From assembly GCA_951406725.2 (NCBI GenBank), contig OX597838.1:30814001-30878000 (forward strand): a stretch of 64,000 nucleotides of DNA. The letters are read 5' to 3'. Source of the DNA: Octopus vulgaris (Eukaryota). The notes beneath the pieces were generated by a model that was not told the origin of the DNA, did not search any database, and saw only the letters and a program-made list of their open reading frames with translations. Below are positions 1 to 64,000 of this stretch, piece after piece. Within the stretch, counting starts at the first letter, position 1. Each line of letters starts with the position of its first letter. Position numbers and translations under genes: made by a program.

Positions 1-156
1 CACAATAACACACTCAAACACAGACACATACAGATATGAATATGAGATGTATATTTATGTTCAGACACACCTATATATATATACATACATACTTACACAC
101 ACACACACACACACACGCACACACACACACACACATATATTAACATATATATCACT

Positions 157-262
157 GGCTATAGTAGAAGACACTTGCCCAAGGTGCAACTCAGTGGGAA
201 TGAACCCGGTACCATGTGGTTGGTAAGCATGCCACTTACCACACAGTCACTCCTACACCTAT
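157..262 (-). mobile_element. tRNA/CORE-type SINE (family 1, octopus OR-like), 5' part
   Basis: The reverse complement matches the family-1 head: A-box TGGCTGTGTGG-like, B-box GGTTCANTCCC and CORE-like CCTTGGGCAAGTGTCTTCT. Confidence 0.8.
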
Positions 263-275
263 ATACATACATACA

Positions 276-339
<64 letters not shown>

Positions 340-375
340 TACCTATATGCACATATATACATACATACATACATT

Positions 376-406
<31 letters not shown>

Positions 407-414
407 ATACACAA

Positions 415-485
<71 letters not shown>

Positions 486-628
486 CATATATACATTATG
501 TATACAAGCACGCGCTCACTGACATACGTCTGTGTGTGAAAAAGAGAGTGTGTATGTTTATATATGATATGTAAACCCATATAACCATCAATTTTGTTAT
601 GAGTGTATATACCTGAAAGTGTGCGTGC

Positions 629-686
<58 letters not shown>

Positions 687-1255
687 GTGCGCGTTGGGCT
701 TAAGTGTTCTGAACAACGTTATCGCGGCGCTGAGGCGTGACGCCAAAATGACACGGCGCAGGCGAAATAAACCAAATGGACCGTGGGCAGGATGTCTGCT
801 TTGTTGACTAACCACTCGGTACTTTCTCTCCCTGTTGCTTCTACCACCACCACCACCACCACCACCACCACCACTACTACTACTACAGCTATCCGCCCCT
901 ATATATATCTCCTAAAAAAAACTATCTTTGCCTACCCTTATTTCTTGTGCTTTGTCTTTTCCTACTTTTCTCTTTGTTAATCTCCCTCGCTATACATACA
1001 TACATACATACACACATACACACACACATACATACATACATACATACATACATACATACATACACACATACATACATACATACATACATACATACACACA
1101 TACATACATACATACATACATACATACATACATACATACATACATACATAAATAAATACATACATACATATATGTATGCATGTATGTATGTATGCATAAG
1201 TATATGTAAAAATATATATAAATGTATATGTGTGTATATATATATATGTGTGTGT

Positions 1256-1286
<31 letters not shown>

Positions 1287-1321
1287 ATATATTTATATTT
1301 ATATATATATATATGTATTTA

Positions 1322-1369
<48 letters not shown>

Positions 1370-1977
1370 CTCACATGTGCATATATATCTATAGGTATGT
1401 ATGTATATATATATATATATATCTATAAGCATATATGTTACAACCAAACAGAATCCAGAGAGGTCGCTGTTGTTCTGCGTCGGCAAAGACTTGAATTATT
1501 TGGGATAAAACGACAAAAATGTAAAATTAAGTTGCCGAGTGGAGTGGGAAATGGCCAACGTTTCCGACAGAGTTGCTCTTCAGCCTAAAGTTCACAAAAA
1601 AGAAATTGAGGAAAAGCAGCAGAGTTTTACATCCTTGAAGTTAGAAAAGTGGCTGTCAAAATCTACTGCCTCTCTTTCATTTCTCTTTTGTCGACTGTCC
1701 CCTGAAAAAGAAATTTTGACCGAAACGTTCGGTTTTCTACTCTCTACAGCAAGTTCACTGTACTCTCTTTGTATACAAATACGTTATTTGCTTATGTATG
1801 TATGCATAAATATATATAATTTATCTATATACCTCCTTCTCATGAGCGTAGGTGAGGATAGGCCAGAAAACAAAATGGAAGATATTAAGTTTGGCATTTT
1901 TAATTGTTCTTTTTTTTTTTACCAAACTACAGATAGCTAGATAGACACACGGACACACACACACATATATATATATA

Positions 1978-2324
1978 GTCCTACGTCCTGGTTTTGTTTT
2001 TATCCTTCCTTATTGTTTTTACGTTTTTGTATTCTTATTCGTGCTTTCCTTATTGTTTTCACGTATTTTTGTATTTTGATCCGTGTACATCGTCCGTTTT
2101 CCGTCCTTGTGTTGTATACATTCGAAGCTTTCTTCCAAGGGATCTAATGCGCTTGGCTTAGATTTCCCTTGGTGGCTGCCCAGGTCGGAGCAATCTCAAG
2201 ATTAATCAGCCGAAATTGCGAAGATGATCCGGTTCTTGACTGATGACTGAGGGCTTCGAATGTCCCGTCCTGTGGTTCTTGTGTCGTCTTCTAGGTGTTT
2301 CACGTTCTTGTCCCAGTTTGTATA
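1978..2324 (+). mobile_element. Short non-autonomous repeat (family A) in a (TA)n tract, probably PLE-derived terminal repeat
   Basis: Homologous to 5603-5885 and to the inverted partial copy 6028-6148. Flanked by TA repeats, no ORF, carries a hammerhead-like fold. Confidence 0.65.
2118..2263 (+). ncRNA. Candidate pseudoknotted (strand-reordered) hammerhead ribozyme, family A copy 1
   Basis: Stem III GCAAU 2190-94/AUUGC 2215-19; C17=2195; stem I UCAAGA 2196-2201/UCUUGA 2234-39; CUGAUGA 2240-46; GAA 2212-14; stem II GGCUG 2174-78/CAGCC 2207-11; 15-bp closing helix 2118-32/2249-63. Confidence 0.7.
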
Positions 2325-2528
2325 TATTTTTTACTTTTTACACATATATATATATATATTTATATATATATATATATATATATAATTTATAAATAAGGAT
2401 AATATCGATGGGCGATTTGAACTGGCCTTGTACATACGTGCATAAATATGTATGTATGGACGTTCGTATATGTAAGTATAACGTGTGTTCTGTATATATA
2501 TATTTGTATTTATGTGCCCATCTGATAT

Positions 2529-2587
2529 ATTCAACTGATGAAGGCAGAGCTTATTTGAAGCAAAGCTAGAAATCCAGGATCTTGAAT
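2529..2587 (+). ncRNA. Type I minimal hammerhead motif (PLE-type)
   Basis: Stem I AUUCAA/UUGAAU, CUGAUGA 2535-41, GAAA 2569-72, palindromic stem III AUCC-A-GGAU, AUC triplet. The base of stem II is atypical (A.A). Confidence 0.65.
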
Positions 2588-2740
2588 TATTCAGTAATAT
2601 CTTTTTGCTAGTCAATTTTGTCCCTCTGTCTTATCTCATGGTGCGATATGAACATTTAAGGTGGTTTTTAGAGTCAGGGATTTGACCGGTATTTCAGCAT
2701 GGTGGTATCTGTCAGACACCCTTATTTGTAGTTTTATACA

Positions 2741-2847
<107 letters not shown>

Positions 2848-3226
2848 CAAAGGATCGAATGCTGATATTGGCGCATTGTTGAGCCAGTAACAGTAATTCT
2901 AACATCAAGTTCAGCTTCCTGCTTCCTGTCCGGAGATATTTAACCTCCTCAACATGCAAAGTCCACCGGGAAGACTTACTCGTGCGAAATAATGGCGTGT
3001 GTGACTTATCTTTTACTTGCTTCCATCATTTTGAACGTGGCCATTCTGGGGCACCGCCTAGAAGGGTTTTAGTCGAACAGATCGACCCCAGGACTTAATT
3101 TTCAAAGTCTAGTATATCTATATCTATATTCATATCTATATCTATAGCTAAACATAATTATACACTTACAAGTCAGCACGTAGGTGCAGAACAAGATGGA
3201 CAAGGCCGACAAGATTTCACAAGATC

Positions 3227-3318
3227 TTACTCAGAGTTTTACGTAACTGTTCATCAGACATTTCTAATAACACATCTGACTGATGAACATAGGAACGTTT
3301 ACGTGAAACTCTGAGTAA
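3227..3318. repeat. Inverted pair of degenerate hammerhead motifs
   Basis: Plus strand: CTGATGA 3280-86 ... GAAACTCTGAGTA 3305-17. Inverted copy TTACTCAGAGTTTT...TCATCAG at 3227-3257. Stem I is decayed. Confidence 0.45.
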
Positions 3319-3763
3319 TAGTTTGTGAAAGTTTTCGACTTCAATAAAATGGCGTATGTGTGTATTCACATATATACACAGGGTTTCATAGAAAACCGAA
3401 TATTTGGTAAATTCCATGTAAAGACTATCGTGTACAATGGTATGATGGAAGAAGTTTTCTGGCCTCAAATTGGATCGAAGGAGTGAGAAAAACAAGAAAT
3501 TAAAGATGGGGAATTAAGTACCAGAAGAAATACGGAGAAATCTTGTTACAAGTAGACACGGAAAACATAAGTGTGCTATCATGGAATTATATGTCTACTT
3601 GTGAGTGTGTATGTGTGTGTGTGTGTATGTGTGTGTGTAAAGTAATGTGTGTGCGCGAGCATGTGTGTGTAATAACAGAGAGGAATATACTTACACAAAT
3701 GTTCATCTAAACAGACGAACATATGTATCAGCTCTTTCATACACATACATACATTCATAAGCA

Positions 3764-3879
<116 letters not shown>

Positions 3880-3967
3880 AATCTATCTATCTATCAATCT
3901 ATCTATCTATCTATCTGTCCGTCTATCCTGTCTGTCTTATCTATCTGTCTGCCTATCTCTGTCACTC

Positions 3968-4002
<35 letters not shown>

Positions 4003-4019
4003 ATATGTATATATATATA

Positions 4020-4082
<63 letters not shown>

Positions 4083-4088
4083 TTGTCA

Positions 4089-4636
4089 GGTCACTTTCGG
4101 GTGCTACTGGTAACATGTAACCCAGTACAACCTGTTACATGGTTGGATCATCGGCGACTAAACCGGCAACCCCACCAAGCTTGCTTGGTGAGGAGGGTAT
4201 TTATTGGATACCCTGCGGGATGAAAAACAAAACCCGTCAAAAGGCGGGGGAACCCTTGTGAGTCAACGGCCATCCAATAAATGTCTTAAGGCGGTATCAT
4301 GCGCGGGGACATAGAAATAATCGGACTGAATACCCGATCGCGCGGTTAAACCATTGGGAGTGAAGGACTCCTAGCCTTTGTTAGGGCATCCTTTTAGGAG
4401 AAGGTAACTCAGGTAACTGGGATAACTCCGACATAAAATCTGCGGCTCAGTGGTTACCGATGATGTTAACTTGTTCTTCTTTTCGGATTATGGCTGCTGT
4501 TGCTTAGTGAGTGGGATTGACTCAGTGCACAGCCTTTCCTCACTTTAAAAAAATCTTCTTGCATAGGCATTGCACGATAACAACATTGATTAAGCTTTGC
4601 GCAATGGCCATACTCGATAACGAGGGGGCAGCCACC

Positions 4637-4639
<3 letters not shown>
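4089..4639 (+). mobile_element. RTE-clade LINE 5' UTR fragment
   Basis: Contains GGGCATCCTTTTAGGAGAAGGTAACTC (~4384-4410), which resembles the conserved RTE 5'-UTR motif. Highly structured, no ORF. Confidence 0.55.
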
Positions 4640-4668
<29 letters not shown>

Positions 4669-4766
4669 TATATATATATATATATATATGTATATGTGTA
4701 TACACACACTTATATATACGTGTAGTATTTATTGTATTAAGCTGCTACCGACGATTTAATTTCACT

Positions 4767-4855
<89 letters not shown>

Positions 4856-5567
4856 TTACAGTGATTTCATTGGGGGTTTGTAGCCCTGCTGTTTACTGTA
4901 TTGAGCTCATCCACGGATATTGACTACCAGACAATGATGTAATCTGGAGATCGTTTGTTCTACCAAATAAATGTCTGAAAATCTACAAATATCCACAGGG
5001 ATTTGTAATGACAAATGAAAAGAATGGGAGGAGCAAGTTATTTTACTACTCCAATTTACAGCCGTTTCGTTTTAATTCACATAAAGCAATCTTGCAACAT
5101 TATATAATAATACACGCAACTATTGATTCGGTGGTATTCAAGTTAACCCTAATAACACATTGCGTATAAAATGATTACTCAACGAACGTCAAGAACATTG
5201 AATATATACCATATGAGATTACAAGATGACATTTATATAAAACAAGCAATGCCGAGAATTTAATTGCCTAAGAAAAAATTTGTTTTAGTTCAGGCGAGGT
5301 AATTAATTATCAGTTGGTTGTCAAGTCTGACACCGGCAACAAAACTTTGGATGGATGTTAAGAGGAATTTCGTTGATTATTAAGGTGGGCAAGTGTCTGG
5401 ACATTAGGCTTAGATTTTGTATATTTAGGGGCTGAATACCAACTACAGCACTCACAATTCATACACATACACATACACAAACACACACATACACACACAT
5501 ATATAGATACATAAAAACATATATAAAGGCACCAACATCAGCTGTAAAGTGATAGTTAAGACACACA

Positions 5568-5602
<35 letters not shown>

Positions 5603-5607
<5 letters not shown>

Positions 5608-5885
5608 TAACATCGTCTGTTTTTCCGTCCTTGCTTCGTATACATTCGATGCTTTTTTCCAAGGAATCTAATGCTCTTAGCTTAGTTTTTCCTTGGGGCT
5701 GGCCAGATTAGAGCAATCTCAAGATTAATCAGTCGAAATTGCGAGGATGATCCGGTTCTTAACTGAAGATAAAAGGCTTCGAATGACCCGTCCGTGTTTT
5801 TTTTTGTATCGTTTATCTGGATGTTTTGTTGTCCCCTTTTGTATCACCTAGTTGTCCGGATGTTTTGCGTTCTGGTCCCATTTTG
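5603..5885 (+). mobile_element. Family A repeat copy 2, with reordered hammerhead (5642-5785)
   Basis: GGCTG 5697-5701, GCAATC-TCAAGA 5713-24, CAGTC-GAAATTGC 5730-42, TCTTAA-CTGAAGA 5757-69. Confidence 0.7.
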
Positions 5886-5931
5886 TATTTTATTTTATAT
5901 ATATATATAGCAGCGTACGTACACTCTGTTG

Positions 5932-6027
<96 letters not shown>

Positions 6028-6030
<3 letters not shown>

Positions 6031-6144
6031 ACAAACTGGGACAAGAACGAAAAACATTTTGAAGACGATACAAAAAACACGGACGGGACATTCGAAGCCT
6101 TCAATCTTCAGTCAAGAACCGGATCATCCTCGCAATTTCGGCTG

Positions 6145-6148
<4 letters not shown>
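6028..6148 (-). mobile_element. Family A repeat copy 3, 5'-truncated and inverted relative to copy 2
   Basis: The reverse complement reads TAATCAGCCGAAATTGCGAGGATGATCCGGTTCTTGACTGAAGATTGAAGGCTTCGAATGTC. Confidence 0.75.
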
Positions 6149-6203
<55 letters not shown>

Positions 6204-6206
<3 letters not shown>

Positions 6207-6557
6207 CGTAGGAGCGGCTCTGTGGTAAGTAGCTTGCGTACCAACGACATGGTTCCGGGTTCAGACCCACTGTGTAGCAAAAGAAACCGAAAGAATAAGT
6301 ACTAGGCTTACAATGTTTCTGTCTACCAGATCCACTCCCAAGCCTTCCGTCAGTCAGGGGCTATAGTAGAAGACATCTGCCCAAGGTACCAAGCAGTGGG
6401 ACTGAACCCAGAATCATGTGGTTAGTAAGGAAACTTACCACACTGCTACGCCTGCGCTCTATATGGCCACTCCTGCGCCCATATGGCCATTCCTGCGCCT
6501 ATATTGATTGATTCTAGTTTCAGCTTATGAGCTGTGGCCATGCTGGGGCACCGCCAC
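6204..6557. mobile_element. Cluster of family-1 SINE fragments in both orientations
   Basis: Plus-strand head at 6204-6310, minus-strand head at 6315-6500 with a triplicated CTCCTGCGCC-like end, and a tail fragment at 6515-6557. Confidence 0.75.
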
Positions 6558-6585
6558 ATAATATATATATATATATTTATTTATT

Positions 6586-6629
<44 letters not shown>

Positions 6630-6732
6630 TATATATTGTATATAAACACACACACATATATATACATATGTATGTATATATAGATACATATAATTATATA
6701 TATATACATATACATATATGCATGCACGTATT

Positions 6733-6772
<40 letters not shown>

Positions 6773-6869
6773 CATATAATTATATATAATATGCACACAT
6801 ATATATGTATGTATGATTATATATTATATATACATATATATATCCGTGTATGTATGTATGTATATATAT

Positions 6870-6914
<45 letters not shown>

Positions 6915-7304
6915 TATAGATATATGTATATATATATATATACACATACATACATATACATACATACATACATACATACATACATACATACATACATACA
7001 TACATACATACATACATACATACATACATACATACATACATACAATAGAAGCGAAAGTACTCATTGACAAGAAATCCACTTTCAGCCAATTTACCATTTA
7101 TCATGTTATGTTTTTTTTGTTTTTCTTTTTTACGTTTTTTTTTGTCTCTTTTATTATTTATTTATTTTTATGTCTGTTCTTATTTTTTGTTTTTCTTTTT
7201 GTTTTAATTAAACGTCTTATTACAAAAATAAACAACAAATATTAAAATAAATAAAGCAAAAAGCAAAAATACCGAAAGCGGATGTGGAAATAAAGAATGT
7301 GTTA

Positions 7305-7426
7305 AGTGTGTGTGTGTGTGTGAATATATATGCAATGTGTGTGTGAGCGTGTGTGTGTGTGTGTGCGTTTGTGTGTGTGAGTGTGTGAGTGTATGTGTGA
7401 GCTTGTGAACGTGTGTGTGGGTGTGG

Positions 7427-7463
<37 letters not shown>

Positions 7464-7711
7464 TGTGTGAGTGTGTGTGTGTGTGTGAATGTATATGCAT
7501 GTGTGTGTGAGCGTGTGTGTGAGTGTGCGATTGTGTGTGTGTGTGTGCGTTTGTGTGTGTGAGTGTGTGAGTGTATGTGTGAGCATGTGAATGTGTGTGT
7601 GGGTGTGAGTGTGAGTTTGTGAGTGTGTGTGTGTGAATGTATATGCATGTGTGTATGAGCGTGTGTACGAGTGTGCGAGTGTGTATGCGTTTGTGTTGTA
7701 TGTGTGTGAGT

Positions 7712-7742
<31 letters not shown>

Positions 7743-8620
7743 AGTGTGTGTGTGTGTGAGTGTGTGAGTGTGTCTGTGTGAGTATGTGTGAGTATGCGAG
7801 TGTGTGGGAATGTGTGGGTTTGTGTGAATGTATGTGTGTGTAAGTGTATGTGTGTGTAAGTGTATGTGAGTGTGTGAGGGTGTGTGTGAATGTATGGTGT
7901 GTGTGAGAGAGTGTGTGAGTGTGTGAATATATGTGAGTGCGTGAATGTGTGTGCGTGTGTATGTGAATGTGCGTGTGCGTGTGTGAAGGTGTGTGTGTGT
8001 GTGTGTGTGTGTGTTAATGTGTGTGTGTGTGTGTGTGTGTGTGTGGTCATATGTCTGTACGTGTCAATATATGTATTTATATATTTGTCTTCGTGTGTGC
8101 GTATGTATGTGTATGTTCGTGTGTTTTTAAGTATCCATGTGCGTGTGTAAGTGTGCTTGTTTATGGATGTGTGTGTGTGTATGTAGTTATATATGTCTAT
8201 CTGTTAGTGCGTGGTTATCTGTGTTTTTCCATGTGCTTACGTATATGCGTTTAAGTGTTCGTGTGTGTGCGTATCTATAAGCATGTGTGTTCATGACTGT
8301 GTTTGTACGTGCTTATATATTTGTATATGCGTACGTGTTTGAATGTGCTTATATGCATGTGTGTGTGTGAGTGTGTGTGTGTGATTATATCTGTATATAA
8401 GTATATGCATGTGTTTAACTGTTTCGTCAGTGTGTGTTTGTATATGCACATATAAAAGTATATGTGTGCAATTGTATGCATCTATGTGCCTATGTGTCTA
8501 TATGCCCTCGTTGTGTGTGCATGTGTGTTTATGCATGCTGATGTGCTTCTGTATATTTAAGCATGTTTGTATGCGTAAATGTATATGTGCATGTGTGTGG
8601 TTTTATGTGTGTGTGTATCT
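7305..8620. repeat. Long cryptic (GT)n/(GTGTGA)n simple-sequence tract
   Basis: Directly visible; it generates the His/Thr and Val/Cys ORFs. Confidence 0.95.
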
Positions 8621-8945
8621 CCCACTCTTCTATCCTATTACTCTGTCACTCTCTCTTCCTCACTCCTGCTTCCTTGCTCACGTAGCTCCCACGTGACCAT
8701 CGGCAATCTTTCTTTGTTTCCGTTGTAAATGGAATAAGGAAGACGTTTGTCTCCTGTCCAAGCTTGATTTACGCGTTCGTCACCACAACCTCGTTTAGGC
8801 TTAGTAGCCCTTCCTGTTTGTTTTCACTGTCCTGTTAGTGTTACCTATTTTGACCCACCACAAAATCCCAAATTTGATTTAATTTGCTTTGCGGGTACAA
8901 CTGTTTTATCGAAAGCATATATTGTTGTTAAATGCTCGAAATATA

Positions 8946-9040
<95 letters not shown>

Positions 9041-9119
9041 CGGGAAGCTTTATGAAAATAAACAAAAGACGAAGGCAGGTGGAGTACAAACAAACAATTG
9101 TATTAGTATGGCACTCAGG

Positions 9120-9173
<54 letters not shown>

Positions 9174-9208
9174 AGAAAAAGAAAATGGAGATTGGAACCT
9201 ATATACAT

Positions 9209-9473
9209 AGGTGCAGGAGTGGCTCTGTGGTAAGAAGCTTGCTTACCAGCCACATGGTGCCAGGTACAGTCCCACTGCCTTGCACTTTGGGCAAGTGTCT
9301 TCTACTATAGCCTCGGGCCATCAAAGCCTAGTGTGTAAATTTAGACGGAAACTGAATGAAGCCTGTCGTATATATATAAAATATATTTGCCAACTAAATG
9401 TGGCGGTTCCATAGAGGACGATGTTACCGTCATTTTTAGCCCCAGGAAGACATCTCCTCCAGCTGGCTAACGA

Positions 9474-9509
<36 letters not shown>

Positions 9510-9615
9510 TGTATGTATGTATGTATGTATGTGAATATATATAAATATATATGCTCCAGTATGGCCGCAGTCAAATGACTGAAACATAATAAAAGAAACA
9601 GTAAAAAGAGTAAGA
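9209..9615 (+). mobile_element. Family-1 SINE, interrupted
   Basis: Head and CORE at 9209-9370, an inserted hairpin repeat at 9389-9470, and the tail at ~9553-9615. Confidence 0.75.
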
Positions 9616-9878
9616 GTATGCAATCCACACAAACATATATGAGACAATTATATACACAAGCTTATACATACATGCATACAGGTGAATATATATGAAAACA
9701 TCTATACACAGATAGATATATAGACGTATGCATATACATTAACAGACATTCATAAATACACACACACACACACACACGCTAACAAACACACACACACATA
9801 CATACACAAACATATATATATTTCGTCGTGGCACTCCGTCGGTTACGACGACGAGGGTTCTAGTTGATCAAACCCGTC

Positions 9879-9932
<54 letters not shown>

Positions 9933-9934
<2 letters not shown>

Positions 9935-10082
9935 GACGAGCTTCTTTCAATTTCTGCCTACCAAGTTGACTCTCAAAGCTTTGGTCGATCTGAGGCTGTA
10001 GTAGAAGGCAGTTGCCCAAGGTACCACGCAGTGGGATTGAACCCAGAACCATGTGATTGGTAAGCAAGCTACTTCCCAGCCA
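9933..10082 (-). mobile_element. Family-1 SINE 5' half
   Basis: Homology to the other copies in the window. Confidence 0.75.
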
Positions 10083-10088
10083 CGTGAT

Positions 10089-10123
<35 letters not shown>

Positions 10124-10141
10124 TCATACACTCATACACTC

Positions 10142-10172
<31 letters not shown>

Positions 10173-10175
10173 TAT

Positions 10176-10268
<93 letters not shown>

Positions 10269-10934
10269 CATATATATATATATATGCGTGTGTGTATGTG
10301 GGGGTGGCATGCGTATATGTGACTATGTGTTGGTCTGTATGCATGTATGTCTTCATAAGTATTTGCGTGATTGCATGTGTGCGTGTGTGTCTGTGTATGT
10401 GTCTGTGTTTTACCAAATGTCTCCACCCTCATCTCGTCCATTTGTTTATTTTCACAATTATATACAAATCCACCCGCATCTACTTCATTCCTTACCTACC
10501 CCCACCCTTTATCTACCCCGATTTTCTTATTTTAATCATTTGCACCATTTTATTATGTACACTAGAACCTATTTCCTCCCCCTCCCCTCTCCTCCCCTCC
10601 TCCTCCTCCTCAACCTCCTCACCTTCTCCCTGTCTCTCCTTCATATTCTCGTTCTCCATTTTTCTCGTTATTCATTCATCCACCCCCACCTGAAATCTAC
10701 CTCTATGTATCTCAGTATCTATGTATCTATATGTAGGCACGCGCACACACACACATGCACACACACACGCACACCACACACACATACACTCACGCACACA
10801 CATGCATAAGTATATATCTATAACCACATCTATATCAACCCCTCTCTCTTTCTCTCTTTCTTTCTCTATCTCTCCCTCTCCCCCTCTCTTTCTCTCCAGA
10901 CATTTATATATGTGTGTTCATATACATGCGTGAA

Positions 10935-11219
10935 GGCACCTGGCTTAGTGGTTAGGGCATTTCGCTCCGGATCGTAAAGTCATGAGTTCAATTCCCGGCC
11001 GCGTGTTGAGCCCTTGAGCAAGACACTTGATTTTGCGTTGCTTCAGTCCACTCAGCTAGCAAAAATTAGTAGTACCTGTATTTCAAAGGGCCAGGCATGT
11101 CACATTCTGTGCCCCACTGAATCTCCCTGAGAGCTACGTTAAGGGTTACATGTGTCTGTGGAGTGTTCCGTTGACCAGATAAACTGGAACGCTCGTTGTT
11201 GCAGCCGACGGAATGCCAG
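10935..11219 (+). mobile_element. tRNA-derived SINE (family 3)
   Basis: A-box TGGCTTAGTGG, B-box GAGTTCAATTCC, CORE-like CCCTTGAGCAAGACACTT. Its tail recurs inverted at ~9827-9870. Confidence 0.7.
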
Positions 11220-11849
11220 TGTGTATATACATCCATGCAAGCCCCACACATTCAGATGCATATATGTATGCATATGTCTGTATATGCATACACACACACG
11301 TACATACATATACACATACGTGCTAGTACATACACATAACGAAGCACACAAGTAAAAACATGCATGCATGTTTGGACAAAATCGGAGTACCCGACACTTG
11401 TGTTTGACAGAAGTATTCAATGATATAGTTCGTTTGTTATAATACATCGTGAAGTTTCATATCCTGCTATGCTGAACAATGCTGAGACAATATAAACATA
11501 AACCACTTTACACGAACGTCGTGTACGTTATTATTTTCAATGGCTGCTGGAGTTACTGGCAGAGAGCAACGATATAAACGGCAGATTTTATAGAGCTTTG
11601 GAGAACGTCATAATGGGTTAGGACAAGGGAGATAGTTAGAGAATATGCTCTGATTCAGCATATATTGTATTATTTATGTTTCGGTGGTGAGCATTGTTGC
11701 TTTCATGCACGTTCAATAAATCTCCTGGACTACACTATCCCCAGTTTTTTAAGATAGTCAGGCTTGATTTCAGAGAAATTTGATTGATACTCATACAAGG
11801 TCGAACAGATTGACTGGAAATACGTCATAATTATATCGCAGCTAATACC

Positions 11850-12400
11850 TCACCTATAGGTAGTGGGTAGCGATTTTCTTCACTACTTCAAGGAATGACG
11901 ACCTGCCTGACACGAGTCCCGGGCTCAGCTGGCTCCGGCTGACAGTACCCGGTATGGGCCCCTATCCAGGGTTACGGAAAGGAGACAACCTTCAAAGAAA
12001 TCCGGAGTAGAGCCTCGTAGGCGGTTTAGTGTTAAACTCAACACTCTTCCGGCAGCTCCTGCAACCAAACTTGGGTAAGTGTCTTCTACTATAGCCTTGG
12101 GCCACCAAAGCCTAGTGAGTAAATTTAGACGTAAACTGAAAGAAGCCTGTCGTATATATATAAAATATATTTGCCAACTAAATGTGGCGGTTCCATAGAG
12201 GACGATGTTACCGTCATTTTTAGCCCCAGGAAAACTGGTGTCAAACGTAATGCTCTGCTCTCCTTTGGACTACGTCAGCAAGGTCGAGAGGGGAATCCTG
12301 ACGATTGGGCTACCCAGGATTTTCTTACATCTAGCCCAGGCCTGCGCAAAACTGGAGAGGAAACTGGAGAGGACACGAAATGTAAAAACCTGACTGGATT
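11850..12400 (+). mobile_element. RTE-like LINE 5' UTR fragment with a 162-bp insertion (12071-12232)
   Basis: The AATCCGGAGTAGAGCCTCGTAGGCGG and TCCGGCAGCTCCTGC motifs resemble RTE 5' UTRs. The insertion is a copy of 9287-9448. Confidence 0.45.
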
Positions 12401-12453
12401 AGTTTATGCACAACTCCATTGTCTCCTGAGACAAAAGGATGCCAACAACAGTA

Positions 12454-12905
12454 CATCGCCTGTATTTTTGATCACCTGTAATATCATCGCCTGCAATTCC
12501 ATGGCTAAGATTTCATCGCTTGTAATTTTATCGCCTATAGTTTCAACGTCTGTTATATCATCGTCTGTAGTTTTATCTCCTGTAATGTCGCCTGAAACAT
12601 CATCGCTCTTAATTTGATCGCTAGTAATTTCATCGTCTAATATCAATCGAAGGAGGGGGGGCTTTCTCCGTCCGGGTTGCGGATCCGTGGAATAAGCTGC
12701 CGGATGAGATAGTGAAGATGCCGACGACCGCTCGGTTCAAAGTCTCTCTTGACCAGAAATGGCCTGAACTCTTTGCATGAACACCACCCTGTACATAACT
12801 CCATGTCCCCCTACATGGCCTTGCTTTTTGCTTTTTGAGCCAAAAAATTAACTTAACTTAACAATCGCCTTAATTTCTTCATCCACAATTTCATCGCCTA
12901 GAAAT
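12454..12905. repeat. Degenerate 15-bp tandem array (approx. TTCATCGCCTGTAAT), split by a CR1 insertion
   Basis: The 15-bp periodicity is visible on both sides of 12650-12861. Confidence 0.8.
12650..12861 (+). mobile_element. CR1-clade LINE 3' end
   Basis: Encodes FSVRVADPWNKLPDEIV..FKVSLDQKW (stop 12778-80), with a (TTAAC)n tail and flanking CAATCG duplication at 12644-49/12862-67. Confidence 0.85.
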
Positions 12906-13767
12906 TCCGCGAGCCAATATATATATATGTAGTTTGGTATTAATTTCAGCTTCATACTTTTTATCCGCAGAGTATATACATCGCTAAACATTATTTAAAA
13001 CTTTTTCATTTTCACAATAAATATATTTCATTAACAATGAAAAAAAAAAATTTTTTTTTCAAAGCTAAACGATTGCATCGTAACAATCTGGAACTTTATT
13101 TTAAAAAAAAAGTCTTAGGAGTAAAAAAATAACAATCGAGAAACGAAGAAATAAACCCTTTCTGTGGAAAACCTACATTGCAGAAAGACATACAAAGCAG
13201 CGTAACGAGAATTCTCACACATCACCAAGGAAAAGGAAACTCACGAGATACTAAATTATTGAAGAGGAATTATAGACGGTTTGTCCTTTAAAGCGTTTCT
13301 TCCTTCTGACAATTTCGAAAAATAGATTTTATCTTCTATCTGTATTTGTGGAGTGGGCTGTTCTATTTTAAAAAGTATCTTTGATATGTTTTCATTTCTA
13401 TATTGAATAACTTTGATATTAATAATATTTTTTTTTTCATCATTGAAATTCTTTTCCTTTTCTATATGAAATGTGACCTATTTATTTATTCTACCAATTT
13501 CCAGGTTTATATAATGTTTGGCGATGTATATACTCTACCCTTAAAAAAAATATTACGATGATTTTTACAAAAGTGCTTTGCTGAGTTTGGCTGTCGATGA
13601 AATCAACTTGTGAAGAAATTAAGTGTAGGTAATTCTATGAGTGAGTGTGTGAGAGTGTGTGTGCTTTTCTGTGTTCTCTCTCTCTCTTTCTTTTTTTTTC
13701 CCCTTTCTGTATCTGTATGAAGAAACACATATTTTTGATGGCCTCTATAACAAGATAGGCCATAGCG

Positions 13768-13800
<33 letters not shown>

Positions 13801-14022
13801 CAAAGGAATTCCAACTCCGTCTGTTTTTTATGTTTTATATTCTTTATAATATTAATGTAGAATAAAGAATATATAGTATAAATAGTATATATAGTAAAAT
13901 GAAATGAAGTATTGATTATCTTATTGAATAGATGAAATATTGAATATCAAATATTAAGGGACTAGTATAATTTCTTGCATTTAAGCAGTTTTTAAGGTCC
14001 CAGATTGTGACAGGAGTGTTTC

Positions 14023-14078
<56 letters not shown>

Positions 14079-14477
14079 GCAGGGCCCAATTAAAACCATG
14101 GGGGGCCTTGGGCACTTCAAGTTCGGTGAGCTCCGTATACACAAAAATTAAAATCTTAGAAAACTACCAAATTAAAATATCAAAACTCATCTCTTTGAAA
14201 TTTGGTGACTTAACAGAGAAAGTTTAAATAAATGACTGAAAATATCGCTTTATAGATACACCTTTTGAAAATTCAAGTTTCGTTTTTCACAGATCCACTT
14301 GCGATGTTTGACTTTTCTTTCATTGTAAAAAGTACAACGAAGGAGGAAAGAGTAGGGTAAGATGTGCTTATTTTTTCTTAATGTGAGTTACATGTTGCTG
14401 AATGTAGAATAAAGGACAGAAATTTACAAAAAAGAAGAAAAAAATTTGTGGTTGTTGCTGTTCCAATGCCATGATGA

Positions 14478-14508
<31 letters not shown>

Positions 14509-16464
14509 CATACGTGTGTGTATGTGTGTCTGTGTGTGTATGAGAGAGAGAAAGGGTTGAGATACCAACATTTAAAAGACATGGATTTAAAAAATTCTTC
14601 TTATAAAACGGTTTCCCTTCATTGTTTTGCAATGCGGGAAAAAATTAAAAAATAAAAAGCAAGGGAAACCTCGACAAAGGCGGGGAAATTCCAACAGCTC
14701 TTTCCGAAAGCCTGCTTTTCCAGTTTCCAGTAGGGTGGGGCACTATCAAAATATTATTTATTGTATTTTTGGTTTTGAAGAAAATGTATTTTTTCACAAA
14801 GGTTCACCAACTTTTGCCAAAACTATGTCAGTGAAGTAAAGACTTTCTCTAAACGCAGTAAAACCTATAACATATTCAGAACCCAATTCCAGAAAATTAT
14901 CACTGTTCTCTTTGAGCATATAAAAGACAAATTTAGGCGGGGCAAAATGGGTAAGACAAGACAAAGTGAATACGCCCTTCCAGTTCTCCAGAACTAAATT
15001 TGAAAAGAGTCATGCACATAAACATCCATCCTTAGACATCAGAAAAATCAGAAATGGGATCTAGGTTTTTTTTCATTCGTAAAATATGCATTTTTAAAAG
15101 TCTGAAAATCGGCTATAATAATGTAGTCTTCCAGTCTCATTGCTATGAAAGTATGATGTTGTGGAGTGAAAAATTGGAGGAAAATGTTACAGAGGTTTAA
15201 AAATTGGAAAAAAAAAATTTTCTGCGTTTAGCGGAGTGGTGAAACTTTAAGGTTGTACCCTGTGAAATTTATAGTTTAGTGTCTGTGACATAACTTGTTT
15301 ATTGTAGGTTCATAAATAAAACAGAAATACCTAATAAAATCAACATGTATCATTTTACTGTTTCTTTTGTTTCTTCATTCATTGTATGTTATTACTATCG
15401 TTTAAAATTTGTTATATTAATATATTTGTCTGCAAGTGTTTACTTTATGCGTATTTCATATTATAAATATCTGTCATGTATTTGTGTACATCATTAATAT
15501 ATAGATGCATGCGTGTGTGTGTGAAAAGGGGGCGTCTGTCTCCATAACTCCAAAGTTGAGTAACGTTTTCATGCTTGGATTTGTAAACTACGATAAGAAT
15601 GAAACTGGTCAACAAAGAATTTGTCCCAAAAGCACCGAAAATATATAATATACTAACACACAGAAAAATTAAAACAAAACACGCGGGTGAAAAGAATCTT
15701 GTGGTGCGAAGAATCAAGTGTGAAAAATTAACATAGAACAGCGTGTGGCACAGACAACTGTGGTTGTCATGGTAACAAGCTGCTAATGACAATTTGTGTG
15801 TTGATTGGCTAAAATTACCCAAATTTCCCAACTTTAATTCCAAATAACATCAGATTATTTAATTTACAAGATAATGAAATTGGTTGATCGTAATTAAAAT
15901 TCAGAGTTGCATCGACGCACCAACATTGAAAGCAATTTGAACAAAATTAAAGGGGGCTCATTTTGCGAATGAAAAAGACTAGATCCCAGAAATGCATCAA
16001 AATTCAAATATCTTGGTCAAATGAAAGTGGATTAAAGAAAATTCGCACGTAATATTAAATCAATGAAAATCAACTAAATCTAAAAACTCAACATAAAATA
16101 TTTTTTATATCTTCTTCACTAAAAATTATCCAGAAATTTTATTAGTTACCTCAATTACAAATATGGTCAAATTTGAGGGAAATTTTCTTGAAAATAGTAC
16201 CTGTCACCTATGTTTCAAACTTTCAACTTCAACAACAACTATGTAAACTATACTGGCCAATTTTTACTCCCAAAGACGATGCAATGGTACAAAATGAAAG
16301 AAAATAACAAGAAATAAGAAATTATTCATTTTGACCCAGTTACCAATTTTGCCCCACTTCAATTCGTCTTAACTTTCAGGAAAATGAATATTTCTTTATG
16401 AAATTGCTTACAAATATACCTCGGACTATGTAGATTCCAAGCATATAGGATTTTTGGAGAAATA

Positions 16465-17500
16465 TGAACCCTAACATTCAATTTACAATGTAATATACCA
16501 AAGAACAGCTCGCTTTCTTAGATATTATGATAAAAAAGTCAACAACCAAATTATAACTGACATTTATCATAAACCAACAGACTCGAAGTAATATCTCCTA
16601 TTTAGCTCATGTCATCCGAAACACATCAAAAGAAACGTCTCCTTTAATTTAGTAAAAAGGATTTACACAATAATGTCTGATAGAAATACTCGGGACCTTC
16701 GTCTTCAAGACCTCAGAACAACACTAACTAAAAGACAATATCCACCCTCACCTATAGACGATGGAATTAAGCGTGCTAAGACATTAGACATTAAAACACT
16801 AAGGGCAACAAAACGTAACACAACACACACCTCATCTCAAAACTCTACTGTATATATATCAACTCACAACCCTAGAAACAATGAGGCATACAGCACTACT
16901 GTGCAAAATCTACCTGTGCTCACCTAGAGATCCAAAAATGAACAACATTCTGAAAATACATAAATTCACCAAATGCAAAAGGCAACACAAATCGCTAAAA
17001 AGACTTTTAATAAATGCGAAGCTTTACACACCAACCACGAAACCAACAGTTTAAAACTGTGGATGCCCAAACTATGGAACATGCCACAATCTACTGGAAG
17101 GTTCGGAATTCCTATTCAAACAAGGAGAGAGGTTCACAATTTAAACCAATTTCACTTGTGCTCCCGAGAATCTAGTTTATAACTTTCTCAGGATGTGGAC
17201 ATAACTACAGAAGACAGACAATTATGACACTGAGACGGAGAACCATACTACATAAGGAATAAATCCAGTTCCCACAATACAGACAAATCCCTTTTTCTAT
17301 TTTTCTATTTGATGAATCATTCATTCATAAACTTCTCCACACATAACATGGACTAAAATCTTCTTAAAGAAAATACGAAATTACAATAATTTCACTGTCA
17401 TGATTTGCAAAAGCGAAACTGGTCGACAGACACAATATAAAATATATTAAAAAATATATTAAAACTACATAAAGTGTGTGCATCTTCCTTCTTTTACTTT
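16465..17500 (+). mobile_element. Penelope-like element remnant (RT C-terminus, Cys-rich linker, GIY-YIG start, 3' UTR)
   Basis: Translates with stops and frameshifts to NPNIQFT..LAFLD..TDIYHKPTDS.YLLFSSCHPKHIK and CGCPNYGTC..NFTCAPENLVY. A decayed HHR lies at 17395-17429 (CTGTC..GAAACTGGTC-GACAG). Confidence 0.85.
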
Positions 17501-17637
17501 ACACACACACACACACACATACTTAAATGTCAAAATCTCAAGCCAAGTTATTCTATTTGTCACTGTTATTATAATGCATAATTTAAAACGTATGACTATT
17601 ATTTATCTGTCTATCTAATGTCTGGATATCTGTGTGA

Positions 17638-17694
<57 letters not shown>

Positions 17695-18743
17695 CACACA
17701 CACACACACACACACGCACACACACACACATATATATATGTACATGTATATATAAATATGTATATATATATATGTATATATATGCATACATATATAGACA
17801 CATCTATATAAATGTATATATGTTTGTTTGTGTGTGTATACATACATACATACACATACATATATGCATACATACACACATACACACACATACATGCATA
17901 TATAAAACACACATTTTCATATATCTAGCAATGTACACAATGTCCGTGTGTACATTTACACAACTTATACATGTATATATATATTTATGTATGTGTGTGT
18001 ATGCATGTGTGTACGTGTGTTTATACATATGTGTGTATGTCTATATATTTGTATATGCGTATGTTTATGTTTACATGTGTGTGTGTGTGTGTGTTTGCAT
18101 ATGTATGCTTCTATGATTTAGTGTCCATGTACCACGGTTGACTGGTTTTGTAGGTTAGTTACACCAATATAACACCGGTGGAACAGACATTGGATTTTTT
18201 AATATAAATTCCACAATGAGGGACTCACTGGGTTATCATGTTGGCCCCTGCTGGGAGATTTATTAAGATTTGCTCTTTATAAGTTGAAGGGAGTGGAATT
18301 CCTGTTCCGAATTCCCCACCTTGCCTCTGTTGTTGTTTTGTTAATATTATTGTTAATGCCAGGGAGGATGGCAGTGGGGGTGCGAATTGTGAAAGTGCTC
18401 GACAAAAGGTGTTGCGGGTTTCGTCCTTTCTTAAAGTTTCAGTTTCAAATCTCGCCATGCTTCACTTTATCGATCATCTTTTCCGATATCGATAAAATAA
18501 ACGATGGTCTAGTACTGATCGATAATTAGTGATCGATATGTAATCTAATGCATATAATAGAGATGGTTCTGCTACAGGCAGGTATGTAACCATCGATGCT
18601 GTTAATCCGGGTGACAGATAAAGTGCAATGTCTATCAACAGCTGTAATCCACCCGAAAGACTTCGCTTCAGTTTTACGTCTACCCGGTTTCACTCATAAG
18701 GTTTGTACGACCTTATACTTTGAAAGAAACCGTTTGCCTAAGG

Positions 18744-18962
18744 CAGTGGTTTTCAACCAGGGTTCCGCGGAACCTTAGGGTTCCGCCAGTACAGTCCAGG
18801 GGTTCCGCAAGAAGTTACAAAACTGCTAAAATCGGCAGTAATTTTTAATTCTCCTGTGCAGATATGTGAGCATAAGACTGTTAAATTATTGCACAAGGGT
18901 TCCTCGAGCCAGTGGAATGTTTCCTTGGGGTTCCGCTCCAGCAAAAGGTTTGAAAAGCACTG
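18744..18962. mobile_element. hAT-type MITE
   Basis: TIRs CAGTGGTTTTCAA/TTGAAAAGCACTG, a perfect 8-bp TSD GCCTAAGG (18736-43, 18963-70), and GGGTTCCG subterminal repeats. Confidence 0.9.
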
Positions 18963-19394
18963 GCCTAAGGTACCACGCAGTGGGATTGAAACCAGAAGTT
19001 CATGCATATAGTGCGAGCTTGCAAACCAACTTTCAGTGGCGGTTAGGTACTTCCTTAAGCCCTTCATTCTCTATGTGACCGTCGGTGGTGTTAATCCGGA
19101 TAGCAGATTAATTGTACCGTCCATACACAGCTGTAATCCACCCGAAAGGCTTCAGCTCAGTTTTACATCTATCCGATTTCACTCACAAGGTTTGTACTAC
19201 CTTATATTTTGAAAGAAAAAAAAAAGAAAAACATTTGCTCAAGGTACCACGCAGTAGGATTGAACCCAGAAGCTCATGCTTATGGAACGAGTTTGTTAAT
19301 CAACTTCTAGTGGTGGCTAGGTATTTCCTTAAGCCCTCCACTTTTCTCCAATTCTCTGTTTCTCCCTACCTCGTCTCCAGCCATTTTGAGGGAC

Positions 19395-19851
19395 GTGCTT
19401 GGCAACAAGATAATGCCTCACATGCATTCACTTAGATGGGGAAATCCTGTCTTGTTTCAACAAGATGGGGCCTCCGCCTCATTATGCATTACTTGAACAT
19501 TTTCCAGTGAGATGGCTCGGGCGCCGCGGGCCAATTGAATGGGCACCACAGTCACCAGATTTAAATCCCATGGACTTTTTTCTTCAGGGGCTACATTAAA
19601 TTCCTTGTTGTGTATTCTGAAAAGATTCGTGACCAAGGGCATCTTCTTCAAAGAATTGTTGAAGCATGTGAACAAGTCAACAGCAATGAAGAGCGATTTG
19701 AGAGGGTTCATCACAATTTCAAATTCCGCAAGAACCCTTTCATTGGAGCCACATGGTCATCACGTTGAACGTTTGTAATGGATTGCCTACTTCATTGCTA
19801 ATAGATCATACTTGATATCTCCCCACGGTGCGTGACTTTCTGGCCACCCTG
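19395..19851 (+). mobile_element. Tc1/mariner-superfamily transposase remnant with right TIR
   Basis: Decayed QQDGA and IEWAPQSPDLNPMDFFLQGYIK motifs; ends in TTTCTGGCCACCCTG. Confidence 0.8.
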
Positions 19852-19892
19852 TCTGTTGTAGGATATGTTAAATATAATCATCAATATATTCT

Positions 19893-20216
19893 TTTATTCT
19901 TTGTAAGCCTAGTACTTATACTATCGGCATCATGTGCCGAACCACTAAGATACGGGAGCGTAAACACACCAACATCGGTTGTCAAGCTATGGTGAGGGTG
20001 AGTAACACAGACACACGAATATACATACACTAACGCCCCTCCCACACACAGACATATACGACGGGTTTCTTTAAGTCTCCGTTTACCAAATCTACTCACA
20101 GGGTTTTGGTCGACCCGAGGCTATAGTAGAAGACACTTACCCACAGTGTCACGCAGTGGGACCGAACCCGAAACCCTGTGGTTGGTAAGCAAGCTACTTA
20201 CCACACTGCCACTCCT
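19893..20216 (-). mobile_element. Family-1 SINE
   Basis: Near-full homology to 26616-27030. Confidence 0.85.
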
Positions 20217-21704
20217 ATATGTAATAATTATTATACATTATATATATTGATTTCAAATTTTAGCACAAGGCCTGTAATTTTAGGGAGAGGTAAGTCGAGT
20301 ACATCGACTCCTGTGTTCAGCTGGTATTTATTTATCGACCCTAGGATGAAAAGCAAAGTGGACCTCGGCAGAATTGTAAAGATTGTAAAGACGGACGAAA
20401 TGCTGCTAAGCATTTTCCCCGGCTTGTAAAGCATCTGTCGGGTCGCTGTCTTCGTTACACATATATTGCTACTACTCATGTCCCTGTCCTGGTTGTAGCG
20501 ATTAAAGGTGTTAGTAGCAAAAACAGGAAGAGACGTTCTGCGCACATGGTCGTTGCTGTGCTTTAAGAGATAGTTCAGTGTTTTGGGGGTAGATCTTCCT
20601 GTTGCTCCACATAACCCCTCTAGCCACGAACGTATCCAGCACCTCACCGACCCCACCGGGTACGAGAGACAGAGAATCAAGCTTTAGCATTGAGGTTATG
20701 TATGTCGGGTGTTACACCAGTCATCAGAAGGCTCACTCTCCTTTGTTTTAAAATACTCTTCGTATATTGATTGACCTACCGTATCGATAGACGCAGTAGG
20801 TCACTGTATCGCTGCAGTAGCAAATCGATATTTTTGTTGGAGTATTAGATTGAACAGGTGATCGATTGCTTAGCGAAATCGTTGGTGTCTCTTCCCAGGC
20901 AAAGCATAGTTATTACCAAAGCCTTCGACTCGCTCGGCTGGTTCGACGGGATCTGATGCATTTTTCGGTCCTTCGTGGGTCCTACGAATTCTATTCATAT
21001 CTCCTGGAAGTCAAAGACGCATCCATGCATGTGTGTGTGTGTGTGTGGGGGGTGCGTGTATTTGTGCTTGGCTTGTTTTGAAGCAGGATGTAAAAGACTT
21101 CCTGTGTCCGTGTGTCGCAAACCCACTTCAGTGCCACGGTTCTGCTTTTTGTTTTTGGTTCCTCCTCCTCTTCCTCCTCTACCTCTTCTTCCCCCTCTTC
21201 CTCCCCTTCCTCCTCTCCCTCCTCATCCTCTTCGTCATCGTCGTCGTCGTCCTCCTCCTTCTTCTTCCTCCTCCTCCTCCTCCTCTTCTTCTTCTTCTTC
21301 TTCTTCTACCGCTATCACCGCCGCTATCACTCCGCCGCCACCGCAACATCACTCACCACCACCATCACCCCACTCCTGCTGCTGCTGCTGCTGGTCTGAT
21401 TGTAGGGTTAGCAGCAAAGAATATTTCTACGCCATTGGACAGAGGACAGAGAGCACCTTCCGATGTCTGCTTGCTGCCGCATGTGTAACACCTGGCCAAC
21501 CTGTAAACTTAATAACACAGCTTTATTTGATCCCCCATCGCCAACCGAATGAGGTCGGTGATGCACCGGACGTTCGCAGGTGGAGGGCGGGTGGCGGTGG
21601 GTGGCCGGCGGCGGCAACATCTAGACCTTTATTTGAGCGTCCAACAACGTCGGGTGGGAGGTTGATCGTCTCACCGCGATATAGTCCGATATCATTAATA
21701 AATT

Positions 21705-22222
<518 letters not shown>

Positions 22223-22427
22223 TCACAGAAACAACAAGAGCAATGATAATTCCTAATATTGCTTTCATATATTACTTTTCCTTAAACTCTCTGAGAGGAG
22301 GAGGCTTACATGCAACGACACAAACACACACACACACACACACACAAACACACACAAATATATACACGCACACATATGCAAATACATGAATACATACATA
22401 CATATGCACATACATACATGCATGCAT

Positions 22428-22460
<33 letters not shown>

Positions 22461-22606
22461 CATACATATATATATCTATGTGTATATATGTGTATATATA
22501 TATATATATGAATGATAAAATTCACACATGCATATATACTATACAATAATATACATATATACATGAGTGACACACACAGACATATATATATATACATGTA
22601 CATACA

Positions 22607-22642
<36 letters not shown>

Positions 22643-23409
22643 TATATGTATATATGTATATATATATATATGTATATACATATATATATATATATGTATA
22701 TATACATACATACATATAAACATACATGCATAGATACATACGTATATATACGAATAATACACACCTGTGTGCACACGCACACACACACACGCACACACAC
22801 ACACACACATACACACACATGAACACACATCCTGTATTTAATTACCGCTTCATGAGAAACTCCACCTGAGCCAAGTCCACCTTGGCGGTGATTTTTATTC
22901 CTTTATTTAGGTTTATGGCAGATTAAACTCAGTCTTATTCTTTTCTTTTTCTTTTTTTTCCTTATTTATTTTATTCATTATTTCTTCATTATTTCATCAT
23001 TTATTATTTTATTATTTACACCGAGAAGGTCATTATTGGATATATTTATATATTTATTGTTTAATATCCTTTCTTGACGACACCACTTCCTCCACCCCCG
23101 CCCCTCGTCTTCCACCTTCTCTTTTTTCATTTTCGGTCCTCCGCCCCCCCCTTCCCGCCGCCGCCATCTTTCTTTCAGGAAGACGCGAGACTTGCACCGT
23201 GGACACTTTCTCAGTGGCCTTTACAACTTTCTGTACTTTTCTCGCCGCCGCCTTCGCCGTTGTTGTTGTGGTTATTGTTGTTGTGGTTTAGATTATTGTC
23301 GTATTCTGGGACAGCGCTTATGGCGGTTTCTCCTCATTTCTCTCACACACCGCCCCCACATACGTACACAATATATATGTGTGTGTATATACATATGTAT
23401 ATGTGCACA

Positions 23410-23441
<32 letters not shown>

Positions 23442-23519
23442 CATGTATATACACATATATATGTATGTGTGCGTATACACATATACATATGAATACACAT
23501 ACATATGTATGTGTATGTT

Positions 23520-23563
<44 letters not shown>

Positions 23564-23574
23564 TATACACACAG

Positions 23575-23609
<35 letters not shown>

Positions 23610-23644
23610 TGCATAGATACATTTATATACATAAATGCAAATAC

Positions 23645-23677
<33 letters not shown>

Positions 23678-23706
23678 TATATAGTAGATATATATATATA
23701 TACAAT

Positions 23707-23752
<46 letters not shown>

Positions 23753-23755
<3 letters not shown>

Positions 23756-24091
23756 CGGAGATGTACTCGCATAGCAAGTAATTTGATCTGAGATCGTGTG
23801 CTGAAACGAAAACAATTGCAGCGTGGAAGGTGTTTATAAGCCATTTAAGAAACACACAAAAGCCGTTCGATTCACTTCAACATTTAAGTTTAATTTGTTA
23901 AAATATTTTCATCGCTAAAATCCGCGACCTATTCACTGACAAAGTCCGTGCAGCCGGACTTTGTCAGTGAATAGGTCGCGGATTTTAGCGATGAAAATAT
24001 TTTAACAAATTAAACTTAAATGTTGAAGTGAATCGAACGGCTTTTGTGTGTTTCTTAAATGGCTTATAAACACCTTCCACGCTGCAATTGT

Positions 24092-24092
<1 letters not shown>
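23753..24092. mobile_element. PLE-type terminal repeat forming a 138-bp-arm palindrome, with a variant HHR
   Basis: Arms 23811-23948/23955-24092 with a 6-nt spacer; HHR-like fold at 23961-24008; TA-flanked; homologous to 45044-45288. Confidence 0.8.
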
Positions 24093-24148
<56 letters not shown>

Positions 24149-24262
24149 TGTATATGTTCTTTTATTTATTCTTTCTTTTATTTGTTCCAGTCATTTGACC
24201 GCAGAAATGCTGGAGCATCGACCTGAAGGGTTTTAGTCGAACAAACCGGCCCCTAGGACTTA

Positions 24263-25342
24263 CAGGGTGTTCCCAAAAAGTTGATATCATTTGAGATGTA
24301 AATATTACAGAAACTACATAGTCAAAGCAAGTGAAACTCAACAGGCATAATGTTGTGTAACATAAGATTTATTCCTCCAAATTTGAATGAAAATTCAGGG
24401 CTATGTGGATTCCATGAACGATTTTACAAATGTCCAAGATGCTCACCACCTGAGACATGGCATACGTCAAATCGGTAGTCCATAAGGCGGTGAGCTGGCA
24501 GAAACGTTAGCACGCCGGGCGAAATGCGTAGCCGTATTTCGTCTCCGTTACGTTCTGAGTTCAAATTCCGCCGAGGTCGACTTTGCCTTTCATCCTTTCG
24601 GGGTCGATTAAATAAGTACCTGTTGTACACTGGGGTCGATATAATCGACTTAATACCTATGTCTGTCCTTGTTTGTCCTCTCTGTTTTTAGCCTCTTGTG
24701 GGTTGTAAAGAAATAGGTAGTCCATCTCCTCTCAAATACGCTGCGGCATGTCTTGGGTAACAGTCTCCAGTGCAGTAGTGATTCTCTGCTCGAGTTCCTC
24801 TAGGTTTGCAGGGGAGACAGAGACCAGGCCATTCACATAGCCCTAGAGAAAAAAAAATCGCAAGGTGTCAGGTCAGGTGAACATGGCGGCCATTTCAACA
24901 GTACATTTCATCGGACGCGCTAAACTGTCGATGGACGAATCTGGGTTTCCAGACTTGTTCTTATGGATGCTTTGGGGCTCCGCAAGAGTTTTTGGCGAAC
25001 CCTCTCGACCGTTTCTTCCGATGTTAGTGGTCGCACAGATCCTTTTGCCTTCCTCTTTGAATTTTTCATGCCACGTTCAAATCTGCATTGCCGTTAGTGA
25101 CTTTTAGAGAACTCTCACAAATGCACGATGCACAGTCTTGTTTGACTATGTTCAAGCATACTCCAACACACAACACGCATTTTCTCTTCCAGTGAATTCC
25201 ATTTCTAAACCTGAAAAGATAAGCATATCAAACATTAAACATAAAATTTTGACCTGTTTCTACACATGCTGTGAAAATTTGAAGTCATTTGAACAGGCAA
25301 AGTTATTAGATTGCGAAATGATATCCAATTTGTTGAAACACC

Positions 25343-25345
<3 letters not shown>
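24263..25345 (-). mobile_element. Deleted Tc1/mariner element
   Basis: TA-flanked TIRs (CAGGGTGTT..GATATCATTT / AAATGATATC..AACACCC). A minus-strand remnant SPD(L)TPCDFF..GYV lies near 24830-24880. Confidence 0.75.
24484..24715 (+). mobile_element. tRNA-derived SINE (family 2), full length
   Basis: A/B boxes, central GGTCGACTTTGCCTTTCATCCTTTCGGGGTCGA domain, and a 10-bp TSD GGTAGTCCAT (24474-83, 24716-25). Older copies near 18330-18540, 20250-20425, 31138-31352 and 54520-54720. Confidence 0.9.
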
Positions 25346-25406
<61 letters not shown>

Positions 25407-25607
25407 TTATTTTTATTTTATTTTTTATTTTTATCTAGTTTCAGCTCACAAGCTGTGGCCATGCTGGGGCACCGGTACAAAATTAAGAGGAATAACCACC
25501 ATTTTGTATGAAATATAATTTTTACTCTTCACATTTTTAAAAATGCTAAGCCACTGGTTTTAATTGATTAATATCAATTTCTACTCTCATTATTTAATTT
25601 ACACACA

Positions 25608-25668
<61 letters not shown>

Positions 25669-26168
25669 TAATATATCTACGTGTGTATGAATGTACCCTT
25701 GTGTGCCTCCTATATGCATGTATATATGTGTGTGTGTGTACGTGTGTGTATGTATTATGTATGTATACTTGCCTGTAAGTCTGTCTGTCTGTCTGTATGT
25801 ATGCATGTATGTATGTATGTATGTATGTATGCATGTATGTATGTATGTATGTATGTATGTATGTATGTATGTATGTATGTACGTTGTATATATGTATGCA
25901 TGTATCTATGTATGTATGCTTGAGTTTCATCCAATCGAAACTTCGGCTTACTCAATTAAAACAAAAAAAAAACAAGGTTCTTTGATCTATATTTCCCATC
26001 ATGACTGCTAATTATTATTTATTAACTGTATAAATTAATTAGTGAAACATAGTCTATTGTACATTCGTTCATTTATATTTTCACAAACCCAGATAATTTC
26101 GTGACTAGAAAATGTCACGTATGCCCTAGAACAGTGCGAACCTGGAGCGGGTTTCTGTAAGTTCTGTC

Positions 26169-26211
<43 letters not shown>

Positions 26212-26284
26212 CATACATACATACATATATATATATATAAATATATATATATATATTATAAGTTATATATATATATATATATTA

Positions 26285-26522
26285 TGTTGTGTCTGGGGAG
26301 TATCATTCTCTTTTAGTGCCTTATTATTTAACACGACTATTGAAACGGTTGCATGACGCAACGAAAATTTTAGAAAATAAAAATAAGAAATAAGTGGAAA
26401 TTTTACCGGTGAGTGTGTTAAATAATAAGGCACTAAAAGAGAATGACTCTCCCCAGACACAACAGAATATGCTTCAACACACGAACTCATATAAAGAATC
26501 TTGCAAACCAAATTCCAAAACG

Positions 26523-26525
<3 letters not shown>
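26285..26525 (+). mobile_element. PLE-type terminal repeat with partial inversion and U3-A8 HHR variant
   Basis: Inverted arms ~26285-26333/26414-26465; HHR-like fold at 26337-26373; homologous to 51832-52138. Confidence 0.7.
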
Positions 26526-26615
<90 letters not shown>

Positions 26616-26617
<2 letters not shown>

Positions 26618-26777
26618 CGCAGGAGTGGCTGTGTGGTAAGTAGCTTGCTAACCAACCACAAGGTTCCGAGTTCAGTCCCACTGCGTGGCATCTTGGGCAA
26701 GTGTCTTCTGCTATGGCCTCGGGCCGACCAAAGCCTTGTGAGTGGATTTGGTAGACGGAAACTAAAAGAAGCCTGTC

Positions 26778-26822
<45 letters not shown>

Positions 26823-27030
26823 TGTGTGTCTGTGTTTGTCACTCTAGCATTGCTTGACAACCAATGCTTGTGTGTTTACGTCCCCGTCACTTAGCGGTTC
26901 GGCAAAAGAGAACGATAGAATAAGTACTGGGCTTAGAATAAGAATAAGTCCCGGGGCCGATTTGCTCGACTAAAGGTGGTGCTCCAGCATGGCCGCAGTT
27001 AAATGACTGAAACAAGTAAAAAAAAAAGAT
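26616..27030 (+). mobile_element. Family-1 SINE, full length
   Basis: GGCGCAGGAGTGGCTGTGTGG head, B box, CORE-like segment, internal (TA)n, and GACTGAAACAAGTAAAA tail. Confidence 0.9.
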
Positions 27031-27176
27031 AAAAAGAATATATATATATAATACTGTAAATAAGAGCCGGGTTGCGTTCCGTTCCGTTACTTGATAAAAA
27101 TACATCGTAAATAAACAACGAGAGATGAAAAACGCACGGGTATATTGAGGGTACAACCGGACGGGAAACAAACACA

Positions 27177-27308
27177 GAGGGTCTCTAATTCTTCAGCAGT
27201 TATCAATTATCAACCACATTGGTAATACTGTTTCGCACCATTAATGGTAAGACTGAGGACTTCCTATATTGGTGGTGCCTGCGAAATTCGCAGAGAATGT
27301 TGGGCCTC
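27177..27308 (-). ncRNA. Candidate reordered hammerhead, family C (inverted partial partner at 27393-27540)
   Basis: Minus strand: AUUCU, hairpin CUGCG/CGCAG, GCACCA ... CUCAGU-C-UUACCA-UUAA-UGGUGC-GAAAC ... UGAUAA-CUGCUGA-AGAAU. The partner copy supplies ACUGAG and CCGAUGA. Confidence 0.65.
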
Positions 27309-27545
27309 AATCAAACAAAACAAAACAGAGTGGACATACGAAAGTAAAAAAAAAAAAAAAAAAAATGAAATTTAAGACGATGAACCGTCTTAAATATGGG
27401 AAGTGCGAGACTGAGTTTTACCATTTTGGTTGATAACCGATGAAGAATTAGGGACCCTCTGAGTCTGTCTCCCATCCGGTTGTACCCTCAATATACCTAT
27501 GTGTTTTTTTTTTACCCCTCGTTGTTTATTTACAATGCATTTTTT

Positions 27546-27945
27546 CCAAACGACCTGAACATTAGCTTCAAGGTTCATCCAAGACTGAGACCACGGGCCA
27601 TACGTCCCCTGCCCAATTCAAGATCACAACATACATGTACACTGCAACATAATTTCTTTTCCCCCAACAGGCCCTGCACTATTTAACATTGTCCCGAAAG
27701 AGATCAAAGAGGAAAAGGATCCCATCAACTTTAAACGGAGTCTGGATAGATTCCTTCAAGGAATACCAGATAAGCCACCCATAATTGGATACAACTCACC
27801 CAACAAAAACTCACTACTTGAATGGACCATAAACAAAACTTGACTTAAACAGGATTCAAATAATCCTATCAGGTGGTGCTATTAAGTTAGACATGGCCTG
27901 GACCAATCTTTGGTCGAAACATATCTAAGTTTATCTAAGTTTATG
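27546..27945 (+). mobile_element. CR1-group LINE 3' end
   Basis: GPALFNIVPKEIKEEKDPINFKRSLDRFLQGIPDKP..NSLLEW, a 3' stem-loop and a (TATCTAAGTT)2 tail. The tail recurs inverted at ~32330-32400. Confidence 0.8.
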
Positions 27946-28043
27946 TATGTAGGTATGTATGTAGATCAGATAGGGTTAGAATCCAAGTTGGTCTTTAAAC
28001 TCTACGCCATATTACAATCCAGCGGAGAATCGTAGAGAAATGC

Positions 28044-28115
28044 ATGACCTATGTTAATGAATCTAAGAAATGCAGCTTATGCATAGCTGAAAGATCGTAT
28101 ATTCTTTTTAGATCT
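28044..28115 (+). mobile_element. Possible PLE endonuclease C-terminal fragment
   Basis: YVNESKKCSLCIAERSYIL resembles the Y..G...CxLCxxEK..I motif of some PLE GIY-YIG domains. Very short match. Confidence 0.4.
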
Positions 28116-28551
28116 AAGAATTCCACCGCACTGCAAAAATTCAGAGCTAATAATTTCAGCAAATTCTATTGGAGAACTGGAAGATGCTACCCTCTCCATA
28201 TTGAGCATCTGTTTCACAGATTTCGACTATCTCTGCTGAATTATTCTACAAGTTGCTCAGTTATGGCGTTAAAGTCAAAGGAGACATAACTCTTCTTTCC
28301 TTTCTGTCCATCTTTCCGCTTTTTGCATTAAGTTTCTTCTCGTTTTCGTGATTTTTTTTTTGTTCCAGCAATCAGCATCCTCATTCGCAAACTGAATAGA
28401 TCATATGCTCAAATCCTGAACGTTGCTTAGAAACTCAAAGCATGTTATAAAACACTACTTAGATTCGCGTCTCCATAGCAAGAAACAATTAGCAGCTCGT
28501 ATCTTTATACTGTGTACATTAAATAATATTTATCTCTCACTGGACGGAGTA

Positions 28552-28616
<65 letters not shown>

Positions 28617-28760
28617 AATGGATGAATGAATTATCCTTTGTTTACATGGAAAATTCAATAAACAGTTACCAGGGTAGCAAAATTCCCGCAAGTAACAAGG
28701 GTGTAGCGACTTATTCAAAGGTAGAAACTCCGGATTAATGTGCAGTAATTTGTATAGTAT

Positions 28761-28944
28761 AAGTAAATAAATGGAGTTGAGCGCAGATATTATCGAAAAA
28801 TTCTTTTACTTTCGACATATGTTTCGAAGACAACATTTGTTTTATTCCTTTGGAATAAAACAATAAAACAAATGTTGTCTTCGAAACATATGTCGAAAGT
28901 AAAAGAATTTGAATAACATCTGCGTTCATCTCCATTTATTTACT

Positions 28945-28945
<1 letters not shown>
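28761..28945. repeat. Near-perfect palindrome of a PLE-type terminus containing an HHR 3' half
   Basis: The arms mirror around ~28850 and carry GAAACATATGTC (palindromic stem III plus GUC). Confidence 0.75.
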
Positions 28946-29498
<553 letters not shown>

Positions 29499-29880
29499 AT
29501 GGATGTATGTATGTATTTCAAATCTCTTGTAAAAGTTTACTTGAAACAGATAGTTTTTGCAATAAGATTTCATGTGTGTAAGCGCTTTCGTTTTTCAACT
29601 TTTCAAACACACGCATTCCTGGATAATACAGAACGAGGAAGTTTTCTTTTCTTTTTTTTTTTTTTTCTAGTAATGGTGTCAAACTATTTCCGATTTAATT
29701 CCGGATTTAGAATTTAAAAAAAAAGATTTCTCCTTCTGCCTCTTGTAATAAATTATTTTCCATCTTTTATCTTGTGAAATGAGAAATATATTTTTTTAAA
29801 TTTTCCATTTGCACAAAATGTTTATAAAGAGACACGCGCGCGCGCACACACACACAATTAATGGGAACAATAAATGATTA

Positions 29881-29925
<45 letters not shown>

Positions 29926-30194
29926 AGCATGTTGTGCATAATAGCTGTGGTGTGTATGTGGGAGGGTGTATATAAGTGGGCAGGCAATTAAAAGCGTGTG
30001 TATAAAGTCAATAAGTCATTAGCACCCGGTGTCACCCGATGTCACCTGGTGCCGCCCGGTACATATTAATATTGTGAGGTGAACACAGTCGAGCCTGGCC
30101 GTTAATATTGATGAGTATAGGTTGGTGTATGGGTGTGTGTGTATATATATATATATACTCAAATGCGAATAAAGTATTAGGAAACACATACATT

Positions 30195-30273
<79 letters not shown>

Positions 30274-30337
30274 ACATACATAAATACAAACATAAATGCG
30301 TATATCTGTATACATATATAAATACGGATATTCGTAA

Positions 30338-30368
<31 letters not shown>

Positions 30369-30383
30369 GGTGTATGTATTGAC

Positions 30384-30419
<36 letters not shown>

Positions 30420-30421
30420 TA

Positions 30422-30479
<58 letters not shown>

Positions 30480-30626
30480 GTGCAAGCATTTATATGTGGG
30501 CGTGTATGCTCATATACATACATATATACAGACATGCATACATGCACACACGCACATATATGAATATATAAAGAGAGAGCGAGTGAGAGAGAAAGAGAGA
30601 AAGAAAGAAATAAGAAAAAGGAAAAG

Positions 30627-30674
<48 letters not shown>

Positions 30675-31564
30675 GAGTGTGTGTGTCTGTGTGTTTGTAT
30701 GGCGGGTGTCTTTATATTGATTGGGACGTATATTGAATATATTAGTGTCATATTCGTCTGTGTGAATTGTTGGAGATGACAGAAAAGTCTCAGCCGAAAC
30801 CACTTCTCGTGCGACTATTTCCTTCTCAGTTCGTTCACAATGTAATTTCGCTCCATTGACCAACCAGCGACAAGGTGCTTCTACGTGGTCGTGTCGTCTG
30901 CTAGAAATACCAACCAAGTGTCCCTGAAATCTCCCCATTCAGTGAAGGACACACTGCTAATATTGCTCATTGTAAAGTGTCGGGAAAGATACTTTGGTGT
31001 CTTTCATCCGATTAATTACGTCATGAGTCCAAAATCCGGCAGGTGGGGCAGCCCCGCCTTTCATCTCTCTAGCATCAATGTAATCGACTAACCCCTCCCC
31101 TCAAACTGCTGTCCTTGTAGCTAAAGTAGATATTACTGAAGGCGACGAGCTGGTTGAATCGTTACTCTGCCGGACAAAATGCTTAGCATCATTTTTTCCG
31201 ACCTTAACTTCTGAGGTCAAATGTTGCCAAGGTTGACTTTCCCTTTCATCCTATCGGGATCGATAAAATAAGAACCAGTTGAGCACTAGGATCGATTTAA
31301 TCGACTTGGCCCTCTCCCCCAAAATTGCTGGCCTTGTGACAAAATTTGAAACTATTTTTATCATTTAAAACAGTTTGGTTCGGTTCCATGAAACTTAAAG
31401 TTTCGCAGGGTTTTAAAAGAAAGCTGGGTGGCTCAAGGTCAGGGTACCGAATAAAGTAATAGAAAAAGAGCAAGATGGCTACTAGAAAACTGGCTGCTAT
31501 TGGTCAAGGCGGGTCACATGTTGTTAGAAGACTGATCGGCATATCATCGATGGTATATACTCTC

Positions 31565-31771
31565 TCTCTTTTACTCTTTTACTTGTTTCAGTCATTTGAC
31601 TGCGGCCATGCTGGAGCACGGCATTTAATCGAGCAACTCGACCCCGGGACTTATTCTTTGTAAGCCCAGTACTTATTCTATCGGTCTCTTTTGCCGAACC
31701 GCTAAGTGACGGAGACATAAACACCCCAGCATCGGTTGTCAAGCAATGCTAGGGAGACAAACACAGACACA

Positions 31772-31833
<62 letters not shown>

Positions 31834-31996
31834 CGTATATACGACGGGCTTCTTTCAGTTTCCGTCTACCAAATCCACTCACAAGGCTTTGGTCGGCCCG
31901 AGGCTATAGTTGAAGACACTTGCCCAAGGTGCCACGCAGTGGGACTGAACCCGGAACCATGTGCTTGGTAAGCAAGCTACTTACCACACAGCCACT

Positions 31997-31998
<2 letters not shown>
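31565..31998 (-). mobile_element. Family-1 SINE, full length
   Basis: Homology to 26616-27030. Confidence 0.9.
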
Positions 31999-32067
<69 letters not shown>

Positions 32068-32549
32068 ATCTTCTTGTCCAACTATGAGGTCCAAGAATTT
32101 TTCCTAATGTATTTGGTGTCGATGATGTGCCGATCACTCTTCTAACAACATGTGACCCGCCTTGACCAATAGGGGAAAAAATTATATTCAGGCTACACTG
32201 CGGCACACCTCGTACACCTATGTGACGCGGAGCACTGCAATAAACAGATCATTTGTGTAGATTATCCAGCAAGAAATTATGGAACATTCATCTGTCTTCT
32301 ACGACAAGAAAATCCACCAAATATAACTCAGATAACCTAGATATGTTTCGACCAAAGATTGGCCAAGGTCATGTCTAAATTAACAGCTCCACCTGATAGG
32401 AGGGAATTCTTGTTGAGTGAGTTTGTATATCGGTGTAGGTGGCTGTCCTTTGGCCTGTTACCCAGGAGTTTCCACTACGTGTCACCACTTCAAACGTACT
32501 GAAACAAAGAGACGGCAGAAGGTGGAGATATAATTTTAAAGTAATTCCC

Positions 32550-32642
<93 letters not shown>

Positions 32643-32645
32643 GTA

Positions 32646-32676
<31 letters not shown>

Positions 32677-32725
32677 GTATGTATGTATATATCTATACCT
32701 ATATCTATATTTATATCTGTATGTA

Positions 32726-32775
<50 letters not shown>

Positions 32776-32842
32776 CCTATCTATCTATCTATTTGTCTAT
32801 TTATCTATTTGTCTATCTATCTATCTACCTATCTATTTATCA

Positions 32843-32904
<62 letters not shown>

Positions 32905-32905
<1 letters not shown>

Positions 32906-33947
32906 ACGGGAAGCTTTATGAAAATAAACAAAAGACGAAGGCAGGTGGAAAACAAACGAACAATTGTATTAGTATGGCGCTCAGGAAATATAAATAAAAC
33001 AAGTCTTTAACGTTTCGAGCCTACGCTCTTCAACAGAAAGATACACAGAGAGAGAAAAACACAGAAAGAAGGAGAGAAAAAAATGCGTGCAGTAGCTAAC
33101 GAATCAACATGGCGATCTGATTTCGGCCAGAGGTCAAAGATCAAACATGAGACGCGAGAGCGAAATAAGGGGAGATAATAGGGTTGATAAAAGGGTTGAG
33201 GGACCAGCTAATAGTGCGTAGGAGGGGTCTGGATGTGTGTATGTATAGGGTTGGTGTATGTATTAGTATGTATAAGGGTGTGTGTGTGTGTGTGTGTGTG
33301 TATGAGAGAGTATTAGTGCGTAGGATTGGTCTGGACGTGCGTATGTATGGGGTTGGTGTATGTATTAGTATGTATTAGTATGTATTAGTACGTATTGGTA
33401 TGTATAAGTGTGTGTGTGTGTGTATGAGAGAGTATAAGTGCGTATGCGGGGTCTGGACGTGTGTATGTATAGGGTTGGTGTATGTATTAGTATGTACTAG
33501 TATGTATTAGTACGTATTAGTATGTATTAGTTGGTGTGTGTATTAGTATGGCACATCATATGTGATGTGATGTGTAAAGTCATGTGGTGTAGTGAGGAGA
33601 AGAGGGGGAGGGGGAGAAGAGGGGGAGAGAAGGGGAGGGGAAGAAGAGGGGAGGGGGGGGGAGAGGATGGGGGAGGAGGGGGATGAAGGAGGAAAGAGGA
33701 AGAGGGAGAGAGAGAAGGGGAGAGAGGGAGTGAGGGAGCAGAGGGAAGGGGAAGAGGGAGGGAGAAAGAGGGAAGAAGGGAAGGGGAGTAGGGGTGAAAG
33801 GATGAAGGACTGAAGAAGTAGGGGTCGGGGGGAAAGGATAGGTGAGGAGGGGGAGAGGGGGTTAGATGAGGAGGGGGGAGAGTTGAGACCAAATGGCGTA
33901 TAAGAGCGAAGAGAGAAGATTAATTCCTGTTCACGGCGCAAACGGGA

Positions 33948-33951
<4 letters not shown>
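32905..33951 (-). mobile_element. 5'-truncated Penelope-like element in (TA)n
   Basis: Begins with the GIY-YIG C-terminus DSRLRREQELIFSLRSYTPFGLN, followed by a simple-repeat-rich 3' UTR and an HHR-like motif at 33004-33041. Termini are shared with 9039-9120 and 61638-61853. Confidence 0.85.
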
Positions 33952-33983
<32 letters not shown>

Positions 33984-34380
33984 CACAGCTGTGAATACCT
34001 TGTCTTTGTGTTGGATGAAACGAGCCAACGAATACAATACAATGTATTACACTGCTTCAAAGAATGTTTTGTGAATGACTAACAACCGGTAGCACCAACC
34101 TGTTTATAACCATTGACACGTTGACCCGCCTTGACCCCTGACCCCCATAACCCCTGACCACTGAGTCCTGACCTGCTTACATATCTTGAAACAATAATGA
34201 AGCTTTATATCGGTTGTTTAATGAGATAATGTGTGGGAGAGTTTCGAACACCGGTGTCTGCAGTGGAGGTGTCGGTCTGTTTCAAATGGGCGCTGCTTTG
34301 TCTTCAATGTTCTTTTGTTTGACTGTATTTTTTTTTGTTCTTTGCGTCTGTGTCTGTCTGCCTCTATGTATGTATGTATG

Positions 34381-34414
<34 letters not shown>

Positions 34415-34574
34415 TGTATGTATGTATGTACGTACATATTTTCGCTGTTATTTATATGTTATGAATTTCTCACCGATGAAGGAGCCAGTGTCTAGCCGAG
34501 AAACAAGATTGTTTTATTGGAATTTTGACATCAAAATAGATTGTATGTCTGTCAATCTGTCTGTCTGTCTGTCA

Positions 34575-34612
<38 letters not shown>

Positions 34613-34774
34613 ATGTATGTATGTATGTTTGTATGTATGTATGTGTAGATTTGTATGTTTTATGTATGTATTCCATGCATATTGTTGCATATCCAGACAT
34701 GCTCACATATATATTTAAATGATAAATTTCTTGTAAGTTTTACAGATTTATACAGTTATAGTGATGGACTGGAT

Positions 34775-36165
34775 CTATAGTCTTCGAATTAGCTTTCTCC
34801 TTTCTGGTTTTAGCTTTCTGAGAGACCTAATATCTTTTGAGAGACCTAATATCTCAATATTGGTATTTAGGAAGTGTGTTACATATCCCAGGGCCCCAAT
34901 AATTACCGGTATAAACCTGAACTTGTAATCTGGATACAGTGACTGCAGATTTCTTGGTAGTTCAGCATAAGTGTTCTCTTTTTCATTGATCTTTAGCTTT
35001 ATGCTAACATAACGCTGGGCAGCTAATTTCCACAATTGTGCATAGTTTCCCTTCTTTATCGCAAAGCATTATATCAGGTCTTTTGTGTTTACATTTTATT
35101 GAGGCCTTCACTGAGACATTCCACCAGTATTCTTCTTTATTATGAATGGCTATGGCTTCTACCATATCGTGGGCTCCTATTTCTTTGTCCTCAGGATTAT
35201 CTTTTCGACGGATTTCATTATAGAGTGGCCTAGCTACAACATCATGTCTCGTCGATAGATAATATCGTGATGACATTTCGGACAACTGCTTATGATGTGG
35301 GTTATTTCTTCAGTGTGAAATCCACGAAGTCTGCATCGGTTGTCACATTTTATTGCTTTTCCTGCATCTCTATCCCTTTTGTGCATCAGATACTTGGTTG
35401 ATATTTCCTGTTCCTGGATTGTAAACGCATACCCTTCAAAGTGGGAGGTAGTAATCCAGCTATTGGTCCATGATAAATTGCTTTCATGATCAATGTTACT
35501 ATCATATCAGAGCTTTCTACTAACATATCGATGCATAGTCTTCTGCTCATATAGGCTCATCCTTTCATCTGATGATACGTTGCAGTAGAGTCGTGCGACT
35601 TCTTTGGGCATGTATTCTAGGTTATCAGACAAAGAGTGTTGCTCAAGGACTGCCTTCCAAGTTTCATGATGCTGTCAGCCGCATGTATGCAAACCTGATC
35701 AAGGGTTGCACTTCGACACTTGGTGGTTAAAAGATATTGCCGAAGAGATATGATGCGACATTCAAAGGCACTTTGGATCGATGCTAAGCCTCTGCCGCTT
35801 TGTTTTCGTTTTAGGTAGAAGCGGTCCACTGTTTATGTGGAAATTATATGTGCTTGTTAGTATTTTTCGGGTCTTCACATCAATGGCTCGGATCTCATCA
35901 AGCGTCCAATCAAAGAGCCCAAATATTGGTATGAGTACTGACACTGCAAACACTGTTTATTGAATGCAGAGAGTTCTGAGGTCCAAATTTTCTTTATTCG
36001 GCTGCAATATTCTTTAGTGACACGCGTTGTGTTACAGGTGTCATTGTAAGATATATTTTCATCCATCCTTAGATTCCTGTAACATTCCTTGTCAGATACA
36101 GGCGAAGCAGTCAAATCATTGATGGAGATGATACTAGTTTGGTTTATAGCTCTAAATGTATGTAT
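34775..36165 (-). mobile_element. R4/Dong-like non-LTR retrotransposon remnant (RT end, zinc knuckle, restriction-like endonuclease)
   Basis: Frameshifted motifs RFYLKRKQSGRGL, IQEQEISTKY, CRL....EEITHIISSCP, RHDVVAR, RPDIML..VEISCP, EKENTY and IPVIIGALG. Confidence 0.85.
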
Positions 36166-36454
36166 TGGTATATATTGCATGAAACAGGTTTCTTTCTCTA
36201 CCATTTTACACAGTTCAACCTACACAAGTTAATGTGTGAAAAACGAAATAGGAACTTGGAAAAAAGCGTCTATAAAACATCGAATGGCTATGGGGGTCCA
36301 CCAGAATAAAGTAATAACCAAAGGGTTCCATAGATAACAGATGGTTGAGAACCCCTGGACTAAACGCTCAGTGGTGTTTAATACTTGTTTTCAACAGCAA
36401 GAAGTGAGCCTAAAATGGAGCCGAAGTGGCGGTTGCCAAATTACGAATCCTACA

Positions 36455-36895
36455 TTTCTTTTACTCTTTTACTCTTTTACTTGTTTCAGTCTATTGACTG
36501 CGGCCATGCTGGAGCACCGCATTTAGTCGAGCAAATTAGAACCCCGGGACTTATTCTTTGTAAGCCCAGTACTTATTCTATCGGTCTCTTTTGCCGAACC
36601 GCTAAGTGACGGGGACGTAAACACACCAGCATCGGTTGTCAAGCAATGCTAGGGGGGGCAAACATAGACACACAAACACACACACACACACACACATACA
36701 TATACATATATATACACATATACATATATATACACATATACGACAGGCTTCTTTCAGTTTCCGTCTACCAAATCCACTCACAAGGCATTGGTCGGCCCGG
36801 GGCTATAGCAGAAGACACTTGCCCAAGATGCCACGCAGTGGGACTGAACCCAGAACCATGTGGTTGGTTAGCAAGCTATTTACCACACAGCCACA
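36455..36895 (-). mobile_element. Family-1 SINE, full length
   Basis: Homology to the other copies. Confidence 0.9.
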
Positions 36896-38143
36896 TTCAT
36901 TATTTATATTTGAGGGTTAGCCGTCAAATGTAAATAATGTAAATAATGTACATAATTCCTCATCTCTTAAATATAGCACTGTCTACATCATTCAGTCCAT
37001 CTGCATTTTCAACTTGTTTCGTCTGGAGAAAGGGACGGTGCCAATGACCTCTGCACGTCCTTCAAGAATGGTGAAATTGATGGCATTTCTGTTCCGTTTA
37101 AACTGCAGCGTGTCAACACCTGCAGGTAAGAAATGATCAGGGGAAGTTTCCAGTTGGGGGTGGTGGGGGATGATTTGGGGATGAAGGACTGAACATAGTT
37201 ATTAGAGTGGAGACGAAGATGGGGCTATACGGGAAGTGGTAAGTCGAGTAGGCTCGGGGTGTCTGAGCAATGGAGGTACAAAACTACCCAGCTACCCAGC
37301 TCTGAGGAACGGAGGCCATTATAGTCGTTGTGCAAAAGACAGAAAGTGAAGCAGAGGCACGAGTGTGTCCGTTGCTGATTGAATACCAATCAACGGAATG
37401 GCCCTTCTCTGGATGCGCGGCCCAGGAGGTCTGAGCGTGCACCAGCATCCCAGAACTGGCAGTGACATTCTAATGTGGGCCTATTTAAATTCATGTCACT
37501 GACCCAGTTCAGTTATTCGCCTTTTCTCGATTTATTTGTTTATCTGTCTATTTTCGTTAATTATTCCAATTATTATGGCCGAAAAATCTTCGTAATTATT
37601 TTTCGATCGGTACAAACATTCTTTGTACAAACACATCAAAAAAAAAAAAAAAAGGCAAGGGCAGACAACTCTTGACTAATGAACTCTTAAACAACCCAAC
37701 CATATCCGCCTCTCTCACTTCGCTTGTAAACAATCATCAGCTTTTTCTCCAAAGCATGAAAATTTAATTTCCTGTGAAATTAATTTTTAATGTCTTCAAA
37801 TTATTTCCGCTTATTTCGTTGGAGTGTGTGGTGGGGGTGGGGGGTGGGGGACAGGGTGACATGATGGATTGGAGGGGGGTGTCACACTAATGATTATATA
37901 TAAGTTTATCGTTTTTTAATTTCAATCGGCGAAGGGAAGCGAATTTGAATTTTTTTTTATGTACGTTACTGAGTTTACCTCGATTATCTAAATCCGTGTC
38001 GTTGACCTATTTCAGTTATTTCCCCTGGCATGGCACACTTTTTCTAATTATATGTAAACATGTATCGTACACGGCCTACAACGAAAATGACACGACAACG
38101 AAAATCCTTCCGATTCAGAGTGAATCCTTCAGCTGCCTCACCG

Positions 38144-38465
38144 ATCGCAGGGAACGTTCACCGCCGTCAGTTCATCGCAGGGAACGTTCACCGCCATCAG
38201 TTCATCGCAGAGAACGTTCACCGCCGTCAGTTCACCGCAGGGAACGTTCACCGCCATCAATTCATCGCAGGGAACGTTCACCGCCATCAGTTCATCGTAG
38301 GGAACGTTCACCGCAGGGAAAGTTCACCGCTATCAATTCATTGCAGGGAACGTTCACCGCCATCAGTTCATCGCAGGCAACATTCACCGCCATCAGTTCA
38401 TCGCAGAGAACGTTCACCGCCGTCAGTTCATCGCAGGGAACGTTCACCGCGAGAAAGGTTTACCG
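38144..38465. repeat. 30-bp minisatellite of two 15-bp subunits (TTCATCGCAGGGAACG / TTCACCGCCATCAG)
   Basis: About 10 well-conserved units are visible. Confidence 0.92.
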
Positions 38466-38496
38466 AGAAAATATATCCATACTATCTCACCATTAA

Positions 38497-38714
38497 TACT
38501 CTTTTAGTCTTTTACTTGTTTCAGCTCATTTGACTGCGGCCATGCTAGAGCACCACCTTTAGTCGAGCAAATCGATCCCAGGACTTATTCTTTGTAAGCT
38601 TAGTACTTATTCTATCGGTCTCTCTTTTGCCGAACCGCTAAGTGACGGGGATGTAAACACACCTGCATCGGTTGTCAAGCGATGTTGGGTAGGGGACAAA
38701 CACAGACACACACA

Positions 38715-38750
<36 letters not shown>

Positions 38751-38945
38751 ACATATATATATATATATGTATATATATATACGACGGGCTTCTTTCAATT
38801 TCCGTCTACCAAATCCACTCACAAGGCTTTGGTCGGCCCGAGGCTATAGTAGAAGACACTTGCCCAAGGTGCCATGCAGTGGAACTGAACCCGGAACCAT
38901 GTAGTTCGTAAGGAAGCTACTTACCATACAGCCATTTCTACGCCT
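38497..38945 (-). mobile_element. Family-1 SINE, full length
   Basis: Homology to the other copies. Confidence 0.9.
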
Positions 38946-39360
38946 ATTTCATTGAAGAAAAATAAAATTGTGAATTGAGGACGGTGAACTTACTGGATAT
39001 GGCCTTACCGCACTTGTCCAACTATCTTTTGATACTGACCATTCTTTGTATTCATTGCCGGAGTTTTTATCTATCACCCTCTACTATATTCCATGATAAT
39101 ATTTCCCAGATCTCTTCCTCATTGAATGTGGCAATAATAGATGAGCTTTTGTTTTTATTTCACACTGTTTAGTGGTTATATTTCACCTTGTAACACACAT
39201 TCATTTGTGTCTGTTGATCTCTGCAAGAAACTCTTAACATTTCTCCTTTAAATCCACATGTCAAACCATTGATTATGTTTTCTTCAAATTTCTTCAGTTT
39301 ACACACACACACACACACACACGTGTATGTGTGTTTGTGTGTGTGTGTGTGTGGGTAGGG

Positions 39361-39416
<56 letters not shown>

Positions 39417-39421
<5 letters not shown>

Positions 39422-39693
39422 GTAAAATACTATGTGACAATTATTCAATAGCCAAGATAAAACTCTGAGTTTCGGATGCCGAGGTGGAAATCCACAACAT
39501 CATCTCTTCGGTTATCTGAGATGGTCAGATAACCGAAGAGATGGTGTTGTGGATTTCCACCTCGGCATCCGAAACTCAGAGTTTTATCTTGGCTATTGAA
39601 TAAAGGTCACATAGTATTTTACAGATAAATTTCCTCTATTTACATAATATTGAGGTCCCTTTCTTTCTTTCTTTTGTTATCTTACCGTTTTTA

Positions 39694-39700
<7 letters not shown>
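39417..39700. mobile_element. PLE-type terminal repeat forming a 103-bp-arm palindrome, with U4C HHR variant
   Basis: Arms 39417-39519/39525-39627. HHR at 39528-39588: GAUAA-CCGAAGA...GAA-ACUCAGAGU-U-UUAUC. Confidence 0.75.
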
Positions 39701-39751
<51 letters not shown>

Positions 39752-40964
39752 AATTAGGTAGTTCTTTTACCGGTTGCGCATTTGTTATGCTTATATATAC
39801 ATACATATATATACGAGCAGGACCTGTGAATATTTCACGGAATCAAACATAAACTTGTTGAGTTATTTCTGACAAACCCTTACAGCGTCGCTTGTGTTGT
39901 GTCTGTATGGAAAGATAATCACTCTTCTGCTATTCATTGAGAAGTGAAAGAAATTGGAATACAAGGATTACTTAATGCACTTTATATACTTTATGCACAA
40001 TTTTATAGACTTAATACACAGAAATATTCAGAAAATAAATATTCATTCTTATTTTTCCATTTTCCCCATAAACAAAAAAAAACCAATCCTGTACATATGA
40101 TACAACCTTTAGATAAATTGCATATACCTATCACGTAAATAAAGGTGAATAATTGAACTTATACGCATGCGTGAAGTGATAGGTGATATAAAAAAATTAG
40201 TTCAATTTTTACAAAAATACATTTTTCCTTATCCAGTCACCACCACCACATCCGCCGCTACCACCTCCACCACCACCACCACCACCACCATCATCATCTG
40301 TCTTTCCCCCTCTTTCTCCCTCCTCTCTCTCCTCTTTCTCTCCTTTCACTCTGCCCTTCTTTAACCTCACCATCAGAACATCACCCCTCTGCTAAAATTA
40401 TATTTTTAACTCTCCTCTATCTTCAACTAGCTTTTTTAACCACATAATAAATATTACATTCCCCCTACCACACGTCATGAATGCTTCTTTCTTCCTCTTT
40501 TTCTCTCTCCCGCTTTCTGTCTCACTTTTCCCCTTATCCTTTTCTCTCTCCTTTATCTTTCTTATATTTTCCTCTTCAACTAATCACGTGAAAGCCTTAC
40601 AATTACATTCTCTTTATCTCGCATCATGGACGCTTCTCGATCCCTCTTTTTCTCCTATCACATGAAAGCGTTACCGACGGGCTAAGTAAACGGAATGACA
40701 AACAGAATTTTTATAATATATATATATATATATATATATAATCAATAAATTGTGTTACATACAAAATTAAGAGGATTAAAAATTGTGTTACATACAAAAT
40801 TAAGAGGAATAACCACTAAAGTGGACGCCTAATATGCTAAACATAGACGTCAAATCGCCATTACCACGAAGAAAGTGTTCTTAAGAAAAAAATCTCAGCA
40901 AAACACCAAAATGTAAAAATGAGCAAGACAAATGAAAACATACGAAATAAAAAAAAACGATTAC

Positions 40965-41038
40965 CTACATACCAATGGTTTCACTTGTTAATATCTACGT
41001 ATGCAAACACGCAGATATCTGCAAGATCGTCAGCGTAG
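40965..41038 (-). ncRNA. Type I hammerhead motif (PLE-type)
   Basis: CUACG-CUGACGA, a long stem II (CUUG/CAAG plus AUAUCUGCGU/ACGUAGAUAU), then GAA-ACCAUUGGU-A-UGUAG. Confidence 0.75.
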
Positions 41039-41251
41039 TCTGTCGCTTACAAAATACAATTTCCAGAACTAGATACAGAACGCTCAACCGAAATCGAGTA
41101 TGTATAAAGTTCTACAATATTATATTTGGGTGTAAATTTTTCAAATGTCTTCACTTTGGCGCGCTGAGGCCCGGAAATTACTCTGCAGTTAATAAATTTC
41201 AGCAACCAATTTACCGGTTTGAGAACATTTTTAATTTAAAATTAACTTTGT

Positions 41252-41319
<68 letters not shown>

Positions 41320-41321
41320 GT

Positions 41322-41369
<48 letters not shown>

Positions 41370-41379
41370 TATATATATA

Positions 41380-41414
<35 letters not shown>

Positions 41415-41947
41415 ATATATATATACATACATATATATATATAAATAAATAGATATATATATATTGTTTTTTTACTTGTTTCAGTCATTTACACACACAC
41501 ACATACACATTAATATATAAAATTCAGATGCATATGTGTGTGTGTGTGTGTTTGTGTTTGTGTGTGCGCGTGCGTGTACAACAAAAGGAAAACAAGATAT
41601 GCAAATACAGAGACGAACACATACTCATACCCATACTTTGGACAGCGTTACCACCTGCGCTCCTAATCACCACCACCACCACCACCACCACTTCATCCAC
41701 CACCACCACCACCACTTCATCCACCACCACCACCACCGCTACCGCCACAATCGCCACCATCCCGTCGCCATTTTTAGAGTACAGCGTGACATTGTTACAT
41801 TTATGACGGCACCCAGCAGAGAAGAGCGCAGAGGGGGGGAACCGGTGGCACAGTAATATCTCTTCAGAACTGAAAGATCAAAGATAAATAAGTAGAGCAA
41901 TAGGGAATGGTAAATGGCTCACTACTGACGCTTTGTGTGTGTGCGTG

Positions 41948-42020
<73 letters not shown>

Positions 42021-42359
42021 TTGCACCGTCATATATGTATGTGTATATACGCGGAAATATATAGGCTTATGTTAATATGGAACCACTGTGTGTATACGTG
42101 TATCAGTGATTGCACCATTTTGTATGTATGTATGTATGTATGTATGTATGTATGTATGTATGTACATAGATGCATATATACAATAGTGCAAACGCAGATA
42201 CACAAACACAGCGATTCCATCTTAATATAAGCCTATATATGTGTGTGTGTATATACATATACACACACATATAATGTATATATGCATAGTGTATATATAT
42301 GTACAGTGTGTGTATACATATATATCTATCTATATATATAAGCAATACATATATATATA

Positions 42360-42398
<39 letters not shown>

Positions 42399-42784
42399 TT
42401 ATATATATATATTTATTTATTTATATATATATGTATATATATATGTACGCACTATACATATATATGTTTATGTATATGTACTGTTAAAATCACAGACATA
42501 TACACATCTCGATTATATATATGCATGTATGTGCATGTGTGTGTGTGTGTACGTATATATTTATGTACATATGTGTATGTGGTATTGTGAGTCTGTGATT
42601 TCTGATTGTGTGTGAATATGGAGAAAGTACATAAACGCATTCAAGACCTCGCGGGTATACAAACATGTGGACGTGAGTGTATATACATTATAGGTGTATA
42701 TAACAGCATGTACATTATTTTGTATAGGCGGCCCTGTGTATGTGTGTATGTATCTGTATGTACACACACACACACACACACACA

Positions 42785-43131
42785 CATATCTGTGGGTGTG
42801 CGAGAAGAAGCTTACTTCCCAAGCACATGGTTCCGGGTTCGGTTCCACTGCGTAGCACCTTAGGCACACAGTTTCGTGCTCTTACCGTTATACATATATA
42901 TATACTCTTTACTCCTTTATTTGTTTCAGTCATTTGACTTCGGCCATGCTGGAGCACCACCTTTAGTCGAACAAATCGACCCCGGGATTTATTCTTTGTA
43001 AGCCTAGTACTTATTCTATCGGTCTCTTTTGCCGAACCGCTAGGTGACGAGGACATAAACACACCAGCATCGGTTGTCAGGCGATGTTGGGGGACACACA
43101 GACACACAAACATATACACACACAAACACAA

Positions 43132-43171
<40 letters not shown>

Positions 43172-43742
43172 ACGACGGGCTTCTTTCAGTTTCCGCCTAC
43201 CAAATCCACTCACAAGGCTTTGGTCAGCCCGAGGCTATAGTAGAAGACACTTGTCCAAGGTGCCATGCAATAGGATTGAACCCGGAACCATGTGGTTGGT
43301 AAGCAAGCTACTTACCACACAGTTACTCCTGCGCCTATATATATATATATATATATATTTTATCTTCTGGGTTTTCCTTGTTTCAGTCTCTAGACTGCGG
43401 CCATACTGGAGCACAGTCTTGATACTTATTTTTATAAAACTCTTTTGCTGAACCGCTATGTTACGGCAACGGAAAAATACCAACACCTGTTGTGAAGCGG
43501 TGGTGGGGGACACACACAGACACACACGCACACACATATAGAAATGCACACACACACGCACACACATATAGAAATGCACACACACACGCACACACATACT
43601 CACACACACAAACACGCGCGCGCACACACGCACACACGCTCTCCTCCCACATACATGTATTTATACTACGGGCTTCTTCCAGTTTCCGTTTACCAAATCC
43701 AGGTACAAGGCTTTGGTCGGTCCGTGGCATATTAGAAGACAC
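42785..43742. mobile_element. Three family-1 SINEs (head + 42785-42865; full - 42904-43335; old - 43375-43742)
   Basis: Homology to the other copies. Confidence 0.85.
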
Positions 43743-43927
43743 TAGTCATGTTGACCATCCATACATATATATCTCTTATACATATTTGTACGAGTGTGTG
43801 TGTATCTGTGCATCTATATATTTATGCATGTATGTACGTGTGTGCATGTATACATATATATATGTACACACACACAGAGCGGTAATAAGAAAATACTATA
43901 ACAAAAGATTATCTTCTGAACTTCATT

Positions 43928-44009
43928 AGCTGACTGCTGTTTCTGCTATAAATCGGAGTGTAATCATATTTGAGTGCGTGTGTCACACCTTATTGCTTCA
44001 TCAGAAACT
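43928..44009 (-). ncRNA. Type I hammerhead motif, partly decayed
   Basis: CUGAUGA (44004-43998) ... GAAACAGCAGUC, with an extended stem II and weak stem I. Confidence 0.5.
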
Positions 44010-44046
44010 CGAATATAATCTTTTATTCCTTTGTCATCTCATTTTC

Positions 44047-44095
<49 letters not shown>

Positions 44096-44098
44096 TTA

Positions 44099-44994
44099 CT
44101 AGCTGACGTGCCCGGTAATTCCCGGAAAAGCGGGGCTTATCCCTTGGTTCCGTACTCATAATTGTTCCGCTAATCTAATAACAACAATAGAAAGTGTGTA
44201 GCCCTTAAAACGATTTTGGTGCATTTACAGAGAATACTGAACTGTCTTACACAGGATCTAGTTTTTAGGAATTTCCAATGAATGCCTAAATTGTGAAGTC
44301 AGTTATGTAATAACGTGAAATTAGTTACCCGATAGTAAGAATTCAAATAAAGTAGCCCCGAAAAGGACCGTAATGCGTTTCCAGAGTATATAGAACTTGG
44401 GAGGAAATACTAATAAGTTATGTAAACTAAAATCGTGAAGCATGTTGCGTAATAACAGGCTAACCAGATATGAGATAATAACAATTAAAAGTAAATAACT
44501 CTGAAAAGGGCTTTTGTGCGTCCCCAGAGAATATTACCCTCAGGGGCGCTAGTATATTGGTATATTCGTGAATAAGTCACTAACCGATATAATTGGATCT
44601 ATTGTTTTGGAGAATACTATTTACTTGTTTAAGTGTTGTTCTGGGTAAATTGCGAAAATAACTCTAACAGTTCAAATACTAAGAAATAAGTATAGTCAAT
44701 TTGATTTATACCAAATGATTTAGGAAAATGAATGGGTTATTTCCCTTGGCTGTTAAAATCTGGGCGAATGTGTTATATACTTTGACTGTTAAAATGAGAT
44801 ATATCAGATATACATATAAATCCCTTCCAGGGGCCCTATTATCGATTTTTTCAACAACCAGAGTATGCTATGAAGTTTCCCGACATGAGTTCTACTCATG
44901 TGTCAAGTTTCATCAAAATCGATAAAACAATGTAGGGGGAGTTAGCTAACAACCCGACAAACACACCCACAGAATTTCCCACATATGTAGTAGA
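44099..44994 (-). mobile_element. Non-autonomous Helitron
   Basis: 5' TC, subterminal CCGGGAATTACCGG hairpin, 3' CTAG, inserted between A and T. Confidence 0.8.
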
Positions 44995-45017
44995 TAATAT
45001 GTAAAATGTATGTTGTT

Positions 45018-45043
<26 letters not shown>

Positions 45044-45048
<5 letters not shown>

Positions 45049-45288
45049 TGCAGCGTGGAAGGTGTTTGTAAGCCATTTACGAAACACACAAAAGCCGTTC
45101 GATTCACTTTAACATTTAAGTTTAATTTGTCAAAATATTTTCGTCGCTATAAGACCGCGCCCTGTTCACTGACAAAAATCCGTGCTGCAGCACGATGGCT
45201 TAACAAACATCCTCCACACTGCAATTGTTTTCGTTCCAGCACACGATCTCAGATCAAATCACTTGCTATGCAAGTACATCTCCGTAAT
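45044..45288. mobile_element. PLE-type terminal repeat with inversion; G3-C8 HHR variant at 45127-45175 (-)
   Basis: Minus strand UUGUCA-GUGAACA-G-GGCGC..GCGAC-GAA-AAUAUU-U-UGACAA. Confidence 0.75.
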
Positions 45289-45300
45289 ATATATATATAT

Positions 45301-45383
<83 letters not shown>

Positions 45384-46098
45384 CATAAATATATCTATGC
45401 ATATACATATATATAAATATATATTATATATAAATGAATGTATTGTGTGTATAAACATACATACATACACATATTTATGTATGTAAATATATATGTGTAT
45501 GTATATGATGTGTGTAAACACCCTCTTAGACAAACATACATGTAGGTTGCGCTAATGACTAACAAATACAACTGAGGACATTAAAACATTAAAACTTCCT
45601 ACCACCAACACCACCTCCACCACCAGCACCACCACCACCAACAACAACAACAACAACAAAAATAACATCAACAACAACACGAGCGCCATCATCAGCCCCG
45701 CCTCAACCACCATCATTACCACCACCACCACCACCACAACTAAAATCGACCCGCTCCTCCCCCCCCAACCATCATTACCACCATCCCCACCGCCCTCGTC
45801 CCCTTCATGTCCTCATTATATGGGTTTGTCCAACACCATTGAGCCACCAATTCGGACGTCACGGTCTATTTCCCCTCAGCTCTTTCATTCATTTAAACCC
45901 TGATAAATTAATGGCGACTCTCCACGCCCCACCCCGCCTCCGCTTCCCTCGCCATATTCTTATCTATTTATCTGTCTCTATCTATCGAAATATCTTCTTT
46001 CTTTTGATCTTTCTCTCCCTTTCTCCGACACACTGTGTGTGTGTGTGTGTTTGTGTGTCTCAGTGTGTGTGTGTGTGCGTATGTATATATATATATAA

Positions 46099-46212
<114 letters not shown>

Positions 46213-46393
46213 TGTATGTATATATATATATATAAATGCACTTGTAAATATAAATATATATGTACTTTAAATATAAATACATATATACATACTTGCGCGC
46301 ATACATACATATACATACATTCATACGCGCGCGCACACAAGCATACGCACACATACACATACATAAAAACATATATCTATTCTATTTGTATTT

Positions 46394-46437
<44 letters not shown>

Positions 46438-46521
46438 TTGGGTATGATTAGTGAAATTTTGGTAGTAATGACTTATGTCCCTCTTAGTGTGAGGCAGGCA
46501 TTTATGTGTAATAATGCCCTC

Positions 46522-46620
<99 letters not shown>

Positions 46621-46650
46621 TGTATGTATGTATGCATATATCCACAAATA

Positions 46651-47032
46651 GGCTCTGGCGCGGCTGTGTGGTAAGAAGTTTGTTTCCCAAACACATGGTT
46701 CCGGGATCAGTTCCACTGCCTGGCACCATAGGCAAGTGCCTTCTACTATAGGGCCGACCAAAGCCTTGTGAGTGGATTTGCTAGACGGAAACTGAAACAA
46801 GCCCATCGTATATATGTATATATGTATTTGCATGTCTGTGTTAGTCACCCCACCATAGCTTGACAACCGATGTTGGTGTGTTTACTTCCCCATAACTTAG
46901 CAGTTCGGCCAAAGTGACCGGTAGAATAAGTACCATGCGTTTACAAAGAATAAGTCCAGGTGTTGATTTGCTCAACTAAAAGGCGGTTTTCCAGCGTGGC
47001 CATTAGTCAAAATGACTAAAACAAGTAAAAGA
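46651..47032 (+). mobile_element. Family-1 SINE
   Basis: Homology to the other copies. Confidence 0.85.
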
Positions 47033-47059
47033 ATAATATATGTATGCATATGTATTACC

Positions 47060-47343
<284 letters not shown>

Positions 47344-48004
47344 ATATATATATATATATAATATATAATATGTATAAATAGATAGATACATACATACATA
47401 CATACCTACATACATACATGCATACATACATATATACGTATATATACACAGGTACATCTACATGCACGCTCACATATATTTCCATGCAAATACATATACA
47501 TACACATGCACACACACATACGTGCACGCACACATGCGTACGTGCACACATGCGTACGTGCACACATACGCACACGCGCACCCACCTATATAAAACCGTT
47601 ATTGGGTAACGATCCGCTGAAGTACTCAATACCAACTTGGTGTGTTTTTATTTAAGCCACTGGCGTGGTTCATCTTGAATTGTCCAAAGAAACGGTTGCA
47701 TGCTGGGAGGACTCTAGAACAGGGACCCCGCCAAAGCTTTTTAGACCATCGGCCCCTTCATGGAATCCTTGTCTCCCACATCGACCCCTAGGCATGTACA
47801 AGAAAATAAATAAATAATGATTAAATAGATGTGCATTTAACGACCCTTTGAATAGCCCCATCGACCCTCCAGGGGTCGATATCAATCTCTTTGTAGATCC
47901 CTGCTCAAGAACCAATTTTAGCCTATGAACCCTTTAGATATACCTATTTTATTCGTGTGGACCCTCATAGCCATTCGATGTTAAAAAAAAAACACATAAA
48001 ACCT

Positions 48005-48512
48005 TTGGTTGTGTGGAAAGAAGCTTGCTTCCCAACCACACGGTTTCAGGTTCAGTCCCACTGCCTGACACCTAGAGCTACTGTCTATGCTATAGCCTCG
48101 GGCCGACTAAAGCTTTGTGAGTGGATTTGGTAGACGGAAACTGAAAGAAGCCCGTCGTATATACACAAAGCTATATAGATATATATGTGTGTGTATGTGC
48201 GTGAGTATATATATGCACACACTCACGCACACACACACACATATATATCTATCATATATATCTATCTATATATGTATGCATATATCTATGTGTGTGTCTT
48301 TGTGTCTGTGTTTCTGCTTTGCATCACCTCCTAACAACCGGGGTTGGTGAGTTTACGTCCCCGTAACCTAGCGGTGCGACAAAAGACAGACAGCATAAGT
48401 AACTAGGCTTTAAAAAAATTCCTGGGGTCGACTTTTGTTCGACTAAAATCCTGAAGGTGGTGCTCTAGCATGGCCGCAGTCAGATGACTGAATCAAGCAA
48501 CAGAGAAAAAGA
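48005..48512 (+). mobile_element. Family-1 SINE, diverged
   Basis: Homology to the other copies. Confidence 0.8.
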
Positions 48513-49424
48513 AAAGAACAAAACAACATGTCAACACTATTAAGAATTGTATAAAAATGATTAATTTCTGTCGCATATTGTGAAAATATATAAGTAATTT
48601 ATTTCAGATAAATTCTGTACAAAATCTTATGAGACAACACATGGTTAATTAAAAAAATAGTGTGAATAAATAAGCATTACGTTTGACAAAATAATCTGAT
48701 TGCTAAAGGGTATAAAGTTTATAAATTTCTCCAAAAAAAATATAACAAGTTTTTTTTCTAATTTTCATAAAGTCGCGTCTCGAAAAATAAAAATAACATG
48801 GCGCTTTTCTTTTACATAATATCGTCAGAGTATGTAGAGAATGCACGAATTTGATTGGTTAAAATTAAAAAAAAAATTCCGTAACAGGTTGGATTTTAAC
48901 ACACACACACACAAACACACACGTATGTGTATGTGTACGTGTGTATGTCTGTATAAAGAGAACACAAGCGATGTTTAAAATTTACAGCAGCTGTCTCACT
49001 AGAATTTTATCGATGTTTTCACAGATTACATCAAAGTATAAATCTTCAGGTAAAATTTTCAACAGGTAAGATATCAAACAGGTAAGACTTCATAGATCGA
49101 ACATAAACGAATCCTATGTCGTTGGTTTAGTGGTTCTTTAAAGAAGAACCATTCAAATTTACAGGAAAGCTTTTATACTTACACAGCACCTGGGACCAAC
49201 CGCAGAATGCCGGATCCACCATTTAAATTGGATTTGGTACTTACATATTTACAATATCCTTCCAACACTTGATGGCTTCATTGCTGTTTACCTCGCTGTG
49301 AACTCTGTGCTGTCATACCTAGCCATTTCTGGCGTCCTACGCGTTCATGTGCCTAGATTCTATTGAGTTCTTATAGCTAACACACACACGCGTACATATG
49401 TATACATATATATATATATATGTG

Positions 49425-49478
<54 letters not shown>

Positions 49479-49542
49479 AATATGTGTGTGTATGTATATA
49501 TATTTATACATATATATGTATGTGTATATATATGTATATATA

Positions 49543-49741
49543 GTTAATCCAAACAAGAAAGCACAAAAAAACACAACAACGCGAGGACGTGGAACAAATA
49601 TAGTATTATTGGACGCTCAGGAATGAAGGAGGGTTCAACGTTTCGAGCGGAGCTCTTCGTCGGAAACATAGGAGAAGGAAAGATCCAGAGAAGGGAAGAC
49701 ACAGGAAAAAAATCGCCAACGGTACACACGAGGTCACATTT
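49543..49741 (-). mobile_element. HHR-bearing PLE-type repeat (same family as 28945-29392)
   Basis: HHR-like motif at 49633-49667 with core CCGACGA. Confidence 0.8.
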
Positions 49742-49861
49742 GTATGTATATATATAAGAGAGAGAGAGAGTAGAGGAAAAAGAAACAAAAATCAAGACAG
49801 GATGAGAATCTCAGGTCATTTAGAGTGTTTAATTAGAGTAAGGTGAATTAGAAGTAATTTA

Positions 49862-49939
49862 TGCCTTACAGTTGTTTCTGGGTTATCTCAGGTGAGGGAA
49901 TAGCATCGCCATACACTGGGTATTCCGTCATCAGAGACA
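49862..49939 (-). ncRNA. Type I hammerhead motif with enlarged stem II domain
   Basis: UGUCU-CUGAUGA ... GAA-ACAACUGU-A-AGGCA, with internal GGAAUA/UAUUCC pairing. Confidence 0.55.
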
Positions 49940-50173
49940 AGGTGTGTATGCAGGAAAGTTCCCGACAGAGAATTCACAATGTATAAAAGAATAAAACAGT
50001 ATACAGAGGAATCTACTTTTCTACTCTAGGCACAAGGCCCGAAATTTTTGGGGAAGAGCCCAGTCGATTACAATTATGTCGTCCTGTATCGATCCCTGTC
50101 TTATGTTCGACCTTTTCGGCAAATTTTAATGTTTTCTGTGTTCTCCACAAATTGTTTTTGAATATAGTACACA

Positions 50174-50220
<47 letters not shown>

Positions 50221-50340
50221 ACACATAGATGCACACACACACATCTCTCTGTCTTTCTCTCTCTATTTGTCTGTCTGTCTGTCTGTCTCTCTTTATATAT
50301 ATATACACATTTGTATATAAATATATATGCAAATATTATA

Positions 50341-50389
<49 letters not shown>

Positions 50390-51106
50390 GTTGTATACTG
50401 TCAACTCAACGTGACAGTCCCGTAAGGGAATTACACCACCGCCATTTAGCCCTAGGAAACATCGACGTTTCCTGTCGGCTTTGACACATTTTCTGTGTCC
50501 TTATATTTGCAAAAGGGAAGCAATCCCCCCCACCACAACAACCACCATCACCACCACCACAACCACCACCACTCTCACCACCACCACCACCACCACCATC
50601 ACAACAACAACAACAGCACCAATTACCAATACCACCACTACCACCACAACAACGGCCACTACCACTACCATCACCAACATCACCCCCACCATCAGCATTA
50701 ACACCGCAACAACCACCACTATTACCACCACCACCACCACTACCATCACCGACATCAGCACTACCCCACCCCACCACCACCACCACTTCTACAATTACAA
50801 GAACGTTAAAAAGACTTCTACTGAAACCAGACGTAAGCGCAACACCATTCCTTGATTATTATCCGCTGACCAATCTTGACATAAGCAAAGAGATCCCTGT
50901 ATCAGATCGCAGACCGTTGCCACAAGCGTTCGCTAATAGGATCTCCCAATCGGTGCACGTACAAACTGCAACGCCTCTGCAACCGCCATCCGACGAATAT
51001 TAATCGACCTAACGCCAGTCTAGACGTCAATCTGGGCATCTCTCTACAACGAGCCAGAACACTTCCACAACACTATCCCGTCAACATTAACTTCTAATCA
51101 GTCTAG

Positions 51107-51137
<31 letters not shown>

Positions 51138-51314
51138 CACACACACACACACACACGCACGCACACACACACACGCACGCACACACACGCACGCACATAC
51201 ACACACGCACACACAGACACACACACACGCACGCACACACACACACGCACAAACGCGCGCACACACACACACGCACACACACACACACGCACGCACACAC
51301 AGACACACACGCAT

Positions 51315-51400
<86 letters not shown>

Positions 51401-51831
51401 CTAGACAGATACATATACAACACTGTAGAAGACAACAACTACAGCAACCCCGGCTTACGAATATTATCCGCTAATCAGTCTCGACATGTATCGAGTTACG
51501 TCTCTAACAGCCTAGAACACTTCCACAACACCAACGAAAGAAAAGTTTCCCACTCCCCCACAACCCGTCTAGACATGCCGTTCTTAACCTGGTGGGGGAA
51601 GTTTCAGCCTTCCTGAGGGAAATCTGGTGATTCCGGCGAAGAAATTGGGAATTGTTTTTAAGTTACAGACATTCACAAAATTCGTTATCCGGTTCGGCAA
51701 AAAAGACCGATAGAATAAGTACTGGGCTTACAAAGAATAAGTCCCGGGGTCGATTTGCTCGACTAAAGGCGGTGCTCCAGCACGGCCACAGTCAAATGAC
51801 TGAAACAAGTAAAAGAGTAAAAGAGTATTAT

Positions 51832-52138
51832 TTCGTTTTTGTGTTTGGTTTGCAAGATTCTTTATTTGAGTTCGTGTGTTGAAGCATATTCTGTTGTGTC
51901 TGGAGAGAGTCATTTTCGTTTTGTGCCTTATAATCTAACACACTCACCGGTAAAACTTCCACTTTTTTCTTATTTTTATTTTCCTAAAATTTTCGTTGCG
52001 TCTTGCAACCTTTTCAATAGTTTTGAAACTATTTTAGGAAAATAAAAATAAGAGAAAAGTGGAAATTTTACCGGTGAGTGTGTTAGATTATAAGGCAAAA
52101 AAAAAAGAAAAATGTCTCTCCCCAGACACAACAGAATC
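51832..52138. mobile_element. PLE-type terminal repeat, inverted arms; U3-A8 HHR variant at 51984-52020 (-)
   Basis: Minus strand CUA-UUGAAAA-G-GUUGC-AAGAC-GCAAC-GAA-AAUU-U-UAG. Confidence 0.75.
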
Positions 52139-52741
52139 TTTATCATTACTTTCCCAGTTTTTACCAGATTAATTTTCATTAATGACGATTTTAAAGATTA
52201 ATGCCAAATTAATACAAGGGTTTTAATATTACATAATAAACAGTGTTGTATACTAAACTACTTTGGAAAGAAGTTGCTGATGTTACATAATAGCGTTGTT
52301 TTGTGACTGTATTCTAAAACGACATCTGTCTCCATCTCCAGATGTCTTGATCTGGTCTTGCTGCTGGTTTGAAGATGATCACGGACGAGAGAGTAAGGTT
52401 AAGGATATGCAACTCTTCTTCACTTCAAACAAAGCCAATGCACAAGTCACCAGTTGTCCTTAAGGATGACCAAATGGTCTTCGTCCACCCGACGGACGAG
52501 CATTACAGACCTGTCGATGTTATGCAATAATCGTGTTGTATTCAAGACTACTTTAATAGAAAGTTATTAATGTTATGTAACAGTGATATTTAGAAAACGG
52601 GCTTCATATACTTTTTATATTTCGGGACGGTCATTGTTTTGGACAAAAAAACACACGCACTATCTACTCGTTCTTCACTTCAGCTATTATTATTATTATT
52701 ATTTTAGTGTCCATTCAGAATGGACTAAACAGGAGGATTAC

Positions 52742-52810
<69 letters not shown>

Positions 52811-52878
52811 ATAATAATATATTATTATTATTATAATATTAATTGTTATTATTATTATTATCAGTACTATTGTTGTTG

Positions 52879-52924
<46 letters not shown>

Positions 52925-53029
52925 CATTATTATTATTAAAATTATTATTGTTATTTTAGTGTCCATTCAGAATGGATGATGAGATGATGACGCTGAATAC
53001 AGGATGTGTATCGATGATCAAGGACATGA

Positions 53030-53086
<57 letters not shown>

Positions 53087-53093
53087 GTAGGAG

Positions 53094-53484
53094 CAGCGCT
53101 GGATTAGCAATTAGCCAATAAGCACGTGCTTAGGGCATGAAAGCAAGTGGGGTTCACGATACAAAAGAAATCAATTTAAAATTGCTAAAATGGTGTTCGA
53201 AGTGGTTTATATGATTGGAAATAAAATTTCCAATGTTCATGATACCTTAGCGAGGATCTGATCAATGACTCTGCTATTACAGAAAGAGAAAAATTTTCAA
53301 AAATGAATGAAGCGGAATAATGCATAAATAAAGAATATTTTCCACCATTTTGTTAGTTTCATTTAATTTTGAAAACTAAAATTTATTTTAGTGTTTGTTG
53401 TTGTTTACATTTTGAATTACAAATATACGGGGTACCAAAATCTTTTAAGTGCTTAGGTCCTTTGTGGGTCTTAATCCGGCCCTG
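53094..53484. mobile_element. Old hAT-type MITE
   Basis: Imperfect TIRs CAGCGCTGGATTA/TAATCCGGCCCTG; the TSD is degenerate. Confidence 0.6.
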
Positions 53485-53566
53485 AACTGGAGTGAAGGAC
53501 ACTAATATTAAGGACGTGTGTTTATTAGGCAAAAATACAAAAAAAAAAAAAAAAAAAGAATGACCA

Positions 53567-53970
53567 GGCTGTGTGGTAAGTAGCTTGTTTACCAACCACA
53601 TGGTTCCGGGTTCAGTCCCACTGCGTGGCACCTTGGGCAAGTGTCTTCTACTATAGCCTCAGGCCGACCAAAGAGTTGTGAGTGGATTTGGTAGACGGAA
53701 ACTGAAAGAAGCCCGTCGTATATATATGTTTGTGTGTGTGTGTGTGTGTGTGCGTCTGTGTGTGTGTCTGTGTTTGTACCCCCAACATCGCTTGACAACA
53801 GATGTTGGTGTGTTTACGTCCCCGTAACTTAACGGTTCGGCAAGAGAGACCGATAGAATAAGTACTAGGCTTACAAAGAATAAGTCCTGGGGTCGGTTTG
53901 CTCGACTAAAAGCGGTGCTCCAGCATGGCCGCAGTTAAATGACTGAAACAAATAAAAGAAGAAAAGAAAG
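53567..53970 (+). mobile_element. Family-1 SINE, near full length
   Basis: Homology to the other copies. Confidence 0.9.
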
Positions 53971-55443
53971 AATAAAAAAAAGAAACCTCCTAACAACCTA
54001 TAACACTATCTGTTTCATGACACGACTTCACATTAGGAATCTTGCAAAACAAATACATAAATGTATCCGGATATAAAGCTGTTGATGTTATGTACCAGTG
54101 TCGTATATAAGATCACTTTAATATAAAGCTGTTAATGTGAGGTAATAGTGTTGTAGACAAGACTGCTGTTGCTTCTAATTCAGATACGAAGTCAACAGTT
54201 TTTTTCAAGGAGAGTGTGTTAGTCAATACTGTTGACTCTAGTACTTGACTGGTAGTTTACTTGTCATCGATCTCAAGAGGGTGAAAAGCAAAGTTGATCT
54301 CTAAAGATACTTTGCTGTTAACGTTATGTAATCGATAGTTTTGTATACAAGATAACTTAAATATAAAGCTGTTAATGTTATTTAATAGTGTTTTATAAAA
54401 AAAAACTACTTTAATGTAAGGTTGTCAATGTTATGTAATAAATAACTGTATATAAGACTATGTTAATATAATGCTGTTAATGCTATATAATAAACAATAT
54501 CGTATACAAGACTGTTGTTGTTTCTAATTTATGCACAAGGCTAGAAATTTTCTTAAGGGTGGGTTTTGTTATTAATATCGACCGCAGTACTGGCAGTTTA
54601 TTTTATCGAAATGGGAGGAATGAAAGATAAAGTTATCACGGCGAGATTTGAACTCAGAATGTAAAGAACCGGAAGAAATAATGCCAGGCATTATACCCAA
54701 AAGTCTAACAATTATGCAAGGTAATTAACGTTATGTATACAGACATCGATGAATACAAAAGTACTTTAATATAAAGTCGTTAATGTTAGGTAATCATTGT
54801 TTTGCATAGAAGGTTACTTAGTCTCTTATCAGATGGAGGTGAAAATTGAAACGATAAAACACATAAAGCAGGGTAGAAATACAGAGAATAAAATATAAAT
54901 GTAAAATGAAATAAAAAGCTAAGAAACAGTGGCGTGGAGTGTACATCAGTAGTTCTGAACCATTGTTTACCTATGGACCCGATTCATTACAATTTTTTTC
55001 TGGTGGACCTCCGGAGCCATTCAATGTTTAAAAACTAGTTTTATAGATACTTTGTGTGTTTACGTTCCAGTAACTTTAGTGGTCCCGGAAAACAGACCGA
55101 TAAAATAAGTTCCAGACTTTAAAAAAAAATAATAAATAAAAGATACTGGGGTCGATTGATTCGACTAAAAATTCTTCAAGGCGGTGCCCCAGCATGGCCG
55201 CAGACTGAAACAAGCAAAACATAAAAGATGACAAGATTGCAAGGAGGTTTTCTTCCAAATTCTGTCGCATGTCTTCGAAGAAATCGCCAATGACGTCATT
55301 GATTGGCCACCTCTTTTCGGGATGGAGAGAAGGTTGGAATGATCATGGCTGGATTGCTTTTGATCATAGGTTTTCTCGATCAGGACTGACCAGTAGTTAA
55401 AACAATAACACCAATCTAGACACGCACATTTGATAAACACACT

Positions 55444-55474
<31 letters not shown>

Positions 55475-55658
55475 ACACACACAGAGATACATTTAAAGAC
55501 ACGCATACACACTACAATTTATAAACACATTCTCACACACACACAAGCACTCTCTCTCTCTCTCTGCACACAAACATACGTTCTGATAAGCACCCAAGCA
55601 TTCACGCACGCACTCACACACACACAAAAACACATGAACATATATGCTCATCTTGATA

Positions 55659-55707
<49 letters not shown>

Positions 55708-56594
55708 ACACGCACACACTGACATGTTTGCTCTTATACACATTCTCATACACACATACTCTCTCTCTCTCTCTCTTTCTCTCTCTGCCTCTCTCTCATA
55801 CACACACACAAACACAAACACATATACACATTCTGATATATAATGCAAGCACTCACACACACACACACACCCACACAGACACACACACACACACACACAC
55901 ATACTGACATGTTTGCTCTTATACACATTCTCATACACACGTACTCGCTCTCTCTCTCTCTCACACACACACACAAATACACACACACACAAGCACACAA
56001 ACACATATACACATTCTCGATATATAATGCAAGCACTCACGCAAACACCCCCCCATACACACCCACCCACACAGACACACACATATACAAGCACACACAT
56101 GCACACTTCTAATACATACACACGCTACCCGTGTGTACCGAGATACATGCCCACACGCACGCGAAGAAACATCACCGAAGAATGTATGTGAGGGGTGGGT
56201 GGGGGTCGGAGAAGGTGGTGGCGGCGGTGGCGATGTAAACAGCTGAAAACATTGCGAAGATTATTAAGAAGAGAAACGTAATAAACACACACAGAGAGAA
56301 AGGTGATGGGGAAGGTGGGCGTGGGTGGTGGTGGTGGGCGTGGTGGTGGTGGCGGTGGTGGTGGTGGTGGTGGAGGGGCAGGGCGAGGAAGATGGTGGCG
56401 CTAGTAGATGGGTGGGTGGGTGGGGGGAGAGAGAAGAAGGCAAGGAAGAAAGAAATAAAGAAAAAAAAAGAAAGAAAGAAAAGAAGAAAGAAAGGAAGGA
56501 AGGAAATAGGAAATGAAGAGAAGAGGGAGGGAGGGAAGTGAAGAAGTCAAGAACTAAATGTAGGACACATTTCGAAATAATGAACAGTCGATTT

Positions 56595-57570
<976 letters not shown>

Positions 57571-57999
57571 GCACCCATATATACATATATATGCGTATAC
57601 ACATAGATGTATATGTACATGTATATGCGTGTGTGCTGCTCGTGAGTAATTCCGTACATATTTGTGCTCGCGTTTATTTTTACTGGTCTTCTGTCGCTTT
57701 ACACAAAACCATAACTTAACTGTTTGATAAGGAGAGATCGATAAAACAAATTGCCAGGTCGAAGTAAGCACTGACACCGATGTGGCCAAATGAAACCGTT
57801 GGCGGTTGCGCACCATGACAGAAGCCTGTATTTAATTGAAGTCACGTCCGGAGTTCGAAACGCATGCAATCCCACGCATGCATAGACGCTCACCGACACC
57901 CGCCCCCGCGTACACACACATAGACATAGACACATACACGCACACATATAATCATGGCTGATGAGAGAAAGAGAGAGTAAGGGGAATGAATCTGGAGGA

Positions 58000-58150
58000 G
58001 TAGAGGTGGGTGGCCTTTGACGCGTTAGCTCTGAGGAGCAGTGGCCATCGAAGTAGCGGTAGAAAACCCGGAGATCGGACACAGTAGGTCGATGTGAGTG
58101 AGGTATTAACCTGTCGTTGAGGGACTTTCTCGGGGTCAGTTGGGAAGAAG
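58000..58150 (-). mobile_element. CR1/Zenon-like LINE ORF2 fragment
   Basis: LTHRPTVSDLRVFYRYFDGHCSSEL matches the L.HRR.V..L..FYR...G.CS.EL motif. Confidence 0.65.
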
Positions 58151-58192
58151 GTTTTTGTTTTGTTTCTGTCTAAGATGCTTGTGTATGTAATT

Positions 58193-58268
<76 letters not shown>

Positions 58269-58407
58269 CAGTAGCATCAGTATTCCATGGTACAGAAAGA
58301 TAAGCACTGCACACCGATGTGGCCAAATGAAACCGTTGGCGGTTGCGCACCATGACAGAAGCCTGTATTTAATTGAAGTCACGTCCGGAGTCAAACACGC
58401 ACACACA

Positions 58408-58447
<40 letters not shown>

Positions 58448-58732
58448 ACACACACACACATACAAACACACACACACGCACACACACACACAAGCACACA
58501 CACACATGTACACGGACGCATACACGCATACACAGAGATCTATACACACACGCAGAAATATGAAAGCATGACAGAAAGAGAGAAAGGGAGAGAGAGAGAG
58601 AGGGAGGGAGAGGGATGGAGAGGGAGAGAGAGAGGCATTAAAATTTATAAATTGAACACGATTGACGTCAACACTCTTCCTCTTCCAAGAGTCATGTACA
58701 CACTCCTGAACACAGAGAGGAGAGGTAGAGCG

Positions 58733-58810
<78 letters not shown>

Positions 58811-58836
58811 ACGCACATACACAAACACACGCACAC

Positions 58837-58955
<119 letters not shown>

Positions 58956-59718
58956 ACAGGGTCCGCCATGGTCTGCACCTAACGCAGAAATATGAAAGCA
59001 TGACAGAAAGAGAGAAATGAGAGAGAGGGAGGGAGAGGATCAAAACCAGGAACGGTCTTCGTTCTGAAAGAAACCACTTCCCTCTAAAACCATTCCTCGG
59101 TCGAAATAGAATTGGTTCCCTTCTGTGCATATCGCTTAATATTTTTTTAGATAATTCTTTTGTCCTTTATTCTTTCACTTTCAATCATTAAACTGTGGCC
59201 ATGCTGGGGCACCAACTTCAAGAGTTTTTCCGTCGAATGAATCGACCTCAGGACTTATCATTTTCATTCTTCTTCTTCTTCTTCTTCTTCTTCTTCTTCT
59301 TCTTCTTCTTCTTCTTCTTCTTCTTCTTCTTCTTCTTCTTCTTCTTCTTCTTCTTCTTCTTCTTCTTCTTCTTCTTCTTCTTCTTCTCCTTCTTCTTCTT
59401 TTTCTTCTTCTTCTTCTCATCATCATCAACACCACCGCCGCCGCCACCACCACCACCACCACCACCACCACCACCACCACCACCACCACCACCACCACCA
59501 TCATCATCATCGTCACCACCACCACCACCACCATCTTCTTCTTCTTCTTCTTCTTCTCATTATTATCATTATTATGTTTGACTTTCTTTGTATTTGTACA
59601 AGTTGACTCAGGTCTCACCCAGAGACCCCCAAGAGACAAGTTAGATGTTCATGTTTGTTATATATATGTATACATATCTTCTTCTTCTTATTATTATTAT
59701 TATTATTATCACCACCAC

Positions 59719-59781
<63 letters not shown>

Positions 59782-59889
59782 TATTATTATTATTATTATC
59801 AAACTATGTCCGTTTGTTTACGTCTCAGTAACTTAGCGGAAAGAAAACCAATAGAATGTGTACCAGTCTTTAAACAGAACATAAATAGT

Positions 59890-59938
<49 letters not shown>

Positions 59939-60719
59939 CTAATAATTCTTCAAGGCGGTACCCCAGCATGGCCGCAGTCCAATTATTGAAACCAGGGTAA
60001 GCGATAAGAAAAAAGCAAGAGATAGCATCTCGATTACTAATGCTGAGGTTTCACATTATCACGCACCTCGAGTTTTCTAAGATGTGAGCAGTTCTTGTCT
60101 GGGGTGGCGGGTGTTAACGTGGCTTGGCATTTAATGATTACGTCATTGTACTTTGGATGGAGACAGGATTGGCATTACCGTTTTGGACAATGTTTTTTTT
60201 TTTTCATTCTCGGCCTCTGTTCATGATAATAGTGCATGCGGAGGACATTTGGGTGCGGAAGGTTCGGCTGGAATGAAGGGTGGTTCCGTCTGTGTAGGAG
60301 TGGTTGACGTTGGAATTAACTGCAACAAAAATTTAAAGAAAAAAAAAAATGGTTGGTTAACGGTTTTTTTTCTCTTTCAGAGGAAGAAGGCGTGGAATTA
60401 AGGTGAATCTTGTGACTATGAGCAGAGTTGATAGAGCGACGGTCGAAGAGAGATACATCCGTACATGTCGCAATGGTATCATCTGACAGGAAGCATCAGG
60501 GTTCCGCGCGAGATGAGGGGCGAGTTATAGCCAATAGACGGGCTGTTTAGCTCCGAAGATTCGCGTGCCAGACACGGTCGAAATTACACGCGCGCGCGTA
60601 CACACACACACACACACACACACACAGAGAAACGTACACACGTATGTACATGTGTATGTATGTATATATATACGTACGTACGTGCGTATGTATGTATGTG
60701 TTAATTTTTGTTTTTGTGT

Positions 60720-61128
60720 CTTACTCTCTTTTACTCTTTTACTTGTTTCAGTCATTTGACTGTGGCCATGCTGGAGCACCGCCTTTAGTCGAGCAAATCG
60801 ATCCCGGGACTTATTCTTTGTAAGCCCAGTACTTATTCTATCGGTCTCTTTTCTATCGGACACTTGCCCAATGTGCCGCGCAGTGGGACTGAACCCGGAA
60901 CCATGTGGTTGGTTAGCAAGCTACTTACCACACAGCCACTCCTGCGCCGGTTATAATAAAAACAATTTTACATTAATCTGATGAGGTACTCCATTCTTCT
61001 GTAGAGTACAAATTTATTATTCTTATACAGGCGCAGGAGTGGCTGAGTGGTAAGTAGCTTGCTTACCAAACCACATGGTTCTGGGTTCAGCCCCACTGCA
61101 ATGCACCTTGGGCAAGTGTCTTCTACTG
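60720..61128. mobile_element. Head-to-head family-1 SINEs (- 60720-60948 internally deleted; + 61029-61128)
   Basis: Homology to the other copies. Confidence 0.85.
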
Positions 61129-61450
61129 TATATAATATGAACGAGTAACAAAGGTCTATACATCTTTGCTATTCATTTATATTTTACTCGTCAAGCCTGA
61201 AATCTGCACTTTGGAATTATTTGCAAAGTATCTTCATATTAAGTAAATGTCTGAACAAACAAGAACGGATTTATTCACTAAGCTGGATCGTGCCATCTAC
61301 ATACATTGCACGAATGTCGGGAGGAAAGAATTCTATGCAGAGTTTGAGAATTACCTAATACTGTCTGAATATGCAAAGAAGTTCATCCTAACAAGGTGCC
61401 TCAAATCCAACTACCTAATCCAACTGAATCTAATATATATATATATATGT

Positions 61451-61482
<32 letters not shown>

Positions 61483-61496
61483 GGACACACACGCAC

Positions 61497-61530
<34 letters not shown>

Positions 61531-61545
61531 GTATATATGTATATA

Positions 61546-61603
61546 CTAGCAGAGATACCCGGCGTTGCCAGGTTACATTCAATTGAAGAATTAGACTTTT
61601 CTG

Positions 61604-61639
<36 letters not shown>

Positions 61640-61897
61640 CGGGAAGCTTTATGAAAATAAACAAAAGACGAAGGCAGGTGGAAAACAAACGAACAATTGT
61701 ATTAGTATGGCGCTCAGGAAATATAAATAAAACAAGTCTTTAACGTTTCGAGCCTACGCTCTTCAACAGAAAGATACACAGAGAGAGAGAAAAACACAGA
61801 AAGAAGGAGAGAAAAAAATGCGTGCAGTAGCTAACGAATCAACATGGCGATCTATATATATATATATGGACACTCACGCACACACACACACACATAC

Positions 61898-61931
<34 letters not shown>

Positions 61932-62460
61932 TTATATTAATATAAATACATGAAAGTACATGAAGTTTGTTAAAATAAAAGGGGATCATGTATATACCTC
62001 CTGGCTGTTGAGATTATAACACCTCGTTATAAACAATGTTCCTTGTTTTTCCTTGTGGAGCATATACAAAAAGGTTTCTTTTGGTTCCTACTCTTGAGCA
62101 GTCAACATACAGTTGTCCATGCGAGAAGCAGGGCTCTTCCAAGAGAAGACCAGCTACAGAGAGGGTTTGAGCCTGAGATTTGTTAATGGACATGGCAAAG
62201 CTGACACGAAGGGGGAATTGCAGTCTTCTGAATGTAAATGGAATTTCTGCTCCTGATGGAGTAAGAGGAAATCTTGGAATAAAGACGTCATCAGAAAGAA
62301 TGATCGCCTCGATAACGTGTGACATCATTTTCTTTATCACCAGTCGTGTTCCATTGCAAAGTCTTGGTTCCAGATTGCGGAGTAGCATCACAGGAGTTCC
62401 AACTTTAAGTGCTAATATGTGTGGAGGTAGCCCAGGAGGCTCCAGTGAATTGAGAAATTC
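61546..62460 (-). mobile_element. Helitron 3' end with PIF1-like helicase C-terminus (62014-62460), interrupted by a PLE fragment
   Basis: [61 protein letters not shown]; terminal hairpin at 61558-72 and CTAG at 61546-49. A second helicase copy starts at ~63972. Confidence 0.9.
61638..61853 (-). mobile_element. PLE 3' terminal fragment with HHR-like motif (61737-61774)
   Basis: Nearly identical to 32905-33118. Confidence 0.85.
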
Positions 62461-62488
62461 CACCACCACCACCACCACCACCACCACC

Positions 62489-62520
<32 letters not shown>

Positions 62521-62677
62521 CAACAGCAACTATATCGTCGTTTTGCCGTCTACCATAACTGCCAACAACTACACCACTACTACAACCTCAACCACAACAA
62601 GTGACACCAACACTACCACCAACACTACCACCAAAAACAAATCCAATTTTGCACAAGCGTTAAAAATAAAAAAAAAG

Positions 62678-63520
62678 ACAATACTAAACTTCAAAAGTTT
62701 GTGTTTGGATAATATTTTTTATGTAAAAGTTGTGCAACAACTAAAGCATCCGGTTGTGCAAATTCTTTGCACGGGAAACCTGCCCTGTGTGGCGTGTTTC
62801 CCCATTTTGTAAATTTGCTTTCGGGCTTTCTTAGCCATTTCTGTTTTGGCGACTTCAAGCCATGAAGTCGTTGTTCTAAAAGAAGGCTGGTCTCCTTGAC
62901 AACGTTTACGGCGTTGATTTCCCTACCCTGCCTTCCCCACAGCTTCATGAAGGTGGGAGGAAGGGGAGGAGCAACACAGGTGCAGGTGCGAGCATAGACG
63001 CCAACATCGCCACCACTATGACCACCACCACCACCACCACCACCGCCGCTGCCACTACCACCTCAGCCGTCACTATTTCCATCGCCACCGCCGCCGCCGC
63101 CGCCACCACCACCACCACCATACTATACCTCTGCTCTCTCCTTTTGGCTACTAAATCCATTACCATATTTCACAAGTACCATCGCCATACAATATTGCCT
63201 TCAAAAGTTTGTTTGGATAATATTTTTTATGTAAAAGTTGTGCAACAACTAAAGCATCCGGTTGTGCAAATTCTTTGCACGGGAAACCTTCCCTGTGTGG
63301 CGTGTTTCCCCATTTTGTAGAATTTGCTTTCGGGCTTTCTTAGCCATTTCTGTTTTGGCGACTTCAAAGCCATGAAGTCGTCGTCGAAAAGAACGCTGGT
63401 CTCCTTGACAACGCATACGACGTTGATTTCCCTATCCTGCCTTCCCCACACCTTCATGAAGGAGGGAGGAAGGGGAGGAGCGACACAGGTGCAGGTGCGA
63501 GCATGGACACCAACTCCGCC
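62678..63520. repeat. ~330-bp direct duplication (62678-63010, 63189-63520)
   Basis: Two similar copies separated by (CAC)n sequence. Confidence 0.9.
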
Positions 63521-64000
63521 ACCGACACACGAAGAATTGGAAGAACCCAGACGACAGATTCAGTCAAACGACTACTACTACGGACAACTCTGCCACAAAC
63601 ACCACCACCATCACCACGACGACGACGACGACCACGACCACCACCACTACCACTATCACCATTACCACTACCACCATGACCACCACCACCACTACCACCA
63701 TGACCACCACCACCACTACCACCATGACCACCACCACCACCACCATGACCACCACTACCACCATGACCACCACAACCACCACCACTACCACCATGACCAT
63801 TACCACCATGACCACCACTACCACCATGACCACCACCACCACCATCATCACCACCACCACCATGACCACCACGACCACCATACCACGACGACGACGACGA
63901 CGACCACCACCACCACCACGAAGAACACCACGACCACCACCATCATCACCACCACCACCACCACCAAGACCACAGAGAGGGTTTGACCCTGAGATTTGTT

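Follow-up and report, generated by a model that had tools for sequence, protein, structure and literature searches.

We consider it very probable, judging from the sequence, that a short locus of Octopus vulgaris consists of two decayed non-coding copies of a Penelope-like element (PLE), the family consensus of which is predicted to be a self-cleaving, non-circularly permuted hammerhead ribozyme with a split core, likely inherited from Naiad-type retrotransposons. The locus lies in a stretch of 64,000 nucleotides (contig OX597838.1, positions 30,814,001 to 30,878,000), hereafter called the window, and coordinates given without a locus name refer to it. The motif is a real feature that is predicted to cleave and to work like the type-SGC and type-CSG hammerheads. 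Likely too, if with somewhat less confidence, is the wider proposal that Naiads possess a ribozyme after all: those of cnidarians, cephalopods, nematodes and spiders would have non-circularly permuted hammerheads, with the core of one branch split at A9/G10.1 and rebuilt via a four-way junction. Each octopus genome would hold thousands of copies of this arrangement, the seventh natural one for the hammerhead, and it could cut across tandem units.

The first copy (27035 to 27385, minus strand) was delimited by blastn against the loci and the consensus of its family, designated family B; it is 5'-truncated and its 3' end lies at a (TA)n run. The second copy (27385 to 27548, plus strand) is inverted, 5'-truncated and internally deleted and stands head-to-head with the first (self-blast, 78.5% over 149 nt; start at about 27385 placed by eye). 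On the minus strand, the motif opens with the 5' strand AUUCU of a closing helix, P0 (27298-27294), followed by the hairpin CUGCG/CGCAG (27293-27279), which sits flush between P0 and G10.1. The stem II 5' strand GCACCA (27278-27273) starts from G10.1 and is displaced upstream of the substrate. Next comes the 5' strand (27264 to 27272) of a helix that connects stems I and II at their far ends, the 'I' helix of Eckert. Block S is composed of CUCAGU (16.x strand of stem III, 27257-27252), C17 (27251) and UUACCA (1.x strand of stem I, 27250-27245). A UUAA linker (27244-27241) leads from stem I to stem II, and block G (27226 to 27240) contains UGGUGC (3' strand of stem II, 27240-27235), GAAA (27234-27231) and the 15.x strand of stem III. 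The 3' strand of the joining helix (27214 to 27222) carries two substitutions in this copy. It is followed at 27193 to 27213 by the 2.x strand of stem I, which contains a 7-nt duplication, and the core (UGAUAA, 27205-27200; CUGCUGA, 27199-27193, with A6 changed from the consensus CUGAUGA). Directly after A9 stands the 3' strand of P0, AGAAU (27192-27188). Of the inverted copy, the 3' half of the motif is left (27403 to 27448, plus strand), with GAGA for GAAA, the stem III, joining helix and stem I strands, the core and P0 (ACUGAG, 27410-27415; UGAUAA, 27431-27436; CCGAUGA, 27437-27443; AGAAU, 27444-27448). A LINE 3' end, which we take to be CR1/L2-like, directly adjoins the element (27550-27945, plus strand).

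The first-pass annotation had described a hammerhead of reordered architecture from these same elements, all of which were found where it had placed them; its predicted cut between 27251 and 27250 is correctly positioned, C17 being 27251. The architecture that it drew was a composite of two incomplete window copies, and it is restored in the consensus of 30 genomic loci. The decay that it had noted is evident against this consensus. In the minus copy, 2 nt are missing from the 15.x strand of stem III, stem I has a mismatch, and the 7-nt duplication and CUGCUGA are present. The entire substrate block and the stem II 5' strand are absent from the plus copy, which reads GAGA and CCGAUGA. An intact hammerhead core (CUGAnGA, GAAA, U16.1-H17) is found in neither copy. 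Going by hammerhead mutagenesis, changes of this kind should inactivate the ribozyme, and both window copies are most likely inactive. The 150 of 402 Rfam matches that were listed at E<=1 include no hammerhead and are microsatellite-driven miRNA matches; this is as expected, because the order is pseudoknotted.

A search of the 2.8 Gb genome with the minus copy returned 198 candidates, 40 of which were scored and showed 76-90% identity. In the majority consensus of 30 genomic loci, CUGAUGA, GAAA and stems I-III appear in the order II(5')-substrate-UUAA-II(3')/GAAA/III-I-CUGAUGA. The annotation had expected a consensus rebuilt from genomic copies to regain the features lost in the window and, on the sequence side, this is what was found: CUGAUGA, GAAACUGAG and a 6-bp Watson-Crick stem I (UUAUCA/UGAUAA) are restored. 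The 'CC/GG crossover' pairing described there is present but longer, CC/GG being the start of the helix CCAAUAUGG/CCAUUUUGG in family B. Core and stems are intact in only 5 of 59 family B sequences, and the junction score of this family was equalled in 77 of 300 shuffles and is not significant.

The family B unit is approximately 700 nt long, pyrimidine-rich and without ORF (tandem spacing ~693 nt at locus L135), and an ORF search around families A and B revealed no element ORF. Its copies are 5'-truncated and occur as partial head-to-tail tandems, as inverted 5' copies and with (TA)n ends. Partial tandems, inverted 5'-truncated copies, (TA)n ends and the absence of an ORF are traits of non-autonomous PLEs and retrozymes, and in the available part of PMC8557442 an anatomy with 5' truncation, partial tandems, inverted copies and (TA)n is given as typical of Penelope-like elements. 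Near the unit boundary, families A, B and D show a splice-donor-like word, GTAAG, followed by a long pyrimidine tract (L034:995-1005, L016:~1065, L231:~1085); families A and B have CACGTGAC in common. The arrangement is similar to what has been described in Penelope as a 5' intron and an internal promoter.

The split order is spread far beyond family B. A pattern of linker, GAAA and downstream CUGAUGA had 5164 matches in the genome as compared to 561 for the reversed pattern, and in about 21 of the first 30 loci obtained with it the architecture can be recognised by eye. With a three-stem descriptor, 105 matches (66 distinct) were found in 818 kb of fetched loci, a motif-enriched set; the same sequences read in reverse yielded none. 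Family A, said by the annotation to keep the same order with different helices, does so in the window at 2114 (plus), 5638 (plus) and 6070 (minus). In all, the window holds five more split-core copies (2114-2283 plus, 5638-5804 plus, 6070-6148 minus, ~8812-8945 plus and 47057-47147 plus; family A three times, C, and A2-like).

Nineteen family consensuses were seeded from the genome, from copy sets that may count one genomic place twice; 14 could be parsed, and the other five, with 1-3 copies each, could not. In 13 of the 14 parses, P0 and the hairpin are flush (gaps 0,0,0), family A having gaps of 0,1,2. The linker between stems I and II measures 1-5 nt throughout the 14 parses, and the joining helix has 5-10 bp in 13; in family D it was parsed automatically as 3 bp, with a longer bulged helix visible by eye. 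The strand following the core pairs with stem II over 0-2 bp in 10 parses. In families C, C2, D and D2 it does so over 4-5 wobble-rich bp, the perfect upstream strand also being present. All 14 parsed consensuses have CUGAnGA, GAAA and U16.1-H17, with C, A or U and never G at N17. When the flanks were shuffled, at most 5 of 300 shuffles reached the junction score in 10 of the 14 families; weaker scores were obtained for A (20/300), D2 (8/300) and A6 (45/300).

Pairing was further tabulated for 12 families, D2 and A6 being left out as doubtful. Helix cells pair in 290 of 300 cases, a figure partly built in, as the parser that located stems I-III selects for pairing. Double-sided changes are seen at 23 of 25 helix positions in these families, which are related, so that the cells are not independent events. 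The invariant pairs, G10.1-C11.1 and A15.1-U16.1 (12 of 12 families), are the hammerhead's own conserved pairs. Given parser bias and family kinship, the covariation supports the fold but does not translate into a probability. Identity between lineages is 48-70%. Nested RNA folding, which cannot represent the pseudoknot and prefers other structures in several families, was excluded as support.

Young families have kept the motif whole, with core and stems intact in 34 of 42 sequences of family A, 13 of 15 of D and 10 of 14 of E. Family A comprises 2895 candidates (best 98-99% identity) with a unit of 776 nt; the candidates number 3803 for family D and 1286 for family E. The large young family D (L224-L237) has the core CUGAAGA. 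Family E shows the most compact form (L116:479-545, plus strand), with a GAAA-capped hairpin and very short links between stem III and the joining helix (4/0 nt).

The connection to Naiads is provided by a further family, N (1173 candidates), in which the split motif has the same orientation as broken PLE reverse transcriptase frames and lies 0.8-1.1 kb behind them. The reverse transcriptase (RVT_1 E 2e-4, below the Pfam cut-off) lies at the C-terminus with no endonuclease after it; an N-terminal GIY-YIG was looked for, and all copies fetched are truncated or interrupted upstream of the reverse transcriptase. As compared by eye with the available records, the family N consensus matches the Naiad_Obim 3' end over the motif and is one letter off Naiad_Ovul. 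Likewise, the letters of stems I and II in family E are those of an unnamed Naiad passage near part 12 of the PMC8557442 supplement, in the portion at hand. No intact young Naiad was present among 150 of the 200 candidates scored, the longest open frame being 300 aa.

In the accessible text of PMC8557442, Naiads are stated to be without canonical hammerheads, and 9 of 54 are marked HHR_core and 8 HHR_half_core, Naiad_Ovul being among the latter; within that text, we ascribe these marks to the presence of the permuted fold. By eye, 15 of the 54 published Naiad consensuses carry the split (9) or the CSG (6) form, in a survey of a partial source that covered the CUGAUGA places and, for every other core variant, its first 10 places, with some places hidden by line breaks and several passages left unparsed. 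The split form was seen in Obim, Ovul, Amil, Aacu, Anas and four unnamed passages near supplement parts 9, 12, 12 and 19, the unsplit CSG form in Naiad-1, -2 and -3_Nbra, Smim and two unnamed passages near parts 13 and 15 (PMC8557442 supplement). The UUAA linker is kept even in the Acropora Naiad records included in this material. In the surveyed part of the same supplement, two bivalve Naiad records end in UAA...CCG-UUCCAAGG-CGG. This ending recalls what we take to be the consensus of the twister ribozyme, and bivalve Naiads may use another ribozyme class.

Family B and family N share 55% identity over the motif, which is background, and no evident sequence outside the core; no PLE reverse transcriptase was found beside the motifs of families B, A, D, E or F in the fetched loci. 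The link between family B and Naiads rests on the shared architecture and the insertion pattern. A Neptune/Penelope-like ORF with reverse transcriptase and GIY domains beside an A4 copy (L095) was considered as the partner and rejected, since (TA)n lies between them and the sense is opposite. The window has a relative of this ORF, a PLE reverse transcriptase that is broken and resembles GIY-YIG at its C-terminus (16461-17298, plus strand).

In the fold that we propose, stems I, II and III would form the standard core as a double pseudoknot, with the short linker and the joining helix (1-5 nt and 5-10 bp) keeping stems I and II next to each other. P0 and the hairpin would stack as one nicked helix, in which A9 and G10.1 could meet at a four-way junction without a direct bond. 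Cutting of tandem transcripts at C17 would release unit-length RNAs (~700 nt in family B, ~776 nt in family A), linear or circular, which may serve as templates for a PLE reverse transcriptase in trans. Unit-length release from tandem transcripts has been proposed for other PLE hammerheads, according to the available part of PMC8557442. Among 246 core-bearing copies, 77 are partial, and their 5' truncation points show no sharp pile-up at the cut site; 21 partial copies start within -5 to +14 of the cut versus ~7 per 10 nt upstream, in a biased sample.

A serious, if less likely, alternative is that the motif acts chiefly between two units of a tandem transcript or a dimer, where one unit would supply the stem I strand, CUGAUGA and the P0 strand, and the next the hairpin, stem II, substrate and GAAA. 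The ribozyme would then be of CSG order, with a unit of ~600 nt looped out by P0, and only tandem or circular RNA could be cut. Loci of B, A, D, N and F indeed often contain partial tandems in which a core lies upstream. Further, this arrangement removes the short link between stem III and the joining helix, which at 4/0 nt in family E implies a strained monomer fold. In the records surveyed by eye, the CSG order is found unsplit in Naiads of nematodes and spiders, and other PLE hammerheads are reported to cleave as dimers. Most copies are single, however, and all elements of the fold lie within ~120 nt. The short link is moreover no obstacle to type-SGC RNAs, which with 0-44 nt at the equivalent position between stem III and the joining helix cleave during transcription (PMC10085705).

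That the conserved structure is not, or is no longer, a nuclease appears unlikely. It would then be a fold that the reverse transcriptase or endonuclease of the PLE recognises, with hammerhead-like letters retained. The motif does lie at the 3' end of the element, where priming signals are expected, and the function of hammerheads in EN+ PLEs was noted as unclear by Craig et al. (PMC8557442, in the part available). Yet the catalytic letters, H at N17 and the two invariant pairs are kept in all 14 parsed consensuses while the helices turn over. A chance arrangement in an AT-rich repeat is highly improbable: although each window copy is damaged, neither has the full fold and the Rfam matches listed include no hammerhead, the reversed-pattern, reversed-loci and shuffle controls, the double-sided changes across families and the equal order in cnidarian and cephalopod Naiad consensuses of the records surveyed speak against it, and cross-family covariation already contradicts it, in line with the annotation's argument from natural covariation.

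If a self-cleaving split form is confirmed, the hammerhead would have an arrangement beyond the six that Eckert et al. considered possible, and non-circular permutations would extend from environmental RNAs of unassigned origin to the genomes of animals. The chief feature reported to set Naiads apart from other Penelope-like elements would disappear, and the view of hammerheads as dispensable passengers of PLEs would be undercut. The claim is compact enough for testing with a transcript of 110-150 nt. As descriptors for types I-III and for the six block orders miss the split form, ribozyme counts in invertebrate genomes are probably too low.

Among known hammerheads, types I, II and III have a circular strand order and no core pseudoknot, whereas the octopus substrate lies between the strands of stem II. 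Ordinary forms are also found in the window: a minimal type I hammerhead at ~29020 in two tandem units of ~240 nt, a retrozyme-like PLE repeat (28945-29363, plus strand), and an inverted pair of Penelope-type hammerhead cores (3250-3330, both strands), both recognised by eye. Non-LTR retrozymes (bioRxiv 10.64898/2026.07.22.740005) are, in the portion available, likewise non-autonomous and PLE-derived, with one hammerhead per unit and in tandems; those elements and the pLTR of PLEs (PMC4209133, PMC7229834) have type I hammerheads found by type I descriptors, while the octopus units have the split permuted form. The pseudoknot hammerhead PDB 8YDC, as described in the accessible part of PMC11300833, likewise owes the stability of its core to a pseudoknot near stems I and II. 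There, A9 and G10.1 are connected and the order is a circular permutation, neither of which applies to the octopus form. With the Naiad PLEs, so far as PMC8557442 was available, the octopus families share (TA)n targets, 5' truncation, partial tandems and inverted 5' copies, whereas family B has no coding capacity and shows no visible descent from family N.

Closest to the octopus motif are the permuted hammerheads of Eckert et al. 2023, who divided the ribozyme into the blocks C (stem I strand, CUGAnGA, stem II strand), G and S, assumed these to be uninterruptible and considered six block orders possible (PMC10085705). Non-circularly permuted SGC and CSG hammerheads exist and cleave at the predicted site; type SGC has a linker of ~3 nt from stem I to stem II and a helix joining the other ends of these stems (PMC10085705). 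The examples come from metatranscriptomes and metagenomes, and in known genomes only one bacterial GCS candidate is given in the part of PMC10085705 at hand. In the published literature outside most subscription journals, we found neither a permuted hammerhead in Naiads nor a split block C, nor a tested hammerhead with helices inserted at A9/G10.1. The descriptors of Eckert et al. could not find the split form, as their blocks were assumed to be uninterrupted. The annotation had described the reordered architecture in two families; the families are many more than two, the motif corresponds to the ribozyme-like motif at the 3' end of Naiad-type PLEs, and because the S-G-C reordering was already published and cleaves, the new part is the split at A9/G10.1.

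The octopus form keeps the cyclic S-G-C order, the short linker between stems I and II, the joining helix and the full core. Block C is not intact, and for this reason the split form is not type SGC as defined: the stem II 5' strand lies upstream of the substrate, and P0 and the hairpin bridge A9 and G10.1. The split order results when the ends of an SGC ribozyme are joined and the ring is reopened between A9 and G10.1. The examples of Eckert et al. are environmental, whereas the split form resides in an animal genome in thousands of copies.
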